DNA of 64,000 nt from Basidiobolus meristosporus CBS 931.73 (GCA_002104905.1 MCFE01000083.1:1-64000); one strand, 5' to 3'; positions 1 through 64,000 are shown, counted from the stretch's first letter. Program-made: numbers and translations. The notes: generated from the sequence alone by a model not told the origin.

Positions 1-1242
1 AGCGAGACCTGGTGTGAATGTCTTCCCCTTAACCTTAAGATGACTTACCTCAAAACTACGCTTCTTAGCAAGACCAAGTATGTTGTGCGCAAGAAGCCAC
101 CGGGCCAAATTCTATCCCGTACTGCTCACGCTGTTGAAAGGGAATACAAAATCCTTGCATGCTTTGAGCAAAAATACCGACCTGCCGGTACCCAACGTGT
201 ATTGCCTCTGTGAAGACAGCGCCATCATAGGCACCCCTTTCTATGTTAGTGCCATGTATATGCTCAGCCTTTACTCTCTCAAGGTCACCTGCTAAAAATG
301 CTGTTTAGGTAATGGAATTCATGAACGGGCGCATTTACACCGAGGTTCTCTTCAAGGACCTACCTCCCACGGAGCGTAAACAATGGCATGTATCATTTCC
401 TGCTATCATGTCAGCCAAGATCAACGGAACTAACTCCTGAGTATTAGTTGGCGCTCAGCGGTGTCCACTCTTGCTAAGCTTCACTCGGTAGACTATCGCA
501 AGATCGGTCTTGCGGATTATGGGAAAGATTCCGGCTTTTATGCCCGACAGATCAAGTCACTGGGTAAAATATCCACGATACAATCTCAAGTGAAGAACGA
601 GCAGGGTGAGCCAGTAGGTGAGCTCCCTGGCTTCAAGAGAATCCTGGCATGGTTCAGCCAAAACCTCAGCGATGATACTACCACCTTAATTCACGGCGAT
701 TATAAGGTAGCGAACCATTGGCACCCTTGTATGCTTTCGACTACCTAACACATACATTGGCAGATCGACAACCTAGTCTTCCATCCAACCGAACCCAGGG
801 TCATCGGGATCCTGGATTGGGAGCTCTCCACCGTAGGCCATCCCCTCTCTGACCTTACCAATCTGCTCCAGCCATACCTCATCCTTCCAAACAGCAATCT
901 TTCTCTGACACGCCTCGACGAGGAGACTATCAGGGATTTGGAGCTTCCAACCAAGGATGAGCTGATGCAGCTGTATTGTGAGATTGCGAACCGGGAATAT
1001 CCGATCAAGAATTGGAATTTCTTCATCGCCTTCTCTTTCTTCCGGGTATGTTCATTACAGGTGGGCAAGTTGATGTTCAATCTAACCAGTTCCTTCAGTT
1101 GGCAGTGATCACCCAAGGGATTGCCGCCAGGGCAGCCAAGAAGCAGGCTAGCTCTGCGCAAGCGGCAAAGTACGCAAAGATGTTTCGTCCACTCTCTAAC
1201 CTGGTGCTTGCTATCATTGACCAATCAAGCAGCAAGCTCTAA
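1..1242 (+). CDS. Aminoglycoside-phosphotransferase-like (APH; ACAD10/ACAD11 N-terminal-type) protein, 5'-partial, multi-exon
   Basis: Spliced exons read [14 protein letters not shown]...[28 protein letters not shown]...[11 protein letters not shown]...[43 protein letters not shown] and DWE are the phosphotransferase motifs. Stop TAA at 1240-1242. Confidence 0.9.
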
Positions 1243-1250
1243 CATATATA

Positions 1251-1342
1251 TAAATAAATGCAGATATCGACTACCCCGATAAATAAATACAGACATCGAC
1301 TACCCTGATAAATATATAAAATAAAGATATCAACTACTCTGA
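1251..1342. repeat. ~29-bp tandem repeat x3 (TAAATAAATRCAGAYATCGACTACCCYGA)
   Basis: Units at 1251-1279, 1280-1308 and a diverged unit at 1309-1342, just downstream of the APH stop codon. Confidence 0.8.
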
Positions 1343-1474
1343 TCAACAGCTACTCGCCATAATGTTCCATTTCAAGACCAAATTTGGGCAATGCCTAATC
1401 ATCCAGCGTATTCGGTCAACCAAAACAATTCCGTATAAAAGAGATCAGAGAGCAGAGGCTGCACCACAAACAAC

Positions 1475-2150
1475 ATGCTTCAATACGGCTATTTACTAGG
1501 TAAGTCCTGTTTCCCATAGCTAGTGCAACCCGCATTTTTTGACACTCTTCGTAGGTGAAGGAGGCGAGACCAAGATCATCACTCCACCCCAGCTTAAAGG
1601 GAAGATAGGCTTGACTCCAGGCAACCGTTTCTGCCTTGTTGGTACCAGAAACGCCATCCTCGAATGGCTTCGCAACCACTACGATACCATCGTCGAGGCC
1701 AACTTAGGATATAAGCATGAGATAGAGCAAGATTTGGTGTTCGACACTTACCATCAATACAATGCAAGTGCCAGCTGGACAGAAACCTTCTGGAATTATG
1801 TTGGTTGGCCTGACAAGAACACTGAGCATGTCCGTGTCGAGATCCGGATTCGTAACGCAAAGACTGATGATGGCGTCGAGCCCTATCATAGAGTCTTGAC
1901 CCCAAACAAAGTCACCCTGGGTGCTATGGCCGACACCCTCGAAAAACAATGGGCAAGCTCAGGCCCCTCCTATGTGGATATTGCCAAGCATCTGTTGAAT
2001 GACGAGCCTTTGCCTGCACCGTATGTTGACAATCTCCCATTGTCGGGTATCCTGGTTGAGGAAACCACACCCACCACTGAAACAGCAGCTGAACCGGAAC
2101 CTCTTAACACTCCTGATCACAAAGACAATGAAGTTCCTTATTTGGCGTAG
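1475..2150 (+). CDS. Hypothetical protein (2 exons: 1475-1499, 1555-2150)
   Basis: ATG 1475, GTAAGT donor at 1500, TAG acceptor at 1554, phase-1 junction in frame with the 203-aa ORF. Acidic/Pro-rich tail; no family recognised. Confidence 0.6.
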
Positions 2151-2634
2151 GGAACGTTTTTCTCGAACTGTCTACATCATCGTTGAATGTAACATAAATC
2201 ACATTTGTCAATATCTCTCTTATTATATAAATGCCACCCAGTATTTTTGTCTAGAGAATTCATTTAATGCGTAGCACATAGGCCATAGACACTTCACCAC
2301 CTGCATTGAGTGGATCTTCACCAACTATTTAGAGGAGGCGGACTAAATGAGATGCACCTCAGACACTAACAAACATCATCCCAGACAACGGAATTGACCT
2401 TACGAAACGGTGGCCATTCTTTGGCATACATTTCGCTGTCGTACCCATCTAAAATCAGGTTTCCATGCCACTAACAAGTACTGCTTGATGACACAAGTCT
2501 GCTTGCCACTCAGAAGCAATGTCTGATGACACAATACTCCAGACGCCCGTGATATTCTCAGTAACTGATTGTTGAGTGATTGCCTCAGCAACTGATTGCG
2601 AGATTAAGGAAATTCATTTAGGAATGAAATGGCA

Positions 2635-2661
2635 GCAGGGAGCAGGGAGCAGGGAGCAGGG
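2635..2661. repeat. 7-bp microsatellite (GCAGGGA)x~4
   Basis: gcagggagcagggagcagggagcaggg read directly. Confidence 0.8.
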
Positions 2662-3583
2662 AATTGGCTCTAGACAATTTTAGCGGGCGGTGGACCACTT
2701 TGGTTAGCACTTCCTCCCTTGCGATGATCACTTTGGTTAGTATTCACACACCTACGATGATCACTTTGGTGGAGTGGAATTGCTCACGACAACAATGACG
2801 CTGAACAATGGATTGGTCCAAGGAAAACGGAATGGAGAAGCGCAAAAAGGAAGGATTAGGCTTTGGTGCCCAGACTTCCAATTTCCATATACGCATGGGT
2901 AATTGTGTTGGTGTAATTTTCAAGCCAAATTCGGCCCAGAGCTTAGATTGCCCAATATTCCTGTGCAAAGCTTGTTCCTCGTTGTTTCTGGCCAACACAG
3001 GCCGAAACACATGTCCGGGGTATATATTTCTTACTCCTTGCTGAGAGTTGTTACTCCATCGTGCCGTTCACCGGTGGTATTCAAATCAATAATATCATAC
3101 CATTAGTGGCAGTGGTAATACATTGTAGTACTCATTAAATCTACTTTTTCCAATGGATCTGATGAGGGTCCTCGGTTTGAAAGTCACCATTTCCCATTTT
3201 GTACTCTTGCTAATTAGCTAGCAAATATTCTTTAAAACTCTATTATCAAATCCCCACCTCACCCCTTATTGTCGCTTGATATCTTTGTTCCCTTTGCCCG
3301 CCTTGCCAGTCGATCTATTTTCTTCAAAAGTGCTGTCCCCATTAGTCACTTGCTTCGTCTCGACATATCGACTGTAGCTGATAATTTATTCCATTTGTGC
3401 TCCTTCGCCCTCCAAACAGTATGTAACGTTTCTTGCTTTCCATCCCATTGTCTAGACTACCATATTGGGCGTGCTCTGAATTTCCACCCTGTGTGTCTTT
3501 TGCTTTTGATTGAACCTCCCTGCTCATGAACGTTTGTTTAGTTGGTATAAAGTTTAGGTTTGAAAGCTTTCAAGAACCTTTAA

Positions 3584-6137
<2,554 letters not shown>

Positions 6138-6514
6138 GCGAATTTCTTATAAGTACTTCCTTCCTCATTTTCCTGTAAATCTGTTCCATTTCAAAGCATC
6201 GTAATTAATCCATTTCCCACGATGATTCCCCCCCCCCCGATTTCCCTTCACCTTTATACTCTTCCCATCGCCGGTAACAAGGAAATCAGGATTTGTTACA
6301 GCGCGATTTTGCTACTCGACTCACCAACCGTCACTTAATCCAAACCAAACTTTATTCCCCAAGATATCCTAATGTATTCCCTTCGTTCATTTATTCCACG
6401 GCTTCGTCGTATCAATTAGAAAACATACCGATAAACACATATAGCTAACCTGGGGTTGGATCACCACGCAGACTGTTGTTGTTTATTCTCTAGCGGGGCA
6501 ATCCCCCTGCCTCC

Positions 6515-7883
6515 CTAGTCCAGCACGGACGCAATCTCTTTCTCCTTCTCCTCCACTAACTTCTGCTTCTTCAGCTTTCGCTGATTCTCCTCCTCCTCCT
6601 CTTGCGCCTTTTTCCTCTTGAACCTGATGGGCAATGAGTAAGTGACATGGATGTGACGGAGGGAGGGCGTGTTACTTACAAAAGACTCTCGGGATTCTTT
6701 TCTGGGTTCCGACAGAAGATCAGTCGACGATCGATCTCCCTTACGACCGCGATCTGTACCGGCTTGTAATCCTGCAGCGTCTGTTCAATCTCGCCCAGGA
6801 TTTTTTGGAGCTTTGCGAAGGAATCTGGGTCATGCTCGAACTTTTGCTTCAAATACCTGGCGCAGAGAATATTAGCCTTGGCAAAGCTTGGGTTGAGGTC
6901 AGACAGTGCTCACCCTTCAACATCACATCGAAACTGCTTTCCGGCCAGATTCATGGCGCCCATGGCGATCTGTGATGGTTGGTACAGGAAGATGAGATCG
7001 GTGTAAAGGGATTTGTCCACCCAATCCACCGCCTTCTCGTATGTGGATGTTAGGATGGCCAGGTCCTGGATGTGAGACTGACGTGCCACGGTTAATGCTC
7101 GGATGTGGAATGGTTTCGACTTTGTCAAGTTACCTGCATATCCAAATACAACCCGTGCAACGGCCTGTACGGATGATGGATGGTAAATTCGAATTTTAGG
7201 CTCTGTGAGATGATAAACTCCAAGTCTAGTATTGACTGGGCAGTGGTCTTGGGGATACGTTGGGCGAAATCGTCGATAGATATGAAAGAGTTCTCCACTT
7301 TGGTGGCGAGAAAGAGCGAAGTTAACCTTAGGACGAATGGGTCTGGTTAAAGGGGTGGCGACTGGGCGGGTAGTGAGGGCATATTTACATGATGGTTTTG
7401 GGATGATAGTCCATTACGGTATTGTACAGAAAGAATCGCTTCATGTATGTGATGGCGGTGGCCTTGCCAAGCAAGTCAAGGAAAATCCCCGTTAAACATG
7501 GCTCAGTATATGGGAAAGGGGTCAGCCCGGACTTACTTTCACTTTGTTTGGGAACTGGAACGCTTTACAAAAGTCCCTCACTTTGGTTTCGTAAAAGCCC
7601 ACCAACGCCATCTCGTCTTGGACGTTTAAATAATTCGTTTGCCCATTGCTTTGTTGGCTATCGCCGAGTTGTTTCTAGTAAGCCCGTGTAAGTTCTCTGG
7701 TGCGGGGAAACGCTGGTTAACAAAGGAAAGTTCTGGATCTACCGCTTCCTCCAAATTGGTTTTCACTCTCTCTATAGATGCTTGGTTGCTGATTTGTCTG
7801 ATTTCCTGTAACTGTTTCTCGCTAAATCTCCAGCTTCTGTACTGGGAGGATTGCTCGTAAAGTGGGCGCAGGTCTTTGGCCAT
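6515..7883 (-). CDS. CCNH: Cyclin H (TFIIK/CAK cyclin, Ccl1/Mcs2 family), multi-exon
   Basis: N-terminus LYEQSSQYRSWRFSEKQL; later exon DKSLYTDLIFLYQPSQIAMGA; basic coiled C-terminus ending EIASVLD* (TAG 6515-6517). Confidence 0.88.
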
Positions 7884-8329
7884 GTTTCCGACGTACAAAG
7901 GAGAACGAGTGGGTTTGCGAGGTCCAATATACTTGAATACTCTCCTTAAGCCTTGGATTCAATAAACAATATCTGTAAGGACACGTCGAAAAAAATTCGG
8001 ACCAAACTGCGTAGTTTGGTTTATTTATTGATGAAACACTTGATTCTTGAATAACCTGCATTGAAAGTAACGGTATATCTTATGGTAGCAGACGCCCGAT
8101 AATGAACGTTATCACTGACCAACCCACACATGCAACTACCCAAACAGAGCCCTTGCCCCGTCCATCCCAACTAGACACTAACTGGTTAAGCGGGTGAATG
8201 AAACTCGACTTATTCGTCAAATTTATTATAGGTTTGGAAAAATGATGGATGCAAGCCTTCTTATTGACTTCAAAGAGAACGCCAATGGACTGAACTAATG
8301 CTAATAAATGTATTCTCGTAACAGAGGTC

Positions 8330-8640
8330 TTAATGAGCAGATTGTTGCTTGTTCTTGGCTGTAAAATCAAAGAGGTTGCATTAGTATGGGTGCATCGAGT
8401 TGAGACACTGGCGCGGACTTACCCAAAGGATTACGAGGATCGTTAGCGTACTCAGGAGCTATTACGAGAGAAACCGTTAGCAACCTGTGGAATTAACCTA
8501 CCAAGGAGGGCGGGCTTACCTTGAATCATGGCATTTTGAAGCTTGGCGATCAAGCAGAAGGTGATAACACCACCGGCAAAGAAGGGGAACATGGGGCGGA
8601 AAACGGGAGTAGACCAAGCGCGAAGACCGAAGAAGCTCAT
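8330..8640 (-). CDS. ATP18: Mitochondrial ATP synthase subunit i/j (Atp18), 3 exons
   Basis: Spliced product MSFFGLRAWSTPVFRPMFPFFAGGVITFCLIAKLQNAMIQAPEYANDPRNPLAKNKQQSAH*. The TP-xxx-PFF and EY/FxNDPRNP motifs match Atp18. Confidence 0.9.
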
Positions 8641-9182
8641 CTTAGGGGTTTTCTTGATTTCGTAAGAATAGTTGTTGAAAGAAGTGTTCGAGTTCTCTAC
8701 ACAAGACCAAGTCGAGTTCAAAGTTGGCTACTGCACTAAATGGATTGATACAAATTCCTCCTCCATGCCCTACCTTTCCCTGATGCCCCAGCGAATCACT
8801 CTCCCAAAAAATCTTTTCCCCCCAACTAAAGTATACTACAATTGGGGTACCTGAAGTCCATGTCCCTAATATTCGATCACGTGATTAGGGCTTAGATATG
8901 GGGTAGAATTGCCGCGCCGTATATAGAGCTGGACCGCAGGTAGAATAGCCAAGATGGATCTAAGCCACTAGTGTTATAGAGATGATGAGTGCTCTGCTTT
9001 ATTAACGCAATAGTGTGGGCAGGTGGGGGGAGTAGCATCAACATTGGAGCCATTGCCAATTGATATATATAGAAAAGCGATCTGTATCGTTCAACAAGAA
9101 CAACACCAAGTGAAAGTACATGAAAGATCTATCTTTATAGAAAAATACAACTGATGAGGGATGCTATTACGGGTCAGAAGAC

Positions 9183-10816
9183 CTAGTTCTGATGCTTCTT
9201 GTGGGGAATGGTCAGGCAACTGATCTTAAGATAGCTACAGAAGCGATCGATCACCAGTAATGCCCAATGGGAATAAGCAATCAAGGCGAAGACAAAGAAG
9301 CCGACCAAGAAGTAGTACTCGGTAGCTGGAGTGAATACAGGCTTCCTGTTTGATGGGTAACATTGTGAGAAAGCTGTTTGGATGGAGACGGTCAAGCATT
9401 CACTTACGTATTGAACCAGATAGGTGCATTGGTGGCCACTGCGCCTACTACAAGAGGGGCAATCAACACGGTGAACATGGGGAACTCGCTCTTGGTAACG
9501 TGGGAAAGGATGATCTTGGTGGCCATGCGTCCAAACACAATTCCCGCAGTGATAATGAAGAGAATCAAATGCTCCTTCAGCACAACGGAATAGGGAGACG
9601 CAAGCCAGAAGTAGATTGCTAGTAGGTAGACTGTCATTGGAAAGAGCTGAAGCAAGGCTGACAAATAGCTTTGCTTCTTCTTTTCGCAAGCCCTCTTCAC
9701 CGCGATGAAACTACATGGTACCAGCAGGGTTAGAAACTGCCTTCAGTCATGCTCCACAATTCTAGCCCTTACCATGCTGGTGAGTGAACGAAGACGATGA
9801 GGGAGTACATAAACACAAACATCAGATCAATCAAATTCGTTCCTTCGGGGATAAATGATGGAGTGAGATCTCCCAAGATATCTACCACCAGGCTTCTCCA
9901 CAGTTGAGGACCTGAGGAAGCAATCACCATTAGCACCGCTACCTTTACATATGACCCTGAGAGAAGAGTACTCACCATAGATACCGGTAAGGATATTGCA
10001 TACACATGACATTACTAGCCCTTCGGTAGGGCCGTTAATGACACCGAGGTACAACACACCGGTATGATATTCCTCCCAGGTGGACAGGTAAAATGGAATG
10101 GTGGCTATAGGCAAGGGTGTATTAGCATCTCGGGCTCCAGGGCGAATGGTATTTTTAATCACATACTTAGACCAGTAATAAGCACCGTGTACCAACTAAA
10201 TCCAAGCCCCATTCCGGCGGCCTGGACGATCCCTCCGATGGAGCAATTCAGCGCATCGCAACCATGGTCGAACAGTTCGCCTGAGGTTCCGATTAGCACC
10301 CAGAAATACCGGGATCGAAGACAGAAAGAAAGTACCTAATGGCGAGGAGGTTCCGGTACGACGAGCTTGTTTGCCATCGACGTTATCAAACGTGGAATAA
10401 AGCCAGATCCCTGCCGCGAAACTATCCATCGACTTGGAGCTTAGAGACAAACCTCAAGAATGACTTTGGCGCAATTGCCTACCTATAATACAACCACGGC
10501 GAGGCGTACGATTCCAGGTCCGGTATGAAATACAGAGCACAGAAGAAGTTGACTATCACGAAGCCAAGACCGCACAGTGTGATTAGGTTAGGCCTAGGTC
10601 GTAATTCAGTATGGCACCTTCCAGGAAAGACATTTAGAAAGCATATACTAACGCCATCCAGAGCGGGAACAGATCAACACATGCATTCCAGTAGTGGCGA
10701 AGGATGTACTGACTGAGGTAGGACTTGTCTTCGGCGGCGTACTTGTACAGCCTTAGGTTTTTAAGCGCTTCGTCGGATACGTACTCCGACTTCGTTGAGA
10801 GACCGAAAACGCCCAT
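9183..10816 (-). CDS. Choline/ethanolamine phosphotransferase (CPT1/EPT1 family, CDP-alcohol phosphatidyltransferase), multi-exon
   Basis: LRLYKYAAEDKSYLSQYILRHYWN; CDP-alcohol motif [52 protein letters not shown]. Confidence 0.93.
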
Positions 10817-11820
10817 AGTTAGGGAAGAAGTGTGGCCGAGAGGGGTTGGGTTATTTCACGAAGGGCCTTCCAAGCGGTAAGTTAAGAAGAACGCCAGCCC
10901 TCCACAACTAGCGAATGTCTGGATAAAAAGGGTAAAAGAAGTACAAGAAATCGATTTTTTTCAAGCAGGTGATACTAGCACAGTGAACCCAAGTGTAACG
11001 ACCAATATAGATATCTTAATTGCTGCCTATGATACATGGTGATTGGCTTAGATAACATTCATGCTGTTGCCATTCCATCCTGACCAAGGTGGTTGATTTA
11101 AGGTTGGTTTTTGATTAATTCTCGGTGGGGAAAGTAGCTACCTTGCACCTAAACTTGTAGAGATATGATTGGGCTCTACCCGAGCGATCCTGCTGATTTC
11201 CGATGATTTCCTCCAGGCTGTTTCACCAACGGTTGAATTAAATCACACCACGTTGACAATTTCCAATAATCTGAGATGGTATATACCCCATATGGTATAA
11301 TGGGTAATGTGGGTTAACGACGATGCTAGGGTGGGCAAAAATGTCGAGATTCCGACAATCATGCTTAAATTCATCTGCTTCGTGTTCTCCGCCAAGATTG
11401 ACAAGTTTATGCATTCTCCCACAGTTGGTTTAGATGTTCCGATATTTGCGCAAAGCTATGTATGATGGATGTGATACTCGACTCTCCAAACACCTCCCCT
11501 CGCTCACAATTTACCGGTTGTAGGGAGCATGAGATCATGGCAGCCCCAACCCCTTCCATTAAAGTAATACCCAGCGAACAAGCCCACCTCGGTACAATTT
11601 ATTTTCCTTTGGGGTTAAATCGTGCTGACAATATGAAGTAATCAGCCATCCTGAGCATATTTCATACTAACTATTGATCGTCATGTCTGCTCCGTATGAT
11701 ATCACCACCATGGTAATGACTTGGTCAATCGAGGTTGATCTTCTTGCTATTTACCAGGATTCGCTGAAAGCACCAAACGTCTCTAGCATCAATCCAAAGG
11801 CCTAAAAATACCCTCCCATC

Positions 11821-12521
11821 TGTTGTAAATTCTGTAATTACACCTAAATACTCACTTAACCCAGTCGCTTAGATCATTGTCTACAAATCTCAGAGAATTC
11901 AGGCCAAATGCCTTGTCCGGATTTACTTCGAATATTTTCACCAAACTGTCAGGTACCCAGAACATGAGGTTTCTCAAAGCTGTCCAAACTGTTGTAATTA
12001 TTAAGCTTTCACCTAAATATTCATGCTAAATTAGTCACATAGATCTTATTCTGTGATTAGCATTCTGTCCTGACTAAATTTCATGTTGGGATTTACTTAG
12101 AATATTCTCACCAAATTACCAGGTACCCAGATTATGACCTTTCTCAAAGTTGTCCGAAAGATCTCAAACTTTACACACATATTCTTGGGACCTTTTTTAG
12201 CAGACTCTACATGTTTGTTTGCTCTACTTTGTCAAAAGTGTAAATACCATACTTTGATCAATAAACATACATGTGAATAACTTGTAAATCCTCTAGTTCT
12301 CCACAACACTTCCAATACACCCCAGAATATTACAACATAAACAGCCCCAAACCTTGCACATATGCTCTTGAGACCTTTCTAAACATACTCTATGTGTTTG
12401 TTTTGCCAAGATCATATACAAGTATATATAGTACTTTTACATTCAATAAATCATCAAGTGAAATGCACATATTCTACTTGTTCCCCAAATCCCTTCCAAT
12501 ACCTCAATAATTCTTTCAACA
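11821..12521 (+). mobile_element. Copia-family solo LTR (family A), outer copy interrupted by another copy at 11990-12337
   Basis: Starts TGTTGTAA, ends TTTCAACA. The halves rejoin as GTCCAAAC|AGCCCCAAAC, matching the uninterrupted copies at 40538 and 42023. Confidence 0.8.
11990..12337 (+). mobile_element. Copia-family solo LTR (family A) nested in an older copy
   Basis: TGTTGTAA...TTACAACA termini, 348 bp, 5-bp TSD CAAAC/TAAAC (one transition). Confidence 0.82.
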
Positions 12522-12669
12522 ATAGGATATATCTTTCCGTGGTGAACTCTTGTCTTTCACTTTTAATGCTCTGTCTCTTGGATGTTGGTTTGAGACTCAC
12601 TGGTGATATAACAACTATTGTGAGAGTTTTTTAAGGATATTGAAAGGGATTGGGAGAGCAAGTGGATGA

Positions 12670-13001
12670 TGTTGTAAGAGCCTTGGAGATATTGGAAGTG
12701 ATTGGGAGAACAAGTAGATTATGTGGTTTTCACTTAATGATTTATTGAATGTAAAAGTAGTATTTATACTTTTACCTGGTCTTGGCATTACAAACACATA
12801 GAATAGGTTAAGGAAGGTCCCAAGAACATGTGTGCAAAGTTTGGGGCTGTTTGGACAACTTATCTAATTTTCATGTTCTGGGTAAATATTCTAAGTAAAT
12901 CCCGACAAGGAATTTGGTCAGTATTCTCTAGGATTTGAAGGTAATGATCTAAGTGACTAAGTTAGGTGAATATTTAGGTGGAATCACAAATTTTTACAAC
13001 A
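12670..13001 (-). mobile_element. Copia-family solo LTR (family A) flanked by a 123-bp direct duplication
   Basis: TGTTGTAA...TTACAACA termini; highly similar to 42023-42370. Flanks 12547-12669 and 13002-13124 are near-identical. Confidence 0.85.
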
Positions 13002-13070
13002 CTCTTGTCCTTCACTTTTAATGCTCTGTCTCTTGGATGTTGGTTTGAGACTTACTGGTGATATAACAAC

Positions 13071-13771
13071 TATTGTGAGGGTTTTTTAAGGATATTGAAA
13101 GTGATTGGGAGAACAAGTGGATGATGCAATCCTTGCTTGATCATTAATTTGATGTGAAAGTGATACATAACTTTCACACAATCTTGGAAAAATGACACAT
13201 ATTTTATGCTTAGAAAGGTTCCCAGAGCATGAGTGCAAAGTTTGGGTGTCTTTGAAAACTTTCAGAGTTCTACATGCTCAGAGCACCTGGTCTTTGTTGT
13301 AAGAGTTTTGGTGATAATGCAAGTGATTGGGAGAACAAGTAGATTACGTGGCTTTCACTTAACAATTTAGTGAATGTACAAGTAGTGTTTATACTTTTAC
13401 ATGGTCTTGACAAATCAAACACGTAGAATATACTTAGGAAGGTCCCAAGAGCATGTGCACAAAGTTTGGAGCCGTTTGAATCACTTAACAAAATTTCATG
13501 TTCTGGGTACCTGATGTTTTGGTGAAAATATTTGAAGTAAATCCTGACAAGGAATTTGCTCAGAATTCTCTAAGATTTGTAGGTAATGATCTAAGTGACT
13601 AAGCTAGGTGAATATTTAGGTGCAATTTCGAATTTTTACAACAATCTTTTGGTAAAATCTTACAAGTAAATTCCGACAAAGAATCTGGGCAAGATTTTCT
13701 AAGATTCATGGGCCATAATCCAAGCCTCTAAGTTAATGGAATATTTAGGTGTAAATACAGAATTTACAGCA
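13071..13771 (-). mobile_element. Diverged family-A solo LTR, outer copy interrupted at 13295-13643
   Basis: The halves rejoin as CCTGGTCTT|TTGGTAAAATC, matching CCTGGTATTTTGGTGAAAAT in the intact copy at 42023-42370; ends TTTACAGCA. Confidence 0.72.
13295..13643 (-). mobile_element. Copia-family solo LTR (family A) nested in an older copy
   Basis: TGTTGTAA...TTACAACA termini, 349 bp, TSD GTCTT/ATCTT. Confidence 0.85.
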
Positions 13772-13774
13772 TTT

Positions 13775-14100
13775 AGGGGGTTCTCAAGAACATGTGTATA
13801 TAGCTCAAACCCTGACAAAGAACTTGGGCAAGAAATACCAAGGTTCACAAGCTATCATCTAAGTGGCCAAATCAATGGAATACTTGTGTGTATTTGCGGA
13901 GCTTACAACAGTATTCACCTATTGATTTATTAAGCTCCAATAACGTATCTTCATATTGGCAAGAGCTTTAGGTCTCAAGAATATGCATCAAACCTATTGG
14001 TAAACAGTATTTGAGGTTCCGACAGAGAATTTGATCAGGAAATAAGAAGGTCAATAGACCATCACCAAAGCGACCAAGTTATATGTAGATATTTAATTGT
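13775..14100 (-). mobile_element. Further highly degenerate family-A LTR fragments
   Basis: Patchy similarity (caagaacatgtg, cctgacaaagaacttggg, atcatctaagtg, cttacaaca at ~13910). Confidence 0.45.
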
Positions 14101-17100
14101 TAGTACGAAATTGATGACACTTCATAATTAGTAATTGATTAAGTAGAAATGTAAGATATGAATAACTGGATAATTTCAATGGAAAATACTGGCTCTCACA
14201 TAATCACCTATCAATAAGAACAGATACATCAAATAATTTACTGCTACAACGGTCCTTTTTAGAGATAGTGACGTAAATAACCTCTTGCCCGGCATTCACG
14301 TATCAATTGGTAAAAGCATTGATATTTCTGGTACTGCCTTATTAGCCAAGTCACTAGGCAATATTGGCAAAATTCTTGGAACGATTATTCAATTAATATG
14401 GGTTTGCTTAAATACATTTGTTTGGATTTCGCAAGACCTTAAAAAACCCCAAACTTTGTGCGCATCCTTCGATAATTTTCTACAACCCGCCTCTATACTT
14501 AGCTTCACAACGATATACCAAAAGTATAGATACTTAATTTTTACTAAATTAATTCGCCCATCAAAACACATCTTATTCCAGAATGCACTATTCATCTAAG
14601 TAGAAAAGGAAAACTTTTGTAGAATATATAAATAGTTGGACGCACTAATGTTTCAAAAGGCAATCATGGTATTCTAGTGCTCAGCCGTGTGTGACGCGCC
14701 CAATGTTGGATTGGAAAAAACAAGACAATTGAATAATTTCCAAGTGCTGACCACCCATATGTGCCAGTGAAACAGCCAGATCAACAGGGATTAGGTTTGA
14801 TGGAAACTTATTGAGCAAACAAGCAATATGCCACTGTATACCATCATTTACCAAATAAAAATAACAAAAATACTTCTAGACTTTGGCTAGGAAATTTAAT
14901 CAATAACCGCTTGAAATGAACGATTCGTAACGGGAGAGATTGTTGTCGGTTTTGAAAGTTTGCACATTTAAACAGTTCTGAAGAATGTGCTATCACGGCT
15001 ACTCTCCCAAAACCAATCTCCAAATCATTGTACTATATCATTCTGAAAAGGTCTACGTTTCTCCCAGTGAACAACAATCCTCCAAGCTTCAAATTCCCAC
15101 TCGCTTCACAATTAAGGCTCATGAAAAAGACGGTGTACCTATATTGGATTTGGTTACGTGTTAAAACAACATATATAGCTGGCTTTCGCTGGATTATTCC
15201 AAGTTTCTACGTAATCACGAATAAGTTGCACAGTCTGATCGTTACTGTTATGACGAAATCGGCTGGAATCTCGGCCCTGCGAGCCGATAAATATTGGAGT
15301 TCGTAATTGATTGAGCATTACAAGGTTTCTATCAAATTCCATCGAAACTACCGATGGTAAATATACTTTGATCCTTGATATTACCGCTACATTCAATTAT
15401 ATTGAATTGATACTCAGCCCTCATAAAACGATAGACATAATCTGATCCTTTGGTGGCTTGTTGACTAATGTCTAGTTCAAATATCTATAGGTGTGTCTAA
15501 TTCACATATATATGATCGTCACGCAGCTAAATGAGTTACTTCTAGTATTACGTAGAGGTGCGACCAATACGATAGTATAAGGAGTCAAGGAAAGGCTGAT
15601 ATATATGGCTAAACGCGTTACAAGATGGTGCCTGAACAGGTAGCATTGGGTGTTGCATATTTATCTTCTAGTAAGTCTCGGCCACCCTGTACACAGGAAT
15701 CGTTTATTAGAGATGGTCAAGGCCTTAAATTCCAGTTGTAGCTAGGTTTGGGTCTAGTGATATATTACACTGAGGTCGTGTTTCTGGGTTGCCATTCGTG
15801 GCATGCACTCATTTCATACTCCATTCATAAAGATCAACTCTGTCCAATACGACCTTCACGTGCTCGAGAGGAAAGCCTAATAATAACAGCCCTTTTATTA
15901 CTATATTGCTAGCGCTGCTTCTATTGTTTATTGAGCACACTCCAAATTAGCGTGACACGAAATGGGATTCGTCTACGCTGATTTTCATTGCATGCAGCTT
16001 GTCAAAGACATATCCTCCGAGAGGTAAGACCTCATTTTAATGTATATATACGAATATGTATACAAATCTAGATATTCAGGTATGTATGCGTGTGTATAGT
16101 ATGTGCATGACGGTGGCATTTTATATGAACTAGAAGCCATTTATATTCACTTTTTGGAGTTCAGAGCCAAGTACTGGATAATGGTGGTGGGCATCCAGAA
16201 AGATACTTAGCACCTCACAATAAGAATGAAATTTTTCCACGCCTACGAATTTTCTCTGGCCAGCGAATTTTCGTGTCCGTAGATGTATTATCAAATGCCA
16301 AATTGGGCTGTGAAAATTCCGATATTTTAGGGACCCAACTATATTTAGATCTCGAGCCCCAAATTTCGGTCTAGGGTGGTTCTTCAGAAAATATGCGAAT
16401 TCTGCAGGAAATTGCTCGGGGGTTTTTTTAATTAATCCATTAGCGAAATTATTACGCCGGAACTCTAAAACTATCCTCCCATATGCGACATTTCCATCTT
16501 GTTGATATCTAGGTGAAGGAAACCCCGATGGAGTTTTGAACAAGCTACGTGTAGGGTAGATCGCTTCGACAGTGTACTAGAGTCCTCCTAGCATACGCTG
16601 CGGTATGTTGAGGCACCAAAGCTTCATGAAATGTCACCAACTTGAAACACCGCTGCTGGTAAATGACTGAATACAAGTCATCATATATTTGTCAGCCGTT
16701 GTTGATGCAATCTTTCGCAACATTGATCAATCAATTGCTTGACCAGCTTCACGTTTGCCTACTAGTGTCCCTCAAGTGTCCCAGGTGTGTCCTTCGAGCG
16801 TTTGGATTTGTATTAGTACACTTTCAGCCATCGGCCAATCATATACCAGAATCAACGCATCGCAAAATGGCAGATCAAAATCCAGAGTTAGTGAAAAAGA
16901 TGTGCGACGTGATTTAATTTTGACAGAATCCAAAACGTGTCTTCATATTAACATGGCAAGTTGTTCCTTGCTGGAGTTGACACACTGAACACAAAATTAA
17001 TCTGGATCCATTTTGATTTACTCGTCCCCATTGAACCGCACATATTTTATTCATGCATGAGCTGAGTTCATTTAATAGAAGGCGCCACCCATCGGTTGGG

Positions 17101-18096
17101 GTGGAATTTGATTTTCGCATTTAGTAAGCCATGGCCCGTAGCCGCTTTCCTTTTGATTCGATTGAAGCCATCATCGCAGGTAATTATGGCACCTCCACCT
17201 TAACCAGGAAAACCAGGGACTCTAGCTCTCATTGGTTATTGGGGTGGATATACCATATGGGATCGTCCAAACAATCAAGGCCGTGCGAAAAAATTCAATC
17301 CTAATTCTTGGAACCAATGCCTAGAATGCTTGAAATTCGTATTCTTGAAGAAATTCTCTGAAACTGATTTAACTAGTATAGGAGCAACAACAATCAACCC
17401 CCTCCCCGCATGGCCGCATTCAATTAACTTTGTGGTGGCTTCCGATCCAGACTGAGCATTCGAGAGTGTCTTTGTTCTGGAAAAGCTAGCATCTATTGAG
17501 TGCAGGAGTTGCGGGGATTTCACATGGGCCAAAGCAACTATTCAGTACCCTGCGTGATGTCTCCTGACTGCGGTACATCGGGCATGCACTAAGCTAAGCT
17601 GTTTGAAAGAGCGACTAGTAGGACAAGCGTGGAATTATTCAAGAACATTCAGGATTGTCCGTAGCAGCAATCAACCTGTCAAAATGGGAGTGCGCAATAC
17701 ATCATTGCCCATAAGCTGAAGAATCATTTTATGTAAATATTACTCGCCACCCATCGACAACGCATAACAACGCCATTTATGATGAGTGTCGTCCGCATAT
17801 GTACCCCTCAGCGCAACCTCATTCTACAGCCCCATTCATCGGGGAGAGCCTGTGTATGCTCGCTTTCCTAATATAAATCTCGAAATACTCGAGAATTTTT
17901 TCCACGGTATTTTCTTCGGGCACCTTACGGCTTCAGTGATTGTCCGTAATTGGAAACACCTGGAAACACACCAATCGAAAAAGAAAAGCCATATATGGTT
18001 GCCAGTTGATCTAACGTACTGTGGACGTGGAAAGGCGAAGCTATATAAACGGCGGACGATCGGGTTGGGCACACCACCAAACATTAGTTTACCACA

Positions 18097-19233
18097 ATGA
18101 AACAAACTCTACTGGATATCGTACTGCAGGAAAAATTCCTGGTTTTACATGGATCCTCTACTGAAGCCGCTGGCGCAGTTTTAAGAGGGTCCGTTGTAAT
18201 TCGCTCAAAGGAAGCCATTAAACTTAGATCCCTAACCCTCAAGCTTCGAGGAAAGGTTGATGTCAAATGGGCTTCAGGTATGTACTCTCAAATAGTCGGA
18301 GTTCATTTCTATTTTCAGTCAACTCACCCTTACTTTCTATTAGCTGCTGGCCCTAAGCCTGATGTCTATCACGTTAAGAAGACCGTAATGAGCTCCTCTC
18401 TTACCATCTTGGAGCCTCAAGAACATCTCCACACAATCCCAGCCGGTGAAACCAAATATGAGTTTGAGTTTCAGTTCAATGGCGATCTCCCCGAGACCGT
18501 CCACACTGACCAAGGTCATGTTTACTACTCACTAAAGGCTGTTGCCGAACGCTCTTTCTTGGTCAGAAACATCGTTGCCAAGAAGGATGTGTTGGTCAAG
18601 CGTTTCTCCTCCACCAACAACGTAGAGGATATGGAACCCATCACTTTGATGCGCATCTTCAACAGCGATGCTGCTTGTGATGTCTTCGTGCCTAAGAAGG
18701 CCTACGGAATGGGTGAAACATTCCCCATCAGATTCAAGTTGACTCCATTCATGGAGAACATCAGCGTCACCAAGATCAGCTGTAGACTTACCCAAAAGGT
18801 TAGCTACGGTGTTCCCGAGACCGACAAGGTGCGCTCTGTTAAGAAGTGGCGCGAGATCGCTTCACAACATCTCGAAGGAAACGAGGTGATTCTCCCAGTG
18901 AAGATCCCCACCGAAGGGATTTTCTTCCACGCTTGCGATACCGATTACATTCGCACCGAACACGAAATGGCACTCAAGATCGACTTCGATGTTGATGGTA
19001 AGCCAGAAGTTGGCTACATCCGTTTCCCGTTCACCGTTGCTGCCGAAAACAGCGATGAGTTCTTCGACGTTCTTCCACCCTACGCTCCGTACACACCTAA
19101 TCCCATGGCCTTAGGCCTCCCATCGAACAATGAAAACACCTATGTCATTGAGCCAGTGGAAACCGAACTCCCGTCCTACGCCAGCGTGTACACCATTGAA
19201 CCAACCTTTGTGGTATTGCCCGTTAAGAACTAA
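18097..19233 (+). CDS. Alpha-arrestin (ART/Rod1-like trafficking adaptor); probable 66-nt in-frame intron at 18278-18343
   Basis: Arrestin-N motifs LRGSVVIRSKEAIKLRSLTLKLRG and YEFEFQFNGDLPETV...GHVYYSLKA; C-terminal PY motifs LPPY and LPSY. TATA-like TATATAAA at ~18042. Confidence 0.9.
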   Translation: MKQTLLDIVLQEKFLVLHGSSTEAAGAVLRGSVVIRSKEAIKLRSLTLKLRGKVDVKWASGMYSQIVGVHFYFQSTHPYFLLAAGPKPDVYHVKKTVMSSSLTILEPQEHLHTIPAGETKYEFEFQFNGDLPETVHTDQGHVYYSLKAVAERSFLVRNIVAKKDVLVKRFSSTNNVEDMEPITLMRIFNSDAACDVFVPKKAYGMGETFPIRFKLTPFMENISVTKISCRLTQKVSYGVPETDKVRSVKKWREIASQHLEGNEVILPVKIPTEGIFFHACDTDYIRTEHEMALKIDFDVDGKPEVGYIRFPFTVAAENSDEFFDVLPPYAPYTPNPMALGLPSNNENTYVIEPVETELPSYASVYTIEPTFVVLPVKN

Positions 19234-21456
19234 GATGCCATTTACATTAGAACAGCACGCATGTACATCGACATATCTCATACTCATCACAGCCGCACTC
19301 TGTAAATAGGCATCTGTATATAATCTACTGCTAATTTATCAACCATACAAAATACCATTTGATAATACCAAACATATAAATAATCCACTATACAATAAAT
19401 CACTAATCACATTCAACAACACCTACAACTTGATGGAAATTTCTCATGAGGGTGACTAGGCATACCGAGCCAATTCGGACACGCTCGCTTGACCTAAAAA
19501 TAACCGCACCAAAATATCCCATCGCGCGTCCGCCAACGCCACTTATTGGGCGCCGCTTTGCGTGCTTCCTAATATGCATAATATTGATGGAAAGAATTAT
19601 CCAGTTTCTGAGATACGTTAGGAAATCGCCTAAAAGATCGAGAAAGCAATACGCGAAATTTTCCAAGTCGGTTTCCAGAGGCTGCTTCACCCCTGAGCTC
19701 CCCTCTGGCCAATGGCATCTCAGCACCACTAGGATCTTCAATTATGATGAATAATGATCCATCTATTGGGAATCTCGATCGTTTTCCCACGGCAAAGAAT
19801 TGTCAGTGGTGGAATGTTCTGAGCTGGCCCACTAAGGAAACCTAGGGTGGGTCCAAATGGGTTCCTGAGCGGATTCTAGCTCCCAAAGACTTATTATTCT
19901 ATTGAGCCGGTAGTTCAAAAATAGTCGATTGCTCCAACTGGCCTGAAATATATTTAGCGGAGATCCCCAATAGAGTTCAGCTCCGTTCGAGCCGACCGCA
20001 CCAGCAAGGTGGCTGCCGCAGGCTCGCTCCAAAAAGGTTGATTATACTATCAACCAATATTCGCCGATTAATAAGCCATTCGTCCAGATGAAGTCAATTC
20101 TACCTGGCGGTAAATTACGATGGCCGGTATGGTAAGGAATCGAAAGCTCAAATCAGTACACCATTCAACACTTAGCATGATTGATGTGTAGATGGAATAA
20201 TTCTGCAGTCACAATTTGTTACATCACTCCAACACCCTCAAGTCATGGAGATGTCATCATTTCTTAAGAATGCTCCAAGCACACCATTCCCAAGCAGCCC
20301 AGGAGTACAATGCTTGAGGAAGATCTATTTTTCTTCAAATAAACGATATTGCTAATTAACAAATAAATTGCACTCAGAAATTTGGCAGTAAACTGAGATC
20401 ATTCCACCCAGTGCAATGGATTTATTTTCAGATATTTCAACTAGCTGCATAGCTTCACAATACGCAGGATGGATGTTAGTGGAGTTAAAAAGATTGCTTC
20501 ATTCTTAGATAAATCAACTATAGGAAGGAAGACAGTGAATAGAGAGTCGAGGGTTCCACGATGGTTAGGTTATTGGGTATAGGTATAGGCTGGACCATTC
20601 GCTAGCTAACAAACACGGCCTGTCTCACCAAAACATGAACTTAAAAACAACTCCTACTGATCTCTCATCCCCCAAGCACTTGATTGGCTCATAGAGAGCA
20701 CAAGCGAAATGAACATCAAGACGAACACAAATCGCTAGGTGGCCAATCAACATTGGTTTGTTACCACGATCAAAAGATTTCCTCATACTCTGAAGAGCTG
20801 GGAATCGGATAAGAAGGAGGAAGGATCGACCCAAGTGCCTTCAACACAACGTTTCATGTTCCATGATTTAGCAGCCTCTGGAGTGCCTCGAAATAGCTAG
20901 TCATTGGACTTGTATAAAACTGGTCAACGTTCTAGGGGGTGGCACTGCTTTGGTTCGCTCCATTTTTCGTGTGTAACAACGTTGTGGGGATGATGCCATT
21001 TTGGAGACAGGAACGACAATGACATCCATTCTTGGCCCTTGAGGCGGGCTACATCATCCGTACTGGATGCAATATCGATGATTCTCCACCACTCATCGCA
21101 TGAGTGTGTTCGGTTAAAATTCTCTCTAATGGTAAGATGGTTTATTACTGCTTGAGCCCATCGCTGAATCCACCAAAAGAAGTATCTGATCACCCGTCGG
21201 TGATACGATTTGATTATTCAGCCGTCCCATTACAAGCTGTCAATCGCCACCCCCAAAGAGCAGCTTCTTGTGACCAGTCTCGTACTCCATCTCTCCAGGC
21301 TCGGGATCAGTTTCGAATCCCATTTTATGATGTAACCCACGTTTGCCGCTCCCTCATTTTTGCCTTTTCCAAGTTTCAATCCGTTTTTCCCTGCTCCACC
21401 TCCGTACATATTAGAAATTGGTTAGATATTCGGGTTCGGTGTGGCATTTTCTCAGG

Positions 21457-22674
21457 ATGACTTTTACGGAACACACCGAAGTCAACGCTTCTCAAGATTC
21501 GCTCAACTTCGACGCCTCCAATTTCAAACAGCCCACATTCTGGAGCCACGAAGAGACCAAGCTCCTCATCACCCTGCGCCAAGAAAGGAACGCCCTCTTC
21601 ATATCCATGAAGAGGCCAAGAAAACTCTGGGCGGAAATAGCCACCGTACTGCAGACCAGAGGGTTCGACAAATCAAGCGAGCAGTGTCACCAGAAGTGGA
21701 AGAACATGTTGCGTTCCTTTCGGGTAAGTTCCCTTGTCCACCATATCTTTCGTGTTTCGGGAAGTTCGCCGTGGCGCTAACGCTCTTTCACGAAACAATA
21801 GGAGGTGGAGGAGTATAACAGCAAAGCGGGCCCCACCGAGAAAAAGAAATGCTCTTTCTACGACGAAATCTCCGACTATTATAGTAAGACCCGCTTCGAC
21901 TCACCCAAGCCCTCCGAGATTGACGAGCGTGTATCCCCAGAGTAAGCGATGGGCTTCTTGAATATTACCCCCCCCCCAAGCACTCCCTAACGTGGTTTTT
22001 CATTGTAGCAGTGAAGACAAAGTAGATCTGGCCGACTCATTATCACAAAGGTAACTCGCAACAGAGTTTAGGCAATCGACCATCGGATTAATCTGCGCAT
22101 TTTCTTAGCATATCGGAGGTCCGGAATCTCTCACACAGCGCCCCGACTTTTGGAACGATACCATCACCCGTAGGTCCGAATACTGGGGTCTCGATATCTC
22201 TGGCCAAGGCGGCCAAGCCATAGCGCCTCACGAACAAAGCGTTCCCTGGACAGTGCGCTCACCCCTATGCACAGCAAACTTCTGCGGATCCAGCAGGAAG
22301 GGTTCGACTCATCCATGCCACCGGAAAAGTTGCTGGAAGAATTCCGATTCCTATCCGAGCAACGGAGCTCATTGAGCCCTGCTTACGGCGGCCATATCTC
22401 GTATAAATCCAACAAGAGGGCCCATGTTTTGGATGGAGTCGGCCAAAGCTTAAGCGGGGTCGGAACGAAGGAGGATATGGAGAGGTTCTTCAATTTCTAT
22501 CGTGAGCAGAGTCTTAGCATGAACACCGGCGCCGAGAAGGCCCGGGAGAATTTCCGCTATACGCTGGAGGTGATCGAACATTTGGCCAAGGATTTCGCGG
22601 AGAAGGAGCACCAATACGCCGACCGCCAAGCGAGAATGTTTGAGAACTTCGTGGAGGCATTAAGGAGGGACTGA
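21457..22674 (+). CDS. Myb/SANT-like (trihelix GT-type) DNA-binding protein with C-terminal coiled coil; 3' exon structure uncertain
   Basis: WSHEETKLLITLR...KLWAEIATVLQTRGFDKSSEQCHQKWKNMLRSFR. Introns at ~21724-21800 and ~21942-22008. Joining to the terminal ORF 22267-22674 needs a non-obvious acceptor (22223 or 22253). Confidence 0.75.
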
Positions 22675-23450
22675 GTCTACGAACCCATTGGTTTCTCCAT
22701 TTCCGACCAGGAGACCGAAGCGAGTTTGCCCCTTGATTGTCCGAAATCTCTGTTACCTCTAGAAATCCCACCCTCCTTAACAGTGTAAATAAGTCAAATC
22801 AACGTCTCAGTTGTTCGTATCCAACACCGATTAATTGGTCAATTCGACGCCTCAGTTATTTGTATCAAATGCTGGTTTTATGAGAAGGTAACAAGTTCCC
22901 GCCTATTCCCGTCTACCCCCACTTGATCCTTCACGTTACAGAGAAAATAAAGCGCAGTCTTAGATGATCGGCATCTATCTTGCAACCCCAAATCCTTCCC
23001 AAAACCAATGCTTGATGCCAAGCCAAGCGGTCCGCGAAATATCGGGTCACAACTTAGCCTCATTTCCACTTCTCAAAAGACTAAATGGTGGTTGTGGCCC
23101 CTCGTATCGAAATGCCGCACCCCCCCCCCAATTCTCTACCATACCACACGTACCATACTCACCATCCTTGTGCACTACTCCCTCGAAGTACTTGGATGTG
23201 AGGACACGCTTTTTGAAGCACAGCAGGCGATGGTGGTGATTAAACAACTCGGTTTTTCAGCGAGGATCTTAAACAGCAATGGTGATCTCGCGACGATATC
23301 TTAAGCAACATTGATGGGCATGGAAAAAAAAGAAAAAAAATTGCCCTGGTTCATATTGGAAATCAGCTCCCTAAAATGTAACTCCATCGAAGTTGGATTC
23401 CTCCTCTTGCGTCTTTGGTACCCATAGACTTGGCCACATATCCGTTCAAT

Positions 23451-24043
23451 ATGGTACGTGAACATGACCCAGATTCGACATCGATCCGAGTCGCGGATCC
23501 ATCCATCCCGCGTCCTGGATGCTTGCTTCGAAACGCCCCTCGATGTGTTCCCCCTACCGTGACCATACTAACCCCCTTCTTTCCAACCAGTCTAAGAAAG
23601 CCGGAAAAGTTCAGAAACCTCAAGAAGCCATCTCCCTCGGTCCTCAGGTCCGTGAGGGTGAGCTCGTCTTCGGCGTCGCCCACATCTTCGCTTCCTTCAA
23701 CGACACCTTCGTCCACGTTACCGATTTGACCGGTCGCGAAACCATGGTCCGTGTCACCGGTGGTATGAAGGTCAAGGCTGATCGTGATGAGTCCTCTCCT
23801 TACGCCGCCATGTTGGCTGCCCAAGATGTTGCCGTTCGCTGCAAGGAATTGGGTATCACCGCCCTCCACATCAAGATTCGTGCTACCGGTGGTAACGGTC
23901 CCAAGACCCCTGGTCCCGGTGCTCAATCCGCTCTCCGTGCTTTGGCCAGAGCTGGTATGAGAATCGGCCGTATCGAAGACGTTACCCCCATTCCTACCGA
24001 TAGTACTCGCAGAAAGGGTGGTCGTCGTGGTCGCCGTTTGTAA
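23451..24043 (+). CDS. RPS14: 40S ribosomal protein uS11 (S14); ATG exon + intron 23454-23590
   Basis: [21 protein letters not shown]...[25 protein letters not shown]...[14 protein letters not shown]. Confidence 0.98.
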
Positions 24044-24419
24044 ATCTTTTCATTTGCACATTCACGCCTTGTGTGTTGCAATTCGAATAAATCGTCTATT
24101 CAACCTCTCAACCTGAGTCCACCTTTCAGCCCAATCCAATTCAACCCAACCCACTGCGCTTGCATTTGAGTCGATCCCGTGAAGACACCCCGTTCCCCGT
24201 CAACATAAGCATTGGCATTGGCATTGGCTCGATGTAATGATTTATTTCTACATTCCAAAACTTTTCATTAACATTAACAAATGTTATACATATACATATA
24301 CATATACATCGGTGAGAACTCGGGTGAGAAAGAAAGGAACAACCTATGTATAACTGAAAGAGTTGCAAGAAAAAAAGGGGTTCGCAACTGGTGGCCTCTA
24401 ATGAAATGTCCTGAAGATC

Positions 24420-27400
24420 TTATTTCTTCAGGATGCTGGATATACTAAAGCTCGACTTGATCGCGTCCAACGATCCGTTGGATTTCATTTGTCCTAGCTT
24501 GCGGGGTAGATTGAGTCCAGGCTTCCGGCCGTTGCCGGGTAAGGGTGGTGGGAGCCCGGGCAAACCGTTTGGCTTAGACCTATTAACATTGAGCAGTGAG
24601 CCTGGTCCAATATTCCCGCTGGGTGCGATGGAGTATCTGGAACGTGAGGCATCACTACCGTTCGATGGCTGAGCTGGTAATTCCGAGCCGCTTTCCGTAG
24701 ACACGTTCAATCCGATGGATTGTCTGTTCTTGCCAAGTGCGATCTTTCTCTTTTTTTTGGAGGCGGGATCGGCTGGTGTTTCTTGTAGCGCTGGCCGAAC
24801 TTTCGGTGGGCAGTGTTTGTCTCTTTCGGTTGAAAGAGATCTTCTTTTTCAAATTCAGCTGTGGTGGCTGCGAGGTTTCTGATGAGACAAGTTCTGTGAT
24901 TTGTTCCAAAGAGGGCTCCTCAGCAGCGGGTTTCTTCTTGCGTATCAGGGGTTTCTTGATGCTGATGGTTTTCTTCACAGGCTTATCCTCAGCGTCACTG
25001 AGTGGTGGAAGCTCCTCTGGAAGTGTTTCCGGTTCATCCATGTCAACCTCTGGGATGTCGACAACAACTGGAAGCTCAATATTTGCCTTGTTCGCCTTCT
25101 TTTTGGTTTGTTTGGGCGAGGGTAGGGAAGCAGCGGGAGAGGATTTCGCGACTTCCTTCTTGGTAGATTTGCTCAATTCCGGAGAATCCTTCATCTTTGC
25201 TGAGGCACCCGAGTTCTTGGTAACTCGTTTGTTACCCTTCTTGGGTGGTTGTTCCTCAGGCTCGGACTCGCTTGAATCTTCAACCACGATATTCTTGGGG
25301 ATGACGGAAGCTCTTACTTGCTTGCGAGTCTGCTTGGGGCGTACAGCATTAGTGATTTTTTCGTCAGAGCTTCCTCCAGATTCAGGCGCTTCGATGATAT
25401 CATCATCTACAGCCTTGGCCGCACCACGGTTGTTTGCTCGCTTTTGCTTAGCAAGTGTAGTTTGGCCTGCCGATTTCTCTTGAATTGTCTTTTCCAAAGA
25501 CTTGATCTGCATTTCAAACTGACGACGCTCATCGTTCCAATCTGCTGACTTTTCCTGTAACTTCAGCTGCGTGTCTGTGGCCAAATCCATAGCTTTCACC
25601 AACTTGTCTTTCATTTTCTGGAACCTCTCCTCCACTTTACTGCTACCCTGTTGGGCAGCAATGTGGAACTCTTCATTGGTTTTAGCCATCGCCTCAGCAT
25701 TATCATACTTCAGTCCTAGCTCCTTGATCTGATGAAGCAAATCCTTCCTCTCAGATGTCCAGCGCTCTTCTTTAAGACGATGCTCGGCCACAATGAGGTC
25801 GCTCTTGGCCTTTGCTGCACCCAGTTCTCTCTACGAAATATGGATTAATTTCAGCAACACTAGTGATAAAGTGAAAAGAAGACTTACGTTGACGGCTTCG
25901 ATTCGATTGGTCATTTCGTTTCTTTGTTTCTCGAATGAATTCTGCTCCGACTTCATCTCAGCACGCAACTTCTTAATGGTTTGTTCAAGGTCGGTGATCT
26001 TCTGGACGAACCCTTCGGATTCCTGGCTATCGCTATTCTTCTCGAGAAGCCATTTCTTACGTTCCTTCTCAATTTTGACGGACTCCTTTTCTAAGAGCGC
26101 CTCAAGATTGGCGTTCTCCTTTTCAAGGCTCTTCATTTTGAGAGACTGATTCTCGACCTTCTTTCTCTCATCCTCTAGTTTTTCTTCTAGCTCGACCTTC
26201 TCCTTTTGGAGTTTTTGTGCTCTCTTGGTTTCCGAAGTAAGTTTTTCCAGAATCTGGCTATGGGTATCTTTCAAATCGTCATAAGTGGCGCGAAGGGTCT
26301 TAAGGATCTCTTCGGTAGACACTTCCTTCAATTCTAGCGCCTTGAGAGATCTCTGGGACTCTTCGTGATCCATTGACACCTCGTCGTACTCATTCTAATG
26401 ATCAATTTTGGTGAGAATTAGCCTTACATGAGTTACATCGCTTTCTACTCACCTGGAGTAATGTCAGCTGCAGTTCAAAATCAGAGCATTTCACCATCAA
26501 TGAATCACGTTCATCAGTAACAAGGGCTAGTCGAATATCGTTAATCATCCATTCGCACATTAGCCGAAAATTACTATTGCTTACACAAATTGACCCGAAC
26601 TCTACGGATTTCTTCCTTTAGCGTGACAAGTTCGGTGGACATCATGGTCGAGTTCAATTTGGCATCCATGATCAGCATGTTTTCATTGGCTTGCAGCTAA
26701 GGAGAGCAAGAAATTAATAAAACTCTTTGAACATCCTCCTGCGACATCAACTGCATTCGCGTCCTTTACCTCAGCGTATTGTTCCTCAAGCTCTGAGCAA
26801 TTTTGTGCCAACTCCTGTATCTGCTCCTCAAGAGATTCATTTTTGCCTTGCGACTCTTGGAGTAAAGTCTCCTGTTGACGCAACAATCCGAATTGGGCCT
26901 CGTATTCAACCTAAAGTAATATCTATGAGTGACTCATACTAACAAATCTTGGCACGATCCCCATGAAAGCATACCTGAATCTTTTTAAGCTCGGCCTTAT
27001 ATTGTTTTGCTCTTCTTTCAAGCTGAGTCACTCTGCGGTCGATCTTGTTGGGTTTCTATACGAAGAGAACTCAAGATGAGTATCGAAGCACAAGTAAAAG
27101 ACCGGAGTATTGGTGGGCGAAATATTACCTCACGTAATTTCATTTTTCTTAGAACCTCTGCGAATTCCAAAAGCTCGATAGTGTCACGACTGAGCTGCTT
27201 CTCGTTTGCCTGACGAAAGGATGAGTAAAAGTGATAATAATAACATTGAACAAGGATATCTACCTCTACGTTAAAGACAAACAAACTCTTGCAATTTCCG
27301 GAATAGAAATCTACGGAGCGGATGAAAGGGTTGGTCAATTGGAAAAAGTGGAGGATTTTCAATGTTGAGATTCAAACCTGAGGTAAGCAAAGTGAAATAC

Positions 27401-28790
27401 GTGTCATCGTATGGCAAAGGACCGACGAATGATCCGGATGTCAACTGAGTGGTGAATTTTCCTAAGATATTTTGTCAATGCCAGTTATTTACAAGTAGAT
27501 GAAACGGAGGCTTTCATACTCATCAAGTAGAATGATTTGGATACTCCGCTAATGGCAGAGCTGATTGGAGTTTCCTTGGTCATGATCGAGTCTAATGGGA
27601 TATAGCGAGGGACTCCCATATCAATCTGTACAGTGGTTTTAGTAAACACAGCCACAGAACGCCGATATAAAGAATGAGGACAACTAACCAGATAAAAGGT
27701 ACCAGAGGTTGGATCAACGCCGGAAGTTTCAAATCGGATGGCAAGTACAAACGGCAGTGTGCAGCCTTCACGTAGCAGTGAGTCATCTCGCCTCTACCCC
27801 CACATGGATGGATATAACAATGTTACCTTGATCAAGTTTTTCTTGTATCTCGTCAAAAGATTCAATCTTGGTGAGAAATGGATCGACGCCATGGTTCAAA
27901 AGATCAGCTGTGTGTATATGGTTCAGATAAGTCCACGTTCAACAGAGCATACTAGAGATGATAAATTTACCGGTGACTGAGCGCTCGGTTTGTAAGTCTA
28001 CGCATTTGCTGTCGGTGACCCCCAGATAGCTAAAAATCAATCGCTTTAGTTATATCTATGATGACGCGAGAAAAGCAACAGCTGCTTACGCGTAGGAGAT
28101 GGACATATTCTTGTGATCTTTGAGATCCTGTCTCTTTAAAGTTTCCATGAAAGGGGCCAGCACTTTCATTCTAGAGGTTTTCGAATAATGTCAGCCTCAT
28201 TTTCATCACTACGCAAAGAAATGAATCCAAGGTACCTATCATAAGTGGTGTTTTTACCCATTCTGATAACACGAAACAGCCATCAGTAAAAGCGGTGAGA
28301 ACATGAAGACCTGCAAAATACTGACCCAATACCCATGTTGAACACTATGGAATCGCCACCTGAAAAGTTTCCAAGTTAGTAGAACGCCGATTGGGTAGTG
28401 CTCAAGGTATACCTACCATTGATCGAGAATTGAATGTTCTCCTCTATTCTGCTATCACTAAAGGCTTCGAGCTTTTGGGAGTTATAACAGCGATCGAAAT
28501 ACAGTCTCCGTCTAAGCAAACAGTAAGCAAATAAAGTCCAGTGACACATACCAACAAAGGGGACTTACGTTTCAGGGGGGCCAAACGCGCCTTCTGTTTG
28601 GATGAAGAGGTTTAGTATGAGGCTAACAGATACTGTCACAAAGCTTCGCTGAACCTTTCTCGAGAGTCAAAACTAGATATTTGTTATTTTCGCTGCAGGC
28701 GAGTACATCCCCGACCTTTGCAGGCTCGGTGGGTGTGGAATTGGGATGTAGTTGCACCAGTACATTGACATTGCCAATTATACAGGCCAT
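24420..28790 (-). CDS. Divergent kinesin-like protein: N-terminal degenerate (pseudo-)motor domain in 13 micro-exons, long coiled coil, Lys/Pro-rich tail
   Basis: Exons 28790-28655, 28593-28569, 28511-28417, 28359-28326, 28262-28236, 28170-28090, 28029-27971, 27907-27827, 27765-27689, 27625-27520, 27461-27378, 27310-27264 and 27209-27129. All introns are GT-AG, 54-67 nt and phase-compatible, giving 933 nt with no stop. Kinesin landmarks appear in order: NVNVLVQLHP, LYFDRCY, FNMGIGMGKNT, SISYAYL...VDL, GTFYLIDMGVPR, PLPYDDTYFTLL, SGNCKSLFV, DTIELLEFAEV. The coiled-coil ORFs 25831-26379 and 24655-25791 follow. Confidence 0.82.
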
Positions 28791-29194
28791 TTTGGAGTCC
28801 GTGGTGAGGGAAGAAACGAAGATAGGGATGGTGTTTCTGTTGCTTTCAAAATAAGCTATTCTTGATATTGAAAGTTTAAACGCTGAGGTGACTTCGAGTT
28901 TATTGTTTTTTGTTTACAGTATGAAAGTATCGAATTAAATTCCATTTGAAGGATTCAACAACTAGAGGGGGCATTTTATTTGTTTATTGGCAGCGTCCAA
29001 TCAAATTCACACCCTTGTCCTATTCGCAAGCCTCAGCATTTATTCAACTTCGTTGAAGCTGCGCATCCTGGGTTAGGGGAGCCTCAAATCAACATTGGTT
29101 GATTGTTCTGAAAAGGATCATAAAACTTTTAATACATCTGTGCTCATAACACGACCTTTTCTCTTACCGCCACGGTTGGTTTCACGATAGCAGA

Positions 29195-29466
29195 ATGGTA
29201 GAGTTCTTCAAAGTGGCGTATATGGAATAGGTTGAATACGTTACTCACGTGTCGCTGTTATATAGGAAAAGCAAGCCCCTGTCAAGCACGCAAAAGTAAT
29301 CAAGGTTCTTGGCCGTACAGGCTCCCGTGGTGGAGTCACTCAGGTGCGCGTTGAATTCATGGATGACACCTCTCGCTCCATCATTCGCAACGTCAAGGGC
29401 CCAGTTCGTGAGAACGATATCCTAGTGCTGATGGAATCCGAGCGTGAAGCCAGACGCCTTCGCTAG
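29195..29466 (+). CDS. RPS28: 40S ribosomal protein eS28 (S28); ATG exon + intron 29198-29265
   Basis: [67 protein letters not shown]. Confidence 0.97.
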
Positions 29467-29769
29467 AACTGTAACCTATATATACAGTAGTAATCTATAT
29501 ATGCAGCAATAAACCATCCCACTGTAATGCTAATTGATGGATTCCAAGCACTTGTTCATTAGATTCAAGTAAACGTGACTTTAAATTACATTACAATCGA
29601 CTCGGAATATCTAGGTGGTGACGATGATGATGTGTGAGGATGATACGGGTGATGATACGGGTGATGATACGGGTATTGTGGGTTGGGTTGATGAATGTGT
29701 TGATGGATAATCTGACTGCGGATGATGAAGGATGGATAATCTGACTGTGCATGTGACCTTGGGAAACTA

Positions 29770-31275
29770 TCACGAGGCTTTGGCAGAGTGCTGGGCAAAA
29801 AGCGCTAGGGCTTGCTCGAAGATGACAAACATACCCGCTGATTGTAATGAGGTCCAGAAGACTCGAGGAGCCAGACCTCTGAACAACCCGCTTATGCCTT
29901 CCTGCTTGTAGTTCCAACGGAGTCCGTCAATGATTCCGGTGTAGTATTTGTGTGGCGCTCCGGATTTCTCTTTTCTAGGATCCCATAGTTCATCTCTTAT
30001 CTAGCCTAACATTAATCAAGTGTATCGTCGACGAGATATTGGATATCACTTACTGGCTTCTTGACTTGAGTCTGCAATATGGTCTTCATGACATCTGTAA
30101 CAGTTTCCTTTAGCCAACCTCCTTAATTATGACGAAAATCATCAACCTACCTAGAGGTGTGGTGATTGCTCCTGCTGCTCCTCCGGCCAGGCCACCGATC
30201 AACAATTCCGTGACGAACGACATATGGCCGTCCGCACTTCGTGAAATTGCCATCACCTTCAGCTTCTCTAGGTAACAATCGGGTCAGTTGTGCATTCGTT
30301 GTGTGGCTCATATAATAGAAATACCGTAGAATGCGAATTGAAGAGCGGAAAAAGGAACATCTCTAAGAATGGTAGCTTTGTAGCCATTGTAAAGAGCTCC
30401 GGGGCCATCGTATTTCAATATCTAGTGGTGTGAAGGTTAATTTGTTGACCGCGAGATTTAGCCACAATAAAGAACTATATATACCATTTTCAATGCATGC
30501 AAGGTGCCCTTGTAGTTATATCCGCTCACAAAATGAGGGTTGTTATATCTTCCTTGCAATTGCATTCGTGTTTTCAAAACCTAATCTCGGGTGAGCACCC
30601 ACCTATTAATGAATTGAAAAGCATAGAGATTACCTCAGAGGGAACGAATACAATAGATGCGGCAAGGTCACCGAGCGAACCTACCAAGACAACAAATTAC
30701 TTGACAATTCCCATCGTTGAATCTAACAAATACATGTGTTACCAGCAGCTAAATGAACTGCAGTGTCGGGGATTCCGTAGGCGATACCATTACGTTTCAC
30801 AAACTCGTACGTTCCGAAGTATATCATAGTGCCAGGAACTACATGACAGCAAATCAATTATTTGAGCCAACAAACTAGAAACAATAAGGAATTACTTGAA
30901 CCGCCCATAGCAGGAGCAAGCCCGCCATAGAGCCCACGAACAACCCCCTCTTCACGAAGAATGGTGCGGTATGCTTGAATCATGTTGGTATATTTGAAGG
31001 GGTATGGTTGACCTTGGAGCCTCGTCTTCACCGTATCAACACTAAAACAAGTCATGTTCGTCAGATATTCAAGGGTCACGGGTGCGGAACACTCTAGTAT
31101 ACCTATGCATCACGAAATCGCCCATACTACCCCCCAAGCCTCCAGCAACAATTGACTATGGTTGATGAAAGAAAGAGAAAGGTTATTCTGGTGGCGGCAT
31201 GGAAGCGAACGCAAATAACGGTACATGAAGATATGGAGGATATGTCGACTCGGTAGCTTTTGACGAATGGCCCAT
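29770..31275 (-). CDS. MME1: Mitochondrial carrier (SLC25), Mme1/YMR166C-like, multi-exon
   Basis: [45 protein letters not shown]...[13 protein letters not shown]...[37 protein letters not shown] in place of the usual PxD/E motif is typical of this subfamily. Confidence 0.75.
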
Positions 31276-31871
31276 GTTTGACTAAACTGAGAGGCTGGGT
31301 GTAAGCTCGAGCCGAGAATTCACAGGAGAATGCAGTTTCACCCACCAAACGATTATTATCTAGCAACCACGAGTAATAGAACTTTTAACGAGTGATTTGT
31401 AAAATCTTTCCCAATTCCGATGGTAAATTTAAGTTAGTCGTGATGATTGAACGATACCGCATGTGGAATAACTCACCGGTTCGACCAACCATGGTTGGAT
31501 GGAGCGAAATTACCAAATATTCCGCGGATTGAGTCCGCAGCGGCCAACCAATTGCCCGTGTAGCGTTCGGGCCTTCCTATGGAGCCGGTCTAAGATGAAG
31601 AGTAGTGGAAGTAGGATTAGGGCCGGAGCAGTGAATGTAGGATAGTCATTGGAGAGTGACAGCGATCTTTGCAGGAGACACGTTGCTCCCTATCTGGTTT
31701 CACCATTGACCCATGACAAACCATGCGCGCGTACATATCTTCCTGCAAGTGCTCAATAGCTCTAAACAAACACCGTTTTGGATTCCCTCGTATAAAAGCG
31801 TGGTGGTTTTCCCACTTCACCTCATCGTGTTCATCGACCCTAAAGTTCTCTAAACTCTTAACCCTCTAACC

Positions 31872-32339
31872 ATGCAACCTTTAGCCCTAAATCTTTTTGC
31901 TCTAATTTCTCTGGGATTCTACAACCCCGTAGTCTTAGGACTACCTAGCAGTTTGTCGTTCACCAACCCGCAAGAGCCTGCTATGATGGATGTTAGCCCC
32001 GGCGATTCAGCCCAGCTCCAACCAAGTGAGCCCTCGAGCATCATGACGCTAAATCAGAAGCTATTCAACCAAATGGATCAACTGAAGTTCCCTGGTGACG
32101 GCTCCAATGGACAGATTTGGGCTTCCCCCCATGCCTACCAGCCAGCTTCGCAATTTACGCAGGATGAAAAGGGTGCCGTTGGTGGAAAGAGCGAGTCCGC
32201 TGAGTCATATGGCGATTCGATTCGCACCAAATTCCAGCAGAAGATGAGCTCGGTGTTAGATCAAGCCGCAGAGACACTGAACAAAAAGTTGGACGGCTTT
32301 GCCAGTACTGATCCGGCGAGTACTCCGCCTAAAACGTAG
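31872..32339 (+). CDS. Small secreted hypothetical protein (155 aa)
   Basis: Single ORF with a hydrophobic signal-peptide-like N-terminus MQPLALNLFALISLGFYNPVVLG, followed by low-complexity polar sequence. Confidence 0.65.
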   Translation: MQPLALNLFALISLGFYNPVVLGLPSSLSFTNPQEPAMMDVSPGDSAQLQPSEPSSIMTLNQKLFNQMDQLKFPGDGSNGQIWASPHAYQPASQFTQDEKGAVGGKSESAESYGDSIRTKFQQKMSSVLDQAAETLNKKLDGFASTDPASTPPKT

Positions 32340-32628
32340 TCTTGCGCACGCAGTATTGAAAAATGAACACGGTCTAGAGAATACTATGAAGGTCTAACTT
32401 ATTTAACTTAAACTAATTTAATAAATTGTGGTGTGTACAGTAATGTGAACCTCCTTGGTGCATTTGACGTTATCTGATGGAACTCGTACTGCAACTAACA
32501 ATGTGATGTTTATATATATGAGTTGAGTCGACGTTGGCTGACTGGAATGAATTGAGAAATGCGAATGTGTGGGGAAGATGGCTGAAAGTATCGGAATCTG
32601 GATACCTATAGGAGCTCAAATGAACAGG

Positions 32629-33238
32629 CTAAAACTTCACTTCGAAGGAAGTTCCACAACCACAGCCGGAAACAGCATGGGGGTTGTTCTTGACCTTGAA
32701 AGTGGAGCCTATAAGCTCCTCGCTGAAGTCAATTTCCGAACCCGAGATTAACCCCAAGGATATGGTGTCCACCACAATTTTACCGCCATCACGGTCAAAT
32801 ATACTATGCAGTATGGTTAGTATCATAAACAGCCACGAATGGAAAGGTGTCAACACATACACGTCCTCCTCCGGATCAACCTTGTCCGTCAGATCAAGAA
32901 GGTACTGAAATCCGTGACAACCTCCGGACTCCACTGTAATACGTAAGGCTTGGTTTGGGCTATTATCACGCTTAGCCATGTACTTTAACCTCTATGAAGG
33001 ATATTAAAGTTAGTGGGGAATGAGGGCTCATGGCACATAGGATAAAATATCATACATTTGCCGCGGCCTCGGTGACTTCAAGAGACAAAACGTTACCGTC
33101 GTCATCCTTTACTACCTTGCTTGCATTTGTGGAGTATTGATAGTAGTGAGCATGCTTATATAAGGCACTATAGCCAAGTCTGTTCAGACTGCTGCCTCTA
33201 GTGAATACCAACTTGGGGAGATTGGAAAGGAAAGACAT
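32629..33238 (-). CDS. ISA2: Iron-sulfur cluster assembly protein, IscA/HesB family (Isa2-like), 3 exons
   Basis: LRITVESGGCHGFQY; SEIDFSEELIGSTFKVKNNPHAVSGCGCGTSF; mitochondrial-presequence-like N-terminus. Confidence 0.9.
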
Positions 33239-33719
33239 CTTCAGTAACCAGTAAAAACTTTGGGATGCCTTTATAGGTTCAATCGATCATGCCTAGTATT
33301 ACTAATTTATCAAAGATGCCGATGATTTATGAAATCATACTGAATCATTCACTCAACCCTAACCCTTATTCATTACTAATCCCCACAGTGTAGCAAGATC
33401 TCGGATTTCGGCATATATGATATACAAGAATGAATTGAATTCTGTGGCGAGAAAGACTGGGAAAATGATCAACCTATCTGCTCAGAAAGTACTTGACAGC
33501 TAGAGATTGTGTGGTGTGTAACAGATTTCCATATGCTCATTTTGGCTCTTGATGCACTAACCATTGTTTATCAGTTTCTGTGAGGGATGTATTGCCAAAT
33601 TCATCGGATCGTCAGGTGATGGCCACCATTATATAAGTTATTTCCACGTTTACTCGCTCCTTACAGCTGTTTGTACCATTCCCTCCTTTTCGGTCACTTG
33701 AAAAACTTGGAAGCTCAGT

Positions 33720-35147
33720 ATGTTTCATGTCAATAGATCTTTGCGCACTCTCTCCAGAATCTCTCTTGCAAATACCGCCACTCGTCGGTACAGCTCCAGA
33801 ATCCACGAGATAGTTGCTAACGAGCTCCAAGCTACCAGGGATGCTGGAACTTTCAAGAGCGAACGTGTCATCACCACTCCACAACGCAGCACCATTCGCG
33901 TGCAAGATCCCAACAACCAAAGCGCTACCACACCTCAGATCAATATGTGTGCTAACAACTACTTGGGACTTTCCGACCACCCCGCAGTCGTTGCCCGTGC
34001 TAAGGAGTATCTTGACACTCATGGTGCCGGTCTCTCCTCCGTACGCTTTATCTGTGGAACCCAGGATATCCACAAGAAACTCGAGAAGCAGATCAGCGAC
34101 TTTTACGGAACAGAGGATACGATTCTCTATGCTTCCTGCTTTGATGCCAACGGTGGTATCTTCGAGGTTTTGTTGAACGAGCAAGATGCCATCATCAGTG
34201 ATGCGCTAAACCACGCATCGATCATTGATGGTGTACGTCTCTGCAAAGCTAAGAGATTCAGATACCAGAATTGTGACGTAGAAGGTAAGTTGGATCACAT
34301 CCACTATATGTGATTCTCGCCATTCCATGCTAACATAAAGTTCAGATCTGGAAAAACAGTTGCAAGCGGCCGATAGCCAAGGTGCCAGATTGAAGATGAT
34401 CGCAACCGGTACGTACCATCAAGGATATCCGATAGATTGTGGTATATATGGCTCATGCTCTTCCTTATCCCAACAGACGGTGTTTTCTCTATGGACGGTA
34501 AAATCGCCCCATTGGATAAGATCTGTGATATCGCCGAGAAATACGATGCCGTCCTCTTTGTGGACGATTGCCACGCGACTGGCTTTTTGGGCAAAACTGG
34601 TCGAGGCACCCCCGAGTACTTTGGCGTTCAAGATCGTGTGCACATCGTGAACTCCACTCTAGGCAAGGCTCTTGGTGGAGCAGCTGGTGGTTATACCACC
34701 TCTACTGCTGATATCATTTCCCTACTTCGTAACCGTAGTCGTCCTTACCTCTTCTCCAACTCATTGCCCTCCCCAGTGGTTGGAGCCGCTTCCGCCGCTA
34801 TTCAGCTCGTCGATGAAGGAAAGGCCGGGTTAGATCACCTCTGGGCTAATACTCATCTTTTCCGTGGCAAGCTCAAGGCTGCTGGATTCACTGTCAACGG
34901 GGATAACCATCCCATCACCCCAGTAATGTTGGGTGACGCCCGTTTGGCAGCCGAGTTCGCTGATGAAATGCTTCAAAAGGGCATCTATGTTGTCGGCTTC
35001 TCGTACCCTGTAGTCCCCAAGGGACAGGCTCGTATCCGTGTTCAATTGTCTGCTGCCCATACCACCGAAGAAGTTGAGAAGGCCGCCGATGCATTCATTG
35101 AGATTGGACGCAGACGCGGTGTGATCCCTTCAGCGAACAAGTTGTAA
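33720..35147 (+). CDS. GCAT: 2-amino-3-ketobutyrate CoA ligase (glycine C-acetyltransferase), mitochondrial, 3 exons
   Basis: [90 protein letters not shown]. Confidence 0.93.
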
Positions 35148-35723
35148 ATTTAATGTTAAGTGCGCAGTGATAGAGAAGTAGGATGATTGTATAAATGCTT
35201 AGAGTATGTTGATCTAAATCAGTCAACAATACAGAATTGATAAGTTTGGCAATTAAACCACTGAACAAACAAACTTCTGTTTATGTAATCATGTTCGCCT
35301 TCCGTTGTCTCTTCATGGATGACTTTGAATGCTTTAATGAACGCTCATTGCCTTGATTTACGATTGCTGAGGGCTTGAGTGCTATTTACCACGAATACAG
35401 CATTGGTTAGGCGCAATTATTCAATATAGAGGGTTGGCCAGTAATCGCAAAAGAATCCACTTTGTAAAGCAGGTCAAAATCATCCAAACGTAAGACGGAT
35501 CACAAAAAGAAAAGTTCCACGGACCTAGTCCAACGGCTTATAAGCGGAAGGTATCTCTACATGCCATTGCCAAACTCTTGCTTTTCTTCTACTTTTCCCT
35601 TTCAACCGCAGGCTAGTATATCGGATTCTACTCACTAGGGCAAATGCTACTGTAGGCCTTGGCTGACTGATCTCTTACTACGTATTTCTGGGTCTCCTCG
35701 ATTTGAGCGTTTACTCAGACAAC

Positions 35724-36572
35724 ATGACATCCAACTACGTTGATCCAACCTTCGACTTCTCCAGTGATGTATCTTCACCTCTGACGAACCCTGGTGTATC
35801 TCCATTTCCACCTCTGAACTCCCTCCCCGCTCATAAGTTTAGTATAGATGTGGAACCATCCTTGCTCAACCTTGGTAATCTCTCGTTCGTATGTTACTCA
35901 GTGCGTGAGCTGGATACTAACAAACTCGAAGATATATCAGGGTTTCAATCCACGGACGGCGAGGCTATGTGGCCCATATCACCCGAGTTGCATGGGGATG
36001 GCTTGTTCTTTACCTATGTGCCAAGAGATGTTGCTCTTGAAAGCCCAAATGGATACCCACCCTTGAAAAATCAACGAGATCTGACCTTGTGTACCACCTC
36101 AAGCCTGGAGAACAGCGGATTCCATAGCATGTGTTACGATCAATTGATCCAACATGAGGAGTGTACGCATAAACATGCCAACTATCCTGAAGCAGGCCCG
36201 TTTATTTGCTTGGACCAGGCATGGTTGGAGGCCAACTATTCGCAGCCTTATTTCCAGCGAGTCGCGTCAACCCGGCGTCCGTCAGAGCCATTTGAAAGAA
36301 AATGTCTCAAATTTCGCAAGGAGCGTAAGAGGCTTCGAAAAGAAGGAAAGCCGGGAACTAAGAAAGAGGAGGCGGAAGAGAACACATGCGAATTCTGCAA
36401 GCGCTCCTTTAAGCGCAAGCACGATTTGCTACGTCACACCAGATTACATACCGGGGAGAAGCCGTTCCCGTGTCCACAGTGCGATCTCGCTTTCTCAAGA
36501 ACCGACACGCTACGACGGCATTTACGACAGTCCCACCAGTCCCCCGATCACCCTATTGTTTTCTTCGCTTGA
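35724..36572 (+). CDS. C2H2 zinc-finger transcription factor (two C-terminal fingers)
   Basis: CEFCKRSFKRKHDLLRHTRLH-TGEKP-FPCPQCDLAFSRTDTLRRHLRQSH. Confidence 0.9.
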   Translation: MTSNYVDPTFDFSSDVSSPLTNPGVSPFPPLNSLPAHKFSIDVEPSLLNLGNLSFVCYSVRELDTNKLEDISGFQSTDGEAMWPISPELHGDGLFFTYVPRDVALESPNGYPPLKNQRDLTLCTTSSLENSGFHSMCYDQLIQHEECTHKHANYPEAGPFICLDQAWLEANYSQPYFQRVASTRRPSEPFERKCLKFRKERKRLRKEGKPGTKKEEAEENTCEFCKRSFKRKHDLLRHTRLHTGEKPFPCPQCDLAFSRTDTLRRHLRQSHQSPDHPIVFFA

Positions 36573-37316
36573 ACAGCAGAAAAGGTACCGTTTCCATGTA
36601 TTTATGATGGTATACCAATGATACTACAATACTACTTCCTTGAAACTGTAAAAATCCACGCTAAATAAAGCAATCTCGTCAATAGAATCACCCAAGCGCA
36701 TCTGCTTATCCCGTGATCAACAATGCTGAGGATGATGGCCGCGATTCTTAGAATCCGAGCCTTGAAAGCAGTCCGAGCATCTCCATAAATGGTCAATTCC
36801 TCAGATCAGGAATCCATCAGGAATCCATCAGGAATCCGAAATTTCGCTAACGTTTCGTGGTGCCGACCGAGCAAGTCACGTGGCGTCGGGGCGGGGAGGC
36901 AGAACTGGAGGGGAAAGCCGTGTGAAACTTGTCTTGAATTCGTGTGGTGAGTAGATCAAAATACAAAGGCATTTTATCTTCGAACACAAACCAAATTGAT
37001 TGGTGTAGCATCAACGAGTTGTGCTCAAAACCTTGTAAGATACAGCTGGTTGTGGCCTTTGTGTTCTGGCTGCCATGTGTCCACTTGAGAAAAGAAAGAC
37101 TCTCGAAAGCCTTTATCCTACGCGACCGTGCTTTGATGATTCGCTCACCGTCCATTGACAAAGGTCGAGATATCGATCTATGTGCTGGAGAATTACGAGT
37201 ATTCCAGGCGAAACCCCTGTGAACAAAGGCCAATGTCTTGGTTACTAGGCATTTGGTGAGCAGTCCAGCCTAGGAGGTTCTATAAAAAGAGCGTTTCCGA
37301 ACCGATATTCCACATC

Positions 37317-38482
37317 ATGAAGCGCTACAATCACCAACACGAGTACACGAGCGAGATGCGGGACAAAGCATCCGCCTTTGAGATCCGTGGAGGGGACTAT
37401 TTCGACCCAAAAGACATTCCCCATTTTGTGCTGAAGCTTTACAGGTGAGTGGGTTCTCGGATGCTGGACGTTGATCACAGCCATTAATGAGCAATCATAG
37501 AATCTTGGAAGAAGACAGATACATTTCGTACATTCGGTGGAGCGACTCCGGCGATAGTTTCATCATCCCCGATGGCCCACTTCTCGCCGCAGTGGTACTA
37601 CCGAACTTCTACAAATCCTCTACTTTCACTTCCTTCGTCCGACAGCTCAATGTAAGTGTGATCAGGTCGATATCCGGGCACAATGAGATACTGACTCTCC
37701 ACTTAGATCTACGGCTTTCGAAGAATCACTGATGCCCGAAAAGCAAAGAACCCGCCTAGCCAATTGACCTCCGCCTTCGCACATCCATACTTCAGCCGGG
37801 GAAAGGTATCCAAGCTACATTTGATCAAGCGGAAAGTAAAGAGAAGTCAGAGATCAAAATCGAGAGACACATCTGAATCTTCCAATGCCTCCGCATCCAC
37901 CTCCACCTCCGTTGACAGCATGCCATCAGGCGTAAATGGTCGACTGGAATGCCCTTCTAGTGACGCCGAGAGTCTAAATGACAACGGTTAGTTGGGGTAT
38001 GAACCTTTGTCTTGATCCTGATATTCATCGAGTGTTTAGATCATCCAGAAAGTTGTAACAAATGCAACAGCTTACGTGAGGAGGTGCAACTATTGAGACA
38101 TCTTTTGCGTCGCTACCAGCACATGGATGTGTCAGGAGTACAGGAGCCACTGCCCTACACCCTGCCGGTGGGATACGAGGGCACCATGGACTGTGTGCGA
38201 TCGGCTGAGTTTCCCATATATTCTGAGGCCAACACGCTCAAACTGCCCAACTGGTCCGCAGAATTTCCGATTCCAGAAAATACCGGATACGATGTGACGC
38301 CAACGTTCTTTTGTTCAGAAAATCCGGTGCACAATTACGACGTATCCATCACGAGCACCCATTGGAGTTCGCCAACAAATGAGTTGGGCTATGTTGACCA
38401 GCTTCCGTCGCTATCGGTCTCCTCCGGATGGGATACCGAGAATCACGAAGCCAAGCAGTTCAACATCCAGCTGAGCTGCTGA
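37317..38482 (+). CDS. HSF-type DNA-binding transcription factor, 4 exons
   Basis: A first exon missed by the ORF track (ATG 37317) supplies DIPHFVLKLY. It splices to RILEED...IRWSDSGDSFII...VLPNFYKSSTFTSFVRQLN|IYGFRR...FAHPYFSRG. TATAAAA at 37281. Confidence 0.88.
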
Positions 38483-39014
38483 AGTCTGTCTGGGAATCAC
38501 GACGCCAACCACTTCGACATCCCGCTGAGCCTTTGGGCTTATTGCCGAAATCATATCAACCCCCAGCCCTCACTCCCTTCCCTTCAACCTTCGCCCCGTT
38601 CATCTCCTCGCATACTGAACATCATCTGACCAGTCCTATGTATTTTACGCTCACAATAATCCACGGGCTCTCCACGTGCTGTTGCATATAATATATTCAT
38701 CTGCTATGGCCATGTATTGGCATGAATAAATATCATTGGCCATACCAGGCGATTCACCGTTCAACTGAGGATATAGGGTATGGTGTACGCCACGTGGTGC
38801 CATCCCTAGGGCATAGATGGGCAGTTGATACCAAGCTTATGTGCAGTGTCGTCTCAGCATCAGTCACATTATATGCTTTCTATCAGCAACTTATTGGCGC
38901 ATGCACATCCTCTACTGGAAGATTGTTCACTCGCGGTGTAGTTTATTTGGATGCCAATATACGCACAGACTGGCTTCCAAGATGGAGCCGTATACACAAT
39001 GATCAGCCTTTGCT

Positions 39015-40170
39015 TCACTCTTGCACAACGCGAATGACGATCTTGCCACGGGCACGGTGCGAAGCGGATTTGTCAAACGCCTGGAGAACTGACTCGGGCG
39101 AAAAATCATAAACAGAGTCGATGACGGGCTGGAATCCGTTTTCATCCACCAAGCAGTGCGTCACTTGCTTCAAGACCTTGCCCGAGGGAGTAGCAGTGAA
39201 CAGGTGCAGACTCGGGCCCGATCGAATCCAGGAGTAAGCCGATTGCAACAAATAGTGTGACCCACTCAGGGCTAGATTGACGAGGGAATCCATAGCATGA
39301 TCCTTGGAAACAATCCGGACAAACACCCCCTTGCGTTTGACAAGTGTTTGTTCGTGAGCCCACAACTCTTCGTATGTGCCTGCACAATCGAGCACAATAT
39401 CAAAGTCCTGCTGCGTGTATTGCTCATAGACCTTGGTTGTTTCATAATCGACCACTTCATCTGCGCCCAGTGACTTGACAAATTCTGCGTTGCGACTCGA
39501 ACACACTGCCACAACTGTTGCTCCAAAGGCCTTTGCAAGCTGTACTGCCGCCGTTCCTATTCGAGGGGGAGGGTTGAGGAGGTGAGGAGGTGGGAAGGTG
39601 ACGGCCAAGAGAAAACTGTTAGAAAAGCCTCAACATACCCGTGCCGCCACTAGCACCGTTGATTAGGACCTTGTCGCCCTTCTTCATCTTGCCGCGGATG
39701 ACGAGCGCTTCCCAGATAGTCACTGAGGCCAATGGTATTGCTGCCGCTTGATCGAAACTCAGGCGGTCCGGCTTATGATTAACCAACGACACGTCGACAT
39801 TCACATATTCACGCAATGCACCCGGCCCGTTGCGGAAATGTAAGAATGCCATGACTGCATCGCCAACCTTGAAGGGCTCGACTTCGTGATCGGACGTGGC
39901 AGTTTGTGTTTCGACACTACTACCAACCGCAACTATGGTGCCGGCCACGTCAAGTCCTGGCGTCATGGGGAGGCGTAAAACAAGCTTAGCTGCTCCGCCG
40001 GACATCAACTTCCAGTCAACCGGGTTCAGTGCAGCCGAATGCACCTTGATGAGGACCTCGTGTGGCTTCGGGGGTAAAACAGGTATATCGGTCTTGAGTT
40101 CCAACACATCCTTTGGACTACCAAAAGCGCTGTACACAAACGCTTTCTGGGTCTCCGGTATATCGGTCAT
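39015..40170 (-). CDS. Zinc-type alcohol dehydrogenase-like / NADPH quinone oxidoreductase (MDR family, RTN4IP1/Yim1-like), 2 exons
   Basis: EVLIKVHSAALNPVDWKL, PGLDVAGTIVAVGS, VLINGASGGTG|TAAVQLAK, HRARGKIVI. Confidence 0.92.
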
Positions 40171-40537
40171 GTTTTTTGGTTGTTGGGAGGTAGGATGAGG
40201 ATTCACAGTGTGAACCAGATCAATATATTCTATGCTGCGGAAATCGGTCCTAAATATTCTTGGCCTTTACGTCAATATCCCTGGTAACTGGATGGATGGC
40301 CTAATTTAAAAAACTTCTAATTATAAGTGTGCCAAGATTCTTGGCCATGTAGCCTAATGTCTGCTTGGCTGCAACACTTTTGGCTTCAACCATTGAAAGT
40401 ATCACCTAAGATTGTTCCATTGAGTTTCTAGAAGTTGCTGCAAAGCAATCAAGGAATTAACCATGCCTGTTAGTTGCATAGCCATGTCCTGAGTAAATAG
40501 TATTGGTCTTAATAACATGCCAGTTATGATCTGTAGC

Positions 40538-40884
40538 TGTTGTAAAGATTTGTAATTCCACCTAAGTATTCATCTAACCTGGTCACTTAGATCATTACCT
40601 ACAGATTCTAGAGAATACTGACCAAATTCTTTGTTGGGATTTACTTGGAATTTTTTCACTAAAATATCAGGTATCCAGAACATGAAAATTAGATAAGTTG
40701 TCCAAACAACCCCACACTTTGCACACATGTTCTTGGGACTTTTCTCAGTCTATTCTACATGTTTATTATGCCAAGACCATGTAAAAGTATAAATACTACT
40801 TCACATTCAATCAATTATCAAGTGGAACCACATAATCTACTTGTTCTCCCAATCACTTCCAAAATCTCCAAGACTCTTACAATA
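40538..40884 (+). mobile_element. Copia-family solo LTR (family A) with perfect 5-bp TSD
   Basis: TGTTGTAA...TTACAATA, 347 bp, flanked by GTAGC (40533-40537) and GTAGC (40885-40889). Confidence 0.92.
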
Positions 40885-40889
40885 GTAGC

Positions 40890-43757
40890 AAATGCTTGCT
40901 TTGGTAGAGCTCTGGTAGGCTATGTGGTGCTACTCAAGGCTCCCTATGAGAAATTATTGTGATGATGCCATCAAAAGGCCATCACAGATTCTAAGTCCTG
41001 TGACTAAGAGGTACTTATTCCATCAGCACACCATGCAAAGACTATCAAAAAATATTTGCACCCCAGATATCATAAAAACTTAGTCAAAATTTCTCATCAC
41101 AACAATACAAAAGTGGCTTTTGATTGGTTCTCTGCCAATTTTCTCACTTTCTGATCCCAGGCACTCTATCTCCTCCTACATTTGTGTGCATTGATTGGCT
41201 ATTGATTCTTTTTCACACTTCTCAATACCTGACTCCATCATTTCTCTTATTTTTCATGCATACAAATTTATCTATTTCCATTAATACTTCAGTTGTACCT
41301 CAATTGCCAATTGTATTGACCTATGCAAGTCCCTGTACCCTACACTAACATTCAGCCCAACCCCACACTCAACAAGTAACTCCATTAAAATCCACCACTC
41401 AATAAATATATCTGCTGCACTACTCTGTTTTCACAACTTTGGCGGGAACCCTACAGCTTTATGCCACTGTTCATTCACTGGTTCCCATATGTCCAGGTCT
41501 TCAGCCAGCACTGCAAGGTCTAGCTCCTCATCTGCCAGTCTTTGAAATAAGTCCTTGCAATATTCAAGTGCATTTTCTTGAGCACTGCTCTTGAAAAAGT
41601 GCTGCAACCTCTTGGTGTGCCTATTAATGTTCCAAAATTCCATCAAATGCATTGTGATAACCTTTTGAGTTCTTGATATTGCTACTTTGTCTGTCAGTGA
41701 GATCTCCACTCTGTCAACAATGGAGGATGTGGAGGCTGTGGTAGATAAATTGCCTTTCCCCACAAAGTCATCTATCTAACTGGAGTGTAGCTTAACTGGC
41801 TGCACTTCCAACTCTTGTGAAAATAGCTATTTTCTTGTTTATAATTCTTCTTGGCTATAATAGAGTTCAGTCTGTTCCAGGCTTACAGCGTTAATTGGTA
41901 AGAACTGCAGCTTTTTTCTTATGCTTCCCTGTCCCTGGCTTGGGTAGACTTTTTCCCCTTTACCTTTTCTTTTATCACTGCCAGGTCTTTCACTGCTACT
42001 TTGTCCAAGTGCCTCTTGTACTTGTGGTAAGTGTCTAGGAGATATTGGAAGTGATTAGGAGTACAAGTAGATTTTGTGGTTTTCACTTAATGATTTATTG
42101 AATGTAAAAGTAGTTTTATACTTTTACCTGGTCTTGGCATTACAAACATGTAGAATAGGCTGAGGAAGGTCCCAAGAACATGTGTGCAAAGTTTGGGGCT
42201 GTTTGGACAACTTTGAGAATTTTCATGTTCTGGGTACCTGGTATTTTGGTGAAAATATTTGGAGTAAATCCCAACAAGGAATTTGGTTGGTATTCTCTAG
42301 GATATGAAGGTAATGATCTAAGTGACTAAATTAGGTGAATATTTAGGTGGAATTACAAATTTTTACAACAGTATTGAACTACATTTTCTCCTTGATAAAT
42401 GCTGCTCTGATGCATCTGTTTTGGCCTGCTTGCCCCTTGCTGGCACTCTGCAGGCATCCTGATGCATCTTTCCTGCTTGTTTTGAGCTCTCAGCCCATGC
42501 TGTGATGGGCTCTTGAGGAAACTGCTGGTTTTTGGCCATTGCACCCTTGTTCTTCTGCCTTTGAAAGTTTCTGCTATTCTTGAGATACTTTCTTGGCAAA
42601 CCAATGCTGGCCCAAAAACTGTTTGCTTGTTTGAATCCAAGATAATGCTCATGGAGCAAGTCAAGCACATTCTGCTTGGCCTTGAGTTCCTGATGGTCCC
42701 AAGGTATGCCAGCCATAAGGTGTTTGCATGCTCGACTACTAATGGCCTCTTGAATATTACAGCTACTTGTATATTAGCCCACTCTTCATCATTGCACTCA
42801 ATGGCTTCACAGATCTTCAATATCTTTTGATTTTTAGGCTTTGATATAAACACTCCATTTTCTCCCTCCCATGCTGTGATGGGTTTTTCTGTGGGCCTTA
42901 TCTTTGGGCACTGTTGTTGTGCTTCAAACACTGTACATTGTTCCTCTGCTGTTACATTAGGAAATGGCTCAATTCTTGGCTGTGACATTGAGCTACTTGA
43001 GTTCCTTTGTTGCAGCAAAGATACTGCTTTCTCTACCTGAGATATTGATTTCTCTACAGCTTTTATTCACTCATCCTGTTTCTAGTCTATTTCCTGACTT
43101 CTCTAGGCCATTACATCTATCCTATCAGCCACTGCACCTAATTGCCTCATTAATGCTTTGGTATGAGCTGACAACATACCTGCTAATACAGGTAGTGATG
43201 ATGTTATGACAGCCACTTGCTGGTCTGCAACTGAAGGTACTGCTTTTGCTACATTCTCATCTACCTCAGCAATATGGCCAGCTTGCAGCTCTGTAGAGAT
43301 TCCAATTTGTCTACTTGACTGAGAGCCTGAGGAGTTTGCATTGTTCCCTTCAGTGGGCACACTGTCCACAGGGACTTTTTGAGTTGTAGTCCCACTAGTT
43401 GCACTGAATGCTAAAGCAAGCTGTTGTCCAACTGTTCTTCTGCTGCTGTCAGCAGTGGTGTTTAGTTGGGAATCAGACAACCTTGCTTTTTTTTTTGGCG
43501 GCATATATATGGAAGTGAGTCAAACCATATTGACAAAATAGTGATATAATAGCATTATGTTGCTGAGTGTCAAACTGTTTGCACCATGGACAAGACTAAT
43601 TTGATTTAACACCATAAGAGAAGAGAAAAAAGACCATGTGGCTATTGTAGCAAGCCTCTCAGCCATGGAGCACACCAACTGCATAGGAAGTATTACAAGG
43701 ATCACAGTCAGTGTTTTGACACACAAGTCATATTTGACCATTCACCAGTCACTGCTT
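40890..43757 (-). mobile_element. Degenerate CACTA/EnSpm (CMC) element, 5' portion (copy A)
   Basis: 40990-41590 aligns with 63400-64000, which is contiguous with the tnp2-type transposase relic. Broken ORFs at 43103-43504 (MPPKKKAR...), 42353-43018 and 41431-41763. Confidence 0.65.
42023..42370 (-). mobile_element. Copia-family solo LTR (family A) inserted in the CACTA relic
   Basis: TGTGGTAA...TTACAACA, TSD GTACT/GTATT. Confidence 0.88.
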
Positions 43758-43875
43758 TGTGAGTACTAAGTGTAGTACCCACTCTTTGCCCAAGAGTTCT
43801 CCCCAGAGTCCTACTCAAAGCTCCCCCTATATCCTCCCTATGATTCCCCCCGCATCCTCCCTCCTATTCCTGCTT
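43758..43875. repeat. Dispersed repeat D (probable LTR start), copy 1; copy 2 at 49370-49490
   Basis: Shared TG(T/A)GAGTACTAA-TGTAGTA-CCACTCTTTGCCCAAGAGTTCTC-CCAGAGTCCTAC...CTCCCTCCTATTCCTGC. Confidence 0.65.
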
Positions 43876-43879
43876 CACT

Positions 43880-46800
43880 CCTAAAAGCCATTCAAGATAC
43901 ACCCACACCAAAGGATATCAATGCAGTGTTGGGATTCCTAGGATTAGCTGGCTACTATTGCAGCTTTGTCAAACACTTTGCAACAATAGCAGCCCCCTGT
44001 AAAAATTGACACAAAAAGGCCAGTGTTTTGTGTGGTTGGAGCCACAAAAGAGAGTTTTTGATCAGCTGAAACATTCCCTGACGTCACCACCAGTGTTACA
44101 TTTTCCCAATTGGAATGTGAGATTCTTTATTAACTGTGATGGAAGTCTCACTGGTATGGGTGCTGTACTGGGACAAAACCACCAACCCAGCAAATTCCAC
44201 CCAATTGGTTATGTGAGCAACTTGCTAAACAAGCACAATCATCACTACCCTATTACCAAGACAGAATGTCTGGTGTTTGTTTATTCAATTAAACAATTCC
44301 ATACATACACACATGGTTGCCAATTCATGATAGTAATGGACCACAGCACACTGGTCTGGCTGATGAGAACTAAAGACTTTACCAGTTGACTAGCATGTTG
44401 GGCCCTCTGGCTACAAGAATACAACTTCAAAATAATTCATTGCGCTGGCAAGAAACACCAGGACACAGACTTCCTCAGTTGCTATCCTGTTTGCCAAGTA
44501 TGTGTCAGCAATGACTACAAGGATGTAATCTGCTTTAACAGAAGGGGCAAGTACACCAAACATGCTATTAAAAACAAGCAGAGGAGAGACTTTGGAAGGA
44601 AATGGCTTCAGTACAAAGTACAAGAAAATTGATTATGGTTCCTCCTAGGACAGTTCAGAGTCAAGGTACCCCCAGTAACTGCCTGCAAATAAATCATACA
44701 AGAAAGACATATGTCATTAGGACATGCTACCCCCTAACAACATATATGATGTTAAGAAAGATGTTTTATTGGAAAAAAAGATGACCAACATCACCAATAT
44801 GTTACAAAGATGCTTCACTTGCAAAAGATTTAACTGAAGTAATACAGGGACAACCACACCAACACCAGCTGACCTACCCTTCCACTGGGTAGGGATTGAC
44901 TTTATTGGCCCCCATACAAAAACAAAGAAAGGAGGACAATACATAATAATTGCTACCAATTATTTCTCAAAGTGGGTAGAAGCCCAAGCCATCCGAAAAA
45001 AAGATCAGAGATGTTGTGTTGTATTATGATTAGTTTGGGGCTTGTTCTACAATGTAAAGGCTAATCAACAATATACAACAGCTTCCAGTATGCTAATACT
45101 GAAATAGTTTATTGGGAGTTTGATATACCAATAGAAGATATAACTTTCACTAATTTCCTCAATCTTAGGCTCAAAATATACTGTAGGCAGTGTTTATCAC
45201 TTCTACAGCAGTGTTCTGACCTTCTGTCAACTAATGGGCTTATTTACTTTTATAGTAACTTTTCCTTATTTGGAAGTCACTTTCCTTTCTGAGAAAATAT
45301 TTCCTAATATGGAAATTCTGAACTCCCTGTTAACCTAAAGGGGTGTGTTGTAGAAGTCTCTAAAGGGGTCTTTAGACCTAAAGGGGTGTCTAAAGGGGTG
45401 TCTTTAGAGTAAAGGGGCTTCTTGTAGTGGTCTCTAAAGTGGACTTTACACTAAAGGGGTGCCTAAAGGGGCTTCTTTAGAGTAAAGGGGTTTCTTAAAG
45501 GGGTCTCTAAAGGGGTCTTTAGACTAAAGGGGTGTCTTTAGAGTAAAGGGGTTTCTTAGAGGGGACTTTTCTGACAGAAAAGTGATAGTTTCTTGTAGAA
45601 CTTAGATTGGATTCTTGTGAGCTTTGCAGTCTCTTTACTGACGTAGTACCAATCAAAGTCAGAATACTCAACAGTGCAAGTGATGCTGGGGAAGTCTTAT
45701 AACCTTTAAACTTGTAATTGTAGTGTGGAGATTCTGGAAAGAGAGGCTCTCTCTTTATTTTTCAGCTGGGGAAGTTATATATATGAGAATTTTTGAAGGA
45801 TCAAAGTTTTTGGGCGATTGCACAAGCAATACACGTGATACAAAGCTAAAATTTTGCGGTGGCGCAGATCGGACATAGGCACAGCACCTGTGAAAATATC
45901 ACGTGATTTGATTGGCTGGTTCAAAAGTTACACGCAATCAAAGTCACCATAGTAATCCTAGCAATAAGGCATAGTATATATAATAGTTGGACTTTTCTGG
46001 TCATAACTCCTTAAGTACTGCTTCAAATGAGCTGAAACTTGAAACATGTGTTGGCTACTACGTGTTCTGTATGACATAATATTCTTGGGTGGATTGCTTG
46101 TCAGGGTCTGGAGCATTTGTTCATCAAAGTTGGAAATTCTTGATCTTTCACTTGTGTGTTACAATAGCAAAATGCAAAATAAAGAAATGAGTGCAATATT
46201 GGTTTAGAGATATTGTAGTAATGGAATACTTTCCATTACCACAGAGACAACAGCCCAACTCACTCTAGAATGCCTCATCTGCCAGCATGGATATCCTCGG
46301 ATACTCCTGTCCAACAATGGTGGTCCCTCCCTGAACAACACCATGACCCATTTGTGCAAAATGATGGGCATGAAACAGGTCTTCACAGCTGCATATCACC
46401 CCCAGACTAATGGATTAGCCAAGAGGATGAACCAGACATGTTGCTGCATACCAGAGAAGTTTCACTGGGAACTTCCCCAGTCATGGGCCAAGCTGCTTCC
46501 ACTGACACTCCCGGCAATGCGTACAATACAAAATAAAACAACAGGTTTCTCCCTGTACAAAGCTCTGTATGAACCAAGGCCCAAGTGGCATGAAAAAGCT
46601 GGATTGACAATGGAAGGTGTCCCCTTGACAACACATAACAACTATGTAGAAAGGTTGATACACTGTATTGCCCACCTATACAAAAAGTATTTGAAAATGT
46701 CAACAAGCACCTTCCCCCTCCACCCAAGAATGAGAAACTAAGATAAGGTGTGGTACAACCAAACTGTTGCAGGCCTCAAGTTTTGCCCACAATTTACACC

Positions 46801-46950
46801 CTGATGGATTGGCCCTTGCACCATTTTTAGTTTGGAACACAGACCAAAGTACACCATCACCCTGGGCAATAAGACAATCAACAACATAGCACCAGCCCAT
46901 CTGAAACTGTTTCATGATGATCCACCAATCATCACTGAAACTAAAGTGTG
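43880..46950 (+). pseudogene. Ty3/gypsy pol relic (RT-connection/RNase H + integrase), interrupted by a ~1.2-kb insert at ~45000-46200
   Basis: LGFLGLAGYY, FDQLKHSLTSPPVL, CDGSLTGMGAVLGQ, PFHWVGIDFIGP, YFSKWVEAQAI, AAYHPQTNGLAKRMNQT; many stops and frameshifts. Confidence 0.9.
45336..45564. repeat. TAAAGGGG minisatellite (~14 units, interspersed with CTTTAG)
   Basis: Repeated taaagggg units read directly. Confidence 0.85.
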
Positions 46951-47079
46951 ATTAAACAGTTATCAGGACAAGGATAGAGGAAGACACGGGATATATACAA
47001 AGTTTATTAGAGGAGATTTTAGTTGATATAAGTACAAATGATATGTGCAAGGAAGTTTGCCTAAAGGGAGAACAAAAGA

Positions 47080-49268
47080 ATGCATATGGAAAGAGCCAGA
47101 GTAAATAGCTCACCTGAAACTGGTGATACCATTCCCACCAGCAAGAATCAAGATGATATCAAAAACAAGACTGATCTGCAAGTGTTGAGAGATATGGTAC
47201 AAGTATCACATGCAACAAGAGCCACCTATGAAGAGTTATTTGCCAGAGCAGTTATATTGATACAAGACACAATCAGAGAGGGACAAGACAAGTTACCTAT
47301 GCCAGTACAAAGTATGGAGATACTACCCCAGAAGATTGTATACCAACTGAGAGGAGGTTCCATGATCATCAAGCAGAAGGATGCCGCACTGATTCCCGTA
47401 TCCATACTGGACACAGTCAGACAGAAGATGCAAGGAATCAACTGTCATATCCTCACAAGGCCTCAAGAGCCCCCCTGTTTTGTTGCATACTTGTCATTAA
47501 TAGGTACCATGATTGTTGAGGTATATGCAGACCTGGTACAAGCTGCAAGAGCACCAGAAGTAGAGCTCCCAATCAAAGAACTCCTCCAAGAAATTTGCAA
47601 ACATCTCAAACCGCATTTTCAAGAAGGTACCATTCTAGAGAAGATACGCAAACGGATTAAATACACCAGCCAGTTGACCCATGCAATCCATCAAGTTGCT
47701 GTGCTATAAGTATTACAGTGGTTTACCATAGGACTACTCAGGAACCAGTACAAAGTCCAACTCCAAGAAGCCAAAGAAACTGCCGCTGTGGTGGTGTATA
47801 GGTCCAAGGGAGAGATATGTCCAACACTTCTCAAGTGTTTTGTGTGTGGGGTGTTCACTGGGTGCAATAACCTCTGGCAAAAGCTTGCTAGGATTACTTG
47901 GGTTCTGTCTCTAATCTAATGTGAAGGGGAATAAAGCCACAAGCTTGTCAAGGGAAAACTATTGAGCTACAATCCCCGACCTAGTTGGCGTCTTAACAAA
48001 AGTATGTGCTAGGTTCAGCATCCTTTGAGATGACAATGTACTAAAGCTTCCAGAGTCAAAACAACTGTAAACTCCTCCAGCAGGGACTTGATAAGAATGC
48101 AGCTGTGGTCAATAGTTACAAAGACAGAAAAGTATCTTTGCCTGTACAAGAACAAACTTGGGAAAGAATCAAAGATAATAAAAGATACCTACGCTGAGTA
48201 TTCCTCACAAGTAGTGCCTCCAAGGTCAGTTTGGCAGTCAGCACGGTTTCCTGGGAGTGTCCTGTGGTCTGGGGTTGGAAGTTCAGGTGGCAGCAGGTAG
48301 CAGTGATCACACTAATCAACAAATTGTAATATTGATAAAAGGGATGATGATTTATTGTTGAGGGATAGCCTCCCTTATATACTTTTCTTACTAGCTAAGT
48401 GATTACTAATCATGGTGTTCTAGAAGGTTCTGGATATCAGTAGAAATCTTTATGACATCAGAATGACCTAAGAATGTTCTAGGTAGGTGCCAGAAGGTTC
48501 TAAGAGGCACAGCACATCCAACCAATCAGGAATCAGTATTCTGAAACCTGTGAAACATAGTGATACCATATATGGTATGGAAATGGTAGGGATGATGAAA
48601 CAGGTTGATCATGTGTCACAGGCACTGGCGCGGGTACTTGCCTAATATAGAAGCACTTATAGCTAGTAATCTTACATAAAGTGAGGGGTAACTTATGCAA
48701 TAAGGTAAGCAGGTGTGATAGTCAACCAGCTTATGGGATAGTACTGATCAGGTAAGACAAATGGGATGAAACTAAAATAAGTGTAGTAGAGATATAGGGA
48801 AGTAGAAAATATGGCAATGAGCACATCTGTCAGTGGGTGTCACTGTCACCCTACTACACCACAGACTCTGTAGAAACCTTAAGGCAAGTGCAAAAGTGCC
48901 TTGATTGTGCCACAGTCTCTATGGAAGAACTACAATACGTCTTGGAAGAAGCAAAAGCTTGTTATTGACAACAGATGACTGCCAACCAAGTGTATGCCCT
49001 CTTTGAAAGTGCTCCTGCCATCATGTTGAACATGACAAGGGCAAGTCCCAACAATGTTTGCAAGATAAAGAAGCAAGACTCTATTGCATTATTGCATCTC
49101 TTCTTGTTCTCCAACCCTCCCAAGGAGCTTACCCAAAACCCCATGGTTTGCCAATTGTTTGGCTCTGTGGAAAACATCCCTCAAGCAACACAAGCTGCTC
49201 CTTACTCTGTCACTGAATGGTATCAGGTGCTTGCCCATGGTCCCCTCACAAGTGACAACCAGCAATGA
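47080..49268 (+). pseudogene. Degenerate ORF of unknown family downstream of the gypsy integrase, split by a solo LTR
   Basis: 209-aa ORF 47080-47709. The reading frame appears to continue across the LTR insertion (…QLQEAKETA|DSVETLRQVQKC…) into ORF 48975-49268. Confidence 0.45.
47787..48858. mobile_element. Solo LTR family B (~1.07 kb), copy 1
   Basis: TGTGGTG...CTACTACA termini; 4-bp TSD CCGC/CCAC; collinear with the split copy at 58607-63111. Confidence 0.85.
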
Positions 49269-50229
49269 TACTATGGTGACTCCCCATGCTCTGTCAACAA
49301 AATTGACCCTGGAGAAGCAAGTTAGTCAAAGAACTTCAAGGACAAAGCTCCCTCTTAACCCCTAGGATATGAGAGTACTAAATGTAGTAGCCACTCTTTG
49401 CCCAAGAGTTCTCTCCAGAGTCCTACCAAAAGTCTCCCAGTATCCTCCCATGATTCCCCCACACATACTCCCTCCTATTCCTGCCCTTATCTAGTTAGAG
49501 CACTTACCATAACAGAAAGGTGTCCACACTCCTATTTTATAACACATTGTCTATTGTCTAAGCCCCTCCAAGTGATATATGTATATCCAATTGAACCAAA
49601 TGAGAGAACAACAAGAGATTTGGATGGAAAAAGCACAAGTCTTTATTACCTTGCCACCTTCTATTGGAAGCAATTCTGTGCCAAGTGGCACTGACTTGGC
49701 CTACAAGCTCTCCCACTCACCAAGTACAGTCAATAATAACCCACATACTGTACCAACCATACCTTACTGGCCACTTCATACTTCTATAATAGCAACTGGC
49801 TGTACTTACCACCTTGTGCAAACAGAGTTAGGAGAGTTTGTGACACCTTCAGGCTCACCCCAGCCTTCTGAATAGGGCATGCAGAGTGATAGCTCTGAAG
49901 AAGCAGGCTCAATGATGGATTGTGAGCCTATCTTCCCTAACAACAGCACCCTGCATGAGCCCAACAAGATCCCATTATGCAATGAGACAACACCTGTGGA
50001 AAAAATGCTAAGGATACTCTATGGAATCAAGTGAGCCCAGTAATCCATTTACTGGTGAATGATGTGATGTTGTGGCTAGCAAAGTGCCAATATATATATC
50101 CAGATAGTACCAGTGGACCGAGATAGTGCCATGCATTTTTGTGACATGCTACAAGCCTGTGGGCTAGATTTAGAGTGCCATGGGTATTATGTACCAGATG
50201 CATATCTTCAGTCTGTCTGTGCTCTTTTA

Positions 50230-52004
50230 CGTCATGCACAATTTTGATCCCAAAAAAAAGGTTAAAAAATTGATTTTCTCCCGCACAGTAGGTGAAACAC
50301 AGGGGCTGCTTTGCATGAATATGCAGAACTATATGTCACACTCTGTGGCCAAGTTTAGGTATGTTATGACTCTCAGGCACACTATGGCACTATTTGGCAC
50401 TCATGGCTCAATGTGGCACTATCCAATGGAACAAGTCTATTGGCTAAATACCAAAAAGTTCTTTGTCAATATTCAGGAGGTATTCATGGCAGAAGTGGTG
50501 GCAACCAAGCATATATTTGCAAGATGTATATGTTACCAGCAGTACAAGGAATATGGGAACTTTGCAAGCATTGCACTAAAAAGCTGTACAGTTGAGATGA
50601 CAGAAGTATGTCAATTGCAGCAGGTGTGCCCATTTGTAGAGGTCAGTAAGCCAGAGGCCATGGTATTTTTTGATTGAAACCATATGTGAATACTCAAGGT
50701 AGTAGTGCGTTAGCAAATAAAGAGGTGATTCTACAGTGGAATATATGAGTTGAGCAAGGGGAGCTAGAAAAAGGAAATACCAGTTGGTAAGTTGGTATGG
50801 TAGCAGTATACAGAACTGGCTGTAGGCCACCATACAGCCATGATAATGCCATCAGAGGCTTACCAAAAGGCTGTCAGAACACTATCATGTTTTTTGCCAT
50901 ACAAAGCAATTGGATGTACTGGCCAGTTAGATCCACTCAGATAGTTGTCAAGTGCACCAAGACCACAACAATGCCATGCTACTCTTGCAAAATACCATAC
51001 AAATACTGTTTTGGTAAGGTAAACATACCTTCCACAGAAAAGTTTATTCACATAGCTATTATGATGTACTTATCCATATTTTATCTTATCAGTATTATCC
51101 CATTCTTCTTTTGCCAATACTATTAGTATTATCTCCATATGATGTTTACCTTGATTAGTTATTAGCATTAGTTATCCCAGATGTTATTCAGCTTTGCAAT
51201 CAGTATGTGTATCTACATAAGGCAGGTACTCACATCAGAACCTGTGACACATGACCTAGGTCTGTGTTACCATACCTACCACTTCAATACCATATATAGT
51301 ATTTCTATGTTGCACAGGTTTTGGACTACTGGTCCCAGATTGGTTGGATGTGCTGTGCTGTTTAGAACCTTCCAGGACATTCTTGGCATATTTTTAGCTC
51401 ATAGTGATGTCCTCAAGTATTCCACTGATACCTAGAATCTTCTAGAACCTTGTCATTAGTAATCACATGGCAATCAGCAAAAGTATTCAAGGGAATGCAA
51501 TCCCTCATCAATTAATCATCCCTTCTATCAGTAACACTTCTCCTGTATTGATTAGCAGTTGATCAATGCACCTGCCTTCAACAGTTACATCTCAGACCTG
51601 CCATTAACAAGCTTTTCAGGGTAGTGAACAAGGCACACAGTGGCCTTTGGAGACACTTGGAATACCAAGCAAGCTAGAGAAGCAGGAGCTTTTACCATAG
51701 TGACATATTGACATATTGACAAAGACACCAGCAGTTTAGACCCAGAGGTTATTGCACCCATCAGACACCTCACACACCTTAAGTTCTGTAGCTTCTCCCA
51801 GGAGTACCTCTACACCACCACACCATTATATTTTATCAACTTTATTTAGCTGTAAAATTAGCAAAACACTGCCATGATCCCATCACAAGATTGTGTAGAT
51901 GGTCATTAATTCCAAGCTGCTGGTATAACAGCAGTCTCCTGATGGGATCTTGACAGCTGATCTGGATTTGATCCACCCACAGGACCAAAATATTTTTCAT
52001 AGGG
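50230..52004 (+). mobile_element. Inverted copy of the CACTA 3' arm, interrupted by a diverged family-B LTR (~51010-51822)
   Basis: Reverse-complement similarity to 55759-56900; ends TTTTTCATAGGG, the reverse complement of terminus CCCTATGAAAAA. The inner LTR ends TACACCACCACA at 51822. Left boundary is approximate. Confidence 0.6.
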
Positions 52005-52869
52005 AAAATTTATCAAATATACAAGCAGTACTTAAAGTTTACACAATCTTAGCAAAAAACAAGTAGAATATACTGAGGAATGTCACAAGTGCATGTCTGC
52101 AAACTTTGAGGTCTCTTGCACTGCTGTCAGCACCTGATATTCTGGTGGATATGTTCCAAGCTTATTATAGCAGTAGGTTTGGGCTGAAAATAATATGCCC
52201 ATAATTTAATTTTGGCATTTGGTAAATGTAAACTTTAGGTGACAATTCAATTCTTACAATACTTCTCAGATTTCTTTTGCACAGACACTTAATGTGCTTT
52301 TACTATTATCTTCATGCTGTCTTTTGACAAAATATCATCTGTCTACATCAAAATATCATTACAATTAAGTGTATTTGCTAAGCCATCACCGATCCAGAAT
52401 ATGCATTTACTCAATATTCTCTGAGAAAAAAACTAAGAAATGACTAGCAGACTACCCCTATGAAAAACAATTTGGTCCTGTAAGGGAATCCAATCTAGAT
52501 CAGCCATTAGGATCCCACAATGAGGCCATTATAATGCTTGTAGCTTGGAGATATTCATCATATACACAATCTTGTGGTAGGATTGCAATGGTGTTTTGCT
52601 GCTTTTACTGCCAAGTAAAATAATAGACTAGATGGTGTTTTAAGAGTAAATTAATGGGACTTGCATAGCATTCTGATGATCTTAAAGCAGTCTATATTTA
52701 TTTGAGTAAACCTAAACAGCCAACACATGCAAGTCCCTATGGAACATCTCAAACTTGAAACTTGACTGCTGCTCCACCAATATTCTATTAGTATATTGCC
52801 AGTATTCAGCCAGTGTTTTTGGTTCAGATTTTCAATTGTTATTTTTGACAAAGGTAGCAGAGAGCTAGT

Positions 52870-54009
52870 TGATACAGAAGTTTGCATTTCCACATAAACA
52901 CTTACCTAGATTAGCCACTTAGATCATTACCTACAAATCTTAGAGAAGACTGTCCAAGTTCCTTGTTGGGATTTTCTTGGAATATTTTCACCAATTTATC
53001 AGCTACCCAAAACATGAAAATTCTCATAGTTGTGCAAACAGCCCTAAACTTGGCACACATGTTGTTAGGACCTTTATATATATACTCTAGGTGCTTGTTA
53101 TGTCAGGGCCTTGTAAAGTACATTTACTACTATACATTTAATAGCTCATCAAGTGAAAGCCATATAATGTACTTGATATCCCAATCACTTCTAGAACCTC
53201 CAAGACTCTTAAAACAGGTTATGAGCCCCAAGCTGTCACTCTCTGCAGTGAGCACTACTCTTATTACTCATATCTTTCCCTCTGCTCATAAGCAGGATGC
53301 ATCTAAGTACCAAGTGTGGAAGGTAGATGAAGATGCTGCTATAAGAAAGAGGCCCTTGGGATATTGCCATGGGAGCAGACTGCCCTCCTAACAATGTTGC
53401 AGATGTAGCCTTGAAGTACTAGACAAAAGTGCAAGGTGCCTTTAACTGTATAGGCCTTGATGTTACATACAAGTTACTAACTCAATGCGCAAGAGCAAAA
53501 CAGCAAAGAATGCCTGGAAGGCATTAAAAGATACCTACCCATCATGTTCAGCTGCCAAGAAAATGTACGTTAGATAAGAATTTGTAATTACAAAGATGCT
53601 GCCAGGTGGAAGAAATGAAAAATCAAATCAACAGATATACCCTGATGTCTGATGAGATAGAATCTGTGGGTGTACCAACCTCTGAAAAGGATGTGTTAGT
53701 CACCATCCTGAATAGCCTGACAGATGAGTCTCAGGGCCTTGTATCAGCCCTAGAGTTCACAATGAAGAACTGACCTTAAATTATACATATGGCGAGCTCT
53801 TGCACAAAGAATTGAGATTATCAAGCAACAAGCAGAAAGAAGAAGAAAATGCCTTAATAAGCAATGATATCCAACAAAGAAGGTATTCAAAAGCCTTGAA
53901 GGGCAGCAGAAAGCTTTTATGCAACTACTGCAAAAGAAAAGGAAACATACAACACTGGTGACTTGCAAATGGAGAAATTCAGTAAAAGAAGCCTGAATAC
54001 AGAAATGCA
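52870..54009 (+). mobile_element. Truncated Ty1/copia element: 5' LTR (family A, 52870-53216) + PBS + gag relic
   Basis: LTR is followed directly by GGTTATGAGCCC (53217-53228). Gag motifs YQVWKV, KTAKNAWKALKDTYP and VTILNSLTDESQGLVSALE. Confidence 0.85.
53217..53228 (+). promoter_or_regulatory. Primer-binding site of the half-tRNAiMet type (Ty5/copia-like)
   Basis: GGTTATGAGCCC directly 3' of the LTR end, matching the known Ty5/Drosophila copia PBS pattern GGTTATG(A/G)GCCC. Confidence 0.82.
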
Positions 54010-55330
54010 CCCTTTAAAAATTAATTTGGTTCTGCAGGTAGGTCTCAATTGGATCAGCCATCACAATTAAGCAATGAAGCAATCATAATGCTGGCAGCTT
54101 GGAATTATTGTCCCTTTTTACAATCATATGGTGTGATTGTGATAGTGTTTTGCTGATTTTACTGCTTTATAGGTCACTGAGCTTGACAGTGTTTGGATGG
54201 TTCAACAGAATTCATATCTTAATCTAATGGTCCTATTGCAGGATGCACTTATTTGAGCAGACCCTACTGGCCAGTAAATGCAAGTTCCATATGTGGAAAG
54301 AAACTTGATTGTATTTTGATGTCCTTGATGCAGACATCTATTAGCATTATAATAGCAGTACAATGGCCCATAGCCAGAGCTGTATGACTCTACCATACCA
54401 GTTTGTTAAATGATATAATGATACCTCATCTTGCACCATTTGTGTTTTCCATTGCAAAATCACCCCAATTTATTTGCTCACCCACTACTGCCATGTGTAT
54501 TCCACATATAGTTCAAATCAAAAAGAACTATGGCCCCCTACTTAATAAGCACTGCATACATGCACACCTGCAGTAATTCACACACTCAACATTACAGCTT
54601 TTCAGTGTCATACTAGCAAAGTGGCTATATACCTTGTACTGCTAGTAGCATATAAATATAACAAGCATATTATTAGTTGCCACCACTTTTGCTATTAATA
54701 CTTCTTGAACACCCACAAAATACTATCTGGTACTTAGCCCATATAATCCTTCTCCAAGTAGTACACTAGTTCCCGTTATAGGTGCACTTGAGTTCTTGCT
54801 AGTGTGAATCCCATATTGAAAGGTGTGAAAATTGGCTTATACTCAGTAGTTGCCCAGCTTACTTTGGTAAAGTAGTCCTAGTAGAAATTAGTAGCTTATT
54901 GCATCCAACTTACCCTTGCATTACTCAACCAATTACCCACACTCTGGGTTGCTTAGCTTAATGATGGCAAATGCATAGGGATCTCCACGTGCACATCTGT
55001 GTGCAGTACTCTTCAATTCTTCCTGGCTGTTGCACATATGCCAGCCCATCACATATGTGATAGACTTGAAGGTAACATTCTTCAGGAAATTAAGATATGA
55101 TGGCACTGGTATCTTGACTTGTCTTCCAATCTCTTTACACATCTGCCCAACAGAAAACTCCCAAAAGGTGATAGAGAGTCCAAAATTTTCTGCATAGCAG
55201 GTATGTCTCAGTATAAGAGATATTTTGGTCCTGCAGGTGGATCCAATCCAGCCCAGCTGTTGTGATCTGGTTACAAATCTGTCATAATACTGGCAGCTTG
55301 GAACTATTAGCTCTCTACACAATCTTATGG
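54010..55330 (-). mobile_element. Additional degenerate copies of the CACTA 3' arm (termini at 52456, 54010, ~55215)
   Basis: Recurrent CCCT(A/T)T(G/A)AAAA...TTTGGT(C/T)C(C/T)GCAGGT...CAAT...GATCAGCC motif; similarity to 55759-56960 over ~1.2 kb. Confidence 0.6.
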
Positions 55331-55331
55331 T

Positions 55332-55758
55332 TGTGTGGCTGGGTCATAATGATACTTACCAACAGATGTGCTTAGTCCCATATTCTCTACTACCCTTATG
55401 TTATATTTAGCCTATTTGTCTTATCTGATCAATGAGAGTCCATGAGCTGGCTGACTAGGACAACTGCTTTTCTCACTAGAAAGATTATTCCTCACTTTAT
55501 GTAACATTACTAGATGTAAAGCTTCTAAGTCAGGCAACTCCCTGTACCAGTGACTGTGAGATATGACCCACTTATTTTCCCAGCCTTACCATTCTCTTCC
55601 CATGTGTGGTACCTCAACATTACACAAATTTCAGAATCCTGATCCCTGGTTTGTTGGATATGCAGTACCTCTTTGAACATTCTCAGCCTGTTCAGATGTC
55701 ATTAAGATATCTTCTGACCTCTGGAATCTTCTAGAACACCATGACTAGTTATCACATA
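55332..55758. mobile_element. Partial, diverged family-B LTR (inverted relative to copies 1 and 2)
   Basis: Reverse-complement similarity to 48400-48858 (acagatgtgct, cctcactttatgtaa, ttctagaacaccatga). Confidence 0.6.
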
Positions 55759-57117
55759 CCCTATGAAAAATAATTTGGTCCCGCAGGTGGATCCAATCCA
55801 GATCAGCCATCAAGATCCCATTTAGACACCATTATAATAACAGCAGCTTGGAATTAGTGACCCTCCTAACAATCTTATGACAAGATCATGACGTTATTTT
55901 GCTAATTTTACAGCCAAATAAAGGGATAAACTTGACAATATTTATTTGTGCTGTGACAGTATTTGCATGGTATTGTTGCAATCTTTCAGTGCTCTATGAC
56001 TATTTTAAGTGAATCCAGTTGGCCAGGACATCCAATTACCTTAAATGGCAAGAAATTTGACTGTACTTTGACAGCCTCACAGCAAGACTCTGATGGCATT
56101 GTATTGGCAGTATGATGGCCTACCGCTGGTTTTGTATAATGCCACTGTACCAATATACCATATAGTACTTCCTTTTTCTACCTCCCCTTGTGCAATTCAT
56201 ATATTCCACTGTAGAATCACCTTTCTTTATTTGCTTACCCACCACCACCTTGGGTATTCCACATATAGTTTGAATAAAAAAAAACTATGGCCTCCTGCTT
56301 ACTAACCACTGCAAATGCACACACAGCTTTACAGCTTTTTAGTGTGATACTTGCAGAGTTGCCATATACCCTGTACTGCTGGTAACATGTACATCTGGCA
56401 AACATATGCTTAGTTGTTGCCACTTCTGCTATAAATACCTTCTGAATACTGGCAAAGAACTTTTTGTTATTTAGCTAATATATTTCTTCTGCCTGCTGGA
56501 TTCTAGTCCCCCTTGTAGGTGCGCTCTGGCTTTTACTTGTGTGAATTTGGTATTGAATGGTGTAGAAGTTAGCTTGTGACCACAAGAAATCCTGCATATC
56601 TTGGTGGAGTTTTCCTGATAAAAAATAGTTGCTTGTTGCACCCAACCCAACTTTGCATTACTTAACTGATTACCCACACATTGGGGCTGCTTAGCTTCTT
56701 AATGCCATAGGCATAGGTGACTCCATGTGCTCATTTGTCCTCAGTATTTTCCAACTCTTTCTGGCTGTTCTCCATGTGCCAACTCATCACATCCATGACA
56801 GACTTGAAGGTAATATTCTTGATGAGATTGGGATATAGTAGTACCTGCAACTTGACTTGTCTTCCTATCTCCCCACACATCCACTCCATAGGAAACTCCC
56901 AAAAGGTGAAGCAAGGTCCAATATTCTCAACTTACCAAGTGCAATGGAGTAGCAAATGAATTCAGTAGCGGCAGAGATCTACATGTTCAGCTTTATGTTT
57001 GTGGTATAGCTACTCAAATCCTGTCACAGACTCTTTACACAAAAGCTGCAGGTGCGTCAAGTTGGCATTGGTGATCCACTTCTGGATACATATTCCTACA
57101 ATGTTGACATATGACTC

Positions 57118-58080
57118 CCAATGCTTCCAATTTACACTTAGTAGAAATAGCTTCAGAAGGCCACTTGAATAAATACACATTCAGTTCATCCAGTCCTTGC
57201 ACTTGTATTGTTGCATATGCATATGAATGTTGATTGGAGCCTGTGAGAAGTACTTAGGGTAGTGGATACTCTGTAATATCTTGCCAATTCTTTCAAGTTT
57301 CTCCGGTATCTCAAGGGCTCATTTAGCTTGAAATGCCCCATGTACAACTTAGTTATCAGTATATATATAGGAATGTTGTTGAAAAGCAAATGCATTACTC
57401 CCAGTGGAAAGCTTTTACTTCAACAGATACCCTCTATCTTAAGTATCTCCCGTTTCTGATTAATTCATATTTTGGCCAATGGTGTATAGCTTGCCAACTT
57501 TGCAGCAATTACATGTTGACATCTGTATGCTCACTCTGTGGAATGATGATGTTCTTAGTGTTGGTGTTTGGGTAATAATAATGTGTATAACAATGTCCAC
57601 ATATGTCACCCAATGCTTCAATGTACTCTTGGTAGGAATGGCTTCAGGACACCACTGGAATAAATACATATCCAGTTCATCCAGTCTTTGCATTAGTATT
57701 GTTGCATATGTGTAAGAATATTAATTGGAGCGTGTGAGAAGTACTTAGGGTAGCAGATACTCCATAATATCTTGCCAATTCTTTCAAATTTCTCTGGTAT
57801 CTCAAAGGGCTCATTTAGCCTGAAATGCCCCATGTACTACTTGGTCATCAGTAAAGGGCTATTGTTGAAAAGCAAATGCATTGCTCCCAGTGGAAAGCTT
57901 TTGCTCCAACAGATACCCTCTATCTAAAGTGTCTCTGGTTTCCAATCGGTTCCATATTCTGGCCAATGGGGTATAGCTTGCCAACGTTGCTGCAATTGCA
58001 TGCTAACTTCTGTACATTCTCTCTGTGGAAAGATGATGTTCTTAGTGCTGGTATTTGGGTAATAATAATGTGTGTGAGTA
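57118..58080. repeat. ~490-bp tandem duplication inside the CACTA transposase relic
   Basis: 57118-57610 and 57611-58080 are collinear (caatgcttc...ccagttcatccagtc...gagaagtacttagggtag...gggtaataataatgtgt). Confidence 0.85.
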
Positions 58081-59116
58081 ATGGAGTAAATCACCTGGAT
58101 CTCACACATTCATCAGCAATACCATCCATTGTGCCCAGAAAAACCTGCTTTCTTGCTGATGGCTGGGGTATCTCCAATGCAGATAATAATATGCGCTTTA
58201 CATGACAGCCATTTACCATTATTTTGCTAGAAAGCAATCAAAATTCATCCAGCAATGGATACAGGCAGCCATCCAGGTTGGACAGTGATTTAGACCCAGA
58301 TACCAGTGAGACTACCATCATATTATTGCTCTGATACCATAAGATGGACAGCAGATTCAGATTGATAAGAATCAGTGACCAGCAGGATTTGCTGGTAGAG
58401 TACTTGTTTAATGAGAATTCATGAAGTGCTATAGCAAAGGCATGTTTGTGCATACCTTCAAAGTAGCCCTTGCTTCCTAGCTGTTTGTAATGTTTGCTAT
58501 AGAATATATTGGATATGTTTGCACTTGATTGATACTGAGTGCGGTATTGTATAGCTTTGCAATATTTGTCAGACTGCATCAGCTTTCACAGATGGTGTAT
58601 GACCGGTGTGGTGGTGTATAGGTCCAAGGGAGAGATATGTTCAACACTTCTCAAGTGTTTTGTGTGTGGGGTGTTCACTGGGTGCAATAACCTCTGGCAA
58701 AAGCTTGCTAGGAATACTTGGGTTCTGTCTCTAATCTAATGTGTAGGGGAATAAAGCCACAAGCTTGTCCAGGGAAAACTATTGAGCTACAATCCCCGAC
58801 CTAGTTGGCGTCTTAACAAAAGTATGTGCTGGGTTCAGCATCCTTTGAGATGACAATGTACTAAAGCTTCCAGAGTCAAAACAACTGTAAACTCCTCCAG
58901 CAGGGACTTGATAAGAATGCAGCTGTGGTCAATAGACTTGTTCCGTTGGATAGTGCCACATAGTGCCAGCCTGTTTATAGTGCCGGATTGATCTGGCACT
59001 CTATGGCACTATCTGGCACTATAATTTCTACCATGATGCCAGTGGTATGATACAGTTACTGGTAATTTTACTCAATCTTACTTATGTTGCTCAGAATAGT
59101 GCTTTCCTTGCTTTAT

Positions 59117-60001
59117 TTACTCTTCATAATGCTCCAGACACATTTCTCTCAGTGGATGTCTTCTTGTATGAACATACTGTGCATTAATAAGTATCTTAAC
59201 TATTTTACCTATTCTGCTGTTTTCTCCTATATATGACTTTCCTCTGTATTTACCTGCCAATATGCTGAATCTCTTCAGATATCCAAATGTGTGCTCTACC
59301 CTTACTCTGAAATGATTAAATATCTCATTGTAGAGCTTCTGCTTCCTGCTAAGCACACCATTCCTTGGCTTCCTATAAGCTGTAATACATCCTAATCTCT
59401 GGCAATCCTCTCCTATATAGGCTAAGTCTGCCATACATTTCTCCCCTCTACTGAATTCAGGATGATTCTCTACCCTGAGTGGTTTGTCATGCCTACTTCC
59501 AGCAAATGGCCCACTAAACCAGATGATATTACCCTCAATGTCAGACAGTGCTTGAAACTTCACACAGTGTGCCTTGTACTTGCCAGAATAAAAGTGCCTC
59601 TGCCCTCTAGAAGGTCTGTTAATCCTCACTGGGAAGGTATCCAAAATACTCCTTATATGGAACCTGTTGCTGAACACTCTGGGATATGGAAGTCTATTGG
59701 AGCTTCTGAACCTAGTATTCCAAGCTTGCTCTAAGTCATTCATACCCTCTGCAAGGTGGTTCTCCATTGCTGTCAGCTGGGAATGAAAGCTTCTAGGACT
59801 TTTGTTGCCATGGATGGTGGGATGAAACCTTGTGGGGCAATAGTTCTTGTAATAGCAGAGAAGCTTAACAAGGGATCTCCTTGAATAGATTGGGGTTGAT
59901 GGTCCACAGTACTTGGTATAGATCTCCTCCAGTGTGTCAAAAGGAAATCCAGTAGTAGTGATGGGATTGATGAGAAAAGACCATTCAGATGAGTAAGTCA
60001 T
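59117..60001 (-). CDS. DDE transposase, IS5/PIF-Harbinger (DDE_Tnp_4-like), 294 aa, intact
   Basis: ILDTF (D1), YSGKYKAHCVKFQAL, FSGPFAGSRHD, MADLAYIG (D2), YRKPRNGVLS, FRVRVEHTFGYLK (E). Confidence 0.9.
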   Translation of the reverse strand: MTYSSEWSFLINPITTTGFPFDTLEEIYTKYCGPSTPIYSRRSLVKLLCYYKNYCPTRFHPTIHGNKSPRSFHSQLTAMENHLAEGMNDLEQAWNTRFRSSNRLPYPRVFSNRFHIRSILDTFPVRINRPSRGQRHFYSGKYKAHCVKFQALSDIEGNIIWFSGPFAGSRHDKPLRVENHPEFSRGEKCMADLAYIGEDCQRLGCITAYRKPRNGVLSRKQKLYNEIFNHFRVRVEHTFGYLKRFSILAGKYRGKSYIGENSRIGKIVKILINAQYVHTRRHPLREMCLEHYEE

Positions 60002-60360
60002 ATTAAAATTGATGGATGATTGTATGGAGGCGGTATGAATCGATTCGGCGCGATCTGCGTTATTTATCTGATTTTTAACACATTTTGGTTAAATCTCCAT
60101 CAATTGCCATGTATCCCATCATTATGTCGCAAAAATCATCCGCAAACAATGCCTTGGTACTTCTATTGATGGTTTAATCATAGGTCTATAATCAAATAGG
60201 AAATCTGCGATTGATGTGATCTGATCCGTGTCAACGCGATCCGAGATGCATCATGCATAATATATGGAAAATTCAACAATCACTTTAGTTTTCATATATA
60301 TTTCATATAAGACCAGGTTGATGCCAATATACTGCTGTATAAGTATCCAAATCCGTTGCT

Positions 60361-61623
60361 ATGGTCCCCATACCAAGCCTCAACTCATCTTTAGTACAAC
60401 CCAGACAAAACCCATCCCCCAGCTCACAAGCGCGGTCCGGACCGGAAAAGTCGATGTCGGATCCGTTCAAGTTCTCGCCAAATGATTTTAGTATGGCCCA
60501 AGTGTCTATGATGAGCCTTCATACAGATATTTGGGCACTACTGATTAATCTAGCAGAACTAGATACCTCAGAGAGTCAACAAAGATGGAAGAATTTGAGT
60601 AGAAAGCTGTGGCATGAGTTCTACATCAAGATGCCAGCCGATGTATGTAAAAAGATATATAACAAGACAAGTATTGAAATCAAGAATGAGCTGAGAGTGA
60701 GGGGATTTGACGAAGAAGCCATGCAGGAACGATTTCGCGCGCAATTTGCACAGTACGGGCCGGACGCGTCCGTTTGTGCCTCAACTTTGGGAACCAAAGA
60801 GATTTTGAATGAGTTTTTGCCTCAAATGACTAATGTACTACGTGATATATTAGTAGAGCTAAGTGGCTTCCGAGAGCAATATACACAGGACTCATCCAGG
60901 CAACAGCTCCAAAGTATCAGACAGAGGGTAAGTGAATACCTTGAGGAATCAGATGGTGAGCTTCAGGAGGAAGAATACAGACCGCGAGCAACATTGTCCA
61001 GATTGCGCCAGCACGCCTTGCTGGATTCCCTACCATCTCTTGCAACCACAGCGCGCCGGCGCACGTCAGTCCAGAGTACGCCAACACCCTTTACCAGAAT
61101 GCCCCGCGTCAAGTCAACGCGCATTGAGCCAACCCGCGTCGGGTCAACGCGCGCGCTTCAGAGCAAAACTACGAGAACTTGCCAAACTGCTCATTTAGAC
61201 ACGAGTCCATTGGAGCGGACCGAGTCGCGTCAACATGCAGCATCACATCAAACTCAGCCAAGGGCCATCTCAACGCGTCAAGGCGCGCCTGCGCGTGCCG
61301 TCTTGCCTGACCATCAGCGAGTTACTTCTGGTGAACTGACTGATGATGACCAACATGAAGTGCCTCAACCACCGGAGCCTTTGGCAAGTAAAAGAACGCG
61401 TCAGCGCGTGGCACTACAGGCCGGTTCAGTTAGTTCAGTCGGAGCGATTCAGCGCGGCCAAGCTGCAGCATTGCACTCATCAACTAGGAGGCAAAATACT
61501 GACTACAAATACACAAGTAGCCAAGATGATAGTCAGCCAGGAAGTAGTATAGGTGTGCAAAGTGAGTCACTACCAAATGCTTCAGTAGTAATCCCTGTGA
61601 GAAAAAAACCCAGGAGAAGATGA
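60361..61623 (+). CDS. Transposon ORF2 (likely start ATG 60454): N-terminal Myb/SANT-like helical region + long disordered Arg/Ser/Gln-rich tail
   Basis: Open 420-aa frame inside the TIRs, divergent from the transposase. RWKNLSRKLWHEFYIKMPADVCKKIYNK resembles the W..l...L......qC..K pattern of Myb/MADF domains; C-terminal RKKPRRR is NLS-like. Confidence 0.7.
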   Translation: MVPIPSLNSSLVQPRQNPSPSSQARSGPEKSMSDPFKFSPNDFSMAQVSMMSLHTDIWALLINLAELDTSESQQRWKNLSRKLWHEFYIKMPADVCKKIYNKTSIEIKNELRVRGFDEEAMQERFRAQFAQYGPDASVCASTLGTKEILNEFLPQMTNVLRDILVELSGFREQYTQDSSRQQLQSIRQRVSEYLEESDGELQEEEYRPRATLSRLRQHALLDSLPSLATTARRRTSVQSTPTPFTRMPRVKSTRIEPTRVGSTRALQSKTTRTCQTAHLDTSPLERTESRQHAASHQTQPRAISTRQGAPARAVLPDHQRVTSGELTDDDQHEVPQPPEPLASKRTRQRVALQAGSVSSVGAIQRGQAAALHSSTRRQNTDYKYTSSQDDSQPGSSIGVQSESLPNASVVIPVRKKPRRR

Positions 61624-64000
61624 TGCGATCGCTTTGAATTGCTCATATTTGTAATGATCCCGACAACCCTTTTTTTTTGCGATCCAAATCAAGCCATCGC
61701 AAATCAGTGATCATCAAATTTTTGATATAAGTAATATCAAGGTTGTCTCACATTTGAGACAGAACCCCTATAAATAAACACCCTGCATATATATACGTCA
61801 TCTGTACTACCAGTGCAGCTATTGGATCTGTTTCGCACCTACAAGATCGCTTGCGTGCTAGCTATGACACCTTGTCCAATCACTAGGATCAGGGATTTAC
61901 TTGCTCAATGGGCAAAATGGGATATTTAATGGCAAATCAGGTAGCTTTTTCAGTAGACAATGAGCCAATTGGGGGCTGCCAGTTTCAGGATACTTTTGGA
62001 CCAATTAACCACTGAGATACCGTCCAATTGGAGTGAGGGTAACCAAAATGGTAAGTATCAGTGTAGTTTATAGTGTGATACACATTTATTTCCATTTACA
62101 TTAAAGAAACATATCCAAATACCGGAATTTACCTGCCATTATAGCGGTATCCAATCGCGCACGTGATGCAAACATTACAAGTTGGCGCGATCATCCGTGC
62201 CGACCTCATCGTGTCAGATTGTGCCATAGTGTGCGAGATCGTCCCGCATAGTGTGAAATCGTCCAAGAACGATCCTGCCTTCTGGTAGCTATAATATCGC
62301 GCCCGATCGTTCTTTGCGACCGCGGATTGCGCCGCGCGCCCCGGCACGGTACAATGGCACAAGTCTAATAGTTACAAAGACAAAAAGTATCTTTGCTTGT
62401 AAAGAACAAACTTGGGAAAGAATCAAAGATAATAAAAGATTCCTACTCTGAGTATTCCTCACAAGTAGTGCCTCCAAGGTCAGTTGGCTGTCAGCACAGT
62501 TTCCTGGGAGTGTCCTGTGGTTTTGGGTTGGAAGTTCAGGTAGCAGCAGGTAGCAGTGATCACACTAATCAACAAGTCAGTATATTGATAAAAGGGATTA
62601 TGACTTATTGTTGAGGGATAACCTCCCTTATATACTTTTCTCACTGGCTAAGTGATTACTAAGCATGGTATTCCAGAAGGTTCTGGATATCAATAGAAAT
62701 CTTAATGACATCAGAATGACCTAAGAATGTTCTAAGTAGGTGCTGGATGGTTCTAAGAAGCACAGCACATCCAACCAATCAGGAATTGGTATTCTGAAAC
62801 CTGGGTAACATAGGAATACCATATATGGAATGGAAATGGTAGAGATGGTGACACAGGTTGATCATGTGTCACAGGCACTGGCGCGGGTACTTGCCTAATA
62901 TAGAAGCACTTATAGCTAGTAATCTTACATAAAGTGAGGGGTAACTTATGCAATAAGGTAAGCAGGTGTGAAAGTCAACCGGCTTATAGGATAGTACTGA
63001 TTGGGTAAGATAAATGGGATGAAACTAAAATAAGTGTAGTAGAGATATAGGGAAGTAGAAAATCAGGGTATGAGCACATCTGTTAGTGGGTGTCACTGTC
63101 ATCCCACTACACTGGATTATATCTGGAGTGTGAACAATGTTTTCACTCAATGGTGGTGGATTCCTGACAAATTGGGTGCGTTGCATTGGTAGCATTTTTG
63201 GATGTGAATGCCATGCAACTGTTAACACATGCTGTAATCAGAACAGTCTCTGGATCATATGTTACCAGCCACATGACACTTCACAAATAACTCCATTAAA
63301 ATCTACCATTCATTAAGAATCTCTGTTATAATGCCCATTTACTATGACTTTGCCTATGAGGAATAATTGCAATGAGCACATCTGAAGGCCATTGCAAAGT
63401 TAAAGTCCTGTGGCTAAGAGGTAATGACCCTGTCAGGATAATGTGCAAACACCATTGAAAAATAATTGCACTCCATACTTACCAAAAATCTAGTCAAAGT
63501 TTTTCATCACAACAATTCATAGGTGGCATTTGGTTCCATCTCAGCCTATTACCTCCCTCTCTGATCCAAACATTCAGTGACCTCCTATGTATTCATGCAT
63601 TGATTGACTATTGCCTCTTTCTTGCACTCCTTACTTCCTGATTCAACCAATCCTCTTACTTTGCATGCATACATATTGATTTATTTGCTTTGAAACTTCA
63701 GTTGTACCTCAATTGCCAGTTGTGTTAACCTATATAAGTCCCTTTACCCAACCCTAACACTAAGCTCAGCACCACAATCAGCAAGTAACCTCATTAAAAT
63801 CCACCACTCAATTAGTATTTCTGCAGTTATGCTATTTTTCCATGACTCTGGCATGAGCAATATGGCTTTATGCCACTGTTCACTCACTACTTCCTATATA
63901 TCCCAGTCTTCAGCTGGCACTGCAAAGGTTAGCACCTCATTCACCAGTCTTTGCAATAGATGCATGCAATATTGAGTACATTTTTTTGAGCTCAACTCTT

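Follow-up and report, generated by a model that had tools for sequence, protein, structure and literature searches.

The minus strand of a 64,000-nucleotide stretch of the Basidiobolus meristosporus CBS 931.73 genome (GCA_002104905.1 MCFE01000083.1:1-64000, the window in the following) raises the question of whether a gene made up largely of very short exons encodes a kinesin-type head that has lost its motor chemistry, and, if so, what such a head might do. A first-pass annotation had described an N-terminal motor-homology domain with degenerate nucleotide-binding motifs at this locus. Our reading is that the locus holds one functional, expressed gene whose kinesin-derived head is very probably non-catalytic, that is, a pseudo-kinesin, and we assign this a probability of about 0.8.

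The gene model was rebuilt from the sequence and, after correction of a single base, comprises 19 exons encoding a protein of 1085 residues (Table 1). For the N-terminal domain (N domain) the first-pass annotation had proposed 13 micro-exons of 25-136 nt with GT-AG introns and 311 codons, and the peptide obtained here is identical to the one it gave. The exons between 28790 and 27129 sum to 933 nt and are read in frame with no stop codon, while the 12 introns separating them are 54-67 nt long, have GT..AG borders in 12 of 12 cases, and contain branch-point-like CTAAC/CTGAC motifs. The start codon is the earliest in-frame ATG downstream of an in-frame stop. Six further exons code for the rest of the protein, a coiled coil followed by a basic tail; the KPNK sequence that had been placed ahead of a long coiled coil is found in exon 14, from which the coiled coil extends onward. 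Exon 18 displays a two-allele stretch with four SNPs at 26077-26200.

Table 1. Features of the pseudo-kinesin gene (positions counted from the first nucleotide of the window)
Feature	Position	Strand	Basis or remark
Exon 1 (136 nt; residues 1-45; start codon 28790)	28655..28790	-	model; X3 contig from 28733; B. ranarum N-terminus identical
Vestigial N4 motif in exon 1, QLHP for RxRP	about 28754-28743	-	
Exon 2 (25 nt)	28569..28593	-	X3 record 9 length arithmetic; B. ranarum equal length, AG/GT flanks
Exon 3 (95 nt)	28417..28511	-	model, X3 contigs, B. ranarum comparison
Exon 4 (34 nt; vestigial P-loop, first half)	28326..28359	-	X3 joint 28262/28326
Exon 5 (27 nt; vestigial P-loop, second half, MGKNT)	28236..28262	-	X3 joints 28170/28236, 28262/28326
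Exon 6 (81 nt)	28090..28170	-	model, X3 contigs, B. ranarum comparison
Exon 7 (59 nt; beta4-like segment)	27971..28029	-	model, X3 contigs, kinesin HMM
Exon 8 (81 nt; alpha3-like helix, last residue Gly180)	27827..27907	-	model, X3 contigs
Exon 9 (77 nt; beta6/beta7-like)	27689..27765	-	model, X3 contigs
Exon 10 (106 nt; vestigial switch II, then L11- and alpha4-like segment)	27520..27625	-	model, X3 contigs
Vestigial switch II DMGVPR in exon 10	27622-27605	-	
Exon 11 (84 nt; L12/alpha5-like, PLPYDDTYFT)	27378..27461	-	model, X3 contigs, PDB sequence matches
Exon 12 (47 nt; SGNCKS, beta8-like)	27264..27310	-	model, X3 contigs, PDB profile matches
Exon 13 (81 nt; alpha6-like helix; last of 311 codons)	27129..27209	-	model, X3 contigs, Pfam, PDB
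Exon 14 (81 nt; neck-linker-like KPNKID, coiled-coil start)	26975..27055	-	model, X3 contigs, B. ranarum comparison
Exon 15 (141 nt; coiled coil)	26770..26910	-	model, X3 contigs
Exon 16 (112 nt; coiled coil)	26585..26696	-	model, X3 contigs
Exon 17 (74 nt; coiled coil; not in public annotation)	26453..26526	-	model, X3 contigs
Exon 18 (507 nt; coiled coil; not in public annotation)	25888..26394	-	model, X3 contigs
Exon 19 (coiled-coil end ~25399, then basic tail; stop 24422-24420 after base removal)	24420..25830	-	
Extra base	24787..24788	.	false frameshift; premature stop 24655 in public 344-aa model
KKKRK basic cluster, NLS-like	24744..24758	-	within block conserved in B. ranarum; NLS role from composition

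The proposed splice junctions were compared with contigs from the public run X3, which is labelled 'DNA?' and is taken as cDNA on the sole basis of its intron-less contigs. These contigs jump exactly the modelled introns (15 joints among those listed and five more, CT..AC on the plus strand), and contigs from X1, perhaps the sample that was the source of the assembly, contain zero joints. The length of X3 record 9, 1508 nt, equals the summed exon lengths from 28733 to 26171, and the depth bin 28712-28865 agrees with it independently (19.7/137.9 x 154 = 22 nt); the junctions in 28733-26171 are therefore all confirmed (17/17). Record 9 starts 57 nt into the coding sequence, and those 57 nt rest on B. 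ranarum proteins with identical first residues. The N-domain exons and the coiled-coil exons are joined in one transcript, as a single X3 contig spans exon 1 to exon 18. Alternative splicing that would restore the motifs was rejected, the sole assembled transcript containing the degenerate exons.

At the other end of the gene, all four runs have one letter fewer at about 24787/24788 than the 64-kb window and the public assembly. The gene end earlier placed at 24420 is correct once one base (~24788) is deleted, while it does not hold in the sequence as given; the corrected C-terminus aligns with B. ranarum protein P0002. In the public annotation (GCA_002104905.1) the gene appears as two separate "hypothetical proteins", one of 332 and one of 344 amino acids. 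The first of these begins at the Met at 28336 in exon 4, runs past exon 16 into the intron and stops at 26574. The annotation thus needs correction, one gene being filed as two, with 93 N-terminal and about 240 internal residues absent and the C-terminus put out of frame by a 1-nt error in the assembly.

The B. ranarum orthologues were reached via the public 332-aa model, which was itself found with a two-row alignment of the exon translations of the gene. All of the 14 exons compared (14/14) have identical length and AG/GT flanks in the two species, and divergence amounts to 19% in exons and 58% in introns. The N domain is identical at 273 of 311 residues (88%), with a dN/dS of 0.037, and identity is 66% in the stalk and 46% in the tail. 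On these comparisons the N domain is under strong purifying selection, and the earlier claim of a functional gene is borne out by transcription, conserved exon structure and a dN/dS of about 0.04; the pseudogene reading was rejected on the same three grounds. One might take the N-terminal region for a relic in decay, or for an artefact of annotation, with only the coiled coil and the tail making up the functional product; in favour of this, residues 1-93 are missing from the public annotation, the gene is split there, and no Pfam match is on record for the 332-aa model. This reading is scarcely credible when one spliced contig unites the N-domain and coiled-coil exons and no other region of the protein is as well conserved as the N domain, whose exon lengths and splice sites are identical in B. 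ranarum.

Conservation is not evenly distributed within the protein. Residues 207-275 have 4 variable sites out of 69, compared to 42 out of 256 elsewhere (Fisher p = 0.03; three sequences). Within the domain, conservation across the same three sequences is highest in the switch II-L11-alpha4-L12-alpha5 block, the counterpart of the microtubule-binding face of kinesins, while the vestigial P-loop segment is 76% invariant and among the least conserved parts.

Kinesin descent had been proposed from motif resemblance, and is now supported by several kinds of search as well. Pfam PF00225 matches the B. ranarum orthologues P0004 and P0005 at 30.2 bits (cutoff 29.3; E 3e-7), and is the sole match of the B. 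meristosporus fragment P0003:1-225, where the score of 20 bits (E 3.8e-4) is below the cutoff. Translations of single exons, at 25-45 aa, were too short to give a Pfam match. When the PDB was searched, 30 of 31 phmmer matches and 17 of 17 profile matches were kinesins, with collinear alignments at both domain ends, and 84 of 100 protein-language-model neighbours fell within the kinesin set. A kinesin HMM built in this analysis gave 22-31 bits, with 22.0 bits for the spliced B. meristosporus domain and a maximum of 8.4 bits among 2000 shuffled controls. Scores from a giant-virus kinesin HMM, and from hhalign against giant-virus kinesins, were weak or uninformative, and the kinesins retrieved from metagenomes are skewed by the retrieval pattern to KECIRAL-type (kinesin-13-like) motors. 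The homology of residues 1-311 to the kinesin motor domain can, as judged from sequence, be regarded as established.

The fold also seems to be kept, as had been suggested. With AF2, the three Basidiobolus sequences alone gave a pLDDT of 30.7 and no usable model, while an alignment containing 57 real kinesins gave a pLDDT of 76.7 and a pTM of 0.81; the fold evidence is thus partly circular, since a usable model was obtained only with real kinesins in the alignment. The best 50 PDB matches of this model in Foldseek were all kinesin motors (50/50; TM 0.63-0.74, E about 1e-16), and the AFDB clusters gave the same picture. A non-kinesin fold was rejected.

Kinesin and myosin NTPase chemistry depends on switch I, the Gly and Glu of switch II, the Ser/Thr of the P-loop and RxRP for hydrolysis. 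Of 44 columns with at least 85% conservation in kinesins, the N domain keeps only 13. The P-loop, GQTGSGK[ST] in kinesins, reads G-(gap)-[VI]-G-M-G-K-[HN], the Gln being deleted and the Ser/Thr replaced by H or N. All columns of the switch I motif NxxSSRSH fall in a gap of 15 residues, which follows residue 180-184 or so and lies on the exon 8/9 junction or at most four residues away. Switch II has changed from DLAGSE to DMGVPR in both species, with only the Asp kept, and RxRP (N4, the adenine contact) is QLHP in B. meristosporus and QLHH in B. ranarum. In the L12/alpha5 motif PYRDSKLT the conserved Arg is Asp and the Lys is Tyr, and the Lys and Ser of INKSL in alpha4 are kept, as VSKSF. The motifs are thus degenerate as described in the first-pass annotation, the P-loop glycines and Lys and the switch II Asp being retained, and the degeneration is common to B. 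ranarum.

Since switch I and the Gly and Glu of switch II are missing, the head is probably unable to hydrolyse ATP in the manner of kinesins. The head may still bind nucleotide, because the P-loop glycines and Lys and the switch II Asp remain. These retained residues, together with the strong purifying selection on the domain, are what might be expected if the protein were an active ATPase or motor with non-canonical motifs. Such activity seems very unlikely given the 15-residue switch I gap and the replacement of the switch II Gly/Glu, the P-loop Ser/Thr and RxRP in both species.

The pseudo-kinesin head is followed by about 450 highly charged residues, with zero proline at 315-760, a composition that fits a coiled-coil stalk through which the protein would dimerise. 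The final 325 residues, basic (pI about 9.9) and rich in Pro, Ser and Thr, make up the tail; they include C-terminal islands that are conserved, and the KKKRK cluster, which may serve as a nuclear localisation signal. The N domain is acidic (pI 5.05). It is proposed that the head lacks kinesin-type ATP hydrolysis, that the stalk mediates dimerisation, and that the protein, turning over no nucleotide, would serve as a scaffold, cross-linker or static binder, with microtubules of the nucleus or spindle as its probable site of action. Contact would be made via the counterpart of the microtubule-binding face, and the basic tail would provide a second attachment site. That the protein is a static microtubule binder is a tentative suggestion, which we hold at somewhat less than even odds.

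Canonical microtubule binding may have been weakened or lost, because of the Arg to Asp change in L12/alpha5 and the acidic N domain. The head could then have been re-used for protein-protein interaction, as is reported for Smy1p of yeast, or as a signalling platform, as in Costal2/KIF7, in a scaffold no longer using microtubules. The loss of positive residues in L12/alpha5 (R to D, K to Y) and the low pI of the head agree with this, and there is a precedent in Smy1p, which is kinesin-related and does not require microtubules (PMC2141741). It nevertheless appears rather unlikely, as conservation peaks in the switch II-alpha4-L12-alpha5 block, where the Lys and Ser of INKSL are kept, and the basic tail is of a type typical of auxiliary microtubule- or nucleic-acid-binding tails.

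The stalk might instead pair with that of a catalytic N-terminal kinesin, as Vik1/Cik1 do with Kar3, and the pseudo-head, as non-catalytic partner, would then supply a nucleotide-independent second microtubule contact that tunes processivity or targeting. A dead head joined to a long coiled coil is in keeping with the logic of Vik1/Cik1 (PMC4338441, PMC3384419). No part of the domain is better conserved than the counterpart of the microtubule-binding face, and kinesin-8 motors are enriched among the leading PDB sequence matches. The fission yeast kinesin-8 works as a heterodimer. The heads of Vik1/Cik1 are C-terminal, while the present one is N-terminal, and we consider such a pairing unlikely. 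The 66% stalk identity between the species is neutral in this respect. A second related locus was glimpsed in read contigs (records 11 and 13), and since it seemingly has the same degenerate switch II codons it is apparently another pseudo-kinesin and not an active partner.

When the C-terminal exon was used as the query, a full-database representative search had just two matches, the public 344-aa fragment and a fragment from B. ranarum, and word-based searches with the domain and its three-sequence profile, run on candidates 179-581 aa long, brought up no additional relatives. The family was found only in Basidiobolus in these searches, which covered the whole database for the C-terminal exon and were word-based for the N domain. 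The Basidiobolus nuclear spindle is unusually large. A decidedly speculative and improbable extension is that N-terminal pseudo-kinesins form a small family specific to the Basidiobolus lineage, and that one of them pairs, stalk to stalk, with an active kinesin of the N-terminal type, perhaps a kinesin-8, and acts in the spindle. Pairing with an active kinesin would, if true, provide the first N-type counterpart of Kar3-Vik1/Cik1, with a live and a dead head on one stalk.

To our knowledge few catalytically dead relatives of kinesins have been described, namely Vik1/Cik1, KIF26, KIF7/Costal2 and Smy1. Dead motor relatives reveal which parts of the motor fold stay useful without the chemistry, and the present protein offers a natural test of whether a kinesin head placed N-terminally in a dimer can act purely by binding. 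The finding should be of interest to specialists on kinesins and the fungal cytoskeleton; the field as such is unchanged.

In budding yeast, Vik1 and Cik1, the partners of the kinesin-14 Kar3, have a kinesin-fold domain without a nucleotide site joined to a coiled coil (PMC4338441, PMC3384419). The protein described here would share with them a non-catalytic head that is retained under selection and joined to a coiled coil. It differs in that the domain, as the first-pass annotation had pointed out, is N-terminal (residues 1-311), ahead of the stalk, and followed by the N-kinesin-like neck KPNKID, while theirs is C-terminal, and no sequence relationship was seen past the superfamily level. KIF26A and KIF26B (kinesin-11) are long proteins, acting as regulators or scaffolds, whose kinesin-like domain at the N-terminus has no motor activity (PMC10585591). 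This resembles the arrangement proposed here, where the loss of motor activity is deduced from the motifs, but these are animal proteins, and what sets the present protein apart is that switch I is completely missing and that its stalk and tail were seen in Basidiobolus only. The only link is a distant one, a single KIF26-type cluster at rank 74 of 100 neighbours in an Atlas search; among PDB sequences the best matches come from kinesin-8 and kinesin-14 motors, with no KIF7 or KIF26 among them.

KIF7/Costal2 is a non-motile scaffold in which a kinesin-like head at the N-terminus is combined with a coiled coil (PMC12919046). The same layout, presumably likewise lacking motor chemistry, is found here, while KIF7 has a recognisable nucleotide site and binds ciliary microtubule tips, and no specific similarity was found. 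We know of no Hedgehog pathway in Basidiobolus. Smy1p of S. cerevisiae is, like the present protein, fungal; its kinesin-related head, likewise N-terminal and divergent, is accompanied by a coiled coil, and its function does not depend on motor activity (PMC2141741). Smy1p works with Myo2 and actin cables, whereas relatives of the present stalk and tail were seen only in Basidiobolus.

The kinesin-8s, such as Kip3 and Plasmodium kinesin-8B, give the best PDB profile matches (7z2a_K, E 6e-5; also Kip3 and CaKip3), and 7z2a-c, 7rs5, 7tqx, 7tr1 and 7lff are among the leading ones, an affinity that is weak and read from PDB ranks alone (at most 25 bits). They share with the present protein an N-terminal motor domain and the GNCK motif before beta8, but have intact P-loop, switch I and switch II motifs. 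Kinesin-8s are active plus-end motors and depolymerases. Non-catalytic kinesin-like proteins are an already known kind, and the present protein is a further form of it, where switch I is wholly absent yet the gene is transcribed and strongly conserved.

The 13 exons that encode the N-terminal motor-homology domain were rebuilt from the raw sequence and are 136, 25, 95, 34, 27, 81, 59, 81, 77, 106, 84, 47, and 81 nt long. Spliced from the ATG at 28790 on the minus strand, they give 933 nt, or 311 codons, in frame and free of stops, and no earlier ATG follows the in-frame stop that lies upstream. Each of the 12 introns is 54-67 nt long, and all have GT..AG borders and a branch-point-like motif. 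The micro-exon gene seen in the first-pass annotation is confirmed, the rebuilt peptide being the same as the one proposed there.

Read contigs from four public sequencing runs were compared over 24400-29000. Run X3, which is cDNA judging by its contigs, contains a fraction of 0.29 of the sampled words, where about 0.33 is expected from the exons alone. Its contigs omit precisely the modelled introns, with at least 20 joints (15 of them in detail), all CT..AC on the plus strand, while the contigs of the genomic run X1, the probable source sample, contain no joint over the same region. Record 9 of X3 is 1508 nt, exactly the summed model exons from 28733 to 26171, and its end at 28733 is given independently by the partial depth of bin 28712-28865. 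Since both its length and this depth end match the modelled exons, a single assembled cDNA contig spans 17 consecutive junctions and carries the motor-homology exons and the coiled-coil exons together. This is the transcript link whose absence the first-pass annotation would have counted against the gene. The first 57 nt of the coding sequence lie outside record 9, and are backed by B. ranarum proteins with identical starting residues. Record 9 continues through a two-allele bubble at 26077-26200 into record 6, which reaches 24400. The two variants of the bubble differ at four positions (e.g., 26107, 26149, and 26170) and have comparable depth in X1 and X3; as they are found in both genomic DNA and cDNA, they represent two alleles or haplotypes that are both transcribed.

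As the window reads, the frame ends at a stop at 24655. One letter at ~24787/24788 is missing from the contigs of all four runs, X1 and X3 included, and when it is omitted the gene encodes a protein of 1085 residues with its stop at 24420. In the repaired version, the final 100 residues match P0002 of B. ranarum in successive aligned blocks. Because none of the runs has the base and the corrected C-terminus aligns, the window and the public assembly contain a 1-nt insertion error at ~24788. The gene end at 24420 proposed earlier thus holds once the extra base is removed, but not for the window as it reads. The extra base shifts the frame of the last 98 codons and creates the false end of a public 344-aa model. 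In the public annotation the gene is filed as two separate hypothetical proteins, neither of which covers residues 1-93 or the middle of the coiled coil (residues ~423-663). No Pfam matches are recorded for these two models.

Exons downstream of the N domain in the rebuilt gene model, and public protein models of the same gene
Feature	Position	Strand	Remark
Exon 14	27055-26975	-	Rebuilt gene model
Exon 15	26910-26770	-	Rebuilt gene model
Exon 16	26696-26585	-	Rebuilt gene model
Exon 17	26526-26453	-	Rebuilt gene model
Exon 18	26394-25888	-	Rebuilt gene model
Exon 19	from 25830	-	Rebuilt gene model
K493DRAFT_103556 (P0003), 332 aa	28336-26574 (L001:5354-7116)	-	Starts at an internal Met in the vestigial P-loop; end is intron read-through
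P0001, 344 aa	25689-24655 (L001:8001-9035)	-	Ends in false frame

Single-exon translations gave no Pfam match, and Pfam and PDB were queried with database proteins covering the domain (P0003:1-225 and the B. ranarum proteins P0004 and P0005). The Pfam Kinesin profile (PF00225), which had been suggested as a check, is the sole match of the P0003 fragment (E 3.8e-4, 20 bits), and both B. ranarum orthologues score above its cutoff (30.2 versus 29.3 bits, E 3e-7). When phmmer was run against PDB sequences, 30 of 31 matches were kinesins; for a three-sequence profile all 17 were, the best being Plasmodium kinesin-8B (E 6e-5). This profile aligns residues 6-122 with the N-terminal third of the motor through the P-loop, and residues 253-307 with L12 through α6, in the correct order. 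Kinesin clusters make up 84 of 100 protein-language-model neighbours. An HMM of our own, made from 42 eukaryotic motors gathered by a P-loop DNA pattern plus profile, gives 22.0 bits for the spliced B. meristosporus domain and about 31 for the B. ranarum proteins, while 2000 shuffled sequences reach at most 8.4. AF2 failed with low confidence on the three Basidiobolus sequences alone (pLDDT 30.7), while a 60-row alignment including 57 kinesins gave a pLDDT of 76.7 and a pTM of 0.81. The Foldseek search with the latter model, which had also been proposed, returned kinesin motors only, both in the top 50 PDB matches (TM 0.63-0.74) and in the AFDB clusters. This structural support is partly circular, since the alignment presupposes kinesin homology; the sequence statistics are independent of the model. 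Giant-virus (GVMAG) contigs, namely L004:3442-4545 and about 25 other IMG/VR loci (e.g., L018, L020, and L064), encode intact kinesin motor domains with a KECIR-type α4 motif. The L004 domain scores 200 bits against Pfam Kinesin, and these proteins served as reference kinesins here.

Only 13 of the 44 columns that are at least 85% conserved in kinesins are kept in the Basidiobolus domain in the 60-row alignment. The P-loop reads G-(gap)-V/I-G-M-G-K-H/N, with the Gln position deleted and the Mg-binding Ser/Thr replaced. The switch I columns (N, SSRSH) are gaps throughout, in a gap of 15 residues. Switch II is DMGVPR, where the Asp is retained while the Gly and the Glu are gone; the RxRP position reads QLHP or QLHH, and in L12/α5 an Asp takes the place of the Arg of PYRDSKLT. 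The motif states are identical in kind across the two species, and the alignment bears out the degenerate RxRP, P-loop, switch I, and switch II reported earlier. ATP hydrolysis by kinesin/myosin chemistry requires switch I and the Gly and Glu of switch II. As these are absent, we strongly infer that the ATPase activity has been lost, and an active motor is very unlikely. Nucleotide binding would formally be possible, as the P-loop glycines and Lys and the switch II Asp are retained. The switch I gap lies at, or at most four residues from, the exon 8/9 junction (intron 8, 27826-27766). The deletion possibly came about through loss of a micro-exon; the 61-nt intron 8 contains no remnant resembling switch I. 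The interpretation of the gene as kinesin-derived and very probably ATPase-dead is supported.

B. ranarum encodes two complete N domains (P0004 and P0005) that are 96% identical to one another. They are found on separate short contigs, with models cut by contig ends or intron read-through, and may represent alleles, homeologues, or a recent duplication. In the B. ranarum contig L205, exon lengths and AG/GT flanks are identical in all 14 exons compared, while the divergence is 19% in exons versus 58% in introns. The orthologues share the degenerate motif states, and the proposed dN/dS comparison also speaks for an intact gene: with pN at 0.055 and pS at 0.654 across the 311 codons, dN/dS is about 0.037, a rough value as dS is near saturation. 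A decaying relic is very unlikely. The two species have 273 of the 311 residues in common, but only 66% of the stalk and 46% of the tail are identical, so that constraint on the protein is strongest in the N domain. Within it, residues 207-275, the counterpart of switch II-L11-α4-L12-α5, have 4 variable sites of 69 versus 42 of 256 in the rest of 1-325 (Fisher p = 0.03, three available sequences only). Among the same three sequences, 93% of the β4-L8 segment is invariant, while the vestigial P-loop segment, at 76%, is among the least conserved. This would fit a head retained for its binding surface rather than its pocket, as far as very few sequences can tell. The gene is flanked by RPS14 (Pfam Ribosomal_S11, 23519-24043) and RPS28 (Ribosomal_S28e, ~29250-29466), both on the plus strand, and the downstream synteny with RPS14 is preserved in B. 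ranarum, beside a C-terminal fragment (L002).

The α6 counterpart is followed by an N-kinesin-like neck, KPNKID, and by a charge-rich stalk that lacks proline over about 450 residues, which is compatible with a coiled coil. The tail of 325 residues is basic (pI 9.9) and rich in Pro, Ser, and Thr; it contains a KKKRK cluster, and islands near its C-terminus are conserved. The functional role has to be inferred, and on the best reading the protein is probably a non-catalytic, dimeric microtubule binder or cross-linker. It would form a dimer without nucleotide turnover, which would bind or cross-link, probably on nuclear or spindle microtubules. There are two main rivals. The protein might supply the dead head of a pair with an active kinesin, as Vik1/Cik1 do, or it might have given up microtubules and serve as a scaffold, like Smy1; the acidity of the head and the replacement of R by D in L12 would favor the latter.

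Among 1.84 billion cluster representatives, matches to the C-terminal half are limited to Basidiobolus proteins. Word-based domain searches (candidates of 179-581 aa) gave nothing beyond three Basidiobolus proteins, the AFDB clusters gave ordinary kinesins alone, at 12-18% identity, and the literature searched contains no paper linking Basidiobolus with such a protein. Additional contigs, with ~82-96% identity and ~40% of the main depth (X1 record 5, 10.5 kb; X5 record 13, 15.8 kb; X4 record 11), point to a second, diverged pseudo-kinesin locus per genome. In these longer contigs, the resemblance is confined to short stretches of exons 9, 10, and 12 (27726-27755, 27597-27622, and 27261-27312), and in organism C the matched piece spans the degenerate switch II codons.

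Kinesin-like proteins of a non-catalytic type are already known, namely Vik1/Cik1 (PMC4338441, PMC3384419), KIF26A (PMC10585591), KIF7 (PMC12919046), and Smy1p (PMC2141741). What is new here is the combination of an N-terminal head with outright removal of switch I, in an early-diverging fungus.
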